From contig PKTT01000002.1 of assembly GCA_002869015.1 (NCBI GenBank), positions 32,299-96,298 of the forward strand: a stretch of 64,000 nt of DNA, written 5' to 3'. Positions 1 through 64,000 of this stretch are shown here, piece after piece. The notes below the pieces were generated by a model that was not told the DNA's origin, did not search any database, and was given only the letters and a program-made list of their open reading frames with translations. Both the position numbers and the translations under genes were made by a program. This stretch comes from Deltaproteobacteria bacterium (lineage in GTDB: Bacteria; Desulfobacterota; Deferrisomatia; Deferrisomatales; BM512). The number at the start of each line of letters is the position of its first letter. Position 1 is the first letter of the stretch.

Positions 1-1
1 A

Positions 2-100
2 ATTCTGATTAACCGCGCCTCGCTCCACCTGGCCCTCGGCGGCGATTTCGGCCATGAGGTTAAGCGCGCAGGTGATGCACCGGAGAATAACAATGAATAA
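2..100 (+). CDS. 3' end of an upstream gene, possibly an outer-membrane efflux factor (TolC/NodT-like); partial
   Basis: Frame 2 is open from the window edge to TAA at 98-100 (ILINRASLHLALGGDFGHEVKRAGDAPENNNE*). The ...ASL.LALGG... ending resembles C-termini of outer membrane efflux proteins. The stop overlaps the ATG at 93 of the adaptor gene. Only 33 codons are visible. Confidence 0.3.
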   Translation: MLINRASLHLALGGDFGHEVKRAGDAPENNNE

Positions 101-1280
101 ATTTTTTAAAATTGCTCTTCAGATACTCCTACCGGTTATCGCTATTGGCATTGCGGTATATGGCGCGCAAAAGATAATTTCCTCTAAAAAAGCCCCGCCC
201 AAAGTTGAACGTTCCTTCAAGGGCCCATTGGTGAGGTACAAAACCGTTTCGCCAGAGGATCTACAGGTAACCATCGAGGCTTACGGCACCGTCGCGCCCA
301 CCGAAACCCTTGAGGTTACGATGCAAGTGCCGGGAAGGGTGACAGAACTCTCCAAAAATCTTGTGAGCGGCGGGTTCATCGAGGAGGGCGAGCTGCTCCT
401 AAGGGTGGATGCGCGAGATTACGAGCTCGCCGTGGAGAAAGCCCGCGCGGAGGTTGCAAAGACAACATATGAACTCTCCAAAGCTGAGGAAGAACGGGCG
501 TTAGCCATAAAAGAGTGGGAGCTAATGGCCTCCAGATCGAAGCTGAAGATGGAGCGGCCGGCTGATGATTCCCTTGTATTCCACGGCCCTCAGTTAAATC
601 TTGCAAAAGCCAACCTTGCTTCGGCGGAGGCCAAGCTAGCAGAGGCGGAGTTGAATCTCTCACGCACATGGGTGGTGGCGCCATTCAACGCAAGGGTGCT
701 ATCTGAATCGCTCTCCCTAGGGCAGTATGTAACAGTTGGCAAGACACTTGCGACACTCTACTCAACTGCGGCGGCGGAGGTTGTCTTGCCGGTGCTCGAT
801 TCTGAGATGAAGTGGCTTGGACGCTTCGGGTTAACCCACGAAGCCGGTGACGGGCCTCCAGTCCGCCTAACCTCCATATCCAACGACACCCTAAGCTGGG
901 GAGGGCGCATAGTCCGAACCGAAGGAATGATCGATGAAAAGGACAGGACCGTTAACCTCGTCGTTGAGGTGAAGAACCCCTACGAGCGAGGTAAGGCTCC
1001 CCTTGTAGCAGGGACTTTCGTAAAGGGCGAGATAAGTGGCATGAAGCTTAAGGATATTTATGAAGTACCACGAAGCGTTCTACACGAAAACAACTACCTA
1101 TGGGTAATCGAAGACACCAACCTCACCTTCAGAAAGGTTGATATCGTAAGGCTGACACCCGAAAGCGCCTGGATTTCAGGCGGCCTCAAAGATGGGTACA
1201 AAGTTATTACGACGCGCCTTGCCGCCGCAACAGACGGCATGGTGGTTCGCGCGGAAGCTGAAGAGGGGGTCGAAAAATAA
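93..1280 (+). CDS. Efflux RND transporter periplasmic adaptor subunit (membrane fusion protein, HlyD family)
   Basis: ORF 54-1280. The ATG at 93 gives an N-terminal anchor MNKFFKIALQILLPVIAIGIAVYG. Coiled-coil hairpin segments are present (ARDYELAVEKARAEVAKTTYELSKAEEE; NLAKANLASAEAKLAEAELNLSRT). TAATG overlap with the RND permease start at 1280. Confidence 0.85.
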   Translation: MNKFFKIALQILLPVIAIGIAVYGAQKIISSKKAPPKVERSFKGPLVRYKTVSPEDLQVTIEAYGTVAPTETLEVTMQVPGRVTELSKNLVSGGFIEEGELLLRVDARDYELAVEKARAEVAKTTYELSKAEEERALAIKEWELMASRSKLKMERPADDSLVFHGPQLNLAKANLASAEAKLAEAELNLSRTWVVAPFNARVLSESLSLGQYVTVGKTLATLYSTAAAEVVLPVLDSEMKWLGRFGLTHEAGDGPPVRLTSISNDTLSWGGRIVRTEGMIDEKDRTVNLVVEVKNPYERGKAPLVAGTFVKGEISGMKLKDIYEVPRSVLHENNYLWVIEDTNLTFRKVDIVRLTPESAWISGGLKDGYKVITTRLAAATDGMVVRAEAEEGVEK

Positions 1281-4200
1281 TGAAAGGCAACCTGTCAAAC
1301 GGCATCATCGCCTGGTTCGCCAAAAACCACGTAGCCGCCAACCTACTCATGTTGATGTTTTTGGTAATGGGGGCGATAAGCCTCATGAACATCAAACAGG
1401 AGGTATTTCCTGAGGTTGACCTCGACATGGTCACCATCACAGTGCCATACCCGGGGGCAACTCCAGACGAGGTGGAGGAAGCAATATGTACCAGAATTGA
1501 GGAGAGCATCGTCTCCGTTGACGGCATAAAGACCATCACCTCACGTGCCTCTGAGGGTGTGGGCACTGTCATCGTGGAGCTTGAGACCGGGACGGATGTT
1601 CAAAGGGCTGCTGACGATATCCAGGCGGAGGTCGACCTCATCGACACCTTCCCGGAAAACGCTGAAGACCCTCGCGTTTCCCAGCCAAACAACAGACGGC
1701 AGGTAATAAACCTCGTCATATACGGGGATGTGCCTGAGCGAACTTTGAAAGTGCTCGCTGAAAAAGCGCGGGACGAGCTTACGGAGACCCCAGGCATAAC
1801 GCAGGCTGACGTATCTGGCGTTAGGAATTATGAGATCGCCATAGAGGTCAGCGAGGAGACCTTAAGGCGTTTTGGAATAACCTTCGATCAGATAGTCGCG
1901 GCGGTTAAAAGATCATCGCTTGACCTCCCCGGCGGCTCTGTCAAAACCGATGGCGGTGAGATACTGATTAGGACGAAGGGGCAGCGTTATGAGGGCGCCG
2001 AATTCGAGGATATAAACCTTATCACCAGGCTTGACGGCACGACGGTAAAGCTGGGCGATGTTGCGTCCGTAATAGATGGCTTTGACGAGGATACAACCCT
2101 CATAACCCGCTACGACGGGAAACCCGCCACGCTGGTCCAAGTTTTCAGAGTCGGAGAGCAAGACGCCATTGACGTCGCTGATAAAGTAAAAAGCTACATA
2201 ACCTCAGCCGGAGCGTATCTTCCGGCGGGGGTGCAGATGGGGCTTTGGAATGATTCGACCGACATATTAAAGTCCAGGCGGGACCTCCTCCTTAGGAATG
2301 GCGCAAGCGGTCTGATACTGGTATTCGGCTCGCTGTTACTCTTCCTGAGCCTCCGCCTTGCATTCTGGGTGACGATGGGTATCCCGATCTCATTTTTGGG
2401 GGGTCTTTGGCTGATGCCCTACTTCGACACCTCCCTAAATATGGTCTCACTCTTTGCCTTCATTGTAGCCCTTGGCATAGTCGTCGACGACGCGATAGTT
2501 GTTGGAGAAAACATCTATGCCCATTGGGAGGAGGGTAAATCACCCTACAGAGCCGCTGTCGATGGCGCCATAGAGATGGCGGTGCCGGTGGTCTTTGCAG
2601 TGTTGACAACCGTGGTGGCTTTCATGCCACTCCTATATGTAGAGGGAACTATGGGTAAGTTCATGAAAAACATACCCATAGTTGTCATAGCGGTATTTGT
2701 GATCTCTCTAATCGAGTCACTCCTGATTCTGCCCGCCCATCTGGCAGCCGGCAGGATGAAGCACCATAAGCACAATGGTGAAAAGCGCGTCAACCTCCTA
2801 GAGCGCTTCCGCCGCCTCTTCGGCCGCTCCCTTGACTGGTTCATACGAGTCCCCTATGGGAGCACCCTCAGATTGGCGGTTAATTGGAGGTATTTTACCG
2901 TGGCGGTGTTCTTCGGCTTTATGGTCGTAACCCTATCCATCGTCGGGTCAGGTAAAGTGCGCTTCACCTTCTTCCCAAAGGTTGAGTCGGATGTCGTCAC
3001 CGCCACCCTCCAAATGCCCCTTGGCACATCCATCGAAGAGACGGGACGATACTCCAAAATACTGGAAGAGAGCGCCCAAAAGCTGCGTGGGGAGATGGTG
3101 GAGAATGGCAAATCCGTCATATCTCACATCTTCAGCCTCTCCGGCGGGCAGACCGCCAGCAGAGGTCCTTTCGGCGGTTCCTCAAGCGGGGACCACCTCG
3201 CCCAAACTATAATTCAATTGACGCCATCGGAAGAGCGCAACATCACGAGCGAGAACATTTCAAAGAGGTGGCGCGAGCTCGTAGGCGATATACCGGATGC
3301 CGAAAGTCTTACCTTTGCGGGCAGCCTCTTCTCCTCAGGCAACCCAATAGATATCCAGCTTAGAGGCAATGATATGGACACCCTCCTCGAGGGTGCCGAG
3401 AAGCTGAAGGTGGAACTGGCGAAATACCCCGGCGTCTTCGACATAGAGGACTCTTTTAGAGAGGGCAAGATGGAGCTCAAGATGAAGCTAAAAGAGTCCG
3501 CCGCCAACCTTGGCCTCACCCTCGCCGACCTTGCCCACCAGGTCAGGCAGGGATATTACGGTGAGGACGCGCTGACGATACAACGAGGCAAAGATGATAT
3601 CGACGTAGTAGTGCGCTACCCCAAGGAGGAGAGGCGATCGCTTGGCGATGTTGAAAAGATGCGTATCCGCACAGCCTCCGGCGCGGAGGTGCCCTTCTCA
3701 ACCGTGGCCGAGGTGACCCTTGGGCGCGGCTACGCAAATATAAACAGGCAGGAACGGAAGAGGGTTATAAGCGTTACCGCTGATATCGACGAAAAGAACG
3801 CCAACGCAGCTGAGGTGGTGGGCGACCTAAAAGCGGGCTTTCTGCCTCGCCTGGCAGATGATTACCCAGGTCTCTCATACGCCTTTGAGGGGCATGACAA
3901 GAGGCGCGCTGAATCAATGAATAGCTTAAAGAGAGGCTTCATAATAGCACTCTTCGGCATATATCTGCTACTCGCCATACCCTTCAAAACATACACACAG
4001 CCCTTAATAGTTATGACCGCTATCCCCTTTGGCATAGTCGGTGCTGTCTGGGGGCACATTTTCATGGGGATGGATTTAACAATCCTCTCGATGTTTGGAA
4101 TAGTCGCCCTCTCGGGTGTGGTTGTAAATGACTCCCTTATCCTCATAGATTACATAAACAGGGCAAGGGAGAAGGGGACAGCTCTACACACGGCGGTTAT

Positions 4201-4450
4201 GGAGTCGGGAATAAAGCGCTTCAGGCCGATACTATTGACTACCCTTACCACATTCTTCGGGCTATTACCCATGCTGCTTGAGAAATCAGTGCAGGCTAAG
4301 TTCCTAATCCCGATGGCCGTGAGCCTTGGCTTTGGCATAGTGACGGCAACAACCATAACGCTGATTCTTATTCCCTGCCTATACACGATCCTAGAGGACT
4401 TCATGAACCTCTACGGCATCAAAGGCCGCAGGTGGGAAGAGGTTGAGTAG
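1280..4450 (+). CDS. Efflux RND transporter permease subunit (AcrB/AcrD/AcrF family)
   Basis: 1056 aa with a 12-TM pattern and two large periplasmic loops. Typical N-terminus (IAWFAKNHVAANLLMLMFLVMGAISL) and conserved TM4 region (ALGIVVDDAIVVGENI). Translationally coupled to the adaptor. Confidence 0.92.
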   Translation: MKGNLSNGIIAWFAKNHVAANLLMLMFLVMGAISLMNIKQEVFPEVDLDMVTITVPYPGATPDEVEEAICTRIEESIVSVDGIKTITSRASEGVGTVIVELETGTDVQRAADDIQAEVDLIDTFPENAEDPRVSQPNNRRQVINLVIYGDVPERTLKVLAEKARDELTETPGITQADVSGVRNYEIAIEVSEETLRRFGITFDQIVAAVKRSSLDLPGGSVKTDGGEILIRTKGQRYEGAEFEDINLITRLDGTTVKLGDVASVIDGFDEDTTLITRYDGKPATLVQVFRVGEQDAIDVADKVKSYITSAGAYLPAGVQMGLWNDSTDILKSRRDLLLRNGASGLILVFGSLLLFLSLRLAFWVTMGIPISFLGGLWLMPYFDTSLNMVSLFAFIVALGIVVDDAIVVGENIYAHWEEGKSPYRAAVDGAIEMAVPVVFAVLTTVVAFMPLLYVEGTMGKFMKNIPIVVIAVFVISLIESLLILPAHLAAGRMKHHKHNGEKRVNLLERFRRLFGRSLDWFIRVPYGSTLRLAVNWRYFTVAVFFGFMVVTLSIVGSGKVRFTFFPKVESDVVTATLQMPLGTSIEETGRYSKILEESAQKLRGEMVENGKSVISHIFSLSGGQTASRGPFGGSSSGDHLAQTIIQLTPSEERNITSENISKRWRELVGDIPDAESLTFAGSLFSSGNPIDIQLRGNDMDTLLEGAEKLKVELAKYPGVFDIEDSFREGKMELKMKLKESAANLGLTLADLAHQVRQGYYGEDALTIQRGKDDIDVVVRYPKEERRSLGDVEKMRIRTASGAEVPFSTVAEVTLGRGYANINRQERKRVISVTADIDEKNANAAEVVGDLKAGFLPRLADDYPGLSYAFEGHDKRRAESMNSLKRGFIIALFGIYLLLAIPFKTYTQPLIVMTAIPFGIVGAVWGHIFMGMDLTILSMFGIVALSGVVVNDSLILIDYINRAREKGTALHTAVMESGIKRFRPILLTTLTTFFGLLPMLLEKSVQAKFLIPMAVSLGFGIVTATTITLILIPCLYTILEDFMNLYGIKGRRWEEVE

Positions 4451-4479
4451 TGTTTAGTAAGCCGGGTCAAATTTAAGAG

Positions 4480-4508
4480 GAGGCCGCCCTGATGGGCGGC
4501 CTCTTTTT
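4480..4508 (+). terminator. Rho-independent terminator after the RND operon
   Basis: Perfect stem gAGGCCGCCC / GGGCGGCCTc with a 4-nt loop (tgat), followed by TTTTT at 4504-4508. Lies 30 nt after the stop at 4450. Confidence 0.8.
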
Positions 4509-4539
4509 ATTTACAAGTTGATAAAATTTAGTGAAACCG

Positions 4540-4555
4540 CGGCAGGGTATTTGCA
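4540..4555 (+). promoter_or_regulatory. Candidate sigma-54 (-24/-12) promoter of the 4624-13509 operon
   Basis: cGGCAgGgtatTTGCa matches TGGCACG-N4-TTGCW at 10 of 12 defined positions, with exact GG-N10-GC spacing (GG 4541-42, GC 4553-54). Lies downstream of the terminator and about 70-80 nt upstream of the TTG 4624 / ATG 4633 start. Confidence 0.5.
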
Positions 4556-4557
4556 AT

Positions 4558-4571
4558 AATCATATATGATT
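4558..4571. promoter_or_regulatory. Perfect 14-bp palindrome next to the -12 element (possible operator)
   Basis: AATCATATATGATT is its own reverse complement. It begins 3 nt after the TTGCA -12 element and would cover the predicted transcription start. Confidence 0.35.
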
Positions 4572-4623
4572 CAAGTCACACGCCTTTTCCTTTTTAACTT
4601 AAATCAGAGCGGCGGATACTAGA

Positions 4624-7032
4624 TTGACCCCAATGAACCACGGAAGAGAGATTAAGGCACTCGCGATTTTAAGCTGCGGCGTGCTCCTCTATGAGCTTTT
4701 ACTGATGCGGATATTCTCCGTGCTCATGTGGTACCACTTTGCAAGTCTTGCAATTGGCCTCGCCATGCTCGGGCTAGGCGCGGGTGGCCTTGCAGTTGGG
4801 CTTAAAAGCTCTCTTGGAGAGGAAAAAAAACGCGGGTTGATGGCAGCAATCTTTGCTGCTGGTTCACTACTTGTGCTCATATTTCTTATGGGGGTACACG
4901 CTTATCCGGCACTTGCAAAGGCGACCCTCGCTCCATTTCACCAACCCTTTTACAAACCCTTTGCCAGGCCGGAGACAACCGAACTGGGATGGCCCCTCGC
5001 CTCTCGCCTGCTCCTTCTCGCCATTGGAACTGGGTGGCCATTCTTCTTTGCAGGCGTCGCCACGGCAGGTGCCTTACGTGAAAAGGCCCCGGCGATACAC
5101 GGAGCGTACGGCGCGACATTCCTCGGCTCGGCTTTTGGCTGTATAGCCTTCCCGCTGGTCTTGAATTTCATCTCCGCACCGGCGGCGATAGGCCTTTGCG
5201 CCGCCCTCTCTTCATTGGCGGCGTTCCTCTTTAGCCGCCGCTTAATTTGGCGAAAAATATCAGCAGCCCTTCTCCTCCTCTCTATGATTTTTGGCTGTAT
5301 AGCTCAATTTACGGGACTTGCAGAGATACCCTTCGCCAGAGGGCGCTATGAGCCGGGCATCCTTGCCGTTGAGTGGAATGCAATGAGCCGCGTCGCGGCT
5401 TTTCCGCTCCCACCGGGCGACACACTAAAACCATACGGCCTCTCCAACACCTACAGGGGGGAGTTGCCCAGGCAGATTGGGCTCGTTGTGGATGACTCCG
5501 GCTATACCAACCTTTACGATGGGCTGGCAGCAGCGGAGAATCCGGAATACTTCCGCGCCAACCTTGTCGCCCTCCCCTATCACCTAAGAGAGAACGCAAA
5601 AGCCCTCCTCTTCGGACCCGGCGGCGGCAAAGATATCTGGATAGCACTCTCCTTCCCCAACACCAGGGTGCGCGCTGTGGAGATAAATCCGCAGGTCGTT
5701 GAGATGGTGGAGGATCGATTCGCCCCCTTCACGGGTAAGCCATACAGCGACTCCAGGGTTTCTTTGACAATAAACGACGGACGGCGCTTTGCACTTTTGA
5801 CCGATGAAAAGTATGACGTCATAAGCGCCTCGGCAGTTTTCGGCAGGATGCCTCCGGCGGCGGGGGCCTTCACGCTCTCGGAGGACCTCCTCCACACTCT
5901 TGAAGGCTTTGAGGATTATTGGGAAAAACTCTCGGAGCGTGGCATTATCTCAATTACACGCTTCGCCTATGAGCAACGAGCGCTTAGGTTGACCGCTCTT
6001 TCTCGTGAGCTTTTGGACTCAGTGGGCGTCAAAGACCCCGGCGCGCACATCCGAGTTATAAGCGACCGTGGCCTCTCAAACGTCATGATATCCAAGCGTC
6101 CCTTTTCAGAGGAAGATGACGAGAAGCTGTCCACGTTGGTGGATGATTACAACTTTTCGTTCCTCTACCCGCCTCCCGACGAGGCTGGCGTCAACTCCCT
6201 CACCCGACTGGTGGATGAAGCCGAGATGGATGGGGTGCTCTCTTCTCTTGCCTTTGATGTTTCGCCCCCGACTGACGATAGGCCCTTCTTCTACTACACT
6301 GTAAGGCCGGGCGATTTCCTAAGAGGGCACCTCCCTGGAAAAGCGGGGTTCGATGACAGGGGCGCGGAAATTCTCCGCACGGCATTTCTGCTCCTTGCGC
6401 TGCTCTCAGTTGCAGCGTTGATCCTACCGGCGGCCCTGATAAAGGGGGTACCGCGAGGAGCCGCCAGTTTAGGGCCGCTTGCATACTTTGGGATAATAGC
6501 GCTTGGATATATGGCGCTTGAGATTGGAACGATGAAGCGCCTTCTCCTGCTGCTTGGGCACCCGGTATACGCTGTAAGCGCAACCTTGTTTGCCTTTCTT
6601 CTCGGCTCCGGCCTTGGCGCGCTCCTCTCGGCCAGGCTCGCCCCAACAAGGAGAGCATTGGCGGGATGGTTGGCTATAGCGGTGCTTTTAGGCGCGGCGC
6701 AGGCTTACCTTACCCCCGCTATTACCGAGAGGGCGATGCTCTACAGCGCGCAAATGCGTTTCTTTGTCGCGGCGCTAGTGACCCTACCGCTTGCTTTCAC
6801 ACTGGGTATCCCTTTCCCAACCGGGGTGGCTTTATTAAGAGAGGATGCAGGGAACCTCCTGCCCTGGGCGTGGGCGGTCAACGGCACAGCCTCGGTATTG
6901 GCTTCGCTGGGAGCTGTCCTTCTGGCAATGAACTTTGGGTACGCAGTGACTATAAGCACCGGCGCGCTTCTCTACCTGCTGGCCCTTCTCCTGTCATTCA
7001 CTCTGGAAAAGAGCCGTAGGATAGTTCCATGA
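4624..7032 (+). CDS. Polytopic membrane protein with a central spermidine synthase-like (class I SAM-dependent transferase fold) domain
   Basis: 802 aa. About 7 hydrophobic helices at the N-terminus and about 6 at the C-terminus flank a soluble region with LLFGPGGGKDIWIALSF...VRAVEINPQVVE...INDGRRFALLTDEKYDVISAS, the spermidine-synthase/aminopropyltransferase-type nucleotide-binding pattern. TTG at 4624 or ATG at 4633. ATGA overlap with the next gene. Confidence 0.7.
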   Translation: MTPMNHGREIKALAILSCGVLLYELLLMRIFSVLMWYHFASLAIGLAMLGLGAGGLAVGLKSSLGEEKKRGLMAAIFAAGSLLVLIFLMGVHAYPALAKATLAPFHQPFYKPFARPETTELGWPLASRLLLLAIGTGWPFFFAGVATAGALREKAPAIHGAYGATFLGSAFGCIAFPLVLNFISAPAAIGLCAALSSLAAFLFSRRLIWRKISAALLLLSMIFGCIAQFTGLAEIPFARGRYEPGILAVEWNAMSRVAAFPLPPGDTLKPYGLSNTYRGELPRQIGLVVDDSGYTNLYDGLAAAENPEYFRANLVALPYHLRENAKALLFGPGGGKDIWIALSFPNTRVRAVEINPQVVEMVEDRFAPFTGKPYSDSRVSLTINDGRRFALLTDEKYDVISASAVFGRMPPAAGAFTLSEDLLHTLEGFEDYWEKLSERGIISITRFAYEQRALRLTALSRELLDSVGVKDPGAHIRVISDRGLSNVMISKRPFSEEDDEKLSTLVDDYNFSFLYPPPDEAGVNSLTRLVDEAEMDGVLSSLAFDVSPPTDDRPFFYYTVRPGDFLRGHLPGKAGFDDRGAEILRTAFLLLALLSVAALILPAALIKGVPRGAASLGPLAYFGIIALGYMALEIGTMKRLLLLLGHPVYAVSATLFAFLLGSGLGALLSARLAPTRRALAGWLAIAVLLGAAQAYLTPAITERAMLYSAQMRFFVAALVTLPLAFTLGIPFPTGVALLREDAGNLLPWAWAVNGTASVLASLGAVLLAMNFGYAVTISTGALLYLLALLLSFTLEKSRRIVP

Positions 7033-8114
7033 AAAACTTTTCAGCTACAAATAAACTTTTTATTGCGTTGGTCTTGCTGCTCACATCGGCTGCGTTACCA
7101 AGCTGCACCCGGCAGGACAATCCAGACAAACCATCCACCGTAGAGGGCCGAGTACTTTGGCGGGGGGCAGGCGTACCGATGGCGCTTGTCCAGCTCTACG
7201 AAAAAGCTGAACAGGATCGCTCAACCCCGCCCGTCGCAGAAGGCCCAAGCGGAGAAGATGGTTCTTTTTCCATTACCGCACCTGCCGGGCTTTATTACGT
7301 CTGGGCCAAGGCTACTATGTTGTCGGAGGGGCGCGAGTACAGGCTGGTGGGTGAGGCTGTTCCAAACCCTGTGGCCCCCGCCGCAGGAGGCAGCGCCACT
7401 GTGGAGATTGAGCTAACCGACCCAAGCGGTTTCTCCGCGTCCACGGCCCCAGAGGGTAGCGGGGTTATGGGCAATGTGACGGCAACGGGCAAAGGTAAAG
7501 AGCGACTGACCCTCTACATTTACAGAGGCGCGCACGAAAGGCCTATTGGTCCCGACTTTATAACCGCAACAGACCCTGAAGAGGGAGCCTTTAAGGTTAA
7601 CCTTTTGCCGGGTGAATACACTTTGGCGATTCGCTCAAGAAAATCAGGTAATGATTTCGGTCCGCCCGCCCCCGAAGATAGAGTTTTCTCACGTATCTTC
7701 ACAGTGAAAAGCGGCGAGTATATGGACCTTGGCCCCATAAGTTTAAATGAGATCGATAGTGACCTCTGGCGCTCCGTCACCGCATCTCTTGGAGATGGAA
7801 GCACAAAAGTCAAAGGCGTAATAGTAAACGACCGTGAGCAACCTGAAGCGGGAGTGCGGGTTCTGGCATTTGAAGATGGACGAATGGCGGGCAAGCCCGT
7901 CGCGGTAAGCCCGGCCACCGGTATCGACGGGAGCTTCACTCTGCTCCTGCCGCGCGGAGGCTCATTCTTTCTCGGCGCACGTTCTAGAATAGGCGGCCCG
8001 GCAGCGCCCGGAGAGAGGGTCGGGCAGGAGCGCGGAGAGGATGGCGGCGGCCTCAAAGTCAAGGAGGGCGAGACGGTCAAAGGTGTAAAGATTGTGGTTG
8101 AGGAGGTCTGGTGA
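7029..8114 (+). CDS. Lipoprotein with three carboxypeptidase-regulatory-like (CarboxypepD_reg / transthyretin-like beta-sandwich) domains; paralogue 1
   Basis: Signal peptide plus a Cys (LLLTSAALPSC). Three units of about 100 aa begin EGRVLWRGAGVP..., VMGNVTATGKG... and VKGVIVNDREQP.... The G-x-V-...-G-x-P-V-...-DG-x-F-...-PG-x-Y pattern is typical of CarboxypepD_reg. Coupled to both flanking genes. Confidence 0.65.
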   Translation: MKNFSATNKLFIALVLLLTSAALPSCTRQDNPDKPSTVEGRVLWRGAGVPMALVQLYEKAEQDRSTPPVAEGPSGEDGSFSITAPAGLYYVWAKATMLSEGREYRLVGEAVPNPVAPAAGGSATVEIELTDPSGFSASTAPEGSGVMGNVTATGKGKERLTLYIYRGAHERPIGPDFITATDPEEGAFKVNLLPGEYTLAIRSRKSGNDFGPPAPEDRVFSRIFTVKSGEYMDLGPISLNEIDSDLWRSVTASLGDGSTKVKGVIVNDREQPEAGVRVLAFEDGRMAGKPVAVSPATGIDGSFTLLLPRGGSFFLGARSRIGGPAAPGERVGQERGEDGGGLKVKEGETVKGVKIVVEEVW

Positions 8115-9130
8115 TGTACCCGCGAATTATAATATCCCTTGCGCTCGCCCTTTCCCTCTCCACTTTAGCCTTAGCTGGTGGAGGTATTAAAGGGCGCGCT
8201 TCCCTCGGCGGAGTGCTTGTGGAAGATATATCCGTACGCGCCTACGAATACACGCCGCTAACCTTTGGCCCACTCACTGGGGGTGCGCCTGTTGCAGAGA
8301 CGGTTACGGAAACGGACGGCAGCTATTCCCTTGAGCTGAAACCGGGGCGTTATGTCGTAGAGGCAATTAAAAAGGGTAATGGAAACAACAGTGTCAAAGT
8401 AGAGGGCGGAGACCTCTACTGTCTTTATTCTGGCTCCCCGGTTACCGTCGCTGCGGAGCGCTGGACCGCCGTTGGACTCTACTTGGTAGAAGCCAAAACC
8501 GAGGAGGAGACCCCCTCACCGAGCGCAAAGCTCTCAGGTGAGCTGACATTCAAAGGCGACCCCGTGGAGAGGGCTTACCTATACGCATACAATTCAGCTG
8601 AGGGGGGGTTTCGCGGCCCCGCCTACATGCTTCAGCCCGTGGGCAAGGGCTCCTTCTCTTTGAGATTACCCCCCGGAGAATATTTTCTCGTAGCTAGAAA
8701 GCGTGCACGGGGAGGAGCTTATGGGCCTATGGATACGGGGGATCTATTCAACTTTTATCCTCTAAATCCGGTTGAGATAAAGGCAGGTGCGGAGCTTAAG
8801 GTTAAGATTCTTCTGGTGGAACGTCTAAGCCAGCTAGAAGTGGAGGAAAACTCCTACAGAGGTCTTAAGGTAAAGGTGCTTAGCAGCGGAGGCAAACCCC
8901 TTAGCGACCACTATGTTCTGGCGTACACATCCTCGGCGCGCTCCGGCCCCCCGGCGGCGACGGGAGGCCCTACCGATGAGCGTGGAGAGGCGTTCATAAA
9001 CGTCCCACCCAACGCCATTTATTTGAGGGCGAGAGGAACATTAGGCGGCCCTCTGGCTGAGGAGGAGCCGTTTGCGGATGCCATACGAGGCGAAAGTGAA
9101 GATATGGTGACCTTCAAGGTGTATAAGTGA
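8111..9130 (+). CDS. Secreted protein with three carboxypeptidase-regulatory-like domains; paralogue 2
   Basis: Signal peptide MMYPRIIISLALALSLSTLALAGG. Same three-domain layout and the same Y-F-L-V-A-R-K-R...GP...GDLF motif as its neighbours. GTG at 8111 or, more likely, ATG at 8114 (AGGAGG at 8101-8106). Confidence 0.65.
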   Translation: MMYPRIIISLALALSLSTLALAGGGIKGRASLGGVLVEDISVRAYEYTPLTFGPLTGGAPVAETVTETDGSYSLELKPGRYVVEAIKKGNGNNSVKVEGGDLYCLYSGSPVTVAAERWTAVGLYLVEAKTEEETPSPSAKLSGELTFKGDPVERAYLYAYNSAEGGFRGPAYMLQPVGKGSFSLRLPPGEYFLVARKRARGGAYGPMDTGDLFNFYPLNPVEIKAGAELKVKILLVERLSQLEVEENSYRGLKVKVLSSGGKPLSDHYVLAYTSSARSGPPAATGGPTDERGEAFINVPPNAIYLRARGTLGGPLAEEEPFADAIRGESEDMVTFKVYK

Positions 9131-10164
9131 AACGTTTACTTTTCATAGCCATCTCGATAGCGCTGCTCTTAGGTTGCGCCGCCCGGCAGGGGGCCATCAA
9201 AGGGCGGGTACTCTTCGGTGAAAAGCCGGTTCAAGGTGCCATCGTCACTGCCCAGGCGGAGGGCGCGGAAACCTTTACAGCAACTACTGATGCTAATGGC
9301 GAATATTCCTTCACCGCCCTGCCTCCAGGCGATTTTTCAGTGTCCGCGAAGATAGCTGAAAGAGAGCAAATGGTTACCGTTTGGGGCGAGACACATCTAT
9401 TTCTCCCCCCAGGCGCCGAGGAGTGGGTTGGCCTTAAACTTGCCCCCCGCGAGGGAGTCATATACAGCCCATACGAACCCTCCACGCCCAGCTTTGGCGC
9501 GATATCTGGTGTGGCGCTATTTGATAAGAAGCCGGTAACCGGGGCGGTTGCAAGCATCTATCTGGATGAGGGAGAGGAGCTAAAGGGACGCGGCTTTCGC
9601 CATTCCTTCCCTACCGGTGAAGATGGACGCTTTTACATTGATGATATTCCTGACGGGGTCTACTTCCTGGCGGTTAGAAAACGCGTGGGAAGAGATATCG
9701 GCCCCATAGCCGAGGGCGACCTTTTTGGCGTCGCTTCAGCCAACCCAATCACGGTAAAGCCGGATACAGAGACCTCCACCACCCTCCATTTGGCAAAAAA
9801 AGAGAAGACCCGCGCGCCACACGCGCTTGATCTAAGCCGCACCGGCACCGCCATCCGGGGCCGAGTCTTAGATGCTGATGGCGCGCCGCTGGCGGGGCTC
9901 TATGTCTTCGCTTACAGGTCGAGGATAATCGGACACCAGATGCCCGACTTCATAACCGAGCCAACGGGAGATGACGGAGAATTTATCCTGCCCCTGGGAG
10001 AGGGTGGAATCTTCTATCTCGGAGCGCGTCAGAAGCTTGGATACTCGCCGACCCCAGGCGAGCTCTTCGGCCTCTATGACGGCACCGCCGACCATGGCAT
10101 TAAAGTAGGCAGGGGAGAGGTTATTAAAGGCATAGAGATAAGAGCGGTTGAGGTGCTCCCCTGA
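9127..10164 (+). CDS. Lipoprotein with three carboxypeptidase-regulatory-like domains; paralogue 3
   Basis: Lipobox LLLGC. Units begin IKGRVLFGEKPVQGA, ISGVALFDKKPVTGA and IRGRVLDADGAPLAG. Motifs YFLAVRKRVGRDIGPIAEGDLFG and FYLGARQKLGYSPTPGELFG. GTGA overlap upstream and TGATG overlap downstream. Confidence 0.65.
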   Translation: MKRLLFIAISIALLLGCAARQGAIKGRVLFGEKPVQGAIVTAQAEGAETFTATTDANGEYSFTALPPGDFSVSAKIAEREQMVTVWGETHLFLPPGAEEWVGLKLAPREGVIYSPYEPSTPSFGAISGVALFDKKPVTGAVASIYLDEGEELKGRGFRHSFPTGEDGRFYIDDIPDGVYFLAVRKRVGRDIGPIAEGDLFGVASANPITVKPDTETSTTLHLAKKEKTRAPHALDLSRTGTAIRGRVLDADGAPLAGLYVFAYRSRIIGHQMPDFITEPTGDDGEFILPLGEGGIFYLGARQKLGYSPTPGELFGLYDGTADHGIKVGRGEVIKGIEIRAVEVLP

Positions 10165-11066
10165 TGTTCCGCTTACTATCTGGCCTCCTCTTCCTATCGC
10201 TTGCGGCATGTTCGGCGCCTGAGACAACGGGCGACCTTCACTATATGCCCTCTGAGCTAATCTCAAGCGAGGTTACATGGGAGGGGCGCGTCGTTGTGGA
10301 TAGAATTGTAATCGTTGGGAGGAGCGGGACCCTCAGGATCGCTCCGGGCACAAAAATCCTCTTTGAGAAGGTCGACTGGGACGGAGATGGAATAGGTGAT
10401 GCCGAGATCACCGTTGAAGGTAAACTAATCGCAGATGGCACCCCGCAGGAGCCGATACTAATGGCCTCCGCCGAGGTTGACCCCTCGCCTGGTGATTGGA
10501 AATACCTCCACATCAACTTTGCCAGGGGGGCGCGCCTCTCAAATGTCCGCATAAGCGATGCGTTCAGCGGTATTCAGGTACATTACTCAAAGGTTGAGAT
10601 CGACCGCTGCGACTTTCGCCACAACATAGACGGCATAAGATTTTCAACTGCGGATTTGACGGTTAAGGGTAGCCTGAGCATGCAGAACAGGCATGGCATA
10701 AGGTTCGAGGAGAGGGGGCACCCTGCTCTTATATCGGGAAACCGGGTAACCGATAACGAGGTCGGCATCTTTGCCGTTACAGAGTGTAAGGGCACCTCAA
10801 CTTTTAAAGATAATGACTTTTCAGCCAATGAGACCCCTGTGAAGATGGGCTGGGAGCAGCACAGCGACATCGACCTGACCGGCAACTGGTGGGGCGCGCC
10901 CGCTGACAAGGTCAAAGAGAGTATACTTGATGGTAAAAGGGATAGCACCCTGGGCGTGGCGGTAATAGCGCCGGTTATGGGGCTTGCGCCCGATATATCG
11001 GAGCCATTCTATCTTCCCTACAAAGACCCTGACTGGGAGCGGGCAACAAAAAGAGATCTAAGATGA
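10164..11066 (+). CDS. Lipoprotein with right-handed parallel beta-helix repeats (NosD-like periplasmic protein)
   Basis: Lipobox LSLAAC. Repeated short beta-helix rungs (ISDAFSGIQVHYS / RHNIDGIRFST / MQNRHGIRFEE / TDNEVGIFAVT). C-terminal TGNWWG motif seen in NosD-type beta-helix proteins. ATGA overlap with the next gene. Confidence 0.6.
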   Translation: MFRLLSGLLFLSLAACSAPETTGDLHYMPSELISSEVTWEGRVVVDRIVIVGRSGTLRIAPGTKILFEKVDWDGDGIGDAEITVEGKLIADGTPQEPILMASAEVDPSPGDWKYLHINFARGARLSNVRISDAFSGIQVHYSKVEIDRCDFRHNIDGIRFSTADLTVKGSLSMQNRHGIRFEERGHPALISGNRVTDNEVGIFAVTECKGTSTFKDNDFSANETPVKMGWEQHSDIDLTGNWWGAPADKVKESILDGKRDSTLGVAVIAPVMGLAPDISEPFYLPYKDPDWERATKRDLR

Positions 11067-11971
11067 AGCGACGCGATTTTTTGAAGAAACTTGCCAGGAC
11101 GGGCTTTGTGGTATCAACCGCAGGCGCGTTGCCCCTTTTCGACCTCTCAAAAGCCTCGGCCGCGCCTAAGCCATATCCACTGGCGGTGGCAGCCGATGGC
11201 AGCCCCGCGGAGCTTGCCCGTGAGGCGGTTGGGAAGTTGGGGGGGATTACAAACTTCGTCAAGAGCGGGGATGTGGTTGTGGTAAAGCCCAATATAGGTT
11301 GGGACCGTACTCCCGAGGAGGGCGCTAACACCCACCCCGATGTGGTTCGCGAGCTTGTGTTGATGGCACTGGAGGCTGGCGCAAAGGAGGTTCGCGTCTT
11401 TGACCGCACCTGCAACGATCCGAGGCGCTGCTATAAGCGGAGCGGAATAGAGGACGCCGTTAACTCCATTGAGGATTCGAGGGCAAAGATTACGCACGTA
11501 GATGAGCTACGCTATGAAGTCGTAGAGATTAAGGATGGCGTCTCACTTACCAAGTGGCCCCTCTACCGCCCCGCGCTTGAGGCTGATGTGCTTATAAACG
11601 CCCCCGTCGTCAAACACCACGGCATGAGCGAGGTAACCATCGGCATGAAAAACCTCATGGGAATAATGGGGGGTAACCGTGGGCGACTGCACCGGGATTT
11701 GACCAACGGGCTGGTTGACCTCAGCCTTGCTGTAAAGTCTCATCTGACTGTGGTTGACGCTACGCGGGTTCTCCTCGCGGGCGGCCCCCAGGGAGGTGGA
11801 ACAAATAACGTAAAAGCCATCGGCAAGGTGGCAGCATCCCGAGACGTTGTAACCGCTGATGCTTGGGGGGCTACAATTTTTGGTGTCGATCCATTTTCCA
11901 TACCCCACATAAAGCGAGCACATGAGCGAGGTCTGGGTATCGCAGACCTCTCAAAGGTAGAGTTGCTTTGA
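11063..11971 (+). CDS. Tat-exported DUF362 domain protein
   Basis: N-terminal twin-arginine signal MKRRDFLKKLARTGFVVSTAGALPLFDLSKASA|AP. The core GDVVVVKPNIGWDRTPEEGANTHPDVVRELV...VKHHGMSEVTIGMKNLMG matches my recollection of the DUF362 family. Confidence 0.6.
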   Translation: MKRRDFLKKLARTGFVVSTAGALPLFDLSKASAAPKPYPLAVAADGSPAELAREAVGKLGGITNFVKSGDVVVVKPNIGWDRTPEEGANTHPDVVRELVLMALEAGAKEVRVFDRTCNDPRRCYKRSGIEDAVNSIEDSRAKITHVDELRYEVVEIKDGVSLTKWPLYRPALEADVLINAPVVKHHGMSEVTIGMKNLMGIMGGNRGRLHRDLTNGLVDLSLAVKSHLTVVDATRVLLAGGPQGGGTNNVKAIGKVAASRDVVTADAWGATIFGVDPFSIPHIKRAHERGLGIADLSKVELL

Positions 11972-13509
11972 GGATGCATATAAGTAGCAGAAGAGCGGTC
12001 CAGTTTCTTACGTTGGCGGGGTTTTTAGCCCTCTACGCGAGGACCGCCTATTATGGGCAGGATGAGATCACTTGGCCCGTCCACCTTGCTTTCAAGCTGG
12101 ACCCGCTTGCGCTTTTAAATACCCTGATTGCAGGGGGCTCACCCTCAGCAGCTCTTCTCTTGGGGGGGCTTTCGATGGTCGTCGCTACGGTCATCCTGGG
12201 GCGTTTTTTTTGCGGATGGCTCTGCCCAATGGGTACCACATTAGATATATTCGGAACCCTCCTGAGGAGGGGGGCAAAAAAGCGGCGGGGCTACCAAAAT
12301 GTAAAGCCGCCAAAATATAGTCAGACGGCTCTATTCATCACCCTCCTCTTTGCCACGGCGGCGGGATTGCCCCTTTTGGCATTTCTCGACCCGCTCTCAA
12401 TTTTACTGCGGTCATTGACTGTTTCGGTCTTCCCAGCCTTCGACTATTTGAGCAAAACAATTCTTTCGGCGGGGATGGATGCTTCGGTACCTCTTTCTGA
12501 GCCTATTTTCGAGTTGATGAGCGAGCATATCCTCTTGCTTAAAACCCCAGTCTTTCTTCTGGCCGAGGTGACCGCCGCCATTTTCATAGCAATCATTCTG
12601 CTTGAACTTATCTCACCCAGATTCTGGTGCACATATCTCTGTCCGCTAGGCGGCCTTTTGGGAGTAATTTCCAAGTTCTCACCCTTAACCAGGGCGCGAC
12701 TGGAGGAGTGTAAAGGGTGCAAGGGGTGCGCCGCCCGCTGCCCAAATGGGGCAGCTGATACAAACCCCGCCGACAAGGCGCTCTGCATCCAGTGCATGGA
12801 GTGCGGCGAGCTTTGCAATAAGAATATCTTCGGCATGAGGGCAAGATTCTCGGCACCCTCCCCTTCATTACCAGACCGGAGGATGAGGCGCGGGGTCGTC
12901 GCTTCCATAATAATCGGCGGAGGAGCAGCCCTTTTCACTGGAACCAGCGCAATTGCTAAGAGGCGCGGCACACGCTTTTTGAGGCCTCCGGGAGCTGTAG
13001 ATGAGGAGCGCTTCAATAAGCTCTGCATAAGGTGCGGCGCGTGTATGCGCGTTTGCCCTAGAAACGGTATACACCCGTCTCTCGGCGAAGCCGGGCTGGA
13101 CGGGCTCTGGTCGCCGAGGCTCGTTCCGCGGCTCGGCTATTGTGAATACCATTGCCGGCTCTGCGGACAGGTCTGCCCTACTGGTGCAATCAGGTATCTG
13201 GCTGAGGGGAAGAAGGAATCGTGGGTTATCGGCATCGCGGTGTTGGATAAAAACAGATGCCTCCCGTTGCGTGATGGAACCCCCTGCATTGTATGCGAGG
13301 AGCACTGCCCGACCTCGCCCAAAGCTATAGAGTTTGAGGTAAGGGAGGTCACCCGAAAAGAAGGCGACGTGGTGATGGTAAAACAGCCGAGGATAGTCGC
13401 TGAAAGGTGTAACGGCTGCGGGATATGCGAAAATAAGTGCCCCCTTGAGGGCGAGTCCGCGATCAGGGTCGAGCGTGTACAGCAGGAGATTTCCTCCCCC
13501 TACGGCTAG
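11968..13509 (+). CDS. Membrane polyferredoxin, apparent NapH/NosH-like plus NapG/NosG-like fusion
   Basis: The N-terminal half has 4-5 TM helices and two CX3CP motifs (CGWLCPMG, CTYLCPLG) plus CKGCKGCAARCP and CIQCMECGELC, the NapH/MauN/NosH pattern. It is followed by RRMRRGVVASIIIGGGAALF (Tat-like motif plus helix). The C-terminal half has LRPPGAVDEERFNKLCIRCGACMRVCP and three more Cys clusters, the NapG/MauM pattern. TTG at 11968 or ATG at 11974. Confidence 0.7.
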   Translation: MRMHISSRRAVQFLTLAGFLALYARTAYYGQDEITWPVHLAFKLDPLALLNTLIAGGSPSAALLLGGLSMVVATVILGRFFCGWLCPMGTTLDIFGTLLRRGAKKRRGYQNVKPPKYSQTALFITLLFATAAGLPLLAFLDPLSILLRSLTVSVFPAFDYLSKTILSAGMDASVPLSEPIFELMSEHILLLKTPVFLLAEVTAAIFIAIILLELISPRFWCTYLCPLGGLLGVISKFSPLTRARLEECKGCKGCAARCPNGAADTNPADKALCIQCMECGELCNKNIFGMRARFSAPSPSLPDRRMRRGVVASIIIGGGAALFTGTSAIAKRRGTRFLRPPGAVDEERFNKLCIRCGACMRVCPRNGIHPSLGEAGLDGLWSPRLVPRLGYCEYHCRLCGQVCPTGAIRYLAEGKKESWVIGIAVLDKNRCLPLRDGTPCIVCEEHCPTSPKAIEFEVREVTRKEGDVVMVKQPRIVAERCNGCGICENKCPLEGESAIRVERVQQEISSPYG

Positions 13510-13511
13510 CG

Positions 13512-15014
13512 CTAAGCCCCTGCCTCAATTATCTCCTTAATTGCTGCCATATCGAGAACCTGGCGCAGGTATGCCGCGAGCTTTTGATAACCCTCCTCCT
13601 TTTTTGCTTTGAAGGAGACAGCGCTGACTGCCTCTCCCCGGTGAAGTGCCAGGAGCGAGGAACGAAAGTCATCGTTGTCGAAGATCCCATGTAAGTATGT
13701 CCCGAGGACTCTGCCATCGGCGGATACGGCGCCATCCTTGTGCCACTCGCCGCTTCCCTTTCTGCGAAGCTCCAAAAGGGGCGCTACCCCTTCGCCAAGG
13801 GTTGTGCGGCCCATGTGAATCTCGTACCCATCGAGTATTCCCCTGTCGCCATACCACCCGAGGGCGCCCTCACGTACTACCGCCTCTGATTGTGAGGTCA
13901 CCTTCTCTCTCTCCATCACGGTGACGGCGTCTATGAGGCCTAGGCCTTCAGCTTCGGGAACGGTACCCTCGACACCGTCGGGGTCCAGAAGTTTGCTACC
14001 CAGCATCTGATAACCGCCGCAAATCCCAACAATAGTCGCCCCAGCGCGGTAGTTTTCGAGAACCTCTGCAGCAAGGCCGGCATCCCGTAGGGTCAGCATA
14101 TCGTCTATGGTGTTTTTTGAACCGGGGATAATTACTATATCGGCTTTGCCAAGGCTCTCCCCCGGCCTGACAAAGTCCAGCCTCACACCCGGCTCCGATA
14201 AAAAGGGGTCAAAATCAGTAAAGTTGGACATCCTCTTTGCAACAACTACCGCGACGCGCACGCTGGAAGCGCCGCCTACGCTCCTCATAGCATCGAGGTG
14301 CAGACCATCCTCCTCCTGGATAAAGATGTCATTTAGCCACCCCACCGTTCCGAGGAAGGGCTTGCCGGTGCGGGACGTTATCTCCCGGTAGGCTGGCTCC
14401 AGAAGAGTCGCGTCGCCACGGAACTTGTTTATGATAAAGCCTTTGATTAGCTCGGCCTCTTCACGCGCTATCAACTCCATGGTGCCTACCAGTGAAGCAA
14501 ATACCCCACCCTTGTTTATATCCCCAACGAGAATAACCGGCACCTCGGCTTCGAGAGCGAATCCCATGTTAGCGACATCGCCCTCCCTTAAATTTATCTC
14601 TGCAGGGCTACCTGCTCCCTCCACCAAGATTACATCAAAGCGCTCATTCAACTTCTTCCAGCTATCGAATACCGTTTCGCGCGCGATCTTCTTGAAGGCG
14701 TGATATTCGGCCGCCTTCATATTTGAATGCACTTTGCCTTGCAATATTACCTGGGCGCCTATGTCGGTTGTGGGTTTTAGGAGCACCGGGTTCATATCCA
14801 CATGAGGTGGTATTCCTGCCGCCTCCGCTTGGACAACCTGCGCCCTACCCATCTCACAGCCCTCGGCAGTTATGAAGGAGTTAAGGGCCATGTTTTGCGG
14901 CTTGAAGGGGGCGACCCTGACACCATCCTGGCTCAATATCCTGCAAAGCCCGGCTACTATGATAGATTTACCCACATCAGAGCCGGTACCCTGTATCATT
15001 ACGCTTTTAGCCAT
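13512..15014 (-). CDS. cobQ: Cobyric acid synthase
   Basis: 500 aa. N-terminal P-loop MIQGTGSDVGKSIIVAGLCR. C-terminal glutamine amidotransferase domain (GICGGYQMLG...YLHGIF). Confidence 0.9.
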   Translation of the reverse strand: MAKSVMIQGTGSDVGKSIIVAGLCRILSQDGVRVAPFKPQNMALNSFITAEGCEMGRAQVVQAEAAGIPPHVDMNPVLLKPTTDIGAQVILQGKVHSNMKAAEYHAFKKIARETVFDSWKKLNERFDVILVEGAGSPAEINLREGDVANMGFALEAEVPVILVGDINKGGVFASLVGTMELIAREEAELIKGFIINKFRGDATLLEPAYREITSRTGKPFLGTVGWLNDIFIQEEDGLHLDAMRSVGGASSVRVAVVVAKRMSNFTDFDPFLSEPGVRLDFVRPGESLGKADIVIIPGSKNTIDDMLTLRDAGLAAEVLENYRAGATIVGICGGYQMLGSKLLDPDGVEGTVPEAEGLGLIDAVTVMEREKVTSQSEAVVREGALGWYGDRGILDGYEIHMGRTTLGEGVAPLLELRRKGSGEWHKDGAVSADGRVLGTYLHGIFDNDDFRSSLLALHRGEAVSAVSFKAKKEEGYQKLAAYLRQVLDMAAIKEIIEAGA

Positions 15015-15054
15015 CTATTAATAACCCTAGGAAATGTTTCAGCATCTAAATGCC

Positions 15055-16422
15055 TCAGGAAACCCCCAGCTTTTCAAGGCGGTACCTGAAGGAGCGGAAG
15101 GAGAGGCCAAGCAACTTTGCCGCCTCTGTTTTATTACCCCCTGTCTTTTTTAGCGCCTGCCTGATAAATGATAACTCTTTTCCGGTTAGGTATGCCTCTA
15201 TGTCCAACCCTTCATCTGGCAGTGACTCATCCTTTAGCCCGACCCCGTCTCGCTTCTCTGAGAGATACTCGGGAAAGCTATTCGGAGAGAGGTACTCCCC
15301 TGTTTCTAGGGCAACGGCCCTCTCGACGAGATTTTCCAGCTCCCTAACGTTTCCGGGGAAGTAGTATCCCTCAAGGAGTGTAAATACCTCAGGCTCTATC
15401 CCAGCCAGGTTTCTTCCAAAAGCCTTCTTGTACTTCTCGAAAAAGTGTTGTGTGAGTAGGGGAATGTCGTTTTTTCGTTCACGTAGCGAAGGGAGCTTAA
15501 TGGTTACAACGTTGAGGCGGTAGTATAGGTCCTCCCGGAAGCTGCCAGCCATTACCTCTTCCGCCAAGTCTCTATTTGTAGCGGAGACAATCCTTACATC
15601 GACATCGATCTCTTTATTTCCGCCTACACGTTTGATCTTCCCTGATTGGAGCACCCTAAGTAGCTTTGGCTGCAAAAGCAGGGGCAACTCTCCAATTTCG
15701 TCAAGAAACAATGTACCTCCGGCAGCCTCCTCAAATAGCCCCGGCTTGTCGGAAGTCGCACCGGTAAAGCTACCTTTTATGTGGCCGAAAAGCTCACTTT
15801 CAAGGAGGCCCTCTGGGATTGCTGAGCAGTTGAGGACGACAAAATTACCCTCTCTACCCGAGAGATCATGTATCCGCTTTGCTACAAGCTCCTTGCCGGT
15901 GCCGCTGTCGCCAAGGATGAGAACAGTTACACCTGTCGGCGCGATCCTCTCCGCTAGCTGCAACATCTCAATGGCGCTTTGGGAACGAGCTATAAAATCG
16001 CCCTTTCCTACGACCTCGGCAATCTTCCTCCTGAGCTCACGGTTCTCACGGGTAAGGGCTCCGCGCTCCAGCGCCTTTCTTATCGTTATCCTTATCTGAT
16101 CTACCTGAAAGGGTTTTGTTATGTAATCGTAAGCGCCAAGTTTCATCGCTTCGACGGCTGTCTCCGGTGTAGCAAAAGCGGTAATTACGATGACCTGGGT
16201 ATCGGGCTGTTTGGCCTTTACCCTTTCGACAATCTCCATCCCATTGCCGTCAGGCAGATTTAGATCGGTTATAAGGACGTCGTATATCTCCGAATCAATT
16301 TTCTCAAAGGCTGAGGCTACATTGCCGCAAGTGGTTGCCTCGTATCCCTCACCCTCCAGAAGAATTTCGAGAAATTCGCACATCGACGTTTCGTCATCTA
16401 CGACAAGTATTCGTTCAATCAT
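15055..16422 (-). CDS. pilR: Sigma-54-dependent response regulator (NtrC family), PilR by synteny
   Basis: REC domain (ILVVDDE...ITDLNLPDGNG). AAA+ domain with GDSGTGKE, ESELFGH and GSFTGA (GAFTGA variant). C-terminal Fis-type HTH (GGNKTEAAKLLGLSFRSFRYRL). ATG at 16422 overlaps the pilS stop (ATGATTGA); the 16476 extension is unlikely. Confidence 0.8.
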   Translation of the reverse strand: MIERILVVDDETSMCEFLEILLEGEGYEATTCGNVASAFEKIDSEIYDVLITDLNLPDGNGMEIVERVKAKQPDTQVIVITAFATPETAVEAMKLGAYDYITKPFQVDQIRITIRKALERGALTRENRELRRKIAEVVGKGDFIARSQSAIEMLQLAERIAPTGVTVLILGDSGTGKELVAKRIHDLSGREGNFVVLNCSAIPEGLLESELFGHIKGSFTGATSDKPGLFEEAAGGTLFLDEIGELPLLLQPKLLRVLQSGKIKRVGGNKEIDVDVRIVSATNRDLAEEVMAGSFREDLYYRLNVVTIKLPSLRERKNDIPLLTQHFFEKYKKAFGRNLAGIEPEVFTLLEGYYFPGNVRELENLVERAVALETGEYLSPNSFPEYLSEKRDGVGLKDESLPDEGLDIEAYLTGKELSFIRQALKKTGGNKTEAAKLLGLSFRSFRYRLEKLGVS

Positions 16423-18019
16423 CCCCGCACTCCAGGGTAATACGAAAGAGCGCCCCGCCTCCGGGGGCATCTTCAAGCGCTACGCTACCTCCGTGATTTT
16501 GAGCTATCCTATGGACAAGCGCAAGGCCCAACCCAGAGCCTGAAGAGGAGCCGCTTACAAATGGCTCGAAGATATTATTTTTAAGGCCTACTTCAACGCC
16601 AGGTCCATTGTCGGCAAAGGTGAACTCAAAATTAGAGCCGTCAAAGCCCCCATTGATTACTACCTCGACCCCTCCAGGTGATGCCGTTAGTGAATTTTTG
16701 AAGAGATTTATTAGCACTTGCTCCATCTTCTCACGGTCACACTTTATAACAGTCCCCTTGGGGAGATTGTTTACCATGGTAAGCACTCCACGCCCCTCAC
16801 CCTGTTCTAGAAAAAGGGCAACCTCATCTACCAAAAGCGAGAAGTCAAAGGAGGATTTATTGACACTTCCGGGTCTTGCATATAGCAAAAATCCGCTAAC
16901 CAGGTTGTTGAGCCTTTCGGTCTCACGCTTGACAATGTTTAAGAGCCGCAGCTCTTTTTCGCTGTCTGGGCTCATGGTGCCGCATATGAGCTCAACGGAG
17001 CCTGATAAACTTGCCAGTGGATTCCGAACTTCATGGGCGAGTCCCGCAGCGAGCCTACCAATAGCCGCTAGCCGATCCGCCTGTTTCAGCCTTTCCGAAA
17101 GCTTTCTAAGCTCCGTTAAATCCTGAAAGTTTATGATCTTGCCTGCGGCAGCGCCCTCATCATTGAGCAGCGGGACTACATTATACCCGAAAGTGACATC
17201 ACCCCTCTCTGTCTCCGCCTCCCCTCTGCCCTCCAGATTCAAGTCGAAAATGCCAGTTATAGCAACAGCATCTTCCGCTTTAACAGATGCGGTCTCAAGG
17301 AGCCTCTTACCGTTGTCATTGATAAACATTATATTGCCGGAGAGGTCAAAGGTTATAAGTCCACTGGCTAATGATTTTAAAATTCCTGTCTGGAGCCTTT
17401 CCAGATCGACAATTTCGCCCCTTGCCTCTTTTAGCGCAGAGGTCGTACGCCTTAGCTCCTCCGCCAGATATCCAGCCAACATCGCGGTGCTGTAGAATGC
17501 GGCAATATTCAAAGCAATTTTAAATGGCAGTGAAATTCCCGAGACAGTTCCGACCTCAAAGGGGGCAATGGGATTCACATAGCCATTAAATTGTAAGAGG
17601 ACGACTAACAGATAAGCAAAAGTGGCCCATGTAGCAGTTACGAAAGCGCCCTTCCTGAAGAAGAGCATTGCAGCGCCGATTATTGTGAAGAGGTAGATGA
17701 GTATCAGGGGGGAAGAGTAGCCACCAGTCAAAAAAATCAACACTGTGGCACAGAACACGTCCCAGACGGGCTGTGCTTTTAATAACCAATCACCGGCTCT
17801 TTTTCTTAGAACAAGTGTCGACGTAACCAAAGTTACGCCAAAGGAGAGGATCGCCATTACCACAAAACCGAAAATGGAGGGGTGAAGAGCGCCCCCTCCA
17901 AAATCACTACCAAGTGACGCGGCTACCGGGATGAGAGCTATAAGAACCGCTGCCCGCCCGAGGAGATATCCCCCTATCCTCTCAGCATTGCTCCCGCCAC
18001 TTTTTCGGCCTAGGGTCAT
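16415..18019 (-). CDS. pilS: Membrane sensor histidine kinase, PilS by synteny
   Basis: About six N-terminal TM helices and a PAS-like region. H-box AHEVRNPLASLSG. ATPase boxes NLFKNSLTA, DNGPGV and GSGLGLALV. Located between pilC and pilR. Confidence 0.75.
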   Translation of the reverse strand: MTLGRKSGGSNAERIGGYLLGRAAVLIALIPVAASLGSDFGGGALHPSIFGFVVMAILSFGVTLVTSTLVLRKRAGDWLLKAQPVWDVFCATVLIFLTGGYSSPLILIYLFTIIGAAMLFFRKGAFVTATWATFAYLLVVLLQFNGYVNPIAPFEVGTVSGISLPFKIALNIAAFYSTAMLAGYLAEELRRTTSALKEARGEIVDLERLQTGILKSLASGLITFDLSGNIMFINDNGKRLLETASVKAEDAVAITGIFDLNLEGRGEAETERGDVTFGYNVVPLLNDEGAAAGKIINFQDLTELRKLSERLKQADRLAAIGRLAAGLAHEVRNPLASLSGSVELICGTMSPDSEKELRLLNIVKRETERLNNLVSGFLLYARPGSVNKSSFDFSLLVDEVALFLEQGEGRGVLTMVNNLPKGTVIKCDREKMEQVLINLFKNSLTASPGGVEVVINGGFDGSNFEFTFADNGPGVEVGLKNNIFEPFVSGSSSGSGLGLALVHRIAQNHGGSVALEDAPGGGALFRITLECGDD

Positions 18020-18022
18020 GAA

Positions 18023-19234
18023 TTAGCCGGCTACTGCACCCGCCATCGTGAAGACAGGTAGATACATTGCGATTATAAGTCCGCCGATTGTTCCACCTAG
18101 AAAAACCATCAAAAGCGGCTCGATAGCTGACGTAAGCGCAGCTACCGCCTCATCAACCTCGGTATCATAAAAATCTGCGATCTTTGCCAACATCTGGTCG
18201 AGTGCGCCGGTTGCCTCACCGACAGATATCATCTGTACAACCATAGGCGGGAAAACCTTTGTCTCCTCAAGCGGCTCGGCGATGGTGCGCCCCTCGGAGA
18301 TAGATTCTCTGGTCATCATAATAGCCCGCTCGACAACTACGTTCCCAGCTGTTTTGGCAACGACATCCAAGCCCTCGAGAATGGGAACACCTGATGATAA
18401 AAGTGTGCCAAGGGTTCTCGTGAATTTTGCAACGGCAACTTTGCGAATAAGTGGTCCAACAATGGGCATCTTTATGAAGGCCTTGTCAAAGGCAGCCCGT
18501 CCCTTCTCTGTTTTATATACCTTTTTGACGACAATGATGAAGATGACCAAAACACCCAATATCATCAAGAAGTAACTCTGCACAAATTCGCTCAAATTTA
18601 TTACGAATTGAGTGGGGGCGGGCAGCGCCTTGCCACCTGCAGAAAACAACTGCTGGAACACCGGTATAACCCATATCAGGATAACGGCAACTACTATAAC
18701 TGCTACGCCAAGGACAGATGCCGGGTAGACCATGGCCCCCTTGACTTTCTTCCTCAGGTTCATCGCTTTTTCTATGTAAGCTGCAAGCCTGTTCATAATT
18801 GTGTCGAGGATGCCGCCCACCTCTCCTGCGGCCACCAGGTTCACAAAGAGCCTGTCAAATACATTTGGGTGTTTGCCCAAGGCTTCGGCAAACGTGGAGC
18901 CAGACTCGACATCCTCCTTTACCTTCACAAGAACCTTTTTGAAGGTCAGGTTGGGTTGCTGTGACGAGAGGATATCAAGGCACTGAACCAGCGGGAGGCC
19001 TGCATCGATCATCGTAGCAAATTGCTTTGTGAATATGACCAGGTCAGCGGTTTTTATCTTCTGCTTAAGACCCGGGATATTTATCTCAATGTCGCCTATG
19101 GATTTTGAGATTTTATTAACCTTTATCCCCTGCGCGCTCAGGCTGGCCCTCGCTACACTCTCATTTTTGGCCTCTAAAACACCGGATTGAGCAGTGCCTT
19201 GCTTGTTTCTACCTTCCCATTTAAATTTAGGCAT
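18023..19234 (-). CDS. pilC: Type IV pilus assembly platform protein PilC (GspF family)
   Basis: 403 aa with the duplicated GspF domain (FTKQFATMIDAGLPL / FTRTLGTLLSSGVPI) and three TM segments. Confidence 0.9.
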   Translation of the reverse strand: MPKFKWEGRNKQGTAQSGVLEAKNESVARASLSAQGIKVNKISKSIGDIEINIPGLKQKIKTADLVIFTKQFATMIDAGLPLVQCLDILSSQQPNLTFKKVLVKVKEDVESGSTFAEALGKHPNVFDRLFVNLVAAGEVGGILDTIMNRLAAYIEKAMNLRKKVKGAMVYPASVLGVAVIVVAVILIWVIPVFQQLFSAGGKALPAPTQFVINLSEFVQSYFLMILGVLVIFIIVVKKVYKTEKGRAAFDKAFIKMPIVGPLIRKVAVAKFTRTLGTLLSSGVPILEGLDVVAKTAGNVVVERAIMMTRESISEGRTIAEPLEETKVFPPMVVQMISVGEATGALDQMLAKIADFYDTEVDEAVAALTSAIEPLLMVFLGGTIGGLIIAMYLPVFTMAGAVAG

Positions 19235-19272
19235 CTGATTCTCCTGCGTCTGCCTTGTGGCTCAAGTTCATA

Positions 19273-20394
19273 TCAATTTCTATTACCAGTACCGACGATG
19301 CGCTGCTGAATAACATCAGGGGTGCCTGCATTGAACATCTGGCGGAGCTCCTCGGGGTCTTGACTCCTAAGCATCGCCAATTCAAGGTCAATCTCTTTTC
19401 TATTCACCAGATGATAGAGGTGCTGGTTCATCGTCTGCATCTTGAACTTATCTTGCCCCATCTGCATCTGAGAATAAATCTGGTGAACCTTATCCTCGCG
19501 TATGAGGTTTCTTACAGCGGAGTTTGGCACCATGACCTCGCAGGCCAATACTCGGCCTTTACCGCTGGCTCGAGGCAATAGTATCTGGCTTAAGATACCC
19601 TCTAGGACGAAGGATAACTGAGCCCTTATCTGTGCCTGCTGGTGCGCGGGAAAGACATCGACTATACGGTTTATAGTCTGGACAGCTCCGTTGGTGTGGA
19701 GGGTGGCTAGGCAGAGATGGCCCGTCTCCGCAACAGTTAGCGCGGCCTCGATAGTCTCAAGGTCACGCATCTCGCCTATGAGCACGATATCTGGGTCCTG
19801 CCTTAGAATATAGCGTAAAGCTGTATGAAAGCTCTCCGTATCGGCGCGCACCTCCCGCTGATTTATCAAGCACTTCTTGTGGGGGTGCAGATACTCTATC
19901 GGGTCCTCTATGGTAATTATGTGCTCATGCCTCGTGGAGTTTATCTTATCTATCATTGAGGCGAGGGTCGTTGATTTACCCGATCCGGTAGGGCCTGTTA
20001 CAAGGATGAGTCCTCTTGGACGCTTTGAGATGTCATCTACGACAGATGGTAGGCCAAGCTCGTCGAAGGTTAAGATTTTAAAGGGAATTGTTCTGAAGGC
20101 ACCGGCTACCGCGCCTCGCTGAACAAAAATGTTAGCACGAAAACGGGAGAGGTTCTTGACTCCGAAGCTGAGGTCGAGCTCACTCTCCTCCTCAAAACGG
20201 TGCTTTTGGGCATCGGTTAGAACCGAATAGCAGAGAACCTTAGTCTCCGGGGGCGTAAGCGGAGCCATCCCCTCAAGTGGCACCAAAACGCCGTCGATTC
20301 TAACCTGGGGCGGTGTCCCGGCGGTGATGTGGAGGTCGGAAGCTCCCTTATCGACCATCGTCTTCAGTAGCTGGTGCAGGTTCGCCACTTTCAC
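19273..20394 (-). CDS. pilT: Type IV pilus retraction ATPase PilT
   Basis: N-terminus LLKTMVDKGASDLHITAG. Walker A GPTGSGKST. Asp/His boxes (GEMRDLETI, TGHLCLATLHTN). AIRNLIRE-like motif AVRNLIRE. Confidence 0.9.
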   Translation of the reverse strand: MKVANLHQLLKTMVDKGASDLHITAGTPPQVRIDGVLVPLEGMAPLTPPETKVLCYSVLTDAQKHRFEEESELDLSFGVKNLSRFRANIFVQRGAVAGAFRTIPFKILTFDELGLPSVVDDISKRPRGLILVTGPTGSGKSTTLASMIDKINSTRHEHIITIEDPIEYLHPHKKCLINQREVRADTESFHTALRYILRQDPDIVLIGEMRDLETIEAALTVAETGHLCLATLHTNGAVQTINRIVDVFPAHQQAQIRAQLSFVLEGILSQILLPRASGKGRVLACEVMVPNSAVRNLIREDKVHQIYSQMQMGQDKFKMQTMNQHLYHLVNRKEIDLELAMLRSQDPEELRQMFNAGTPDVIQQRIVGTGNRN

Positions 20395-20419
20395 ACTCCT
20401 TTATGCGCTTGGCCGCTTA

Positions 20420-22114
20420 TCAATCAGGCGCGGTGGTGCGCACAATCTCTTCGATCGTCGTAACGCCCTCTTCGATCTTGTTTATGCCGCTCATTCTAAG
20501 TGAGTTCATGCCGCCGCGGATAGCTGCTTCCTTGATCTCCATAGCGGAGCCGCCATTTAAGATAAGCTCTCGCACCTCATCATTTATCGGCATTACCTCG
20601 TAAAGCGCGACACGGCCTTTGTAGCCAGTGCCGTTGCAGGTACCGCAGCCATCCCCCTTGTAACACTTCATCTCTGCGGCGCGCTCAGGGTCTACGCCGA
20701 TATCCACCAAGGCTTGCAGAGGCACCTCAACCTGCACCCTGCACTCGCTACAGATACGGCGCGCAAGGCGCTGCGCAAGAACAAGGTTGGTCGCCGACGC
20801 TACAAGAAATGGCTCCACGCCCATATTCAAGAGTCGGTTTATAGTTGAGGGGGCATCGTTCGTGTGTAGAGTCGAGAGTACAAGGTGACCAGTAAGCGCT
20901 GCCTTGATGCCAATCTCCGCTGTCTCGAAGTCTCGAATTTCGCCAACCATTATGATGTCGGGGTCCTGTCTGAGAAAGCTCCTCAGCGCAGCGGCGAAGT
21001 TCAGCCCGATTTCATCATGCATCTGCACCTGATTTATACCCATCAGGTTGAACTCAACAGGGTCCTCCGCCGTAGATATATTGGTCTCCAGGGTATTTAG
21101 CTCGGAGAGGGCAGAGTAAAGAGTTGTCGTTTTACCGGACCCCGTCGGGCCTGTTACGAGCACCATGCCGTAAGGTTTATAGATGGCATCCTTGAAATTT
21201 TTTAGCGCGTCCTCTTCAAAGCCCAGCTTGGTCATATCCAGCTGGAGGTTTGACTTGTCAAGGAGGCGCAGAACAATCTTTTCTCCAAAGAGGGTAGGCA
21301 GAACAGAGACGCGGTAGTCCATGTCCTGATCGCGGCCCAACTTGAGCTTTATTCGGCCATCCTGTGGCAGCCTACGTTCGGCGATATCGAGCTGGCTCAT
21401 AATTTTAATGCGGCTTGTAATTGCGTTTTTGAGCCGCATGGGGGGGCGCATCTCCTCATAGAGGACACCGTCAACCCTGTACCTTACCCGGAAGTTTTTC
21501 TCGTAGGGCTCGATATGTATATCACTCGCGCCCTTTTTAATAGCGCTGGTGAGAATCAAATTGACCAGCTTTACGACGGGAGCGTCATCGACGGCTTTTT
21601 CAAGGTCCCTGACATCGAAATCTTCCACATCCTCGACGACCTCGAAGTCTTCGACCTCAAAATCGCTCATTACATCCATCAAGGTTGCGGACTGGTCGTA
21701 ATACTTGTCTATAGCGCCCTTTATGGCGGGGGGGGAAGCGAGGACAACTTCAACGTTGTAGCCGGTGAGAAATTTTATATCGTCAATTGCAAACATATCG
21801 GAGGGGTCTTCAACCGCTACTATGAGGGTGGACCCGACCCTGTTAATCGGTATCAGATGATATTTCTGTACAAGCTCCTCCGATACCAGGCGGATTACAT
21901 CGGGGTCTATGTCATAGCTTTGCAGGTCAACAGGGGGGATACCATACTGTTTGCTCAGGAGCTTGACGAAATCATCCTCTTTGACGAAGTTTAATTTGAT
22001 AAGCGCCTCGCCGAAGCGACTTCCGCCCCTATCAACCTCTTCGCGGACCTTTTTGAGCTGGTCCTGCGTGATTATATTGTCTCTAACGAGAAATTCGCCA
22101 AGTTTTTTTGACAT
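20420..22114 (-). CDS. pilB: Type IV pilus assembly ATPase PilB (GspE family)
   Basis: 564 aa. N-terminal MshEN/GspE-N type domain. Walker A GPTGSGKTTT. GEIRDFETA and TGHLVLSTLHTN boxes. Tetracysteine Zn motif (CSEC...CGTCNGTG). Confidence 0.9.
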   Translation of the reverse strand: MSKKLGEFLVRDNIITQDQLKKVREEVDRGGSRFGEALIKLNFVKEDDFVKLLSKQYGIPPVDLQSYDIDPDVIRLVSEELVQKYHLIPINRVGSTLIVAVEDPSDMFAIDDIKFLTGYNVEVVLASPPAIKGAIDKYYDQSATLMDVMSDFEVEDFEVVEDVEDFDVRDLEKAVDDAPVVKLVNLILTSAIKKGASDIHIEPYEKNFRVRYRVDGVLYEEMRPPMRLKNAITSRIKIMSQLDIAERRLPQDGRIKLKLGRDQDMDYRVSVLPTLFGEKIVLRLLDKSNLQLDMTKLGFEEDALKNFKDAIYKPYGMVLVTGPTGSGKTTTLYSALSELNTLETNISTAEDPVEFNLMGINQVQMHDEIGLNFAAALRSFLRQDPDIIMVGEIRDFETAEIGIKAALTGHLVLSTLHTNDAPSTINRLLNMGVEPFLVASATNLVLAQRLARRICSECRVQVEVPLQALVDIGVDPERAAEMKCYKGDGCGTCNGTGYKGRVALYEVMPINDEVRELILNGGSAMEIKEAAIRGGMNSLRMSGINKIEEGVTTIEEIVRTTAPD

Positions 22115-22154
22115 ATCGCACCCTTCGAAACTGCCCCTATAAGGAACAGATTAC

Positions 22155-23021
22155 TTACTGAGCCCCCTCGTAAAGCGCTTGCTCCATAACTTTTACCGGT
22201 GGCTCTAGCCCCGTCCAAAGCCACAGCGCCGCAGCTCCCTGCAATAATAACATGGAGAGCCCTGAAGTGACCTTTAAACCGGCAAGCTTAGCTTCTTTTT
22301 CCAGTGAACTCCCGCCTGGCATATACGCCATATCATAGAGGAGCACACCTTTATCAAGCTTTTCAAGCTCCCAGGGCCATCTTCCATCGGGTGAGAGCCC
22401 CAATGGGGTAGCGCTGGCAACAAGGTCCCCCGGCTTTGCCTTGGCGGGCAGCTCCGCGAGGGGCAAAAAAGAGAGGCTGCTCTTACCCGCTGCGCCGGAA
22501 AGCTCCGAAACCACCTCCTCAATACGAGAAGGGTTTCTTCCGGTGATATATATCTCTTCAACGCCTAACGAAGCATAGCCAAGAACAGCTGCGCGGGCAG
22601 CGCCTCCGCCACCCACTACAAAACCTTTCGAGGAGGGCTTAAAACCCAGCTCACGCACTATAGCACCGGAGAAGCCCTCTACGTCAGTATTATGCGCCCG
22701 CCAGCCACCGGCGCATCTTACCAGTGTGTTGGCAGCGCCAGTTGCAGAGGCGGTTATGTCGGCTTCGGTGGATAAAGCCAATGCCGATACCTTATGGGGC
22801 ACTGTTATATTGAGCCCCCTAACACCTAAAGCATATGCGCCTTTTAGCGCATCCGCCAGCGCTTCGCCTCCCACATCAAACGCCAGATAGCAGGCGTCAA
22901 TACCAAGAGCCTTGAGCGCGCTAGTTTGCATGACCGGTGAGAGGCTATGGCTGACTGGTGAGCCTATAACCCCGTATAGCCCGGTGGCGGCTGTAATCTT
23001 TAAATCACCGCCCATCATCAC
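22155..23021 (-). CDS. aroE: Shikimate dehydrogenase
   Basis: GVIGSPVSHSLSPVMQ substrate-binding motif and GGGGAARA NADP-binding loop. ATGA overlap with the ribF stop. Confidence 0.85.
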   Translation of the reverse strand: MMMGGDLKITAATGLYGVIGSPVSHSLSPVMQTSALKALGIDACYLAFDVGGEALADALKGAYALGVRGLNITVPHKVSALALSTEADITASATGAANTLVRCAGGWRAHNTDVEGFSGAIVRELGFKPSSKGFVVGGGGAARAAVLGYASLGVEEIYITGRNPSRIEEVVSELSGAAGKSSLSFLPLAELPAKAKPGDLVASATPLGLSPDGRWPWELEKLDKGVLLYDMAYMPGGSSLEKEAKLAGLKVTSGLSMLLLQGAAALWLWTGLEPPVKVMEQALYEGAQ

Positions 23022-23953
23022 ATCTCCGCGCTCGAAGAGAGGTCGCCCCTGACCCGCTCCACGTCCCTCGCTATCTGCTTAACAAGGGCCTCTGGAGAAC
23101 TGAATGCCACCTCTCCCCTAACGGGCGAGTTGAAAGCTAACTTTAGTTCATCGCCATAAATATCGGCATCAAAATCCAACAAAAACGCCTCCACCGAAAG
23201 AGAAACTCCATCGAAGGTGGGGTTGGGGCCAATATTCACCGCCGCCATGTAACGGCAATTGCCTATGTGCGCCCAAGCTGAATATACACCGTTGGGCGGC
23301 AGGCACTCCTGGCGCGGCAAAATATTTGCTGTGGGGAAGCCCAAACCTTTACCAACAGCTCGTCCGTGAACCACCGGGCCGCTAATTTCATAGGGCCTGC
23401 CAAGCAATTCTCCCGCACGCCTGAAATCACACCTCTCAACAGCGGCCCTTACCGCGGTCGAACTTACGCGCTCACCATCAAGGATAAATGGCTCAAGGGA
23501 ATGAACCGTGTACCCTTTTAGCTTGCCTACTTCAGCCAGAAGCTTTGTATTACCCGAGCGCCCCCTGCCGAAAGCGAAGTCCGGTCCAATCCACACCTCG
23601 CTGGCGCCAAGCTCGCCACCGATGATGTTGTCGGCGAACTTCTCGGGCTCCATCTCCGCATACTGGCGGTCAAAGCGCACTCTTATGAGATAGTCGATGC
23701 CCTCTTCGGCTATGAGGTGCACCTTGCCCTCGAAATCAAGCAGCATCTTAGGGCAAAAAGAGGGGTTAAGGACTCTCAGAGGGTGAGGGTCAAAAGTGTA
23801 TACGACCGATGGTCCCCCTAGCTTTTTGGCCCTTTCGCTTATGTGTCGGAGCAGCGCTTTGTGTCCCAGGTGGACACCGTCAAAATTCCCCATCGTGACG
23901 ACAGAGCGTGAAAAGAGGCCCCGGCGCAGATCCGTGTCATTCAATACCTGCAT
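23018..23953 (-). CDS. ribF: Bifunctional riboflavin kinase / FMN adenylyltransferase
   Basis: GNFDGVHLGHKAL adenylyltransferase motif and C-terminal riboflavin kinase domain (GFPTANI...). ATG at 23953 is preferred over the ORF start at 24004 because a promoter-like element lies at 24010-24036. Confidence 0.88.
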   Translation of the reverse strand: MQVLNDTDLRRGLFSRSVVTMGNFDGVHLGHKALLRHISERAKKLGGPSVVYTFDPHPLRVLNPSFCPKMLLDFEGKVHLIAEEGIDYLIRVRFDRQYAEMEPEKFADNIIGGELGASEVWIGPDFAFGRGRSGNTKLLAEVGKLKGYTVHSLEPFILDGERVSSTAVRAAVERCDFRRAGELLGRPYEISGPVVHGRAVGKGLGFPTANILPRQECLPPNGVYSAWAHIGNCRYMAAVNIGPNPTFDGVSLSVEAFLLDFDADIYGDELKLAFNSPVRGEVAFSSPEALVKQIARDVERVRGDLSSSAEM

Positions 23954-24009
23954 AATCGTATAATCGCCCTCCCCGGGCGACGTGTAATTGGCACAACACA
24001 ACAACTTTA

Positions 24010-24036
24010 AAGTATAGGAAAATCAACAGCTTGTCA
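24010..24036 (-). promoter_or_regulatory. Sigma-70-like promoter for ribF-aroE
   Basis: On the minus strand, TTGACA (24036-24031), a 15-16 nt spacer, then TATACT (24015-24010), about 55 nt upstream of ATG 23953. Confidence 0.4.
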
Positions 24037-24122
24037 ATATTCGCGGCCTTTACCGGGTTGCTATCGGAACCACAAGTGACTTAAAGTTCCAGAGAGTTCT
24101 TCCTGGCGCGTAGAAAGGTTTT

Positions 24123-25592
24123 TCAGGGCGCCCCAGGGGCACCTTTCCTCGTAAAACCTCTCTCTTCAAGCCTTCCGATAACGCGCTTCTCCCACTTTGT
24201 CGTTCCCTTTTCAAGAGGCCCCAGCCCCGCTGGAGGTTCTTTTAACCAGGGTGCGTATATGACCTTATCCAGCTTGAACTCACCATCCCAGCCGGGATAG
24301 CTTTTTACTGGCGTATCATAGCCATCCTCAATAAGGGGATTCTGGGCTGAAGCGCCAAGGTCATTAAGAATTGCCGTAGCAGCCTCTCCCCACCAGTTGC
24401 CGCCTGCCGCTACGGATGACTGCTCAGGGGTGTCGTCATCGAACTCCTGCGGAATCTCCCGCCCCTTACTTACAAGGCCCTGGTTTCGCGCCTGTCTTGA
24501 GCGTCGCGGCTTCGAGGAGGCTCTCTTTTCCCAATCTGAGCTCATCATATCGCCCAGCTTAATTACCAGGGAGTTCTCGCTGAGGTCATTACCGCTGATA
24601 CGCGCATAGGATGACGCTTCAAGGAAGATAGCCAATTTATTTTTATTAAACCTGTTATTTACAACTTCCGGTTCACAAAGTTGATTACATTGAAGCGCGG
24701 TTTGGTTATTTTCCAAGCGATTATGGGATATTAAGGGGCTGGAGGACTGATAACATTCTATCCCCACCTTATTTTCTTTTATAATGTTTGACTCAATGAG
24801 GGGCGAGGAGAATTGGGTGCAGAGGATTGCCTTGCCTGCACCTTTTATTACGTTGTGGGCGACGACCATATCGCCAGTCGCCTGGGAAATGCCGATGCCT
24901 ATATCTCCCCCGCTTATTATGTTGTCAAAAACGGGCGCTGTGTCACCCACGAGGAATATCCCCCTTTTTGTACCAGTTATCAGGTTGCCCTGTATAAGGG
25001 GGAAGGCATTCTGGCCCTTGTAAATAGCTGCTTCGCCACAATTTTTGAAAGTATTAGATTGAATAAGAGGTGACGCGCCCAGGGAGACTTCAACCCCCGA
25101 CCGCTCCATATTCTCAACAATATTTCCTGAGAACAGTGAGAGCCCCTTCATCATGAAGCGAACCCCAATTACACCCCCTTCAAATCTTGAATCAACAATC
25201 TCGCCATTAATGCCTGTGATTGTAAAATCTTCATAGCCAGAAGCAGTCACTCCTTTAAAGCTCAAGAACGCCTTTTCTCCAGAGACTTTTATACCCTTCC
25301 AGCGAACGCCCTCCTCAGCTGGGAAAAGCAAGATGGGTGAATCATCCTCGCCCTTAGCCGATAGACCGCCGATTATCTCCAGCCTACCATCTCCGCCAAA
25401 GGAGATCTTGCTTCCCGGCGCGATAGTGAGCGTTGCACCCTCCTCTACAGTTAACGGGCCATCAACGGCAACCTCTCCACTCCACACAGTATCCTCGGAT
25501 ATTTTTCCCGGGGCTATCGAAGTAGCCGCATAGGAGGAGAGCGGGAGGGCCTGCGCGATGAGGATAAATAAGAGTAGCGCGGTTCTTTTCAA
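24123..25592 (-). CDS. Secreted right-handed parallel beta-helix repeat protein (NosD-like), paralogue of 10164-11066
   Basis: Signal peptide MKRTALLLFILIAQALPLSSYA. N-terminal DTVWSGEVAVDG...ATLTIAPGSKISF parallels EVTWEGRVVVDR...GTLRIAPGTKILF of the 10164 gene. Many beta-helix rungs (NIVENMERSGVEV / NLITGTKRGIFLV / NIIKENKVGIECY). GGNWWG motif. Confidence 0.65.
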   Translation of the reverse strand: MKRTALLLFILIAQALPLSSYAATSIAPGKISEDTVWSGEVAVDGPLTVEEGATLTIAPGSKISFGGDGRLEIIGGLSAKGEDDSPILLFPAEEGVRWKGIKVSGEKAFLSFKGVTASGYEDFTITGINGEIVDSRFEGGVIGVRFMMKGLSLFSGNIVENMERSGVEVSLGASPLIQSNTFKNCGEAAIYKGQNAFPLIQGNLITGTKRGIFLVGDTAPVFDNIISGGDIGIGISQATGDMVVAHNVIKGAGKAILCTQFSSPLIESNIIKENKVGIECYQSSSPLISHNRLENNQTALQCNQLCEPEVVNNRFNKNKLAIFLEASSYARISGNDLSENSLVIKLGDMMSSDWEKRASSKPRRSRQARNQGLVSKGREIPQEFDDDTPEQSSVAAGGNWWGEAATAILNDLGASAQNPLIEDGYDTPVKSYPGWDGEFKLDKVIYAPWLKEPPAGLGPLEKGTTKWEKRVIGRLEERGFTRKGAPGAP

Positions 25593-25601
25593 CTTAAATC
25601 C

Positions 25602-26435
25602 CTAAATTTTTTCCAAAACATCAACAACCTCCTGAATCAACCATAGAGGAGTTGAGGCTCCGGCAGTAACACCAACTGAGGACAGGCTGCCAATTTCATC
25701 CAGTGGGAGCTCTTCAGGTTTTTCCACATACCAAGCCTTAATACCCCCTTCAACGGCAATTTCGTATAGCCTTCTGGTGTTGGCCGAATTTTTTCCTCCG
25801 ATTACTACAATACCCTCCAGCTCACCCGCCAAGCGCCGCACTTCCTCCTGGCGACGGTGAGTCGCCTTGCAGATGGTGGAAAGCGCCTCTCCTTTTGGGA
25901 AACGTTTAAGAAAGCGCTTTCGGATAGCTTCATAGTTCTCCTCATCCTGTGTCGTCTGTGCGACCAGAATAACCTTCTCCATAGGAGGCAGTTTATCAAT
26001 ATCTTCAGGGGCACTTATTAAATATGCGTTACCGCTAGCGTAGCCGAGAAGACCCACAACCTCAGGATGCCCCTCATCACCGGCAATGACTACCGCATAC
26101 CCGGCCGAGCTGAATTCTTTAATGCGGTTTTGGATTTTCTGTACTTTGGGGCATGTTGCATCCAAAACCACCGTGGCCTCGCGCTTAAGGCGCTCGTGGG
26201 TTCCCGGGGTTACGCCATGCGCGCGGATCACCACTGGGCCGGAGGGTATCTTCTCGCTCTCCCCAAGGGAGATGACCCCCTCGCTCTCAAGCCGTTCGAG
26301 CTCCTGGGGGTTATGTATAAGAGGTCCGCAGGTGTAAACCGGGCGCCCCTCGTCAGCGACTGTTTTAAGCGCCATATCAACAGCCATCCTTACACCCATG
26401 CAAAAACCCGCTGCATTAGCGAGGACAATCTTCAT
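25602..26435 (-). CDS. ispH: 4-hydroxy-3-methylbut-2-enyl diphosphate reductase
   Basis: MKIVLANAAGFCMGVRMAV N-terminus and conserved Cys in ...LDATCPKV.... 277 aa, typical IspH/LytB length. Confidence 0.9.
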   Translation of the reverse strand: MKIVLANAAGFCMGVRMAVDMALKTVADEGRPVYTCGPLIHNPQELERLESEGVISLGESEKIPSGPVVIRAHGVTPGTHERLKREATVVLDATCPKVQKIQNRIKEFSSAGYAVVIAGDEGHPEVVGLLGYASGNAYLISAPEDIDKLPPMEKVILVAQTTQDEENYEAIRKRFLKRFPKGEALSTICKATHRRQEEVRRLAGELEGIVVIGGKNSANTRRLYEIAVEGGIKAWYVEKPEELPLDEIGSLSSVGVTAGASTPLWLIQEVVDVLEKI

Positions 26436-26478
26436 ATATACTCCTCATTGAATATCTTATAGCCCATTTTACCATGAC

Positions 26479-26511
26479 AAAACCGCCAGCGGCGTAAAAA
26501 CCACTGGCGGT
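26479..26511 (-). terminator. Possible terminator after the Rrf2 gene
   Basis: 8-bp stem ACCGCCAG / CTGGCGGT (26482-26489 / 26504-26511) with a 14-nt loop. On the minus strand it is followed by TTTG only. The weak U-tract and large loop lower confidence. Confidence 0.3.
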
Positions 26512-26553
26512 TCGGTGTTGCAAAAAGTTTCCTGCTACTCGTCTAAATGATAA

Positions 26554-26988
26554 TCAAGAGCTCTTTACGAAAGCCAACTTGGCATTCTTCTCTTCGACCA
26601 GCTCTGCAAGCGATTTTTCAGAGAAAGCCTCCTCCATGGATATCTTTACCTGGTTCCAAATCACATGAATGGGACAAAAGGAGCTCCGCTCGCACTCATC
26701 TTCCTGAGCCATGCAAACATTCAGGACCAATGACTCATCAACGGCACGCATAACATCTAGGATGGTAATCCTGGATGGTTCGCGCGCCAACGCAAAACCG
26801 CCGGATACGCCCCGCTTTGAAAGCACCAGACCGCTTTTTATCAGCGGCTGTAGTATTTTCGTAAGAAAAGCGGGGGTAATTTTTTCAGCTTCGCATATCT
26901 CCCGCTTTGATATAACAGGCGTGGGATACTTCTCCGCAAGGTGAAGCATCGCCCTAATCGAATACTCCGTGGCTCTTGTTATAATCAC
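26554..26988 (-). CDS. Rrf2 family transcriptional regulator
   Basis: MIITRATEYSIRAMLHLA N-terminus with a winged-helix region. Cys residues (C-x6-C-x5-C: CMAQEDECERSSFC) are compatible with Fe-S ligation. Confidence 0.85.
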   Translation of the reverse strand: MIITRATEYSIRAMLHLAEKYPTPVISKREICEAEKITPAFLTKILQPLIKSGLVLSKRGVSGGFALAREPSRITILDVMRAVDESLVLNVCMAQEDECERSSFCPIHVIWNQVKISMEEAFSEKSLAELVEEKNAKLAFVKSS

Positions 26989-27009
26989 TTATTAAATCTC
27001 CGCATTTAT

Positions 27010-27483
27010 TCAGCCGTTCCCCTCAAGAACCTTAAGCTCTGGAGCGGTCGGCCTGACTATAAGTACCGAACATGAAGCAGTTCTCACAACTTTCTCGGCA
27101 ACGCTCCCCAGTAAAAACCTTGAAAACCCCCTGCGGCCATGTGTGGTCATAACAATCAGGTCTACACCTTCGCTCTCAACGGTAGCGTCGATCTCCTCAA
27201 TGGGGAGGCCCTCTTTAACTATAACCGCAACGCTAAGCCCTTTTGCCCTCAACTTATCCGCTTCCTCATTCAGAGAGCGCGAGAGCTTTTTCTTTAGCTC
27301 CTCATTTGCTTCGATATTAACCGCGAACTCTGTATACCCTTCAAATGCAGCGGGTGGTATCTCCACAACGCCCAGAAGAATGATGCTGGCATGGTCGGTT
27401 TTCGCAACTTTTATCGCCCCATCTACCGCTCTTTTCGAGAATGAGGAGCCATCCAGCGGAACCAATATCTTTTTGTAGGCCAT
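27010..27483 (-). CDS. Universal stress protein (UspA family)
   Basis: MAYKKILVPLDGS...LIVMTTHGRRGFSRFLLGSVAEKVVRTASCSVLIV, the canonical USP ATP-binding pattern. Confidence 0.85.
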   Translation of the reverse strand: MAYKKILVPLDGSSFSKRAVDGAIKVAKTDHASIILLGVVEIPPAAFEGYTEFAVNIEANEELKKKLSRSLNEEADKLRAKGLSVAVIVKEGLPIEEIDATVESEGVDLIVMTTHGRRGFSRFLLGSVAEKVVRTASCSVLIVRPTAPELKVLEGNG

Positions 27484-27492
27484 AGCACTCTC

Positions 27493-28512
27493 CTAGAATA
27501 TACCTGCAATTTTAGCATCACAGTTGGCGCAGGTCGAATTATTACCTATTTTGTTAGAAAATACAAAAAAACCTTTCCTGCCGATGAGAACCTCCCCACA
27601 CTCGGGGCACACAGTAGACTCTCCACCCCGCCCGTGGCGATTGCCCGCGTAGACATATTTCAGCCCTGCCTTATACCCCAAATTCATTGCCATCTCCAAT
27701 GTTTCAAATGGTGTAGGGCTTGCATCCAAAAGCTTGTAGGTTGGGAAAAAGGCGCTCAGATGCCAGGGAATGTCAGGGCTGACGGAGGATATAAATTCAG
27801 CGGCCCTCAAAAGCTCACTCTCAGAGTCGTTATACCCAGGAATCACTAGAGTGGTGACCTCGACCCAAACACCTAGCCTATGAAGCTCGCGTATATTGGA
27901 GAGAACAGGCTCCAGCCTACCCCCGCAAACCCCCTTGTAAAATTCATCGCTGAAACCTTTAAGGTCGACATTTACCGCGTCGAGGTTGGGTGCGGCCAGT
28001 TCGAGCGCCGCCTCACTCATAAAGCCATTGGTTACAAATACGTTTTTTATCCCCGCCCCTCTCGCAAGCGCCATCACGTCCAGCGCATACTCCATAAAAA
28101 CCGTGGGCTCAGTGTAGGTGTAGCTTATGGATTGAGATTGGGAGGCTAAAGCATTTTTTACAGCGCCCTCAGGTGAAAGGTACTCCCCTGGGGGGATACT
28201 CCTCCTGCCGAGTTGGCTTATTGAGTAATTTTGACAGTGGTCACAACGAAGATTACATCCGGCGGTAGCTATTGAATATGTCTTGGAGGCTGGAAGAAAA
28301 TGGAAGAGGGGCTTTTTCTCTATAGGATCGACTGCGCTTGCAATAACCTTCCCATACACTAGGGTTTTAAGGGTTCCCTCATCATTTTCACGTACACCGC
28401 ATAAGCCGCGCCCACCATTTGCTATTTTGCAATTTTGAGCGCATAGGCCGCATCGGACAAAGCCCTCTCCTGCCGCCTCCCATAAGATAGCGTCCCTTAC
28501 ACTCACAGCCAT
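27493..28512 (-). CDS. AmmeMemoRadiSam system radical SAM enzyme (PFL-activase-like)
   Basis: N-terminal Cys cluster VRCGLCAQNCKI..GLCGVR. DPIEKKPLFHF motif. Radical SAM CNLRCDHCQN. C-terminal zinc ribbon CPECG...CANC. Confidence 0.75.
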   Translation of the reverse strand: MAVSVRDAILWEAAGEGFVRCGLCAQNCKIANGGRGLCGVRENDEGTLKTLVYGKVIASAVDPIEKKPLFHFLPASKTYSIATAGCNLRCDHCQNYSISQLGRRSIPPGEYLSPEGAVKNALASQSQSISYTYTEPTVFMEYALDVMALARGAGIKNVFVTNGFMSEAALELAAPNLDAVNVDLKGFSDEFYKGVCGGRLEPVLSNIRELHRLGVWVEVTTLVIPGYNDSESELLRAAEFISSVSPDIPWHLSAFFPTYKLLDASPTPFETLEMAMNLGYKAGLKYVYAGNRHGRGGESTVCPECGEVLIGRKGFFVFSNKIGNNSTCANCDAKIAGIF

Positions 28513-28582
28513 TCAGCGTCACCTCTCATAGTAGAAAAGATAGCGCCGGGAGAACTCGAGTCAAGGGTTTGCTGTTACCTCC

Positions 28583-29194
28583 TCAATCGAAGAGGTTTTT
28601 ATGCATAACCGGTTTTACCTTCTTGCGTATTTTGATTAAGACCTCATCAAGGGGTCTTTTGGGAACGTGGTGGACATCATTTTCATCACGCCAATATCTG
28701 ATTGAGCCATCTGCGGACTCAAGCTTGACTACCTCTGCGGGCTTACCCAATGCGAGGACAAGTCGTATCTCGTATTTTTCAGGGAAGTTCAGCAGCGAGT
28801 GGAGCTCCTTGTGCTTAATCGCCCCTATCATGCAGCCCCCAAAGCCCTTTTCGGCAGCGCCAAGGAGCATCGTCTGCGCAACTATGCCATCATCACACCA
28901 CCAGTTTTTGGTAATTGACGTGTCCGCGCAGATGACTATATAGCCCGTGGGGCGTTCGCCCTCTGCCGGGCCGGGCCAATCCCTCAGATAGCTTGCCCAC
29001 GCCAGCGTCTCAAAAATCTTTGCGTTAAGCTCTGCATCATCAGAGATGAAATATTTCATCGGCTGCTGGTTCGCGGCGCTGGGACAGATCCTCGCCAGCT
29101 TAACCAAATCAACCATATCCATCTTGGTTATCGGCACGTTCTCATCAAAGCGTCTATAGCTTCTTGAGGTTTCAACCAATTTAAAAAAGTCCAT
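28583..29194 (-). CDS. Nitroreductase family protein
   Basis: RRSYRRFDE and ...PSAANQQP... motifs of the FMN nitroreductase fold. ATG at 29194 is preceded by AAAGGAGGA; the 29227 start would overlap xth. Confidence 0.75.
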   Translation of the reverse strand: MDFFKLVETSRSYRRFDENVPITKMDMVDLVKLARICPSAANQQPMKYFISDDAELNAKIFETLAWASYLRDWPGPAEGERPTGYIVICADTSITKNWWCDDGIVAQTMLLGAAEKGFGGCMIGAIKHKELHSLLNFPEKYEIRLVLALGKPAEVVKLESADGSIRYWRDENDVHHVPKRPLDEVLIKIRKKVKPVMHKNLFD

Positions 29195-29205
29195 AACGTC
29201 CTCCT

Positions 29206-29988
29206 TTAAATATCGAATTCGGCCCATACAACCGTATGGTCGGAGGGCCGCTTCCAGCGTCGCGGGCTCTCGTCAATATCGCTGGCTGCGCAGAGCTTCG
29301 CCAGCGGGCGTGTGGCGAAGAGATAATCTATGCGCATCCCCTTACCCTTCCAGTACATGCCTCCCCTGTAATCCCACCAGGAGTAGCGCCCCTGCTCCTT
29401 ATTGTGAAGGCGGAAGGCGTCGGTTAAGCCAAAGTCCAATACCTCTTCCAGAGCTCTTCGCTCCTTCGATGATACGAGAATCGATTCACCCCGCTCCTCG
29501 GGGTTATAAAGGTCAATCGCTTCCCGGGCGACATTGAAGTCCCCACAGATGCATAGTCCCTCATCTGGCTCGTGATTCTTATCCAGATAGTTTCTAAACT
29601 CCCTGAAGAACTCCATCTTGAAAGGGAACTTCTCAGACTCCAGGGATTCCCCATTTGGCATATATGCGCTTAGGATTCTAACCCCGCCAATGGTCGCCGC
29701 TACTATTCGGCGCTGCTCGTTAAGGGGGTGATCTGAGGGGAGATGGGAGAGCCCCCGGGATATATCCTTAGGCTCCTCTTTGGAGAGGATTGCGACGCCA
29801 TTGTAAGTGCGCTGCCCCGCTACGGCGGCGAAATAGCCCGCCTCCCCGAAGAGGTCGTAGGGGAACTCTTCATCAGGGGTCTTAAGCTCTTGAAGGCATA
29901 GCACATCGGCATCCGAGCGCTCTAGCCATTTCAGAACTTGCTCAGCGCGGACCCTTATTGAGTTTACATTCCAAGTTGCGATCTTCAT
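29206..29988 (-). CDS. xth: Exodeoxyribonuclease III
   Basis: MKIATWNVNSIRVR start at 29988. LCLQELK, GDFNVA and SDHTVV catalytic motifs of the EEP/ExoIII family. Confidence 0.9.
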   Translation of the reverse strand: MKIATWNVNSIRVRAEQVLKWLERSDADVLCLQELKTPDEEFPYDLFGEAGYFAAVAGQRTYNGVAILSKEEPKDISRGLSHLPSDHPLNEQRRIVAATIGGVRILSAYMPNGESLESEKFPFKMEFFREFRNYLDKNHEPDEGLCICGDFNVAREAIDLYNPEERGESILVSSKERRALEEVLDFGLTDAFRLHNKEQGRYSWWDYRGGMYWKGKGMRIDYLFATRPLAKLCAASDIDESPRRWKRPSDHTVVWAEFDI

Positions 29989-30050
29989 CACTCCCCCCAA
30001 GGAGGATAATGCTGGCAATAAACAGTGAATTTCTGGATATAATATCACCC

Positions 30051-30881
30051 ATGAAAGCAAGATGCTCATACAAAGCCGTGGAGCTGCCGGTAAATAGGGA
30101 TGAGGCCCACGCTGCGCTTATAAAGTGGATGGCTAAGGGGGCGCTAGGCGGTGTCACCACCTGGGGTTCCGGCATAGCCCACAGAGAGGGGCTGCGGCTA
30201 TACTGGTTGGGGGATGAGGTACCAGATGAGCTTGCGGGTATAGCTGAGACCCTCGTGGAGGAGGACTGGACCCACCACTGGCAAGGGGCGCTAAATCGGG
30301 TGCGTATTTCCGAGCGAATTACCCTTACCCCATCCTGGCTGGCGGAGCCAGCTAAGCCGGACGGGATTGACATTCTTTTGGACCCCGGCATGGCTTTCGG
30401 CGCAGGAGACCACCCTACTACAAGGATGTGCTCCAGATTTTTGGATAAAATGGCATCCGGAGGGTTCCCGGAGGGCAGGGTGCTTGACGTGGGGGCCGGC
30501 ACTGGGGTCCTATCCATACTTGCCGCAAAAGTCGGGGCAAATATGGTTGACGCGCTGGACATTGACCCGTTTTGCCATGCGAGCTGCGAAAGGAACATTA
30601 TCCTTAATGGTGTGGAGGGTAAAGTTACCCCGCTGTTACTCTCCCTGGACCTCCTTAGCGGCGAATACGACCTCATAATTGCAAACATTGTCGCGGGCCA
30701 GCTTGCGCACCTCGCCGCCGATATCCTTAACCTCATAAAGCCCGGCGGCAAAGTCCTGCTCTCCGGCTTCAAAGAGGAAAAAGCAGCGGAGATTGGAGCC
30801 TGCTTTAAGCCGCTCGTAGAGGGCGAGCGCCTAACCGAGGAGGGTTGGTGCGCGCTTATGATGGTGAGCGCGACACCTTAG
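30051..30881 (+). CDS. prmA: Ribosomal protein L11 methyltransferase
   Basis: GMAFGAGDHPTTRMC and VLDVGAGTGVLSI motifs. ATG at 30051 is chosen because the longer ORF start at 29958 would overlap the divergent xth gene. Confidence 0.85.
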   Translation: MKARCSYKAVELPVNRDEAHAALIKWMAKGALGGVTTWGSGIAHREGLRLYWLGDEVPDELAGIAETLVEEDWTHHWQGALNRVRISERITLTPSWLAEPAKPDGIDILLDPGMAFGAGDHPTTRMCSRFLDKMASGGFPEGRVLDVGAGTGVLSILAAKVGANMVDALDIDPFCHASCERNIILNGVEGKVTPLLLSLDLLSGEYDLIIANIVAGQLAHLAADILNLIKPGGKVLLSGFKEEKAAEIGACFKPLVEGERLTEEGWCALMMVSATP

Positions 30882-30895
30882 AAAATGGAAAATAT

Positions 30896-31345
30896 ATGAC
30901 CAACTTAAAAATACGCGCTGATTTTTTCGAGGTTGTCTCAATCAAGTGGGAGCTTGCGCTTTGCAAGTACATTGAGGATGCCGTTGAGAGGGGAGAGCGT
31001 ATTTATATATGGGCGGAGTCAAGCCAGCTTGCCGAATACCTCGACGACCTTCTCTGGACCTACAATGAAAGCTCCTTTATACCCCATGCCCGTTGGAATG
31101 ATTGTGATATTTCAGAGCCCGTTGCAATTGGCACCACTCCTGGGAACCCAAATGATGCGATGCGCCTTGTAGTGGCCGGCAGAGTCGACCCCGAGCAGCT
31201 CTGCACGGGGATTGAAGATTACTCATACTTGGTGGATTTCGTCCAGAAACGTGACGAGAGTCTTACTATGCATGCGCGTGCCAGGTGGAGCGCTTTGTCT
31301 AAAGCGGGGGTCTCAGTTGAGTTTAACGCAGAGGCTGATGGTTAA
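30896..31345 (+). CDS. holC: DNA polymerase III chi subunit-like protein
   Basis: About 150 aa with FFEV...LCKYIEDAVERGERIYIW...YLDDLLWTYNESSFIPH, the chi-subunit signature (LW...F.PH). ATG at 30896. Confidence 0.6.
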   Translation: MTNLKIRADFFEVVSIKWELALCKYIEDAVERGERIYIWAESSQLAEYLDDLLWTYNESSFIPHARWNDCDISEPVAIGTTPGNPNDAMRLVVAGRVDPEQLCTGIEDYSYLVDFVQKRDESLTMHARARWSALSKAGVSVEFNAEADG

Positions 31346-31349
31346 GGCA

Positions 31350-31604
31350 TTAACCCTTCATGGTAAAGGGGTTGGGCATCATAACCCCCTTTAACTCGGC
31401 GGCAGCTATAACATACTCATAATGGGCATTACGCAGAGTATCCTCCTCGTCGCCCATATCTTCCCACTCATCCTCACTTGGCTCCATATAGATTGGAACA
31501 AGTATCGCGCCGGCTACGGTGATAACCAGAATGAGGAAGGCAAGCGCCCACAGGTATCCCAACTTGTCGGAAAGCTCCATCTTGGACCAGCGGCCTTTAA
31601 ACAA
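31350..31604 (-). CDS. Hypothetical small membrane protein with an acidic tail
   Basis: One TM helix (LGYLWALAFLILVITVAGAILVPIY) followed by EPSEDEWEDMGDEEDT. Last gene of the minus-strand operon. No family recognised. Confidence 0.4.
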   Translation of the reverse strand: MFKGRWSKMELSDKLGYLWALAFLILVITVAGAILVPIYMEPSEDEWEDMGDEEDTLRNAHYEYVIAAAELKGVMMPNPFTMKG

Positions 31605-31621
31605 CTTAAAATCACTCCCCG

Positions 31622-32218
31622 CTACCAGGTTTCGTAGCGCTCTGCGGACTTTCTGTACTCCTTGTGGTCACCCCCCAAGGTGCGAACAAGGTACAATATA
31701 CGAGATGAAAATTCCAGTGAAGAGGTCACCATAAAAGCCTCTTCAAGCAACTCTCCCACGGCGAAGGACCCATGTCCGCGGAGCATCGCCACCTTATGGT
31801 CTCTAAGCGCGGGAGGTATCACCTCCGCAACCTCCGAGGAGCCAATTGTCTTAGCCGCCTCCACAACAGGCACCTTGTGGAGGAGGTAGGATCCCTCGGA
31901 GTCCACAGGGACAATGGCATCCTGCGACAGTGATAATGCTGTCGCGTGCGGGGGGTGTGTGTGCACTATAGCAAGGGCGCTTGTCGCTTTGTAGATGGCC
32001 CGGTGCACAATAAGCTCAGAGGAGGCAAGCGTCACCATCGCGTCGTCAGCGTCAAGCCCGGTCTCAATGAGATCGTCAGGTTTAAGGCGGCCAACCATCG
32101 AGCCCCGGCGGGTTATCAAGATACGATCGCCCATGCGTACGCTCATGTTTCCCGCGTGGGAGCTTACGAGCCCGCCCAGGTAGAGGTCGCGGCCTATATC
32201 CCGAAACTGCTCATACAT
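31622..32218 (-). CDS. Class II aldolase/adducin family protein
   Basis: SHAGNMSVR and the metal-binding pattern IVHTHPPHATALS. 198 aa. Confidence 0.8.
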   Translation of the reverse strand: MYEQFRDIGRDLYLGGLVSSHAGNMSVRMGDRILITRRGSMVGRLKPDDLIETGLDADDAMVTLASSELIVHRAIYKATSALAIVHTHPPHATALSLSQDAIVPVDSEGSYLLHKVPVVEAAKTIGSSEVAEVIPPALRDHKVAMLRGHGSFAVGELLEEAFMVTSSLEFSSRILYLVRTLGGDHKEYRKSAERYETW

Positions 32219-32224
32219 ATATCC

Positions 32225-34000
32225 TTACCCCTTTCCCAAACCTAGCGACTCCAGCTTTACCCCTGTCGGAGTTCCCTCTGAGTCCCACCCTCTAAAGCGG
32301 TAATATTCATCCAGCATCTCTTCAAGGGAAACGACACGCCCCTTTAAAGCGCCTACCTGATGTGGCTCTTCTAGGAGCCTTTTGGGCAGGGTATCATCTT
32401 TTCGTGTGAAGCCTCTCTCAATATTGGCGAGCCGCTCTACATTGTATATGCGCTCGCCAACGGACATAAGCCCCTGCCCATCTATCTCCTGGCCTGTAGC
32501 CGCCCTCAAGAGCCTGGCATAATAGTCATCCTTTAAGGCAAAGGAGGTGAAGCGGCACATCCCAAGGCTATCAACGGCGGCATTAAGGTTCTGCGACACA
32601 ATGACCAGCCCCGCTTTTCCAGAGGATGAGAAGCGGTCCACTAATTTTGGGGCGGCCAAAATCTCTGGGGCGATCATATACGCCCTCAGATGGCAACCGC
32701 CGCGAGTCGAAGTTGCGTAGGCAAGCCCCTGCCCCTGGCAGCCGCGGGGGTCGTAAGCGGGTAATTCCATTCCCTTGACTGTCATGGATACCCCCCCATA
32801 CCCTTTCTTCTTGGAGAAAACACTGCTCCCGTCACCAAGCTCAGCGCCGCGTCCCTTCCCTAAGGCCATCTCCTCGACAAGAGTTAGGAGGCCATCAAGG
32901 CCGCCATCCAGCGGATTCCAGTCGAGCTTGCCCAAATCGAAAAGCTCACGAGCGGCCGCAATGGTCGAGCCGGCGGAGATAGTGTCAATCCCCAAATCGT
33001 TGGCCTTTGCATTCAGTCTGACAACTCCGGTAAGGTCGCTCAACCCAAGCGCCGCGCCAAAGGCCCAGAGGGTCTCGAACTCAGGGCCCTCCATCTCCAC
33101 CCCATCAACTTTGACCGTACGCCCGCAGGCAATGGAGCAGCCGAAGCAGCTATGGCGGCCGGAGAGGATATTGTCCCTCACCGCCTCGCCGCTTATCCTT
33201 GAGGCACCCTCGAAGGAGGAATCCCTGAAGTTCCTCACCGGCAGGGCTTCTTTACAATTCATAACATTCATTAGGACTGCGGTGCCAAATTGAGGAAGCC
33301 CTTTGGAGGTAATCGGATGCGCCGAGATAAGCTTCTTCGCCTCTCCCACCACAAAGTCGAAGGCATCTTTATTTGCGAGAGGAACCACACCCTCTCCGTG
33401 AAATGCAATTGCTTTTAGATTCTTGGCGCCGAAGAGCGCTCCAACCCCGCCGCGCCCAAAGAAACGTCCATCATGACAGACATTGGCTATGAGGGAAGAG
33501 CGCTCCCCAGCCGGACCGATAGAGAGAACAGAGTGCTTGGGGCCGACCTCGGACAACAACCTGCTCCGGGTCTCCTTATTGCCCAGCCCGGACAAAGGAG
33601 CTGCATCAAAGAAACGAACTCCACCTTCATCGATGACGAGAGAGAGCGGCTCTTCGCTCAGCCCCTCAATCCATAGGGCAGCGAAGCCGGCGCGCCTGAG
33701 CATTATGCCTGCGCGGCCCCCTGAATTAGACTCGAAGATTGTTCCTGTTAAGGGAGATATAGAGGTCAGCGAGGTCCGTGACGAGCTGGGTGCGCCGGTC
33801 CCGGCAAGGGCGCCGGGGGTTATTATCACTGGGGTATCAGGAGAGAGAGGCTCTCCAAGGTGTCTTCCGGCGGCGTAGAGGAGATGAGCGCCAAGGCCCC
33901 GTCCGCCGATATAATCTCTTATGCTTTCTAAGGCCAGCGGGGAAATTTCAATGGAGCGTTTCCCAAGGTCTACCTTGAGGAGTTTTAAATCAGCGCACAA
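32225..34000 (-). CDS. Aldehyde:ferredoxin oxidoreductase (tungsten/pterin AOR family)
   Basis: 591 aa. N-terminal LLKVDLGKRSIE. [4Fe-4S] ligands in HSCFGCSIACGR plus SLGMCRF. Conserved GLDTIS-like GIDTISAG. TTG start at 34000. Confidence 0.88.
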   Translation of the reverse strand: MCADLKLLKVDLGKRSIEISPLALESIRDYIGGRGLGAHLLYAAGRHLGEPLSPDTPVIITPGALAGTGAPSSSRTSLTSISPLTGTIFESNSGGRAGIMLRRAGFAALWIEGLSEEPLSLVIDEGGVRFFDAAPLSGLGNKETRSRLLSEVGPKHSVLSIGPAGERSSLIANVCHDGRFFGRGGVGALFGAKNLKAIAFHGEGVVPLANKDAFDFVVGEAKKLISAHPITSKGLPQFGTAVLMNVMNCKEALPVRNFRDSSFEGASRISGEAVRDNILSGRHSCFGCSIACGRTVKVDGVEMEGPEFETLWAFGAALGLSDLTGVVRLNAKANDLGIDTISAGSTIAAARELFDLGKLDWNPLDGGLDGLLTLVEEMALGKGRGAELGDGSSVFSKKKGYGGVSMTVKGMELPAYDPRGCQGQGLAYATSTRGGCHLRAYMIAPEILAAPKLVDRFSSSGKAGLVIVSQNLNAAVDSLGMCRFTSFALKDDYYARLLRAATGQEIDGQGLMSVGERIYNVERLANIERGFTRKDDTLPKRLLEEPHQVGALKGRVVSLEEMLDEYYRFRGWDSEGTPTGVKLESLGLGKG

Positions 34001-34003
34001 AGG

Positions 34004-34249
34004 CTACCCCTTGCGGCCCTTGGACTTGTACTCTTCAATGCACTCCTTGGAACAGAAATACTTCCCGTCAGGGCCCTTTATTGCAGATGAAATGGGAACA
34101 TAGGTTTCGCAGTTGGGGTCTTTTACCAGCTCCTCACTCCCATCTTTTTTAGAGACCCTCGCTTTGGGCTCTTTGGAGGATGACCCCATAACTGATTTTA
34201 CGAGCTTATATACCAGGTAGATGAGGAGGATATTAATAATCCACTTCAT
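34004..34249 (-). CDS. Small membrane-anchored protein with a C-terminal Cys-rich (TRASH/YHS-like) motif
   Basis: N-terminal TM helix (MKWIINILLIYLVYKLV), then DPNCETYVPISSAIKGPDGKYFCSKECIEEY. TAATG overlap with the folK stop. Confidence 0.55.
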   Translation of the reverse strand: MKWIINILLIYLVYKLVKSVMGSSSKEPKARVSKKDGSEELVKDPNCETYVPISSAIKGPDGKYFCSKECIEEYKSKGRKG

Positions 34250-34779
34250 TAAGCCTTGCCTTTCTCAGCTGCTGGGATTGGGGTGAAACTGCCCTCGTGC
34301 CGCTCGACCCCTCCGGGATCGCCCAGCTCCAAGAGGAGTGTTGAGACGCTCTTTTTAAGGATCGGATGGACCACATCCCCGGCCAACTCCTCCAGCGGGA
34401 CAAGCACAAAGCCTCGCTGGTGCATCCTGGGATGCGGGATCTTCAAATCAGGCTCGTCCACAACCTCAGCATCCCAGAGGATTATATCCAGGTCCACCGT
34501 TCTCGGCCCATCCACCACCTCGCGTACACGCCCCAATGAGCTCTCTATCTCGTGTAGCGCGGTAATAAGCTCGCGGGGAGTCAGCGCTGTCTCAACTTCA
34601 ATCGCGCCGTTAAAAAAAACAGGCTGCCCGGCAGGGCCCCCGACAGGCGCGGTTTCATAGAGATTGCTGACCCGCGTAACCCTAGTTGCGTAAAGGCTGT
34701 CCACCGTAACTACGGCGCGGGCCAGGTTCTTCTTGACGTCGCCGACGTTGCCGCCTATTGCGACGTAGACCTTAGGCAT
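34249..34779 (-). CDS. folK: 2-amino-4-hydroxy-6-hydroxymethyldihydropteridine diphosphokinase
   Basis: VYVAIGGNVGD start, GPRTVDLDIILWD and IPHPRMHQRGFVLVPL motifs. Confidence 0.88.
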   Translation of the reverse strand: MPKVYVAIGGNVGDVKKNLARAVVTVDSLYATRVTRVSNLYETAPVGGPAGQPVFFNGAIEVETALTPRELITALHEIESSLGRVREVVDGPRTVDLDIILWDAEVVDEPDLKIPHPRMHQRGFVLVPLEELAGDVVHPILKKSVSTLLLELGDPGGVERHEGSFTPIPAAEKGKA

Positions 34780-34786
34780 TTAACCG

Positions 34787-35956
34787 CTAGACCAGCTTTG
34801 CGTTCTTAATGCGGGCCACCGCTTCTTGCAAACGCTCCTCTGGGAGGCAGAGGGTCATCCTGACGTAGCCTTCACCGGTTGGGCCAAAGCCATTGCCGGG
34901 GGTGGCTACAATACCCACAGTCTCCAGCAGCTCCTTTGCGAAGCCCGCCGAAGTGCGCCCCTCGGGTACGGGGAACCAAACATAGAGGGCCGCTTTAGGC
35001 GCCGTGGCTTTTAGCCCTGCCTCTTTTAGGCCTTTAACAAGTATGTCCCTGCGGCGCTGGTAGACCTTCCTTAGCTCCTCCTGCGGAGCCTGGTCGCCCT
35101 CAAGGGCCTCAATACCCGCTATCTGAATAGCTTCAAACAAGCCGGAGTCGACATTTGTCTTAATCTTGCCGAGGCCCGCTATAACCTCTTTGTTGCCCAC
35201 CGCGAAGCCGACGCGCCAACCAGTCATATTGTAGGTCTTGGAGAGGCTGTGAAACTCAATGCCTACATCTTTGGCCCCTTCGACCTCAAGGAAGGAGATC
35301 GGCTTCTCATCTCCGTAGTAGATCTCTGTATAAGCCGCGTCATGGCAGACGATGATGTTGTGCTTTTTCGCAAAAGCAACAACCCTCTCGAAGAAAGGTA
35401 CGTCGGCAAGGGCACTCGTCGGATTGTTGGGGTAGTTGAGAAAGAGGAGCTTGGCTTTCTCGCAGACATCCTCGGGAATTGCGTCGAGGTCCGGCAGGTA
35501 ACCGTTCTCTTCAAGGAGCGGCATGTAGTAGGAGCGCCCTCCGGCGAAGAGGGTGCCAATGTTGTATACGGGGTAGGCCGGATCGGGGACCAGGCTAATA
35601 TCCTCCGGATCTATGAAGGCAAGGCTGATGTGCGCGATGCCCTCTTTAGAGCCGATGAGGGATACAACTTCCGTGTTGGAGTCAAGGGTGACGTTGAAGC
35701 GGCGCTTGTACCAATCCGCGACCGATTTGCGGAACACCTTTAGCCCCTGGTAGGAGGGGTAGCGGTGGTAGGCGGGGTTTTCAACTGTCTCCTGAAGTTT
35801 TTTTACGATGTTGTCAAAGGTAGGCATATCGGGATCGCCGATACCCAAATCTATGATATCAACGCCGCGCTCTTTCGCTTCATTTTTCGCGCGGTCAATC
35901 TCTGCGAACAGGTATGGGGGCAGCTCCGCCACCCTCTTTGCTAGGCTGATCTTCAT
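34787..35956 (-). CDS. dapL: Class I/II aminotransferase, probable LL-diaminopimelate aminotransferase
   Basis: LPPYLFAEID...IIDLGIGDPDMPT N-terminus. PLP lysine context SLSKTYNMTGWRVG. Directly downstream of dapA-dapB. Confidence 0.7.
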   Translation of the reverse strand: MKISLAKRVAELPPYLFAEIDRAKNEAKERGVDIIDLGIGDPDMPTFDNIVKKLQETVENPAYHRYPSYQGLKVFRKSVADWYKRRFNVTLDSNTEVVSLIGSKEGIAHISLAFIDPEDISLVPDPAYPVYNIGTLFAGGRSYYMPLLEENGYLPDLDAIPEDVCEKAKLLFLNYPNNPTSALADVPFFERVVAFAKKHNIIVCHDAAYTEIYYGDEKPISFLEVEGAKDVGIEFHSLSKTYNMTGWRVGFAVGNKEVIAGLGKIKTNVDSGLFEAIQIAGIEALEGDQAPQEELRKVYQRRRDILVKGLKEAGLKATAPKAALYVWFPVPEGRTSAGFAKELLETVGIVATPGNGFGPTGEGYVRMTLCLPEERLQEAVARIKNAKLV

Positions 35957-35975
35957 CTTGATGACCTCTTAATAT

Positions 35976-36779
35976 TTATTTTAAATTCAACAAATCCATC
36001 ATTTCATATACACCCGTAGGCTGGGCAACGATCCACTCAGCGGCCTTCACGGCGCCCCTGGCAAAAGTTTCGCGAGAGCTAGCCTTGTGGGTCAACTCCA
36101 ACCTTTCGCCTAGTGTACCGAAAATTACGGTGTGGTCGCCGACCACATCTCCAGCCCTTACCGCATGCATTCCAATCTCTTTAGTAGTTCTTTCGCCCAC
36201 AATTCCCCCGCGACCATCTATGCAGTCGGTAGCGGCATTACGGCCTAGGGCGCTCGCCACCTCCTCGGCAAGGCGTTTTGCCGAGCCTGAGGGTGCGTCC
36301 TTTTTAAAGCGGTGGTGTGTCTCTACTATCTCCACATCGTAATCATCGCCAAGGAGCGTTGCCGCTTCACGGACCAACTTGAAAAGGATATTCATCCCCA
36401 CGCTCATGTTGGGGGTGAAAAATATACGACAGTCTTTTCGCGCCCTTATGGAGTCCTTCTCCTCGGGGGTAAAACCAGTGGAGCCTATGACTATTGCTTT
36501 GCCTGCTTTAGCGACAATCTCGATGTTGCTTATGGACACCTCTGCATTGGTGAAATCCACGAGTACGTCGCAATGCTCCATAGCCGCCGCCACATCATCC
36601 GTAAGGGGGATATCGGCTTTCCCGTAACCGGCAATCAGCCCTACATCCTCACCTAGGGAGGGGTGTCCGGGGCGCTCCAAACCAGCAGCGACAACCATCC
36701 CCTCAGCTTCATTGACAAGGCGTGCGATGAGCCCGCCCATCCTGCCGGCAGCGCCGGTAATAGCAACTTTTACCATCAT
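35976..36779 (-). CDS. dapB: 4-hydroxy-tetrahydrodipicolinate reductase
   Basis: VKVAITGAAGRMG NAD(P)-binding loop and EIVETHHRFKKDAPSGSA motif. Confidence 0.9.
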   Translation of the reverse strand: MMVKVAITGAAGRMGGLIARLVNEAEGMVVAAGLERPGHPSLGEDVGLIAGYGKADIPLTDDVAAAMEHCDVLVDFTNAEVSISNIEIVAKAGKAIVIGSTGFTPEEKDSIRARKDCRIFFTPNMSVGMNILFKLVREAATLLGDDYDVEIVETHHRFKKDAPSGSAKRLAEEVASALGRNAATDCIDGRGGIVGERTTKEIGMHAVRAGDVVGDHTVIFGTLGERLELTHKASSRETFARGAVKAAEWIVAQPTGVYEMMDLLNLK

Positions 36780-36786
36780 AGCTCCG

Positions 36787-37659
36787 CTAGATCAGACCAT
36801 AACGGTTAAGCTCAGCCCTAAGCTCAGCCTCGCTCGCTTCGGTAAGCGGGCAAAGAGGCATTCGAACTGAGAAATCCAAGCGGCCCATCATCCCGAGCGC
36901 CATCTTGACCGGCACAGGGTTGACCTCAAGGAACATGGCGCGGGCCAGCGGCGCGAGCTTGAAGTGAAGCGCCTTGGCCTTCAACATGTCACCGGCATTC
37001 GCAGAAGCGCAGAGCGCGGACATATCGGCTGGGGCGACATTTGAGACCACTGAGATAACCCCTTTTCCACCAACGGAGATAAGGGGGAGCACGGTGGCGT
37101 CATCACCGGAGATTACATCAAAATCCTCGCCGCAAAGCTCCACTATCTGCGAAACCTGGCAAAGGTCGCCGCTGGCCTCTTTGATACCCACTACCTCCGG
37201 TATCTTTGAGAGCTCCTTGACAACTGAAGGCACAAGGTTAACCGCCGTGCGGCTCGGAACGTTGTAGACGACGATCGGCATCGAAGCCTCAGCCGCGATT
37301 CGCTTATAATGTGCGTAAAGGCCTTCTAGGGTAGGTTTGTTGTAGTATGGGGTTATGATCAGCGCCCCATCCGCTCCGGCATCCTTCGCGTATTGTGTCA
37401 AATCCACCGCTTCGGCGGTATTATTGGAGCCGGTGCCCGCTATAACAGGGACCCTGCCCTTCGCCTCATCAATCGCGATGTCGATTACCCTGCGATGCTC
37501 TTCGTGGCTCAGGGTTGCGGATTCGCCTGTAGTGCCGCAAGGGACGATCCCGTCTATACCCTCCTCGATTTGCCAATTTATGTGTCTACGAAAGGACTCC
37601 TCATCTATGGTCCCCCCTGAAAAGGGGGTCACAAGGGCAGTCATTGCTCCGCTGAACAT
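36787..37659 (-). CDS. dapA: 4-hydroxy-tetrahydrodipicolinate synthase
   Basis: TALVTPF, GTTGES and active-site Lys context VGIKEASGD. Confidence 0.92.
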   Translation of the reverse strand: MFSGAMTALVTPFSGGTIDEESFRRHINWQIEEGIDGIVPCGTTGESATLSHEEHRRVIDIAIDEAKGRVPVIAGTGSNNTAEAVDLTQYAKDAGADGALIITPYYNKPTLEGLYAHYKRIAAEASMPIVVYNVPSRTAVNLVPSVVKELSKIPEVVGIKEASGDLCQVSQIVELCGEDFDVISGDDATVLPLISVGGKGVISVVSNVAPADMSALCASANAGDMLKAKALHFKLAPLARAMFLEVNPVPVKMALGMMGRLDFSVRMPLCPLTEASEAELRAELNRYGLI

Positions 37660-37769
37660 CGGATTCTCCCAGGTATATTTTCTGGACTGTAGGGGCCTTT
37701 AGGGCCTAATCTATCGGTTGTATTTTAGTTGAGTGGCAGGATGCCGCGCTCTTTAGCCGAAGTCTATAT

Positions 37770-38021
37770 CTATTCTGCGGAGGGGCAACCCGAACAAGCT
37801 GGTTTTGAGCCGCTTGCTGCACAACTTGCGCCGCTATCCTTTTTGCCGTAATCAGTCTGGTACCAGCCTGAACCTTTGAGGGCGAAAGAGGACCTTGAAA
37901 TCAACTTTTCAACTGGGCCTGAGGCGCACTTGGGGCACTCCTCAACAGGGCCTTCGGAAAACTTTCTCTGTAACTCAAACTCGGCGCCGCAACTTTGGCA
38001 CCGGTATTCATAGACAGGCAT
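37770..38021 (-). CDS. FmdB family zinc-ribbon protein
   Basis: MPVYEYRCQSCGAEFE...CPKC signature, with ATG at 38021. Cys-rich tail CAASGSKPACSGC. Confidence 0.8.
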   Translation of the reverse strand: MPVYEYRCQSCGAEFELQRKFSEGPVEECPKCASGPVEKLISRSSFALKGSGWYQTDYGKKDSGASCAASGSKPACSGCPSAE

Positions 38022-38094
38022 AAAAAAACCTCCTCGAAACAGTATCTTTTCTTCTTCGTTCAAAGGAACGTGGAACTATAACACCGGTCTTGGC

Positions 38095-39246
38095 ATGAAG
38101 CAACTCAATGAAAGCTCAAACAATTGGTGGGCAACGGGCGAGGGGGTAACCCTCGGAGGCGGCGTAATCAACGTTGTCATCGGTTTCATAAAATTTTTTG
38201 CCGGGTCTGTCGGAGGCAGCCCCGCGCTTCTCGCCGACGCGCTCCATTCATTCTCCGATTTGGCTACCGATATCGTAGTCCTTCTTGGTTATCGTATTGG
38301 CAGAGCGCCGGAAGACGATAAGCACCCATGGGGTCACGGCAAAATTGAGACCCTCGCCACCCTAATAATGGGGGTGGTCATATCGGTGCTGGGCGTGGGC
38401 ATGGCGATTGACGCAGTGATCAACCTCACAGGTGAACCCTCACCAACACCTCCCGGGATAATCGCTTTGGGAGCTGCGCTGCTTTCAATAGTCGGCAAAG
38501 AGGGGCTTTTTCGCTGGACCGCCTGGGTCGCCAGGGGCACCGACAGCCGCCTTATCCTATCAAACGCATGGCACCACAGGACGGACTCACTCTCCTCAAT
38601 CGCCGCGTTGCTTGGCGTCTGGGCTGCCAGGAATGGTTTTTGGTGGGGAGACCCTCTTGCAGTGATAGTTGTATCTCTCTTCATCGTCAAGGTTGGCGCA
38701 GACCTTCTCCTGCCCGCCTACCAAGACCTTACCGACGCCTCTGTTGAGGATGAAACGCTCATCATCATTGAGGAAACCCTTGGCAATATACAAGGAGTGA
38801 AAGGCTACCACAACGTACGCGCCCGCAGAGCTGGGGCCGAACTCTTCATCGATATTGATATAGAGGTCGACGGCGGCTTAAACGTCATACAGGGTCATGA
38901 CGTAGCGCGTGCGGTAAAGACGGCGCTTCTCACCGGTGTCAAGGGAACCCGCGACGTTATGGTCCATATTGAACCGATAGAGGCGAGAGTTGAGGTCGAA
39001 CGTAGGGAATTACTGCAAAAACGTGCCGCCGAAATAGCGTTGGAGACTCAGGGGGTGCTTGGCGTTCATGGAGTCAGGCTAATCCCGGATGCAAGCGGGT
39101 GCCTGATAAACATAGATATCGAGGTTTCACCGGATTTAATAATTAAAGAGGCACACGAGATCGCCCACAACCTAAAGTACAAGTTAAAGGAACTTGAGGG
39201 CGTCGGCGATGCTGTCATCCACGTAGACCTCCACGGCGACGTCTAG
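38095..39246 (+). CDS. Cation diffusion facilitator family transporter with a tandemly duplicated C-terminal cytoplasmic domain
   Basis: Six TM helices with HSFSDLATD (TM2) and HHRTDSLSS (TM5) metal-site motifs. Two consecutive ZT_dimer-like units follow: GVKGYHNVRARRAGAELFIDIDIEV...VMVHIEP and GVLGVHGVRLIPDASGCLINIDIEV...AVIHVDLH. Confidence 0.85.
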   Translation: MKQLNESSNNWWATGEGVTLGGGVINVVIGFIKFFAGSVGGSPALLADALHSFSDLATDIVVLLGYRIGRAPEDDKHPWGHGKIETLATLIMGVVISVLGVGMAIDAVINLTGEPSPTPPGIIALGAALLSIVGKEGLFRWTAWVARGTDSRLILSNAWHHRTDSLSSIAALLGVWAARNGFWWGDPLAVIVVSLFIVKVGADLLLPAYQDLTDASVEDETLIIIEETLGNIQGVKGYHNVRARRAGAELFIDIDIEVDGGLNVIQGHDVARAVKTALLTGVKGTRDVMVHIEPIEARVEVERRELLQKRAAEIALETQGVLGVHGVRLIPDASGCLINIDIEVSPDLIIKEAHEIAHNLKYKLKELEGVGDAVIHVDLHGDV

Positions 39247-40064
39247 AGAGCACCCTCTACGTCCAAGGGCATCGGGGTAAAATCCTTCTCTATGAGGCCG
39301 AGCTTAGCCGCCTCCTTCGTAAAGCGGGAGAGCCCGGCCAGATGCCAGTTGGTCAAATCGTAGGATATGGTCTTCCAATATTCCGCAAGCCCTTCACTCC
39401 CAATCCACTTTGACTCAGGTGAGTCAAGCGCGTAGCGCTCATAGGAGCGGTAAGCCCGCTGACGCGCAGCGATTAGAAGGTGATAAAGCTCTTTGAAGCG
39501 GGCGGGCGCGGCCTCAAACCTGTCGCGGCGGGTTATCCAAAGTGCGAAGACGAAGGGCTGCCCAGTCTCCTCAAACCATAGCTCCCCAAGGTCATATACA
39601 TACTCCCATCCACCCTCCAGGCTGCCCTTGAGGGCTTGGTCTCCGATTAGAAGAAGCGCGTCCGGGTCGTCAACCAGCTCCTCTGTATACTCAGGCTTCA
39701 CACCCTTAAAACCCTCCAAGATTACTTTGAGGAGGCTGACCGAGGTGGCTGATGCGGGCGTAAGGGCTACCCTGCCGCCATCAAGTTCATTTAATGGGCG
39801 GTGGCTAAAGAGCAACACTGAGGCGACCTCGCCGATTGCCGATATGGAGAGGTCGGGCAGAAAACCGTACAGCTCCGGGTGGCGCAGGTATTCAACCGAG
39901 GAGGATGGTGATATGTCTATGGAGCCCGCACGCAGCAGGGCGTTGAGCTCTGTTGGCACGCCCCCTACGAAGGCAACATCGCCAAGTGAGCCCCCCTCTT
40001 CGAGCGCCCGAAAAATAGGTGTACAGTTGGCGAAGCCGATACGGCCAACCTTTAATCCGCTCAT
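39243..40064 (-). CDS. mqnA: Menaquinone biosynthesis protein of the MqnA/MqnD family (probable chorismate dehydratase, futalosine pathway)
   Basis: LKVGRIGFANCTPIF N-terminus and periplasmic-binding-protein-like fold length (273 aa). Neighbour of a UbiD-type decarboxylase. Confidence 0.7.
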   Translation of the reverse strand: MSGLKVGRIGFANCTPIFRALEEGGSLGDVAFVGGVPTELNALLRAGSIDISPSSSVEYLRHPELYGFLPDLSISAIGEVASVLLFSHRPLNELDGGRVALTPASATSVSLLKVILEGFKGVKPEYTEELVDDPDALLLIGDQALKGSLEGGWEYVYDLGELWFEETGQPFVFALWITRRDRFEAAPARFKELYHLLIAARQRAYRSYERYALDSPESKWIGSEGLAEYWKTISYDLTNWHLAGLSRFTKEAAKLGLIEKDFTPMPLDVEGAL

Positions 40065-40203
40065 GACGGAGCTACTCCTTAAAAAGTGTTTGACGCAGCG
40101 TATTTAACCCTGCTGGTTCTTTACACTTCACTCTGGTAAATTGTTGTCCTTTAAGCGTTAACGATACGACCCGTAAGACTGCGGGTCAAGCGAGGAAGAT
40201 ACA

Positions 40204-42030
40204 GTGCCCCCTTTCAGTTCCTTGAGGGAATTCATCACCGCACTTGATGCAGCGGGCGAACTGGTCAGGATCAAAAGTGAAGTCTCTCCTGACCTAGAGA
40301 TAGCCGCGATTGCAGATCAGGAGATGAAATCTCCCGGCGGCGGCAAAGCTCTTTTATTCGAGAAGGTCAGAGGCTCAAGCATGCCGGTGCTCGTAAATGC
40401 CTACGGCTCTAAAAAACGCCTCATAATGGCTCTTGGAGGCCATCCGGAGAATCACGGGAAGCGGATAGAGGAGTTGATGAAGCTCTCTCCCCCCGCCTCG
40501 CCCAGAGACTTTCTACGTCTTTTACCTACGCTGGGAGAGATACGCGCCCTATTCCCTAAGCGCAAGAAATCATCTTACCCCCCCTGTCAGGAGGTAATCC
40601 ACTCAGGCGAGGCGGTGGACCTCAGCAAGATACCAGTCCTAACCTGCTGGCCCGATGATGGCGGCCCCTTTGTAACCCTCCCCTGCGTTTTCACCAAAGA
40701 TCCCGAGACGGGAAGGCAAAACGTGGGCATGTACCGGCTGCAAATTTACGACAAGAAGACCACGGGCATGCACTGGCACATCCACAAGGACGGCTCCGTC
40801 AGCCACGCCGAACATAAAAGGCGCGGTGAGAGGATGGAGGTAGCGGTTGCTATAGGCACGGACCCATCGATTACATATGCGGCTACCGCACCCCTCCCCC
40901 ACGGCATCGACGAAGTTATGTTTGCCGGATTTCTAAGGGGGAAAGCCGTTGAGCTAAGTAAATGCGTGACGGTGGACCTTTGGGTACCATCAACCGCAGA
41001 GATAATAATTGAAGGATATGTCGAACCCGGCGAGAGCCGCATTGAGGGGCCCTTCGGTGACCACACCGGCTACTACTCACCCGCCGACCCCTACCCTGTA
41101 TTTCATGTAACGGCAATCACCCACCGCCGCGACCCAATCTACTTCTCCACGGTAGTTGGCATCCCCCCGATGGAGGATGAGTGGCTTGGGTGGGCTACTG
41201 AGCGAATATTCCTGCCGCTCCTTCGGACCAACTGGCCGGAGGTAACCCAGATGCATCTGCCCGTCGAGGGTGTCTTTCATAACCTCTGCCTTGCCGCTAT
41301 AAGAAAGATTTACCCCCTACAGGCGCGGCGTTTGATGTCGGGCTTTTGGGGCGCGGGCCAAATGAGCTTCACCAAGATCATCTCCGTATTTGACGAAGAG
41401 GATATGGTCACCGACCCGAGCGCAGCCGCCAAAACCGCACTAAACCGCATCCGCATCCCTGAAGATCTAATCTTTACCGAGGGGGTAATGGATGCCTTGG
41501 ACCACTCCTCACCTCACCCTCTCTGGGGGGGCAAATTAGGCATTGATGCAACTACCAAGTTGGAAGGTGAGCCGGGATATGGTGAACCGCTGCCCGAATG
41601 CGCCTCTGCTCCCGGCGAAGAGGAGGTATACTCTAAACTAGAGGCAGACGTTGGCGGGCTTTTGAAATGTATAATTCCATTTACCGATACGCGGTTAACT
41701 CTGCTAATCATGGTAATAGAAAAAGTCGGCGCCGGTGATAGGGTCAAAGCTGCCAGCAAAGCCATCGAGCTTGACGGCATAGATATCGCGGTTGCAGTAG
41801 AGGGGCAAAAGAACGAGTCCCTGCGACTGCTCATATGGCGGGCATTATCTTCAATTGACCCCAAACGGGATATAACCGTCAAAGGTGCCAAGGCAGCGGT
41901 ATACGCTACGAAAAAACATGGCGAAGAGGAGGGCCACTTCAGAGAATGGCCTGAAGAGGTCTCACACCCCGCAGAGGTTCTGAAAAAAGCTGTAGAGATA
42001 GCCCGCGAGGCGGGCCTTAGAAGAGGTTAA
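40204..42030 (+). CDS. UbiD family decarboxylase (menaquinone-biosynthesis decarboxylase type)
   Basis: 608 aa. LREFITALDAAGELVRI start, NVGMYRLQIYD and GPFGDHTGYY motifs of UbiD. GTG start at 40204. Confidence 0.8.
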   Translation: MPPFSSLREFITALDAAGELVRIKSEVSPDLEIAAIADQEMKSPGGGKALLFEKVRGSSMPVLVNAYGSKKRLIMALGGHPENHGKRIEELMKLSPPASPRDFLRLLPTLGEIRALFPKRKKSSYPPCQEVIHSGEAVDLSKIPVLTCWPDDGGPFVTLPCVFTKDPETGRQNVGMYRLQIYDKKTTGMHWHIHKDGSVSHAEHKRRGERMEVAVAIGTDPSITYAATAPLPHGIDEVMFAGFLRGKAVELSKCVTVDLWVPSTAEIIIEGYVEPGESRIEGPFGDHTGYYSPADPYPVFHVTAITHRRDPIYFSTVVGIPPMEDEWLGWATERIFLPLLRTNWPEVTQMHLPVEGVFHNLCLAAIRKIYPLQARRLMSGFWGAGQMSFTKIISVFDEEDMVTDPSAAAKTALNRIRIPEDLIFTEGVMDALDHSSPHPLWGGKLGIDATTKLEGEPGYGEPLPECASAPGEEEVYSKLEADVGGLLKCIIPFTDTRLTLLIMVIEKVGAGDRVKAASKAIELDGIDIAVAVEGQKNESLRLLIWRALSSIDPKRDITVKGAKAAVYATKKHGEEEGHFREWPEEVSHPAEVLKKAVEIAREAGLRRG

Positions 42031-42031
42031 T

Positions 42032-43021
42032 ATGTCGGCGTCAAAAACAATACCGGGCAATCTAATGTCATCAGGGGAGGCAAGCGCGTGCATCGAGTCA
42101 ATCGAGAACACCCAAAGCTGCCGGGAAAAACTCCCAGAGATAGTTGACTCCATCCTCGAATCCTGCAAACGCGAGGAGGAGACCCTGACACATGTGAACT
42201 CAGAGCTACTGCCCTCCAAGGAGGAGGTCACCGGCCTCGTCAGGTTAATGATGGAGCTGGTCTTCCCCGGCTACTTTGGGGACAAGCAGGTTGATGCCTC
42301 CACTCTCCCCTACTACATAGGGGATAAGGCTTCGGAGCTGCTCGACCGCCTATCTCTACAGTGCGAGCACGCTATTCGACATGAGTGCCGCCGCACCAAC
42401 CGCAGCTGCGTTCACTGCGTCGAAATGGGAAAGGAGCTCGCCATATCCTTTCTGAAGGAGATACCAGAGGTCAGACGCCTCGCGGCAAGCGATGTCCGCG
42501 CTGCATACAAGGGCGACCCCGCTGCTAAGTCCTTTGACGAGGTGGTTTTCTGTTACCCCGGCCTATTGGCTATTACAGTGTATCGCCTATCCCACGTTCT
42601 CTATACCTTAGGCGCGCCGCTGCTCCCCAGGATAATGACGGAGTACGCCCACAGCGAAACCGCCATAGACATCCACCCCGGCGCGAAGATCGATGAAGAG
42701 TTCTTCATTGACCACGGCTCAGGTGTCGTAATCGGCGAGACCTGCGAAATCGGAAAAGGAGTCACCCTATATCAGGGAGTGACCCTTGGCGCGCTTAGCT
42801 TCGCAAGGGAGGAGGACGGCTCCATAGTGCGCGGCACGAAGCGCCATCCGACCATCGAAGATGGGGTGGTGATCTACTCGGGCGCGACGATTCTCGGTGG
42901 CAACACAGTCATTGGCAAAAACTGCGTAATAGGCGGCAACGTCTGGATGACTAAGTCCCTGCCGGAGGGGACTACAGTTACAATTTCAAGCCCCGACCTC
43001 GTTTACAGACAGCGGAGATAA
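42032..43021 (+). CDS. cysE: Serine O-acetyltransferase-like hexapeptide acyltransferase (long form)
   Basis: DIHPGAKIDEEFFIDHGSGVVIGETCEIGKGVTLYQGVTLG left-handed beta-helix core with a 150-aa N-terminal extension. Start is 1 nt after the UbiD stop. Confidence 0.75.
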   Translation: MSASKTIPGNLMSSGEASACIESIENTQSCREKLPEIVDSILESCKREEETLTHVNSELLPSKEEVTGLVRLMMELVFPGYFGDKQVDASTLPYYIGDKASELLDRLSLQCEHAIRHECRRTNRSCVHCVEMGKELAISFLKEIPEVRRLAASDVRAAYKGDPAAKSFDEVVFCYPGLLAITVYRLSHVLYTLGAPLLPRIMTEYAHSETAIDIHPGAKIDEEFFIDHGSGVVIGETCEIGKGVTLYQGVTLGALSFAREEDGSIVRGTKRHPTIEDGVVIYSGATILGGNTVIGKNCVIGGNVWMTKSLPEGTTVTISSPDLVYRQRR

Positions 43022-43029
43022 ATTTCTTT

Positions 43030-43419
43030 ATGAAGAGGAGCGCAACGCTTATCGGCCTCATCTTTTTGGCGGCGACTGCCCACGCTGGGTGGAATCCGAG
43101 CGGGTGGGAGGTACCCACAAAGGGTGAGCCACACTACACAATTTCGCCGGGTGAGGTGATAACCGACTCGCTGCTCGGCATCTACCGCGCCACTCAGGGT
43201 AGCGTAGGAGGCTCAAGTTGCCCGAGTTACCCCAGTTGCTCCGCTTACTCACTCCATGCGATAGACCTCTACGGCCCCCTTGTGGGGACGGTTCTTACTG
43301 CGGCGCGCCTAGTCTCTGAGGGCGACGAAGGCAACTTCGCCCCCGTTATCAATAAGGGGCGCACACTTGTCTACTCCCCCCCTGAATGGGACATGGCCTA
43401 TCTTAAGGGTGAACGATGA
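43030..43419 (+). CDS. YidD-like (DUF37) protein with an N-terminal signal peptide
   Basis: Signal MKRSATLIGLIFLAATAHA. The core IYRATQG...SSCPSYPSCSAYSLHAIDLYGPLVGTVLTAARL resembles YidD C-R-F-x-P-[ST]-C-S-x-Y...G...G. ATGA overlap with the next gene. Confidence 0.5.
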   Translation: MKRSATLIGLIFLAATAHAGWNPSGWEVPTKGEPHYTISPGEVITDSLLGIYRATQGSVGGSSCPSYPSCSAYSLHAIDLYGPLVGTVLTAARLVSEGDEGNFAPVINKGRTLVYSPPEWDMAYLKGER

Positions 43420-44252
43420 GGCTACTCTTTGCGGCTTTATTGGCATTAGCTTTAGCAGCGCCAGCAAATTCCGCTCCGCTACCTCCGGATGATGCTGCGG
43501 GAATCAACTCCTTTGGCGAAGCGCTCCTCGGCCTCGGCGAAAGTTACCGGGCAGCGACAGAGTTCATGAGGGTATTGCACCACTTCCCGGAAGATAGGGA
43601 GAATTCACAGCGCGCGCTCACAGGGCTTGGGCGAGCGTACACCATGGCAGGAAGGTGGGAGGAGGCCGCAGGGGTATACTCCAATTTGCTTAAAAGCGAG
43701 CCCTCGGAGACAAACCGCCACCGCTTGGGGGCCACGCTCTACAGGGCTGGAAGATATAACCCCGCGATCTCGATACTCTCTTCAGATAAATCTGACGCAA
43801 TGCGTACCCTCGCCACCCTGGCATGGCTAAAAGAGGGCAATTTCTCTGAGCAGCCGCCAAATCTCGATACACGGCTAATTGATGAATTTAAGAACCTCCC
43901 GCAAAAATCAAAGACCACGGCCGGGGTCCTCTCGGCGGTGCTCCCCGGCGCGGGCCACTACTATGTCGACCGTCCGCTGGATGGAACAATTGCTCTCGTG
44001 GTTAACGGCCTTTTCATCTGGGGCACAGTCAACGCTGCACAAAACGGGAGAGAGGAATTGGCCGTCACCCTGGGGGCTATAGAACTTATATGGTACTCAG
44101 GCACTATAACAGGGGCGGTTGCTGGGGCGGCAAAGTGGAACCACCGCGAGAAAGAGCGTTTTTTCTCCCGCCACGAACAAGGCGCTTTCCCCTCCTGGTC
44201 CATCATCCCCATACGCGGAGGCGGCGCTCTCGCCTGGACCGGCCGGTGGTGA
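43416..44252 (+). CDS. Signal peptide / TPR-like repeat protein with a C-terminal double-TM segment
   Basis: Signal MRLLFAALLALALAAPANSA and TPR-like helices (ALTGLGRAYTMAGRWEEAAGVYSNLL). C-terminal LSAVLPGAGHYYV...LVVNGLFIWG membrane hairpin. Confidence 0.5.
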   Translation: MRLLFAALLALALAAPANSAPLPPDDAAGINSFGEALLGLGESYRAATEFMRVLHHFPEDRENSQRALTGLGRAYTMAGRWEEAAGVYSNLLKSEPSETNRHRLGATLYRAGRYNPAISILSSDKSDAMRTLATLAWLKEGNFSEQPPNLDTRLIDEFKNLPQKSKTTAGVLSAVLPGAGHYYVDRPLDGTIALVVNGLFIWGTVNAAQNGREELAVTLGAIELIWYSGTITGAVAGAAKWNHREKERFFSRHEQGAFPSWSIIPIRGGGALAWTGRW

Positions 44253-44263
44253 CCTTCGCGCAT

Positions 44264-44292
44264 TGACCTGACGTTGGGGGGCCGCTAGAATG
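44264..44292 (+). promoter_or_regulatory. Sigma-70 promoter of ssb
   Basis: TTGACC (44264-44269), a 17-nt spacer, then TAGAAT (44287-44292), 38 nt upstream of ATG 44331. GGAG Shine-Dalgarno at 44320-44323. Confidence 0.6.
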
Positions 44293-44330
44293 GTGACCCG
44301 CTTTAACAATGATAGAGATTGGAGTAATTC

Positions 44331-44798
44331 ATGGCGAGAGGCGTCAATAAAGTCATTTTAATTGGAAACCTGGGCAAGGACCCTGAAGTCAGGTACACCC
44401 AGTCCGGCACCGCCGTGGCGAACTTCTCCCTTGCGACTACCGAGCGCCAGAAGCGCGGTGACGAGTGGGGAGACCATACCGAATGGCATAACATAGTCGT
44501 ATTTGGAAAGACCGCTGAAAACTGTCAGCAATACCTCTCAAAAGGATCACAGATTTTCATTGAGGGGCGTATACAGACACGAAAATGGCAGGACCGCGAC
44601 GGTAATGACCGCTACACGACGGAGATAGTAGCTAACAATGTCCAGTTCCTCAGCGGCAGCCGTCAAGGTGGAGGCAGCGGCGGGAGCTACGGCGGCGGTG
44701 GTGGTGGCTACGGCGGCGGCAGCGACTCCTCTGGAGGAAGCTTTCCCGAGCCATCTGGCGGGGGCGGCTTCGACCCCAACGACGACATACCCTTCTAG
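44331..44798 (+). CDS. ssb: Single-stranded DNA-binding protein
   Basis: [25 protein letters not shown]-fold N-terminus, Gly-rich linker and acidic tip DDIPF. Confidence 0.95.
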
Positions 44799-44806
44799 CG
44801 CAAAAG

Positions 44807-44834
44807 AAAGGGCCTCATCCGAGGCCCTTTTTTA
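44807..44834. terminator. Bidirectional rho-independent terminator between ssb and the convergent peptidase gene
   Basis: Perfect 10-bp stem AAAGGGCCTC / GAGGCCCTTT with loop ATCC, followed by a T-run on the plus strand. The A-rich left flank gives a T-run on the minus strand. Confidence 0.8.
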
Positions 44835-44848
44835 ATGCCGTTTTTTTA

Positions 44849-46219
44849 TTAACCCCTTATCTTCGCAACTTCTTTTAAGAAACGCGCTGAGAACTCCATG
44901 CCGTGCCTGAAATCCTCAAGATGAAAATGCTCATCAGGGCCGTGAATTCTGTCAGAAATCCTACCGAAGGCCATCAGCAATACCGGCTTTTCAAGGGTTG
45001 CCGCAAGAGTGTGGACAACAGGTATCGAGGCTCCCTCCCTTATAAGGTAGGGCTCCACGCCATATGCGCCCCTCACCGCCTCGGCGGCTGCATCCATCGC
45101 CCACCCTTTTGAGGGGAGGAGGACGGGGTAGGCGCTTGGCATCCGCGTAACTGAGAGCGTAACGCCCTCCGGCATAACTGCGCGGAGTTTAGCTTCGACT
45201 GCCTCGGCAATCTTGTCGGGGTCCTGATCCGGGACCAGTCTGCATGATATCTTCGCGGATGCCTTTGAGGGAATTATCGTTTTGGAGCCCTCCCCAGTAT
45301 AGCCTGACCAGATTCCATTGATATCCAAAGAGGGCCTGCCCCACAGGCGCTCCAGCGGTGTAAAGCCCTCTTCGCCGGCGAGGGTTGAAACGCCTATCCC
45401 CTTGGCTACGGCGGCCTCATCGTAGGGGAGCTTTGCCCATTCCTCACGCTCCCACCTGTCAAGGGGGCGCACATCATCATAAAAACGGGGCACCGCAATT
45501 GAGCCGCGATCGTCGAATAAATCACCCAGCATTGAGGAGAGCGCCTGGGCAGGGTTCATGACTATCCCCCCCATTACGCCTGAATGAAGGTCCCTGTCGG
45601 GTCCGGTAACGGTAACCTCCATATACATGAGCCCACGGAGGCTGTAGATAAGCGCTGGGTGCCCCTCACCATACATAGGGCCATCGGAGACCACTATGCA
45701 ATCACAGGCGAGAAGCTCGCCGCTCTCACGGACGAATTTATCGAAGTGTCCGCTAGCTGCCTCCTCCTCACCCTCTATTAGGAAAGTCACGTTGACCGGA
45801 AGAGTGCCGGTAGCCCTCAGGTGGGCGCGAACCCCAGCGACATGGCAATAAAGCTGCCCCTTATCATCACTTGACCCTCGCCCATATATCTTTTCATCCT
45901 TAACGTATGGGGCAAAGGGGTCGGCAGACCACCCATCGGCGCGCTCTGCGGGCTGGACATCGTAGTGCCCGTATATGAGAACCGTGGGGAGATCCTCTGA
46001 GACTCTGTATTTTGCCACCACGGCAGGATGCCCACCCGTCTCGTATATCCGGGCGTCAAAGCCATCACCTTCTAGGGTATCCGCTATCCATTTAGCGCAC
46101 CGCGCAGTTTCGCCGTTGAAGGCGGGGTCTGCGCTTACCGAGGGTATGCGCAGAAAGTCCAAGAGCTCGGCAAGAGCTTTTTCTTCGCCGCCTTTAACCT
46201 CTTCAACCACTTTGTCCAT
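44849..46219 (-). CDS. M20 family metallopeptidase (dipeptidase-like)
   Basis: YGHYDVQP, GRGSSDDKG and LIEGEEE metal-binding motifs. 456 aa. Confidence 0.85.
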   Translation of the reverse strand: MDKVVEEVKGGEEKALAELLDFLRIPSVSADPAFNGETARCAKWIADTLEGDGFDARIYETGGHPAVVAKYRVSEDLPTVLIYGHYDVQPAERADGWSADPFAPYVKDEKIYGRGSSDDKGQLYCHVAGVRAHLRATGTLPVNVTFLIEGEEEAASGHFDKFVRESGELLACDCIVVSDGPMYGEGHPALIYSLRGLMYMEVTVTGPDRDLHSGVMGGIVMNPAQALSSMLGDLFDDRGSIAVPRFYDDVRPLDRWEREEWAKLPYDEAAVAKGIGVSTLAGEEGFTPLERLWGRPSLDINGIWSGYTGEGSKTIIPSKASAKISCRLVPDQDPDKIAEAVEAKLRAVMPEGVTLSVTRMPSAYPVLLPSKGWAMDAAAEAVRGAYGVEPYLIREGASIPVVHTLAATLEKPVLLMAFGRISDRIHGPDEHFHLEDFRHGMEFSARFLKEVAKIRG

Positions 46220-46228
46220 GACTTATTC

Positions 46229-46693
46229 CTACGCTGCAATGTCTGCGACGGTAGCGTTTAAAACCATCTTCACATCACTTGGGGAGATCAGAAACATCAA
46301 CCCCCTCCTACCGCCATTAATTCCTATAGTCTCAAAGTCCATTATAGTCTCGTGGAGATATACCTCCATCCTCTTTTTGGTGCCGAAGGGGCTTATGCCA
46401 CCAACCAGATAGCCGCTCTGCTTCTGTGCCTCCTCCGGTGTGGACATCCTGGCCGATTTGGCCCCCGTGATACGGGCCAGCTTTTTTAGGGACAACTCCC
46501 TATCCCCCGGCATAACGCAGACAACAAAGCTCTTATCTGGAAGAGCTACTATGAGGGTTTTGAAGGTCGCTTCAAGGGGTCTACCCAGCGCCTCAGCGGC
46601 GTACTCGGCTCCTTTGACGCGGCAGTCATACTCCAGAGCCTTGAATGGCACTTTATGTTTTTTAAGTTGGCGCTCTCCCTGCGTGACGCTCAT
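46229..46693 (-). CDS. ybaK: Cys-tRNA(Pro)/Cys-tRNA(Cys) deacylase YbaK
   Basis: 154 aa. FKTLIV...SGYLVGGISPFG motif of YbaK/EbsC. Confidence 0.8.
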   Translation of the reverse strand: MSVTQGERQLKKHKVPFKALEYDCRVKGAEYAAEALGRPLEATFKTLIVALPDKSFVVCVMPGDRELSLKKLARITGAKSARMSTPEEAQKQSGYLVGGISPFGTKKRMEVYLHETIMDFETIGINGGRRGLMFLISPSDVKMVLNATVADIAA

Positions 46694-46702
46694 CGGCCTT
46701 TC

Positions 46703-48070
46703 CTAATTCCTCAACCCCTGTAGCGGCGCCGGTATACGCCCGCCGCGCCCAATAAAGCCCTTTGCGCTCACCCTGTTCACAGGCATCACCGGAGCTTCAC
46801 CCAAAAGACCGCCGAAGCTGACCCTGTCACCCTCCTTCTTTCCTGGCGCGGGTATTATCCTAACCGCCGTGGTCTTGTTGTTGGCAACGCCGATAGCCAT
46901 CTCGTCAGCTATTATCGCTGCTATTGTCTCCTCCGGCACATCGCCTGGAACCGCGACCATATCAAGCCCCACAGAGCAGACAGCAGTCATCGCCTCCAAC
47001 TTCTCAATAGTTATCGCGCCCTCCTCAGCTGCCCGGATCATGGCAGCGTCCTCGGAGACCGGTATAAAAGCGCCGGAGAGGCCGCCCACTGAGGAGGAAG
47101 CGAAGGCGCCGCCCTTTTTCACAGCATCATTTAACATCATCAGCGCTGCGGTTGAGCCTGGCGCGCCAGCCCTGGCTAGGCCAAGCTCCTCAAGTATCTG
47201 CGCCACCGAATCGCCCTCCGCAGGGGTCGGGGCGAGGGATAAGTCCAGGATGCCGAACTCCACCCCAAGGCGCTTTGCCATCTCCTTACCCACAAGCTCA
47301 CCCGCGCGGGTTATCTTAAATGCGGTCTTCTTAATAGTCTCCGCGACCTCGCCCATGCAACCGCCCGGACCCAACTTCTCAAGCGCCCTGAGCACTGTCC
47401 CTGGGCCGGATACGCCAACCAGGACCGCCCGCTCAGGCTCGCCGGGGCCGTAGAAGGCCCCCGCCATGAAGGGGTTATCCTCAACCGCGTTGGCGAAGAC
47501 GACCAGCTTGGCGCAACCTATACCGTCGGCGTCGGCGGTTCGCCTGGCTGTCTCAAGGATTATGCGGCCCATCTTGCTGCACCCGTCTATATTGATCCCT
47601 GTACGCGTTGAGGCGAGGGAGACGGAGGAGCATAGACGCTCGGTGGTCGAAAGGACCTCCGGGATAGAAGAGATGAGCGCCTCATCGACTTTGGTCTGCC
47701 CTTTGTGAATGAGAGAGGAAAACCCACCCACAAAGTTAACCCCGACCTCACCGGCAGCCTCGTCTACAACCTTGGCGACCTCGACAAACGCCTCCTGCTC
47801 AGTTGAAGGGAGCACAAGCGATAGGGGTGTGATTGAGAGACGTGTATTTACTATCGGCAGCCCGTAAATACCCTCAATCTCCTTCGCCACCGGCCCTAGC
47901 CTCTTGGCGGAAAGAAGTAGCTTCTCTCTTATTTTGGCTGCGCATCTAATGGGGTCAGGGTCTGAACAATCCCAGAGGGATACGCCCAGGGTTACCGTTC
48001 GTATATCCAGCTTCTGGCTGGCAATCATCCCGACGGTTTCAATGATCTCATCGCTTGTAAAGTTTGCCAT
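46703..48070 (-). CDS. UPF0210 / DUF711 (PFL-like) family protein
   Basis: [32 protein letters not shown] start at 48070. About 455 aa and paired with an ACT protein, as is typical of this family. Confidence 0.75.
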
Positions 48071-48074
48071 CGGC

Positions 48075-48365
48075 TCAGACCCTGTGCATGTACTGGAAGA
48101 GTTCCGCGTCGTGCAGTGCGACCTTGAGGCCCATGCCATCGAGTGCGGAATCGAGCCTCTGGGTCAGCGTGGGCAGGTCAAGCGTGGAGGCGCCGATATC
48201 AGCCATTAGAGTCATTGCGAAGATGTCGCCGCTGAAGACCTTTTGGCTTATATCCTCTATATTGACTTGATTTTCAGCTAAAGCTGTCGCTACCTTGGCG
48301 ACAATTCCCACCTGGTCACGGCCTATAACGGCGATTACTATCTTTTTCGATTTGTCAGTTTCCAT
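48075..48365 (-). CDS. ACT domain protein (UPF0237 family)
   Basis: [33 protein letters not shown], an ACT fold. 96 aa. Its stop is 4 nt before the DUF711 start. Confidence 0.75.
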
Positions 48366-48376
48366 TTTGTTTCCTA

Positions 48377-49111
48377 TCAGCCCACCGGGTAGCCGCGCGG
48401 GGTAACCATATGGGCACCTAAAAAACGGGTAGCGCTGTTGCCCACGATGACTATGCTCATCATATCGACCTCCTCGGCGGCGGCCTTTCCAAGGGTCGTC
48501 AAAGTTATTGACTGCCCCTCTCGAAGGGCGTTACGCACTATGCCGACGGGGGTCTTCTCATCTCTATACTTCAAAAGGATATCGCAAGCACGGTTTAGGT
48601 GCTTGACCCTCTTCTTTGAGCGGGGGTTATAAATTGCGACTACAAAGTCTCCCGCGCCCGCACCTTCAAGCCGGCGTTCTATTACCTCCCAAGGTGTCAG
48701 GAGATCGGAGAGGGAGACAACGGCATAGTCTGTCATTAATGGCGCGCCTAAAAGTGACGCAGCCCCATTTGCGGCTGATACGCCCGGCACTACCTCAACT
48801 TCAACGCTGCCCTCCGGGTCCATCTCCCCGAGCAGCTCAAGTATAAGACCTGCCATCCCATAAACGCCTGGGTCCCCTGTGGAGACTACCGCGACATTTT
48901 TTCCTGCAAAGGCGTGCTCGACAGCAGCTCTGCAACGATCAATCTCCCGGGTCATCCCCGTCGAAACGACCTCTTTGCCCTCGACCAGATCGCCCAACAG
49001 CTCAATATAAAAGGTATAGCCTACCACCGTATCGGCTTCACTAATTGCAGTGATCGCACGCCCGGTCATCTGTTCTCGCCCGCCGGGCCCGATGCCAATG
49101 ACAAATATCAT
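48377..49111 (-). CDS. cbiH: Cobalt-factor III / precorrin-3B C17-methyltransferase
   Basis: MIFVIGIGPGGREQMT...ADTVVGYTFY and the tetrapyrrole methylase fold. Confidence 0.85.
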   Translation of the reverse strand: MIFVIGIGPGGREQMTGRAITAISEADTVVGYTFYIELLGDLVEGKEVVSTGMTREIDRCRAAVEHAFAGKNVAVVSTGDPGVYGMAGLILELLGEMDPEGSVEVEVVPGVSAANGAASLLGAPLMTDYAVVSLSDLLTPWEVIERRLEGAGAGDFVVAIYNPRSKKRVKHLNRACDILLKYRDEKTPVGIVRNALREGQSITLTTLGKAAAEEVDMMSIVIVGNSATRFLGAHMVTPRGYPVG

Positions 49112-49114
49112 CCC

Positions 49115-50179
49115 TTAACTCTCCGAAATATCAATTAGAGCGGCGGCCGCTGTCCAGACACCTCCGCTTCGCTTTTCCATAATCAATTCCCCCCCCGAAG
49201 CTGCCGCGAGCGCCGCAGCCTCGCATACGGAGGGAGTACCCACCGCCTCCTTAACCCTCTCTGAGGGGTTGGGGGTTTTGTATCTGGCGAGCTCATCCGC
49301 CGTAAAGGTCGCATACTCGACATCCAGCTTCTCAGCTAATTTTATTATCGCCGCTTCATTACGCTTAGCGTCAACGCTAGCCACCATACCAACAGCAAGG
49401 GACGAAAGGCCTCCCTCTTTAAGGGCTAAGAGAACCCCCTCCTCAACCTTTTTTGGGTCCGCGTCCTTACGGCAGCCGACACCTAGCGCCAGCATCGGAG
49501 GCCTTATGATGAGGTCAGGTCCTCCTTTAATCTCCCTGTGGGAGAGGGCGACGACCACGTCGCCTGAAGAGAGCGCCTTATCCAAATCCGAGGTAACAAA
49601 GCAAAGGTGCGAATTAATGTCTCTGAAGAGGTCTTTTGGCAAAGCCGGGTCTATGTAGCCTGCCACACGCTCATCATTGGCCCAAGCGGAGTTGACCTTC
49701 ACAACCCCGGACCTATCCTCCAGCTTGAAGCCGCGAGAGAGCGCCCAGCTCTCGATCGCCGGTTTATTAAGCGCGTCAGTTGCCGTGGTTATGACGGGAA
49801 TAGCGCCCATGGCTTCATGAAGCTCGCGGGCAAGGTCGTTTGCGCCACCAACATGTCCGGAGAGAATCGGCACCGCGTAGAACCCTTCAGGGTCCATGAC
49901 AACCACCGCCGGGTCAGAGTATTTATCTTTGATTAGAGGGGCAATTGAACGAACGGCAATTCCAGCCGCCATCACCAATATTAACCCCCCCGCGAGGGGC
50001 CAAAGTTTTCGTATAAGGTCGGCTACCGGACCATCGAATGGCTCTACATCAAGCCCGGCGGCAAATTTCTTTGGCGCTAGCGCAACGGCACCCAGACTTT
50101 TTGAGGTAACCTCAGCCGACCTGGCGCCGTTTCGGGTGAGGGCGATAACATAAATCCCTCTTGGCCCCTGAGCAGCCAT
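49115..50179 (-). CDS. cbiG: Cobalt-precorrin-5A hydrolase
   Basis: CbiG N, middle and C regions (GIYVIALTRNGA...; VPILSGHVGGAN; LALGVGCRK). ATG at 50179 lies 5 nt after the cbiF stop; the longer ORF overlaps cbiF. Confidence 0.8.
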   Translation of the reverse strand: MAAQGPRGIYVIALTRNGARSAEVTSKSLGAVALAPKKFAAGLDVEPFDGPVADLIRKLWPLAGGLILVMAAGIAVRSIAPLIKDKYSDPAVVVMDPEGFYAVPILSGHVGGANDLARELHEAMGAIPVITTATDALNKPAIESWALSRGFKLEDRSGVVKVNSAWANDERVAGYIDPALPKDLFRDINSHLCFVTSDLDKALSSGDVVVALSHREIKGGPDLIIRPPMLALGVGCRKDADPKKVEEGVLLALKEGGLSSLAVGMVASVDAKRNEAAIIKLAEKLDVEYATFTADELARYKTPNPSERVKEAVGTPSVCEAAALAAASGGELIMEKRSGGVWTAAAALIDISES

Positions 50180-50183
50180 CCGG

Positions 50184-50963
50184 CTATCCGCTCCCCTTGC
50201 GATACCCATGGGTAAATGTTGCGGCATAGAGTTTGGAGGGCTCGAAGTCACTGCCGAGAATTCTGGGCCCAAGGGGGTCGCCGACAATGATCATTGACTG
50301 CTTTACGAAACCTGCCTCCTTCACCTTTGCGGCGATATCCTCAAGGGTCCCGGAAACCGAGGACTCGTCAGGCCACCCGGCACGGGATACCACCGCAGCA
50401 GGGGTCTTTGGTGAACGTCCACCCTCAAGGCAGCGCTCAACGACTTCTCCTATTCGGTCCACCGAAAGAAATACGCAGAGAGTCGCGCCTGAGGCGGCAA
50501 GTTTCTCCAGCGACTCACCCTCAGGAACAGGTGTCCTACCGGAGAGCCGGGTGAAGATAACTGTCTGGCTCACCCCCGGCAGCGTCAGCTGAGTTTTAAG
50601 AGCTGCCGCCGATGCAAAAGCGCTTGAAACCCCAGGAATGACCCTATAGGGTATTTGCGCTTCATCGAGTGGGACCATCTGCTCCTGTATAGCTCCGTAT
50701 AGGGAGGGGTCTCCTGTGTGGAGTCTTACCACCCGCTCTCCTCGGGATGCGTGCTCGATGCAGACCTTAGTCGTCTCCTCAAGGTTCATAGAAGCAGTAT
50801 TGTGTATTGGGATACCAGCCGGGGCATACTCAAGCAGCGCCGGGTTGACAAGGCTTCCCGCATAGAGGACAACATCTGCGGACTCGATGGCACGGAGCCC
50901 GGCTACTGTTATCAGGTCAGGCGCGCCTGGTCCCGCACCTACGAAAATGACTTCTCCCTTCAA
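50184..50963 (-). CDS. cbiF: Cobalt-precorrin-4 C11-methyltransferase
   Basis: VIFVGAGPGAPDLITVAGLRAIESADVVLYAGSLV and VVRLHTGDPSLYG motifs. Confidence 0.88.
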   Translation of the reverse strand: MKGEVIFVGAGPGAPDLITVAGLRAIESADVVLYAGSLVNPALLEYAPAGIPIHNTASMNLEETTKVCIEHASRGERVVRLHTGDPSLYGAIQEQMVPLDEAQIPYRVIPGVSSAFASAAALKTQLTLPGVSQTVIFTRLSGRTPVPEGESLEKLAASGATLCVFLSVDRIGEVVERCLEGGRSPKTPAAVVSRAGWPDESSVSGTLEDIAAKVKEAGFVKQSMIIVGDPLGPRILGSDFEPSKLYAATFTHGYRKGSG

Positions 50964-50965
50964 CT

Positions 50966-52183
50966 CTATTTACCTTTCGGTCGCGTGATGCGAAAGAGGG
51001 TTACCGGGTTTTCGGCGGATCGCATTGATCCTTCGCCAACCTTTTTGGAGCGGCTGAAGGAGAGGTCGACCCACTCAACCTCCATCTCGTTTTCCCGACA
51101 CCATTTAAGCGCTGCGGAGAAGGTCTCGGCTAAAACCGTGGAGACGACCACCACCCCGCCTTCCCGTAGCCGGGCGAAGGCTTTGTCTAGCACCTCTGCG
51201 AGGAACCCGCCCGACCCTCCGATGAAGACTCTGTCCGGGGCGGGCAGTCCATCCAGCGCCGAGGGAGCCAGGCCATCGGCTATATATAGCCCTGCGGTGC
51301 GGAATCTATTTCTATTCTCACGGATGTGCTCGACCGCTTCATGGTCGCGCTCAACCGCCCAGACCTGTATGGCCGGGTTTAAAAGCGCTGCCTCTATACC
51401 AACCGACCCAGAGCCTGCCCCTACATCCCAAAGCACCGCTTTACCCCTAGGAAGTGTAAGAAGACCCATAGCAACCGCTCTGACCGAGGCTTTTGTTATT
51501 CTTCCCCGTGGGTATGTGAAAAGCTCTTCGGGTATTCCCGGGCCAAGGGGGCGCGGGTCATTTTTTGTGTGGACGAGGATGACTACGTTCAAATCCGAAC
51601 CATCCCATTTGACGAAGTCATGGGTGAGCCCTCGCTCAATCCGCTCCTCGGGCTGTCCTAGGTCAGAGCAGACGACCATCTCAAGGTCCTCCCACCCTGT
51701 CTCAATAAGAAAACGGGCGATGCGCGAAGGAGAGTTTATTGAGTCGGTGAAGAGCCCTATCTTAGGTGCGCCGAGCACCTCGACCAGCTCCTGAAGGTCT
51801 CTACCATGGAGGCTGGCAATCCTCGCATCGGACCAGCTCAGACCCGCTCTCGCAAAGGCAACCTGCATCGACGATACGGCTGGGCGGATTATAACCTCGC
51901 CCCTGTCGAATTTTGTAAGAAGCAGGGCGGCTATTCCAAAGAAGGTTGGGTCACCGGAGGCCAGAAAGACAACCTTCAGCTTGTCGTTGCTGCTTAAGCG
52001 TTCCGCAATTTCCGAAATTTTCCCCTCGACCAGCTCCACCTTCGAGGCAAAACTATCAACAAGGAAACGGTGCCTGTCGGCTGTAACTACCATATCGGCG
52101 CGCTCGACAATCTTTCTGCTCTCGGCATCAAGCTTGTCCAAGCCTGGTTGTACACCGATAACCCAGATTCTGTAGTTACTCAT
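50966..52183 (-). CDS. cbiET: Bifunctional cobalt-precorrin-7 (C5)-methyltransferase / cobalt-precorrin-6B (C15)-methyltransferase (decarboxylating)
   Basis: N-terminal tetrapyrrole methylase half (IWVIGVQPG...) fused to a class I SAM methyltransferase half (VLWDVGAGSGSVGIEAA). Confidence 0.85.
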   Translation of the reverse strand: MSNYRIWVIGVQPGLDKLDAESRKIVERADMVVTADRHRFLVDSFASKVELVEGKISEIAERLSSNDKLKVVFLASGDPTFFGIAALLLTKFDRGEVIIRPAVSSMQVAFARAGLSWSDARIASLHGRDLQELVEVLGAPKIGLFTDSINSPSRIARFLIETGWEDLEMVVCSDLGQPEERIERGLTHDFVKWDGSDLNVVILVHTKNDPRPLGPGIPEELFTYPRGRITKASVRAVAMGLLTLPRGKAVLWDVGAGSGSVGIEAALLNPAIQVWAVERDHEAVEHIRENRNRFRTAGLYIADGLAPSALDGLPAPDRVFIGGSGGFLAEVLDKAFARLREGGVVVVSTVLAETFSAALKWCRENEMEVEWVDLSFSRSKKVGEGSMRSAENPVTLFRITRPKGK

Positions 52184-53313
52184 ACCGAAGCACCTCTTTC
52201 AAAAGAGCAGCGGGCAAGCTCCTCACCCTTATACCCAAAGAGCACAGTTTCGATAGCTATAGCCCCTTCGACACGCTCCTGAGCGCGCCTCGCAACCCTA
52301 CAAGTCAATAGCTCAAAGAGTCCTCTATCGCCTGTTTCTCGAAGGTTTTCATATATCTGCCGCGCAGTATTCGCTTTAAGGGCCTCTTTTGCCTCGGCAG
52401 GGGGGAAGCCCGCCTCCTCCATCAACTCCTTCAGAACCGTCAGGTCGAGTGAGGAGTCCTTCACATGGGTTCTGTAGTGACCCCCTGCGACTTTGCAAAA
52501 CTTTGCGAACTGCCCCACTATTACCGCGTCGAGGTCACGCTTGACAGTCTGATCCAACGAATAGCCAACGTGGTCACCCATCAGCACAGCTGCATTCTCG
52601 GCAAGCTCCGGGTAGAGCTTATGCCCGGCCAGTTCGCTGGTCCGCCCGAAGGCAAGGAGCATACGCTTTGCGCCGGCGGCCTTTGCGACATCTAAACAGG
52701 AGTCTATTGTAGCCTCCCATGCCGCCGCGGACATGGGTATTACGATGCCAGTTGTCCCAAGGATGGAGAGACCGCCGACAATGCCAAGCCTGTGATTCAA
52801 GGTTTTTTTAGCCCTCTCAGCACCCTCCGGAGCGCTGATAACAACCCTCACACCACTTATTCCATCTACTTTTTGGAGGCTGACCGCCTCACGCACGGAC
52901 TCCTCAATCATCTCAAGTGGTACAGGGTTTATCGCGGGACTTCCGACCTCAGCCGCAAGGCCCTTTCGCGTCACCCTGCCAACCCCCTCGCCGCCCTCAA
53001 TCTCCACCGTAAAGCCGCCACTGGATGATGCTTTTACTCCTGAGATAAGGGATACCGCGGCGCGAATCTCCATGCCGTTGGTTACATCAGGATCATCGCC
53101 GCCATCCTTTATCACACCACAGGAGGATACCTCTGTATCTTTAGTAAGGCCAACCAACTTGAAGCTACGAAAGGTTGCTGTTTCACGCTTCCAGGGCAGC
53201 TTTAGCGAAACCTCATCAACAGGTGCGCCAAGGAGCGCCATGGTTGCGCCTTTGGCGGCAGCGGCGGCGCAGGCTCCAGTTGAGTATCCGTGACGGAGTC
53301 TCTTCTTAGCCAT
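52180..53313 (-). CDS. cbiD: Cobalt-precorrin-5B (C1)-methyltransferase
   Basis: LRHGYSTGACAAAAAKGA N-terminus characteristic of CbiD. 377 aa. Confidence 0.88.
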   Translation of the reverse strand: MAKKRLRHGYSTGACAAAAAKGATMALLGAPVDEVSLKLPWKRETATFRSFKLVGLTKDTEVSSCGVIKDGGDDPDVTNGMEIRAAVSLISGVKASSSGGFTVEIEGGEGVGRVTRKGLAAEVGSPAINPVPLEMIEESVREAVSLQKVDGISGVRVVISAPEGAERAKKTLNHRLGIVGGLSILGTTGIVIPMSAAAWEATIDSCLDVAKAAGAKRMLLAFGRTSELAGHKLYPELAENAAVLMGDHVGYSLDQTVKRDLDAVIVGQFAKFCKVAGGHYRTHVKDSSLDLTVLKELMEEAGFPPAEAKEALKANTARQIYENLRETGDRGLFELLTCRVARRAQERVEGAIAIETVLFGYKGEELARCSFERGASV

Positions 53314-53324
53314 CGCTTATGAGC

Positions 53325-53978
53325 CTATACCTCGCCCGCAGCGGCTTTCATCAGGGCATTTACGCACGCAGCAGCAACATTTGAGCCCCCCTTGTTGCCC
53401 TTGACGGATATCCACTCAAGGTCGCTGCGCTCCATGAGCGCATCCTTGGACTCAGCAGCCCCGACAAAGCCAACCACCGTGCCAACTATCACCGCCGGTT
53501 TGGCTTTACCCTCATCTACAAGCTCCAAAAGGCGAAAGAGGGCGGTCGGCGCGTTACCGAAGACATATATGGCCCCGGTATGCATACGCGCGGCTTTCTC
53601 GACGGCCGCTATGGAGCGGGTAACCCCGCGCTCTCTGGCATCTTCGACGACCCCTGAGTCGCTTATGTAGCAGAAGGTCTCCGAGCCGAACTTTGCCGCT
53701 CTGACCTTGGATACGCCAGAACGCGCCATCTCAACATCGGTAACAATCGGCGCGCCGCCACTTAAGGCGGAAACAGCAGCGTCAAAGGCCCCGCCGCTCC
53801 ACTTTACCAAGGGCAAAAACGAGGGATCTCCCGTGGCATGGATAACGCGGCCAACCAGCGCTTTCTCCCTGGGAGAAAGGTGCGAGAGGTCCACAAGTGT
53901 ATCTATTATCTCAAAGCTTCTCTTCTCTATCTCATCGGGGCGTATATCGTACCCCCATCTTCCTTTAAGCTCACTCAA
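53325..53978 (-). CDS. cbiC: Cobalt-precorrin-8 methylmutase
   Basis: IEKRSFEIID...VIHATGDP...IYVFGNAPTAL motifs of CbiC/CobH. Confidence 0.88.
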   Translation of the reverse strand: MSELKGRWGYDIRPDEIEKRSFEIIDTLVDLSHLSPREKALVGRVIHATGDPSFLPLVKWSGGAFDAAVSALSGGAPIVTDVEMARSGVSKVRAAKFGSETFCYISDSGVVEDARERGVTRSIAAVEKAARMHTGAIYVFGNAPTALFRLLELVDEGKAKPAVIVGTVVGFVGAAESKDALMERSDLEWISVKGNKGGSNVAAACVNALMKAAAGEV

Positions 53979-54352
53979 CTCAAGCTCTCCTTTATCCTCT
54001 CAAGCGCAATCTCTGCCAACTTTGGATGTGCGCCAATGTGCGAGCTCATTATAAGCTCGAAATCCGGATGTTTTTGTCGCGCCTTCTCAAGCTCCTCCGG
54101 TATATCCTCCAGTACGTGGGCCCCGGGGAAGAGGAAGAAGGGCATGATGGATACCTTGCGGGCACCACCTTCGTAAAGCTCCTCCAGCGCCGCGCCTAGG
54201 GAGGGCTCTGCCAACTGCAAGAACGCCGGCATTACCCTAACACCGCCCATGGCAGCAGAGAGCATCCCCGCCACCTCGCCAAGAGGTAAATTAGCCGCGC
54301 TAACGCGGCTGCCATGGCCCAATAGTAGGACCGCGTCCAGCTTGCCTTCCAT
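53975..54352 (-). CDS. cbiX: Sirohydrochlorin cobaltochelatase, short form (CbiX-S-like)
   Basis: About 125 aa from ATG 54352. VLLLGHGSR and FLFPGAHV motifs of a single CbiX half-domain. ATGA overlap with cbiC. Confidence 0.7.
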   Translation of the reverse strand: MEGKLDAVLLLGHGSRVSAANLPLGEVAGMLSAAMGGVRVMPAFLQLAEPSLGAALEELYEGGARKVSIMPFFLFPGAHVLEDIPEELEKARQKHPDFELIMSSHIGAHPKLAEIALERIKESLS

Positions 54353-54469
54353 AATAAACTCTCCTGGAGAAAATATCAGGTTTTTCCATTTGAAGTGACG
54401 AGCGGTGCGATGCTTGCACAAGGGGGCACTCATGTCAAGAAATGGGGGGTATGTATTTGCCCTCTTTTA

Positions 54470-55852
54470 TCAACCAGCCAAGGGTACGGTAAAGGTGAAT
54501 GTCGCGCCCTTACCCGGAGGCGATTCCACCCAGATATATCCGCCAAGCCGCTCAACTATATCACGGCAGATCGAGAGACCAAGACCCGTACCTAAAGACT
54601 GGTGTTTTTGAGGGTCCCTAAGCTGCTTGAAACGGTCGAATATCTCCCTTAACTTCGATTGATCTATACCGGGTCCCTCATCCGTTACGGAGATTACGGC
54701 AAACCCACCGCGCCGCCTCGCCCTTATAAGTACTTTTGAGCCGAAGGGCGAAAACTTGGAGGCGTTCCCAAGGAGGTTCGTCATCACCTGCATCAACCGG
54801 TCGAAGTCCGCAAGGGCCGGCGGGAGGCTGCGCTCCACATTCACGACAAGTTTCACGCTGTTTTTATCAAAAAGTGCCCGTGTGGCCTGGGTCGCCTTCT
54901 CTACAACTTCCTCAAGGGGTACAGGCACCAACTCTACATCAAGTTTACCAGCTTCTATCTTGGAGTAGTCGAGAAGGTCATTGATCATTCTCGTTAGGCG
55001 GTCCGCCTCGTCATGGATGATCTCCGCAAACTTCCGCCGCTTATCCCTGTCATCGACATCGTAGCGGAGAAAAATCTCCGAAAAAGATTTTATCGAAGTG
55101 AGGGGGGTTCTAAGCTCGTGGCTCACATTTGAGAGGAATTCACTCTTTACCCTATCCAGCTCAAGAAGCCTTTTATTGGCTGCCTCAAGCTCCGCGGTGC
55201 GCTGCCTTACACGTTCTTCCATAACTACGCTGGCGTTATGCACCTGACTATAAAGCCTCGCGTTGACCACTGAGAGGGCCATCTGATTTGCGAGCGCCTG
55301 GAGGAGGGAGACGAATTGCTCACCGAACTTCTCAGGGCCGCGCGTTGAATAAAACATCAAAACCCCAATCGGCTTGCCCTCATGGATCATCGGCACATGC
55401 ACCATGGCTTTTACCGGGAGGGCCATGGAGAGCATTTCAAAGTATGGGGAATGGGGCATTTTGGTAGTGTCGCGCACGACCACCGGCTTGGCATCGAGAA
55501 AAGCCCTGCCGAACATCGTATAACGGGTCGGCACCAGCTTGGTGGCTTCAGCATAGTCGGTATCGAGCCCTATGGCTGCCCTCACCTCAAGCTGGCCCCT
55601 TTCATTTAAAAGCCGGACTCCCATGTGCTGGAAGCCGAAGTTCCTGCGCATGATATCGAGTATTGAGTCAAGCACCTCCGTTAAATCGAAGGATGCGGAG
55701 AGCGTGGATGAGGCTTCATGGAGTACAGAGAGGTCCCTAAGACGCCTTTCAAGCTCTGTGCGCCCCGCCGCAAGCCTTCCAAGGAGCACCCCCGTGAAGA
55801 GAGCGCCCATCGCAAGGCCTATAAAGAGAGCGGCGAGATATATTGAGGCCAT
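54470..55852 (-). CDS. Membrane-anchored GAF-domain sensor histidine kinase
   Basis: One N-terminal TM helix and a GAF region. H-box SHELRTPLTSIKS, N box NLLGNASKF, G1 DEGPGI and G2 GTGLGLSI. Confidence 0.85.
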   Translation of the reverse strand: MASIYLAALFIGLAMGALFTGVLLGRLAAGRTELERRLRDLSVLHEASSTLSASFDLTEVLDSILDIMRRNFGFQHMGVRLLNERGQLEVRAAIGLDTDYAEATKLVPTRYTMFGRAFLDAKPVVVRDTTKMPHSPYFEMLSMALPVKAMVHVPMIHEGKPIGVLMFYSTRGPEKFGEQFVSLLQALANQMALSVVNARLYSQVHNASVVMEERVRQRTAELEAANKRLLELDRVKSEFLSNVSHELRTPLTSIKSFSEIFLRYDVDDRDKRRKFAEIIHDEADRLTRMINDLLDYSKIEAGKLDVELVPVPLEEVVEKATQATRALFDKNSVKLVVNVERSLPPALADFDRLMQVMTNLLGNASKFSPFGSKVLIRARRRGGFAVISVTDEGPGIDQSKLREIFDRFKQLRDPQKHQSLGTGLGLSICRDIVERLGGYIWVESPPGKGATFTFTVPLAG

Positions 55853-55878
55853 AGACTCTCCTCAGCGAACTTTACGCA

Positions 55879-58011
55879 TTAATAACGGGAGTTCTGCCAG
55901 CGCAAGATCAACATCCTGTCGCAGAACGCCTTTGCCTGTGCAAGGGTCCTCACCCCCCTCGCGGCTAGGAGCGGGATGAGTTTTACTAATATCTCAGCGG
56001 TTGCGCGCGCATCCCCCAGGGAGGTATGGCGGCCCTCAATGGTCACCCCCAGCCTGTCGGAGATTGCGTCAAGGCTGTGCCCCTGCAAGTCTCCATGAAC
56101 CCCAAAGGAGAGGAAGAGGGTATCAATAACCGGGTTATCCATAGACACCAGATTATTTTCACGCGCCGCCAATTCGAGAAACTTCATATCGAAGGCGGCA
56201 TTGTGGGCTACAAGCACCGCTTCGCCAACGTACTCTTTGAAGTCCTCAAAAGCTTCACCCATCTTGGGTGCCCCGGCTACCATCTCATCTGTTACGCCGT
56301 GAAATTTTATAGACTCGGGGGGGATTACCATGCCTGGGTCGACGAGGGTATGAAAAACCCCTGAGGAAAGCACTTTGCCCCGCCTGACCCTTACACCGCT
56401 AAGCGAGACGACTCTGTCGCCCTTGGCTGGGCTGAGCCCCGTGGTCTCCGTATCGAAGACGACAAACTCAAGCTCTGAGAGGTCGCGGGAGAGCAGGTCA
56501 CCCGTCTCAAATCCAGGGCGTGCCTGAAATAGGTCGAAATCATAGAACTCGGGCTGGTCGTCCACGATCCTCGCGCCGCCATCCTCCTCTGGCAACAGTG
56601 AGGCCTTCACCATGCCCAAGCGTACCTCGAAGTCATCCCCATGGGAGCGGGTCCAAATCTCGCCCCTGTTACGCCTGACTGCTTCAGTTAAGGAAATCGG
56701 CTCCTCTCCCTCCACCTCTACTGAAAGGTTTTTAAGTTCATCTGGAGAGATATCCTTCGTTCCATTCAGGCTAAAGGTCGTAACAACCATATCTCCCTCC
56801 GCTTCAATAGATGCAAGCAGCGGGCTCCAGCCGTTGGAGTGTGAATCCAGCCAACCTATAACGGTGGACATTGCCGCTACCCAACCAAAGGGTTCAGCAG
56901 CTACCGGCGGCAGGTGTTCGGGCGGATTTGAAAGCTCTGCAAAGACCCCTTTTCTCGCGGCCAGGGCTTCGACAAGTATGGATTGGGCGTCAGCTGGTTG
57001 TCCGGGCCAATAGGCGCTGGGCATTGAGTTAGCTACCTCTTCGCCCTCACCAAGCATTTTCAGGCAGGCGGTAGCCTCTCCATGGAGGGCGGCAGCAAAA
57101 GCAGTGCGTTTCTCTTCGGGAATGTCTTTACGGGTTGCCAGAATCTCCGCGAGAGAGTGCATAGACGATAAAGGCGAACGCAGCATGGAGGGTAGTTTTC
57201 GCAGATGCAGATCAACCCGTTTATCCCGTTCAGCCTCTTCGGTCAAGTCCCTAAAGGCAAGCAGGAACCCGGCTAGCCCATAATTATGCTCGGGCATTAC
57301 CGCCATAACGCCTTTTAGAAGGCGCCCACCTGCGAGGGGAAAGATCACCGGCTCGACCATATCGCGCCTACCCTCATCCCATCCTAGGCGCAGCTGCTTA
57401 AGATGGTACTCAACCCGCTGCGCTGGAAGCACCTGAGTTAATTTTCGTCCAAGCGCAGGGTTGCTCCCGGTGCATAGAGCAGCCCGAGCGCGCGGGTTCA
57501 TCAAGAGGACTTCACCATGCTCATTCAGGACTACTAGCCCCTCTACCATTGTTCTCAAAACCGAGGCAAGGCGGCTCTTCTCCCCCTGTAATGAGACGGT
57601 GACCTCTCTGACCCTATCCTCAAGTTCGCTGTATGCTCCTTCAAGCGCTTCAGCCATAGCGTTGAAATCCGCCGCAAGCGATTCAAGCTCATCCCCGGTG
57701 GAGACGTCTATACGGTGAGAGAGATTGATCCTTGATACTATCTCGGCGCCATGTCTTATTTTGAGGAGCGGCGAGAGCAGCTTGTCAGCAAATCTCCAAG
57801 CAAGGGCTATGCAGACAACGGTAAGTATGCTGCCGAGGACGTAGACTCTTAGCATGAAGTGGGGAGTGGACCCCACAGATTCGGGCAAGGAGGTGAGGAG
57901 CGCCATAACGGCCAGCGCGAAGGGGCAAACCGCCAATAACACTATCGCCGAGACGAGGCGAACGCGAATTCGTTGGGTAAAGGGTATCTGGCGGTCCTGG
58001 GCAGGTGTCAT
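55879..58011 (-). CDS. TM-HAMP-PAS-degenerate histidine-kinase-like protein fused to a C-terminal DEDDh 3'-5' exonuclease (DnaQ/epsilon-like) domain
   Basis: Two TM helices. HAMP (GDELESLAADFNAMAEAL). PAS-like region (LASVLRTMVEGLVVLNEHGEVLLMNPRA). DHp-like SMLRSPLSSMHSLAEIL lacks the H-E dipeptide. CA-like region lacks G1/G2 boxes. Intact exonuclease motifs: FVVFDTETTG (ExoI), VAHNAAFDMKFL (ExoII) and HTSLGDA (ExoIII, H-x4-D). Confidence 0.75.
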   Translation of the reverse strand: MTPAQDRQIPFTQRIRVRLVSAIVLLAVCPFALAVMALLTSLPESVGSTPHFMLRVYVLGSILTVVCIALAWRFADKLLSPLLKIRHGAEIVSRINLSHRIDVSTGDELESLAADFNAMAEALEGAYSELEDRVREVTVSLQGEKSRLASVLRTMVEGLVVLNEHGEVLLMNPRARAALCTGSNPALGRKLTQVLPAQRVEYHLKQLRLGWDEGRRDMVEPVIFPLAGGRLLKGVMAVMPEHNYGLAGFLLAFRDLTEEAERDKRVDLHLRKLPSMLRSPLSSMHSLAEILATRKDIPEEKRTAFAAALHGEATACLKMLGEGEEVANSMPSAYWPGQPADAQSILVEALAARKGVFAELSNPPEHLPPVAAEPFGWVAAMSTVIGWLDSHSNGWSPLLASIEAEGDMVVTTFSLNGTKDISPDELKNLSVEVEGEEPISLTEAVRRNRGEIWTRSHGDDFEVRLGMVKASLLPEEDGGARIVDDQPEFYDFDLFQARPGFETGDLLSRDLSELEFVVFDTETTGLSPAKGDRVVSLSGVRVRRGKVLSSGVFHTLVDPGMVIPPESIKFHGVTDEMVAGAPKMGEAFEDFKEYVGEAVLVAHNAAFDMKFLELAARENNLVSMDNPVIDTLFLSFGVHGDLQGHSLDAISDRLGVTIEGRHTSLGDARATAEILVKLIPLLAARGVRTLAQAKAFCDRMLILRWQNSRY

Positions 58012-58373
58012 TTTTCCAACAAGGCGTTAATCTCCGCCACCAACTCACCGGCATGAAAGGGTTTAGTTATGTAGGCGTCCGCTCCAACCTCAAGACCTTT
58101 TTTGCGCTCAAGGGGCTGGCCCTTAGCCGTAAGCATAATCACTTTGGGGGGTGCATCCTGGGATTTTAGTAAACGGCAGACCTCATAGCCGTCGCGGCGG
58201 GGCATCGCAACGTCGAGCAGCACTATGCCCGGCTCAAAGCTTTTTGCTGCCTCCAAAGCCTCTTCACCATCTCCTGCGGTCTTTACCTCGAACCCCTCCT
58301 CCTCAAGGATGAACTCTAAAGACAAGAGAATATTTGGTTCATCGTCAACGACGAGGACCTTCTTCATGGACAT
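58008..58373 (-). CDS. Stand-alone receiver-domain response regulator (CheY-like)
   Basis: KKVLVVDDE...VLLDVAMPRRDG...MLTAKG...KPF motifs. ATG at 58373 is preceded by GGGAGG. The stop overlaps the start of the exonuclease-sensor gene (ATGA). Confidence 0.85.
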   Translation of the reverse strand: MSMKKVLVVDDEPNILLSLEFILEEEGFEVKTAGDGEEALEAAKSFEPGIVLLDVAMPRRDGYEVCRLLKSQDAPPKVIMLTAKGQPLERKKGLEVGADAYITKPFHAGELVAEINALLEK

Positions 58374-58538
58374 CCGAGACCTCCCGAATCGCCTTGCGAG
58401 CACGGCTGAAATGAAAATATTTCAACTGTAAAACCTTATTTTATTTTGGCTTATCAGTCAATCCGCTTTATCCATTCTAACCTCTGCGGTGCGGCAATCG
58501 CGTTGACAGGCGCACTGGTTGCCCGCTAGGATCAGCCA

Positions 58539-59126
58539 ATGTCCAACAACCCTCATAGACGATTCAAAAGTTCGCCGAAAAGGCGATACCTCCCCCTAGC
58601 CATAGCCGTCTTACTCGGTCTGGGCATTGGTTTATGGACCTCGCACCTCCTGGAAGTTCGCGCCAAGGAGCAGGGTGAGGAGCTATCCCAAACCGTGATC
58701 TCCCTTGTCGGTCAGGCGGCGAAGTTAAAAGAGACAAGGGAGCTTGATGAAGCGCGAAACCTTCTCAAAGCAGCGCTAAAGATGATGGAGCCGGCACCGG
58801 AGCTCCACCAGTCAGAGCCCTATATTAATGTCCTGACAAGCCTCGCGGCCCTTGAGTTGTCAGAAAGTTCGCCGGAGGAAGAGGGGGTGGCGCAAGCTAT
58901 ACAGTACCTCGAAGATGCCTGGAAGTACTCTTCCGGCGCAAAAGATAAAATTCGCGCAACCATAGCCAAAGAGAGAGCTTTTGCCGAGCTGCTCAGCGCC
59001 AATATGGATGATGCGATTCTCTGGCTCAACCGAGCTGCTGACCTTGACCCCGATGAGGAGGAGGTGGTTAAGCAGGTTGAGGTTGTCGAGCGCTATAAAA
59101 GCTGGAGAGAGAGGATCAAGAGGTAG
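58539..59126 (+). CDS. Hypothetical membrane-anchored TPR-like protein
   Basis: Basic N-terminus, one TM helix (YLPLAIAVLLGLGIGLW), then helical repeats (EARNLLKAALKMM; AIQYLEDAWKY; DAILWLNRAADLDP). No family recognised. Confidence 0.45.
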   Translation: MSNNPHRRFKSSPKRRYLPLAIAVLLGLGIGLWTSHLLEVRAKEQGEELSQTVISLVGQAAKLKETRELDEARNLLKAALKMMEPAPELHQSEPYINVLTSLAALELSESSPEEEGVAQAIQYLEDAWKYSSGAKDKIRATIAKERAFAELLSANMDDAILWLNRAADLDPDEEEVVKQVEVVERYKSWRERIKR

Positions 59127-60393
59127 GGGGCGCTCCCCTTTTGGATGGCCGACGACGACGGCGTCCACTTCTTTTGCGAGGCTTTTTTTTCTGGTCTAGA
59201 GGAGTATTCCGCTCTTCTAAATATGACCCCCAATACCCAGCCGCACTGCTTTGACTATCGTCAAAAGCGGCCCAAAGAGAATAAAACTCCCAAGCCTCCG
59301 CAAAATCTTTACGTCTGGCGAACTTGCCCTTTGCCCTGTAGTGTTTGCCCTTAGCGAACCGGTAGCAGGAGAGAATTATCTCCTTTGCCTGATGGCGGAT
59401 ATGCGCTGATATCTGGTAACGGGCGCATAGAGGGGTTACGACTTCCGTAATAGCAGGGGCAGCTTCATCCAGTCTAGCCTCGCCGGTGAGGGGGTAATGG
59501 TTAACCACTGTTGGCAGGGCAAGCGCCGCTATATATCGGTACTCCTGTTGGGAGCGGCCTTTTTTGCTCTCATCGTCCAGGGGTTTTAGCAGGTGATATA
59601 TACCATCCGAAACCTCAACTTCGGGGTATAGATGTTCGAAAAGACCCAGGCGGGAGGCCTCGCGGAAAACCTCCCCGACTATACCCAGATGCTGCATCTG
59701 CCGCACCTCATCCCTCAGCCTGGCAGGAGATGACTCCGAGATAAGGTGCGCGTTTGCCTTTATACCCGATGCAGTTTTGCGCTCAATTGTGAACCCCAGC
59801 CTTGCAGCAAATTCAATAGCTCTTAACATTCTTACGGGGTCTTCAGAGAACCTCTCATCAGGCTCACCGATCAACCGTATTTTTTTGCTCTCAAGGTCGG
59901 AGAGTCCCCCGGCATAGTCGATAATGGAAAAATCATCGAAATTGTAAAGCAGCGCGTTGATTGTGAAGTCGCGTCGCATTGCGTCATCTTCAGGAGAGCC
60001 GAATACCGCCCCGGTTTTATCTCTGTCCTCTGAGGTAAGGTGGCTATCATCCTCCATCTTCTCCAGACCCCTGAAAGTTGTCACCTCAACAATCTTGTCA
60101 GGTGCACCTTTTCGGCGGAAGAACACGTGGGCAAGCCTGAAACGTCTGCCAATGAGCCTACAGTTTCTAAAGAGAGCTTTGACCTCGCTTGGGCGGGCAT
60201 TGGTGCCGATGTCAAAATCTTTAGGTTCTCGCCCAAGAAGTATGTCTCTAACCGCGCCTCCTACTATATAAGCGAGATAACCCGAGCGGCGTAGCCGCCT
60301 CAACACCCAGAGCGCATCGTCATCGACCAGCGAGCGGCTAAGAGTATGCTCAGGCCGGGCTAAAGTAATGGGAAGTTTCTTTTTTGGCGTCAT
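59116..60393 (-). CDS. pcnB: Poly(A) polymerase I / CCA-adding enzyme family nucleotidyltransferase
   Basis: AYIVGGAVRDILLGREPKDFDIGT catalytic motif, RRDFTINAL, and a basic C-terminal tail (KKKPRKRSGRRRRRPSKR). ATG at 60393 is supported by an extended -10 element (TGTTACAAT) at 60445-60453 on the minus strand. Confidence 0.8.
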   Translation of the reverse strand: MTPKKKLPITLARPEHTLSRSLVDDDALWVLRRLRRSGYLAYIVGGAVRDILLGREPKDFDIGTNARPSEVKALFRNCRLIGRRFRLAHVFFRRKGAPDKIVEVTTFRGLEKMEDDSHLTSEDRDKTGAVFGSPEDDAMRRDFTINALLYNFDDFSIIDYAGGLSDLESKKIRLIGEPDERFSEDPVRMLRAIEFAARLGFTIERKTASGIKANAHLISESSPARLRDEVRQMQHLGIVGEVFREASRLGLFEHLYPEVEVSDGIYHLLKPLDDESKKGRSQQEYRYIAALALPTVVNHYPLTGEARLDEAAPAITEVVTPLCARYQISAHIRHQAKEIILSCYRFAKGKHYRAKGKFARRKDFAEAWEFYSLWAAFDDSQSSAAGYWGSYLEERNTPLDQKKKPRKRSGRRRRRPSKRGAPPTS

Positions 60394-60444
60394 GGCTCTT
60401 TCTGTAATGCATTTAACAGCTGAAATGGTCTTTTGCTGGCGCGC

Positions 60445-60453
60445 ATTGTAACA
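60445..60453 (-). promoter_or_regulatory. Extended -10 promoter element for pcnB
   Basis: Minus strand TGtTACAAT, about 50 nt upstream of ATG 60393. No good -35 element. Confidence 0.35.
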
Positions 60454-60569
60454 AAATCGACACCTTGGAGCGAGGATTGTTGCCGATGCCACAAATTTAA
60501 ACCATTGGCTCAATGCATCCGTCAAAGATGTGGTTATGTTTAAGGGGGCAATTTCTTCGTCACTTAAGT

Positions 60570-60597
60570 TTGAAAACTTCCACACAAGTTGTAAAAT
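60570..60597 (+). promoter_or_regulatory. Sigma-70 promoter for the DsbC-like gene cluster
   Basis: TTGAAA (60570-60575), a 16-nt spacer ending in TG, then TAAAAT (60592-60597). GGAGGG at 60621-60626 lies 6 nt before the TTG start at 60633. Confidence 0.5.
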
Positions 60598-60632
60598 GCC
60601 GTTGTTACTAATTTTTTAGCGGAGGGTTTGGA

Positions 60633-61421
60633 TTGAATTACAAGGCTTTTAAAATACTTCTTTTCGTGAGCATGCTAACTCTTATTGCCTCAGCGGCTTT
60701 TGCCTTCGGCGGATGCAGCGAAGGTGAATGCAAGGACTGTCACAGTTTATCGATTGAGCAAGCGCAGGAGGCGATTGAGCCCCTTGGAGTAAAATCAGAG
60801 GTCACTGATGTAAGGTTTTCAAGCGTGCCGGGGCTTTGGGAGGTTGACGTCACCGACAAAAAAGGTGGCAAGATACCCGTTTACCTGGACTTTTCCCTAA
60901 ATTACCTGATACAGGGCGACATAATTGAGATAGCGACCCGCCAGTCTCTGACGAGGATGCGCCACGCCGAGCTTAACCGCATAAACCCCTCAGTAATTCC
61001 TCTCGAAGACGCTGTGGTACTTGGCGACCCCGAGGCAAAGCACAGGGTCATCGTATTCGATGACCCCGAATGCCCGTTCTGCAAAAAAATGCAGGCGGAG
61101 ATGCATAAGGTTGTGGAGGAGCGAAAGGATATAGCCTTCTTCATCAAGATGCTTCCCCTTAAGATCCATCCCAATGCGCGCGATAAGGCGAAGACGATAA
61201 TCTGCGAAAAATCAATTGAACTTCTGGATAAAAGCCTTGCCGGAGAGGAACTGCCGCCCCCGACATGCGAGACCGACGTCATAGAGAAGAATGAAGATTT
61301 GGCTGCCGGCCTTGGAATAAAATCTACACCCACGATAATACTCCCAGATGGGCGCATATTTCCGGGTGCCAAGAGAGCCGAGGATATAATCTCATTCGTA
61401 GACAACCCGATTGATGATTAA
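60633..61421 (+). CDS. DsbC/DsbG-like periplasmic thiol:disulfide interchange protein
   Basis: Signal peptide, N-terminal dimerisation-type domain, and thioredoxin fold with active site CPFC (DDPECPFCKK). An extra N-terminal CSEGECKDC motif. Confidence 0.75.
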   Translation: MNYKAFKILLFVSMLTLIASAAFAFGGCSEGECKDCHSLSIEQAQEAIEPLGVKSEVTDVRFSSVPGLWEVDVTDKKGGKIPVYLDFSLNYLIQGDIIEIATRQSLTRMRHAELNRINPSVIPLEDAVVLGDPEAKHRVIVFDDPECPFCKKMQAEMHKVVEERKDIAFFIKMLPLKIHPNARDKAKTIICEKSIELLDKSLAGEELPPPTCETDVIEKNEDLAAGLGIKSTPTIILPDGRIFPGAKRAEDIISFVDNPIDD

Positions 61422-61440
61422 AGCACATTGGTGTTGACCC

Positions 61441-62190
61441 ATGACCCGAAAAAAAGCCTTCGCGATCCACCTGGGGTTCAGCTTCCTAATTCTCTCTGCG
61501 GTGGTGACGGTTTTTTCACTTTGGTGGTTTCCACCGCCCTACTTTTTCACTGAGGGCGGCTGGAAACTTCTGCGGTTGATACTAATTGTGGATGTATCAA
61601 TCGGGCCGCTTCTCACACTTATCGTCTTCAATACCAGCAAACCAAAAAAGGAGCTTAAAAGGGACGTCTCGATTATCGTCCTTATTCAAATCGTAGCACT
61701 CGCAAGCGGTTTATTCACCGTCTATCTACAGCGCACATCTGCCGTGGTATATGCAGATGGATATCTCTACACAATGGATTATCAGAGCGCATCTGAGATT
61801 CCCGGGCTCCTTGATCTGCCCGCAGCGGATAGCGGCCCAATTTATGCTGTCATTGACCTCCCAAAAGACTTGGACGGTCGCCAACGGCTAAGGTACGAAT
61901 CACTCCGCAAGGGCGTTCCTTTATATAGCCATTCGGAACTTTTAATTCCGCTAGCTGAAAAGGGGCGTGAGGAAATTGAGTATTCGATGCTATCCCTTAA
62001 AGAAATTCTTGGGAAATATGAGAAAGGCCGCGACAATATATTGACAAAAATTTCAGAGACAGGTCTGAATGATGAGGAGCTCTTCATACTCCCCGCTTAT
62101 GGCCGCATAACGACCTTTATACTCCTTATGGAACGGAGCACCTTGAAGGTTGTGGGCTACGTACCCGATGTTAAAGGTGAAAATACCTGA
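61441..62190 (+). CDS. Hypothetical membrane protein (three TM helices plus a soluble C-terminal domain)
   Basis: Hydrophobic segments FAIHLGFSFLILSAVVTVFSLWWF, LLRLILIVDVSIGPLLTLIVF and VSIIVLIQIVALASGLFTVYL. No confident family assignment. Confidence 0.45.
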   Translation: MTRKKAFAIHLGFSFLILSAVVTVFSLWWFPPPYFFTEGGWKLLRLILIVDVSIGPLLTLIVFNTSKPKKELKRDVSIIVLIQIVALASGLFTVYLQRTSAVVYADGYLYTMDYQSASEIPGLLDLPAADSGPIYAVIDLPKDLDGRQRLRYESLRKGVPLYSHSELLIPLAEKGREEIEYSMLSLKEILGKYEKGRDNILTKISETGLNDEELFILPAYGRITTFILLMERSTLKVVGYVPDVKGENT

Positions 62191-62237
62191 CACCCCTACC
62201 CTTTGCCGCCCTCCCTGTTATGCTTAGATGAGGAGGG

Positions 62238-63710
62238 ATGCCGATGGCACAATATCAATACGACATTGGAATATTAGGAGGAGGCTCCGCTGGCCTAACC
62301 GTCGCTGCTGGAGGGGCACGTTTTGGGGCAAAGACCATTCTCATTGAAAAGAGCGGTAAACTCGGCGGTGACTGTCTACATTACGGCTGCGTACCCTCAA
62401 AAACCCTTATCAGAAGTGCCGAGGTGTGGGCAGCGGCCAGGCGCTCAGTTGAATTCGGTTTGCCATCGCTAACGCTTCCCCCTGTTGACTTGAAAAATGT
62501 GATGGACCGTGTACGGGATGTTATATCCAAAATACAGCCCCATGACTCCCCGGAGAGGTTCTGTTCGCTTGGCGTTGAGACACACTTTGGCGATGCCTCA
62601 TTCAGTGGGCCTCACACACTCTTGCTTGATGGTGAAGAGATAAGCGCTAAGAACTGGGTGATAGCCACAGGCTCAAGGCCAGCCACACCACCGGTTAAGG
62701 GTCTGGATGACCTTGACTATCTAACCAACGAGACGATCTTCAACTTAAAGACACTTCCTAAAAAACTTTTGATACTTGGCGGGGGCCCAATAGGCATTGA
62801 GTTCGCACAGGCCTTTTCCAGCCTTGGCTCTGAAGTAACCATCATAGAGTTCATGGATACGCTTATGCCCAGGGAGGACGAATCAATATCCAAAGCGTTG
62901 ATAGGGCTATTGAAGGCAAGCGGCATCGAGCTTATGACATCAACTGCGGCAAAGGAGGTGCGCCGTGAGGGAGGTAAGGTCATCCTCTCGGTAGCGCCCA
63001 GCGATGGAGGAGCGGCAAGGGATATCTTCGGCGACGAGCTTTTAATAGCGACTGGAAGAAGACCAAATGTTGAGGGCCTTGGCCTTGAGAAAGCGGGAGT
63101 TGAGTATACCCGAAGGGGCATAACAATAGATGCCAGAACCCGTACCAGCGCCAAACATATATACGCCTGCGGCGACGTTACGGGGGAGATGAACTTTACA
63201 CACGTTGCTGGGTATCACGGTTCGACCGCTTTGACAAATATGGTTCTCCATTTACCCAAGAAGCTCGATTACTCGAAGGTCCCCTGGTGCATCTACACTT
63301 CACCGGAAATTGCCGGCGTGGGGATAAGCGAACGTGAAGCAATTGAGCAGGGGATAAAATACAGGGTGCTGGAGGAGCGGTTCTCGCAAAATGACCGCGC
63401 CATTGCAGAGGGCGCGGAAGGCGGTTTCCTGCGGATAATTGCTTCACCAAAAGGAAAGGTGCTGGGGGCAAGGGTCGTGGGAGCCAATGCCGGGGAGTTG
63501 ATTCACGAGTGGGTTGTCGCCATGAACGGGAAGCTGAAACTTTCGACGGTCGCAGGGGCGGTTCACGCATACCCAACCTTGTCGGAGATATCCAAGCGCG
63601 CTTCGGGTAGCTTCTATGAAGAAGCCCTCTTTGGGAAACGCACAACCTGGCTCCTTCGCCTCCTCTTCGGTCTCAAAGGAAGCGCATGCGTTAGCCCCGA
63701 GGAAGATTAA
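62238..63710 (+). CDS. Class I pyridine nucleotide-disulfide oxidoreductase (dihydrolipoyl dehydrogenase / mercuric reductase-like)
   Basis: FAD-binding GILGGGSAG, redox-active disulfide GGDCLHYGCVPSK, NAD-binding LILGGGPIGIEFA, and C-terminal interface HAYPTLSE. Confidence 0.85.
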   Translation: MPMAQYQYDIGILGGGSAGLTVAAGGARFGAKTILIEKSGKLGGDCLHYGCVPSKTLIRSAEVWAAARRSVEFGLPSLTLPPVDLKNVMDRVRDVISKIQPHDSPERFCSLGVETHFGDASFSGPHTLLLDGEEISAKNWVIATGSRPATPPVKGLDDLDYLTNETIFNLKTLPKKLLILGGGPIGIEFAQAFSSLGSEVTIIEFMDTLMPREDESISKALIGLLKASGIELMTSTAAKEVRREGGKVILSVAPSDGGAARDIFGDELLIATGRRPNVEGLGLEKAGVEYTRRGITIDARTRTSAKHIYACGDVTGEMNFTHVAGYHGSTALTNMVLHLPKKLDYSKVPWCIYTSPEIAGVGISEREAIEQGIKYRVLEERFSQNDRAIAEGAEGGFLRIIASPKGKVLGARVVGANAGELIHEWVVAMNGKLKLSTVAGAVHAYPTLSEISKRASGSFYEEALFGKRTTWLLRLLFGLKGSACVSPEED

Positions 63711-64000
63711 TCACGCTTAACCGCATGCCCTCCGAAAGCCCCGCGCATAGCGGAGAGGAGCTTGTCCGCATAGCTAGAATCGTCCTGGGATTTGAAGCGG
63801 TTAAAGAGCGCGGTTGAGATTACCGGAAGGGAAACGCCCTGCTCAACCCCCTCAAGCACTGTCCAGCGCCCCTCGCCAGAGTCGGGCACGAAGGGGGCAA
63901 GCCCCTCCAATCGAGGATTATCTACCAAAGTTCCCGCCACAAGGTCCAGCAGCCAGGAGCGTACTACGCTGCCATGCCTCCATATCTCTGATATCTGCGC
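63707..64000 (-). CDS. gnd: 6-phosphogluconate dehydrogenase (decarboxylating), C-terminal part; 5' end outside the window
   Basis: The reading frame is open to the window edge: AQISEIWRHGSVVRSWLLDLVAGTLVDNPRLEGLAPFVPDSGEGRWTV...FGGHAVKRD, the conserved Gnd C-terminal domain. Confidence 0.75.
   Translation of the reverse strand, partial: AQISEIWRHGSVVRSWLLDLVAGTLVDNPRLEGLAPFVPDSGEGRWTVLEGVEQGVSLPVISTALFNRFKSQDDSSYADKLLSAMRGAFGGHAVKRD

Follow-up and report, generated by a model that had tools for sequence, protein, structure and literature searches.

The usual outputs of two-component systems are transcription factors, cyclases or chemotaxis proteins. A reversed flow, from the regulator to a pseudokinase, has been described for DivL of Caulobacter crescentus, where a Tyr takes the place of the phospho-accepting His, a PAS domain is adjacent, and phosphorylated single-domain DivK is bound (PMC5361649). 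By gene context, the nearest studied relative of the protein considered here is the PP_0353/PP_0354 pair of Pseudomonas putida (PA3232/PA3233 type), a stand-alone RNase_T-family exonuclease and a cNMP-CBS-DUF294 nucleotidyltransferase of the CrbS/CrbR (MxtR/ErdR) regulon, the function of which is unknown (PMC9927547; bioRxiv 10.64898/2026.09.07.749794). CbrA/CrbS systems, with their SLC5-fused kinases, act through DNA-binding regulators and not through a receiver-only (REC-only) protein and a nuclease (PMC5715377).

Here we analyzed a gene at 55879..58011 (minus strand, ATG start) of the window, i.e. the entire 64-kb stretch of DNA under study, encoding a 710-residue protein with the layout 2TM-HAMP-PAS-pseudokinase core-DEDDh exonuclease, as established from the open reading frame, Pfam, homologues and an AlphaFold model. 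Similar to DivL (PDB 4q20), it displays a DHp+CA fold with the His replaced and a probable PAS domain directly upstream, the partner is a single-domain receiver, and DivL is among the structural matches of the modelled core. DivL however has no enzymatic output and controls the kinase CckA, whereas the 710-residue protein carries an exonuclease with catalytic residues. Moreover, the CA-like domain here is far more degenerate, having lost the N, G1 and G2 boxes and part of the lid, and receiver binding has been shown for DivL but is not demonstrated for our protein. In the case of PP_0353/PP_0354, the likeness lies in the coupling of a DEDDh exonuclease to DUF294 and to acetate/pyruvate transporter or acs genes, as observed across the family, yet those enzymes are stand-alone (208 and 240 residues in two examples), soluble and transcriptionally controlled, while the nuclease of the 710-residue protein forms one polypeptide with a sensor chassis and has a regulator and kinase of its own, in a window without DUF294. 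The nearest sequence relatives of the nuclease, the PolC and DnaQ (epsilon) domains (PDB 2p1j and 1j53, 30-41% identity), have the Exo I, Exo II and Exo III (H-x4-D) motifs in common with it. They are however parts of replicative polymerases, whereas our protein lacks polymerase, PHP and theta/alpha-binding parts, is membrane-anchored and resides in a signalling operon. The N-terminal chassis of TM, HAMP, PAS and DHp is that of WalK/VicK-type kinases (PDB 4i5s; NCBIfam HK_WalK), with the WalK model matching residues 53-292 (E 6.6e-20) and 4i5s matching in sequence over residues 94-292; these are, in contrast, active kinases with His and ATP-binding boxes and without a nuclease. Finally, the proteobacterial partner kinases of the family resemble CbrA/CrbS-type kinases in their symporter-like N-terminus, a domain absent from the 460-residue GAF kinase of the window.

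The fusion is undescribed, as full-text literature searches recovered no paper on a sensor-pseudokinase-DEDDh exonuclease protein; a prior functional description would have refuted the initial annotation. The architecture, which had been called unusual, is nevertheless not rare: approximately 845 clusters (50% identity) match at E<=1e-30, distributed over Desulfuromonadota, Alpha-, Beta- and Gammaproteobacteria and Nitrospirota, and full-length homologues were detected at E=0 to 1e-193. Hence the observation is not a matter of chance. The family is large, widespread and unstudied, and cultured carriers include Paracoccus denitrificans PD1222 (two copies), Geobacter and Comamonas, making it testable in a tractable host. 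An anti-phage defence system was ruled out, as PADLOC returned only generic DEDDh-domain matches and the surrounding genes have signalling, transport and housekeeping roles.

Chassis and membrane end

The predicted order of two TM helices, HAMP, PAS, DHp-like, CA-like and exonuclease domains was borne out by Pfam, hydropathy, hhalign and the AlphaFold model, and all motif strings quoted in the initial annotation were recovered from the translation, including SMLRSPLSSMHSLAEIL at residues 275-291. Hydropathy reveals a pair of hydrophobic stretches (around residues 19-41 and 52-72), which together with the model delineate TM helix 1 (about residues 17-41, 57889..57963, minus strand; AlphaFold helix 11-41) and TM helix 2 (about residues 50-72, 57796..57864, minus strand). 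An Arg-rich RIRVR stretch precedes TM helix 1, placing the N-terminus in the cytoplasm, and the protein is membrane-anchored with a cytoplasmic body. As the loop between the TM helices comprises only some 10 residues, there is no periplasmic or extracytoplasmic sensor domain in the window copy, and the extracytoplasmic input proposed earlier is unlikely for this form. Longer paralogues exhibit an insertion of 100-200 residues between the TM helices (<=205 alignment columns, at residue 38).

Directly after TM helix 2 follows the HAMP domain (residues 73-125, 57637..57795, minus strand; Pfam HAMP at residues 76-124, 37.5 bits versus a cutoff of 25), which continues into a long signalling helix (model helices 50-94 and 108-154). 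The subsequent putative PAS domain (residues 147-257, 57241..57573, minus strand), located directly N-terminal to the DHp-like helices, rests on weaker scores, with PAS_4 at residues 155-260 reaching 21.8 bits, slightly below the cutoff of 23.1, and Pfam PAS 17.9 bits versus 22.6. Many homologues have precomputed PAS matches, and residues 158-255 of the model form an alpha/beta unit of five beta-strands and short helices. Overall, the chassis is of the usual dimeric kinase type, with a TM hairpin, HAMP, signalling helix, PAS and a DHp-type helical hairpin.

The histidine-kinase-like core

Profile searches did not detect a competent HisKA/HATPase_c pair, the presence of which would have refuted the earlier view of a dead core: in the entire 710-residue protein there is no Pfam match to either domain at E<=1. 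The middle region nevertheless aligns with 50 partner-kinase cores in hhalign (probability 99.8%, E 3e-29, 215 columns), and a Foldseek search against the PDB with the AlphaFold model of the core (pLDDT 81.5) yielded exclusively kinase or kinase-like DHp+CA cores among the top 50 matches, including DivL (4q20), RetS, ChpT, HK853 (2e-9), an EnvZ chimera, ZraS and YycG. Judged from these alignments and the predicted model, the middle region is a histidine-kinase core fold, with a DHp hairpin and a Bergerat-type alpha/beta domain, that has become a pseudokinase.

The DHp-like helical hairpin (residues 258-329, 57025..57240, minus strand; assigned from the hhalign register and model helices 257-293 and 299-329) has no phospho-acceptor. 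When the H-box, P-S275-M-L-R-S-P-L, is anchored on R-x-P-L, the His position corresponds to S275 and the following Glu position to M276. The absence of the phospho-accepting H-E pair, claimed initially, thus stands, as there is no His, although the register given for the H-box was off by one; the two genuine kinases of the window used for comparison, SHELRTPL (54470-55852) and AHEVRNPL (16415-18022), were both found. Among 105 aligned relatives, over which all residue conservation was counted, the His position is occupied by E (61), Q (15), R (6), S (5) or T (5), His not being one of the frequent residues. The next position is G, L or D in the family, and the phosphatase Thr/Asn position (+4), S279 here, is G, A, S or R.

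Equally, the CA-like alpha/beta domain (residues 338-470, 56602..57000, minus strand), recognized through the alignment to the partner-kinase cores, Foldseek and the missing HATPase_c match, is degenerate. The N-box Asn is replaced by W387, which is invariant in the family, and the DxGxG of the G1 box is substituted by LNGTKD (residues 415-420, aligning as L415-N-G417-T-K419), exactly as annotated. The G2 box is likewise lost, with only G435 left. It does however not coincide with EEPISL (residues 436-441) as assumed, its true position being about two residues upstream, where it aligns to (gap)-E434-G435-E436-E437-P438. Furthermore, approximately 13 residues of the F-box/ATP lid are deleted. 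Without a phospho-acceptor His, and with the phosphatase and ATP-binding motifs gone, the core is predicted to be able neither to phosphorylate nor to dephosphorylate, in the absence of activity data. A pseudogene or decaying kinase was ruled out, considering that the family is large and that the dead motifs are themselves conserved, W387 for example.

Exonuclease domain and candidate substrates

The C-terminal DEDDh 3'-5' exonuclease domain (residues 515-684, 55960..56469, minus strand) is recognized by Pfam RNase_T (PF00929, residues 517-675, 114.8 bits versus a cutoff of 24, E 7.5e-33) and by PDB sequence matches. The motifs originally listed as intact, DTETTG (520-525), HNAAFD (603-608) and HTSLGD (662-667), are all in place and withstand careful alignment, since the catalytic D520, E522, D608, H662 and D667 are invariant in 105 of 105 relatives from several phyla, arguing that catalysis is under selection. 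From sequence, the domain is of PolC/DnaQ type and keeps every catalytic residue, while nuclease activity and substrate can only be inferred.

The initial annotation listed pGpG-type second-messenger products among possible substrates, and DEDDh enzymes such as Orn do degrade nanoRNA and pGpG, for which a membrane signalling context would be suitable. Degradation of these or of cyclic oligonucleotides, with termination of second-messenger signalling as the consequence, is however very improbable. The domain matches the PolC exonuclease (2p1j, 2.4e-25) and E. coli epsilon (2e-15), RNase T only at E 8e-4 and over part of the domain, and Orn is not among its PDB sequence matches; by these scores it groups with the PolC and DnaQ proofreading domains, leaving an Orn-type substrate without sequence support. 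Neither are GGDEF, EAL, HD-GYP or CD-NTase genes present among the annotated recurrent neighbour clusters, and the PADLOC matches are generic.

Is the nuclease instead directed at DNA, in repair, proofreading or degradation of incoming DNA? The replicative proofreading domains being the closest sequence relatives would speak for such a role, as would the linker between the core and the nuclease, which harbors a near-invariant motif, P-E-F-Y-D-F-D-L-F (residues 487-495, 56527..56553, minus strand; P in 101, E in 100, Y490 in 102, F492 in 105 and L494 in 102 of 105 relatives). This short linear motif lies just after a disordered stretch (pLDDT <50 at residues 475-486, 50-68 over the motif), loosely resembles QL[SD]LF and might then recruit the protein as a sliding-clamp-binding-like peptide. 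The motif however has no leading Gln, membrane anchoring would be odd for a replisome partner, and conserved nearby are genes for signalling, transport and DUF294 rather than genes of DNA metabolism. In addition, deletion of P. putida pp_0353, encoding the stand-alone DUF294-linked exonuclease, left growth unchanged in DNA-supplemented media, while on DNA alone none of the strains grew (PMC9927547). We therefore regard a DNA-directed function as having very little chance of being correct. The protein terminates in a conserved helix (residues 690-709, 55885..55944, minus strand) with the family consensus FCDRxLLLRWQSSRF, evident from the family alignment and the model.

A different hint at the substrate stems from gene context. 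A DUF294 nucleotidyltransferase is encoded within 8 kb in 46 of 80 family loci, and is also found in three of the four Geobacter-type loci examined, often beside acs or acetate-type transporter genes, and this family-wide association ties the family to PP_0353/PP_0354. Comparable stand-alone DUF294 and exonuclease pairs are found next to actP in P. aeruginosa and, without adjacent transporter genes, in Vibrio pelagius. Our preferred guess, the substrate not being established, is that the nuclease removes, from an RNA or a nucleotidyl adduct, 3'-terminal nucleotides added by a DUF294-type transferase, thereby tuning carbon-source uptake or assimilation. Taken further, the family may represent a signal-gated 'eraser' of a nucleotide-addition cycle with DUF294 as 'writer', where a two-component signal via the dead core would switch the DEDDh enzyme, terminal nucleotides would be removed from an RNA 3' end or a nucleotidylylated protein (such as a transporter or Acs), and the cycle would control acetate/pyruvate uptake or assimilation; this extended proposal is speculative and rather improbable.

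The idea is imported from distant relatives, and the clade of the window is without DUF294. No homologue was detected in the 64-kb window with three queries or within 10 kb in a 61%-identical relative, neither DUF294 nor a transporter gene is nearby in the window or its clade at 58-92% identity, and neither a gene for an SSF transporter nor one for a small TM partner was retrieved from the window with queries of three lineages. Nor is there support for regarding the fused exonuclease as an ortholog of the stand-alone DUF294-linked enzymes, given 28% identity and 62-75 bits to those of Vibrio and P. aeruginosa, as compared to 97-103 bits for PolC. The best matches of the P. aeruginosa enzyme are fused domains, and a shared function has not been shown. 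An apparent mention of 'DUF294' in the preprint of Price et al. was discarded, the text reading DUF2946.

Flanking two-component genes and a proposed mechanism

The exonuclease gene is flanked by a dedicated regulator and kinase, which escaped attention initially and alter the most likely source of the signal. Immediately upstream, a receiver-only response regulator without output domain (58008..58403, minus strand; Pfam Response_reg, 108.9 bits) overlaps the start of the exonuclease gene with its stop by 4 nt. Its translation displays an acidic DD pair, an Asp in LLDVAMP that is a candidate for the phospho-acceptor, the Thr in MLTAKG and the Lys in ITKPF. Translation probably begins at M11 (nt 58373), for a product of 121 residues as in loci L001 and L002. 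Downstream, separated by 26 nt, lies the partner sensor kinase (54470..55852, minus strand), with a hydrophobic N-terminal segment that is likely TM, followed by GAF (GAF_2, 69 bits), HisKA (SHELRTPL, 80.6 bits) and HATPase_c (107.8 bits) domains with all catalytic motifs intact. In proteobacterial loci, the partner kinase is instead approximately 900 residues long with a sodium:solute-symporter-like N-terminal domain (Pfam SSF passes its cutoff in one example with 27.2 bits and falls short of it in that of Paracoccus with 19.8 bits), and this type occurs near SSF/DUF4212, DUF485 or acs genes.

No regulatory RNA or riboswitch was matched by Rfam at E<=0.1 in 53500-61000, and a scan for promoters and terminators around the operon returned sites no more frequently than in shuffled sequence. 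The poly(A) polymerase gene pcnB, which in the window and its relatives at 58-92% identity lies two genes upstream, was treated as clade synteny and not as a functional partner; an opposite-strand gene lies in between, and pcnB is absent in Geobacter-type and proteobacterial loci.

The REC-only gene is immediately upstream on the same strand in 62 of 79 related loci, a genuine orthologous kinase is adjacent in 46 of 80, and 76 of 80 contain one or more of the three (regulator, kinase, DUF294). The order regulator-exonuclease-kinase recurs in Geobacter-type loci and in P. denitrificans PD1222. The remaining 17 of 79 loci are without the upstream regulator and mostly have DUF294 instead, and the nuclease can therefore work without two-component partners. 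It is thus conceivable that the protein is a one-component sensor-nuclease, whose own TM, HAMP and PAS regions register either the state of the membrane or a ligand of PAS and control the exonuclease via a rigid dead-kinase chassis, the regulator and kinase being merely co-expressed, for instance as a separate branch or phosphate sink. HAMP and PAS are indeed conserved, and the paralogues with a periplasmic domain imply direct sensing; the tight linkage of the regulator, with translational overlap in the window, the retained surface of the His-less H-box and the lack of a periplasmic domain in the window copy however render this unlikely, if still credible.

What could the receiver act on? We noted that positions +7, +8, +11, +12 and +14 after the former His, which we take to be response-regulator contact positions from the HK853-RR468 complex, have entropies of 0.42, 1.06, 0.55, 0.0 and 0.62 bits, compared to a mean of 1.80 bits for the pseudo-DHp hairpin. 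In hhalign, the pseudo-DHp is a homologue of the partner kinase's DHp, and the two are notably alike; +8, +11, +14 and +15 (S, S, E and I) are identical in the pair of the window. Similarity between pseudo-DHp and kinase DHp is also higher within than across loci (32 of 10000 permutations reach the observed value, 185 of 10000 without the window's clade). This covariation signal is small and weak, and the alpha-1 specificity positions, at which the partner kinases barely vary, do not show it (5202 of 10000 permutations). Without binding data, the pseudo-DHp looks like a docking surface that has been kept.

The same similarity, including a same-locus excess in the loop and alpha-2 (205 of 10000 permutations), could be accommodated by a kinase modulator of the RetS/GacS type, in which the pseudo-DHp hetero-oligomerizes with the DHp of the partner kinase and tunes it or is tuned, leaving the receiver as output of the pathway rather than input to the nuclease. 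RetS is among the structural matches, and with one protein anchored and the kinase having a hydrophobic N-terminus, both are probably at the membrane. Such a modulator however leaves the attached, invariant catalytic nuclease unexplained, and the REC-only regulator would still need a target, for which the pseudokinase is the only conserved candidate; we find this explanation quite unlikely.

We rather favor, tentatively and with a probability of roughly 0.45, that the exonuclease protein serves as effector in a dedicated module of three genes, together with the REC-only regulator and the sensor kinase, the phosphorylated regulator gating the nuclease via the His-less DHp; binding and activity data are lacking and docking is inferred. 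Accordingly worded as a sequence of events, the neighbouring GAF kinase would sense a cytoplasmic cue and phosphorylate the receiver-only regulator, which may then dock on the conserved regulator-docking face of the His-less DHp next to PAS, as DivK does on DivL. A helical rearrangement would pass via the dead CA-like domain and the PEFYDFDLF linker and switch the 3'-5' exonuclease on or off, with HAMP and PAS possibly providing a second input.

Should the eraser proposal hold true, it would establish a new class of two-component output, from regulator to pseudokinase to nuclease without a transcription factor, and give a role to the DUF294/exonuclease pairs of the CrbS/CrbR regulon, which are widespread but unexplained. 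The gated module itself would add to the few bacterial pseudokinases that have a defined role, of which DivL is the paradigm. Aggregated, the conserved REC-only regulator and the dead kinase with an intact exonuclease point towards direct post-transcriptional control of a nuclease by phosphorylation, and the module looks like a possible novel means by which bacteria turn a nuclease on and off.

Architecture of the exonuclease protein

The initial annotation had described the gene at 55879-58011 as a membrane sensor with a dead histidine-kinase core and an intact DEDDh exonuclease. The open reading frame is exact, encoding 710 residues from an ATG start on the minus strand (the exonuclease protein), and every string quoted from it is recovered. 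SHELRTPL and AHEVRNPL are likewise read in the genuine kinases of the window, the latter in a second kinase (16415-18022, minus strand) that is unrelated to the module and serves for comparison only. Pfam identifies HAMP at residues 76-124 (37.5 bits, above cutoff), PAS_4 slightly below cutoff at residues 155-260 (21.8 versus 23.1 bits) and RNase_T/DEDDh at residues 517-675 (E 7.5e-33); neither HisKA nor HATPase_c matches the protein even at E<=1, leaving residues ~262-505 without annotation. A full-length AlphaFold model (pLDDT 81.3) places transmembrane helices at residues 11-41 and 50-72, HAMP and a signalling helix up to about residue 154, PAS at 158-255, a DHp-like hairpin at 257-329, a CA-like domain at 338-469, a disordered linker at 475-486, the exonuclease at 515-684 and a C-terminal helix at 690-709. 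Hydropathy also gives two hydrophobic segments, spanning approximately residues 19-41 and 52-72, with a loop of ~10 residues between them; longer paralogues of about 830 and 910 residues carry an insertion here, a periplasmic domain absent from the window's copy.

Modeled separately, residues 255-512 (pLDDT 81.5) form a pair of long helices that lead into an alpha/beta sandwich, and all of the best 50 Foldseek matches in the PDB are histidine-kinase or kinase-like DHp+CA cores, including HK853 (2e-9), an EnvZ chimera, ZraS, YycG, DivL, RetS and ChpT. Similarly, a profile of the middle region of the family aligns with one of 50 partner-kinase cores at 99.8% probability (E 3e-29, 215 columns). 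In the register of that alignment, the phospho-acceptor His is replaced by S275, the catalytic Glu (+1) by M276, the phosphatase Thr/Asn (+4) by S279 and the N-box Asn by W387; the D-x-G-x-G of the G1 box reads L415-N-G417-T-K419, about 13 residues of the F-box/ATP lid are deleted, and G435 alone remains of the G2 box. With these motifs substituted or deleted, the sequence supports the original reading of a catalytically dead kinase chassis. Loss of the His was called correctly, the H-box register being off by one residue, and the former His position holds E, Q, R, S or T among 105 relatives. In the Geobacter-type family, several Trp of the CA-like domain (residues 335, 377, 387 and 453) show little or no variation. 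One of these, W387, occupies the former Mg-ATP-binding Asn position; what was once the nucleotide pocket may now be filled, or may serve a different ligand.

As had been claimed, the DEDDh residues are intact: D520, E522, D608, H662 and D667 are invariant in 105 of 105 aligned relatives, so that, judged by its residues and in the absence of biochemical data, the nuclease has what catalysis requires. Between phyla, the fused exonuclease domains share 41-62% identity with each other; with PolC they share 32-41%. By sequence, the nearest solved relative is the Thermotoga maritima PolC exonuclease (2p1j, 2.4e-25), followed by PolC 9qpc and E. coli epsilon (about 2e-15), with RNase T marginal (8e-4) and Orn not among the matches. 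The linker that leads from the dead CA-like domain to the exonuclease carries, within otherwise disordered sequence and after a disordered stretch of the full-length model, the near-invariant P-E-F-Y-D-F-D-L-F (residues 487-495; window 56527-56553, minus strand). F492 is found in 105/105 and Y490 in 102/105 relatives, and even highly divergent fusions of Paracoccus and Rhizobium retain a 'YDFxL' core. The motif looks like a short linear docking peptide, loosely resembling a sliding-clamp-binding peptide in form, without binding data.

The regulator/kinase module

At its start, the exonuclease gene overlaps by 4 nt with a REC-only regulator gene (58008-58403, minus strand; Response_reg 108.9 bits), and is followed after 26 nt by a complete GAF-HisKA-HATPase_c kinase (54470-55852, minus strand). 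The regulator is listed with a GTG start and 131 residues; because its orthologues in the loci L001 and L002 have 121, residue 11, a Met, probably marks the true start (MSMKKVLVVDDE..., window 58373-58403 region). Across 80 genome loci (79 for the upstream regulator), a REC-only gene lies directly upstream on the same strand in 62/79, a genuine kinase is adjacent in 46/80, on the downstream side or upstream of the regulator, and a cNMP-CBS-DUF294 nucleotidyltransferase is found no more than 8 kb away in 46/80; 76/80 have one or more of regulator, kinase and DUF294. The dedicated regulator and kinase partners are conserved.

Sodium:solute symporters recur as neighbors, accompanied by small subunits of the DUF4212 or DUF485 type, and ~900-residue partner kinases carry an SLC5/SSF-like N-terminal domain (Pfam SSF 27.2 bits, over cutoff, and 19.8, under it, in two examples). 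The Geobacter-type order, seen in three of four places examined, is regulator, exonuclease protein, 63-residue membrane protein, GAF kinase (~1055 residues) and DUF294. A small hydrophobic protein without Pfam match precedes the partner kinase (L081 10829-11020, L083 10186-10377, L092 8033-8224, L093 12545-12736, L086 2241-2486), with 63 residues in Geobacter-type loci, 81 in Paracoccus and about 100 in other Proteobacteria; it recalls the DUF4212 and DUF485 subunits. This protein is missing from the window, as is the long N-terminal region from the window's kinase. Plasmid 1 of Paracoccus denitrificans PD1222 holds two copies of the module, L084 (NC_008688.1 29741-43420) and L086 (NC_008688.1 624125-638742), with the locus tags PDEN_RS22695 and PDEN_RS25415, one ordered acs, DUF4212, SSF, DUF294, hypothetical, regulator, exonuclease, the other DUF294, 81-residue protein, kinase, regulator, exonuclease. 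A further hydrophobic 'hypothetical protein' of 165-194 residues, also without Pfam match, follows DUF294 in Paracoccus, Skermanella and Rhizobium (L084 7712-8209, L085 7764-8348, L087 4446-4970); in Skermanella the next gene encodes a chemoreceptor, not the exonuclease protein.

In the window's own clade (58-92% identity), members share a module reduced to three genes, which lies between pcnB and the cobalamin genes and has no DUF294 within 10 kb. Upstream lie pcnB (poly(A) polymerase, 59116-60585, minus strand), a 195-residue TPR-like gene (58539-59126, plus strand), the last 11 nt of which overlap the stop of pcnB, and a DsbC-like thioredoxin-fold gene (60633-61421, plus strand). This order recurs in L001 (58%), L091 (61%) and L002 (92%), and Geobacter-type and proteobacterial loci do not show it; having a nucleotidyltransferase close to an exonuclease is suggestive, yet probably reflects clade synteny. 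In the stretch directly downstream of the partner kinase (50966-54433, minus strand), a 152-residue ORF (53975-54433), tentatively cbiX (a guess without family search), leads into cobalamin-biosynthesis genes, and in L091 the syntenic genes have Pfam domains for CbiC, CbiD, a methyltransferase and CbiG. As the first gene downstream in the window begins 36 nt past the kinase stop, read-through from the signaling operon is possible.

Proposed regulator docking and its alternatives

We infer, without biochemical data, that the adjacent kinase would phosphorylate the regulator, which would then dock on the His-less DHp and gate the nuclease. In support, the pseudo-DHp retains an L-R-x-P-L-A-N-L-R-A-A-x-E motif, and entropy is low (0.0-1.06 bits, the mean being 1.80) at the positions taken to correspond to the regulator contacts of the HK853-RR468 complex. 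The window's pseudokinase and kinase also agree at +8 (S), +11 (S), +14 (E) and +15 (I), and pseudo-DHp/kinase-DHp similarity is modestly higher within than across loci: a value as high as that observed arises in 32/10000 permutations, and in 185/10000 once the window's clade is left out. The His-less kinase DivL, whose DHp and adjacent PAS bind the phosphorylated single-domain DivK (PMC5361649), such that signal flows in reverse, represents a precedent for such docking on the DHp and PAS of the exonuclease protein. Weaknesses of the docking model are the absence of the upstream regulator from 17 of 79 loci and the lack of a covariation signal at the alpha-1 specificity positions. Its rivals are a purely HAMP/PAS-driven one-component enzyme, a RetS-like hetero-oligomer with the partner kinase, an Orn-like messenger-clearing enzyme and a DNA-directed nuclease.

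Family spread and the DUF294 connection

The exonuclease protein belongs to a large, widespread family. Full-length homologues from a word-indexed search, 45-92% identical, come from Geobacter, Desulfuromonadales and Deferrisomatales; their annotations go no further than 'exonuclease domain-containing protein', 'HAMP domain-containing protein' or 'DNA polymerase III epsilon'. At E<=1e-30, an exhaustive search of 50%-identity representatives gave 845 clusters; of the 150 listed, most are about 700 residues long and cover the greater part of the query. At least 584 relatives were found by scanning GTDB species genomes, with ~30% full-length identity in Rhodospirillales, Competibacteraceae, Ectothiorhodospira, Rhodoferax, Comamonas, Polaromonas, Desulfobacter and Nitrospirota.

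Stand-alone DUF294 and DEDDh exonuclease pairs also exist, adjoining actP/DUF485 in P. aeruginosa and without adjacent transporter genes in Vibrio pelagius. The pseudomonad pair, PP_0354/PP_0353, comprises the targets of strongest dependence on MxtR/ErdR (CrbS/CrbR); deletion mutants show only mild phenotypes, seen with pyruvate and propionate, and the pair's function is explicitly unknown (PMC9927547; bioRxiv 10.64898/2026.09.07.749794; PMC5715377). At 28% identity, clear orthology between the fused domain and the stand-alone enzymes is lacking, and the connection is one of gene association, not descent.

Aggregated, the finding is real and the structural interpretation of the initial annotation is supported. 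No description of the fusion architecture was found in the literature and, as far as our search showed, the family has not been functionally described; it could be studied in the genetically tractable P. denitrificans PD1222. We rate the pseudokinase and DEDDh nuclease as a putative two-component effector, pending biochemical data. New here are the placement of the exonuclease protein in a dedicated regulator/kinase module and the family-wide linkage to DUF294 nucleotidyltransferases and monocarboxylate uptake genes.
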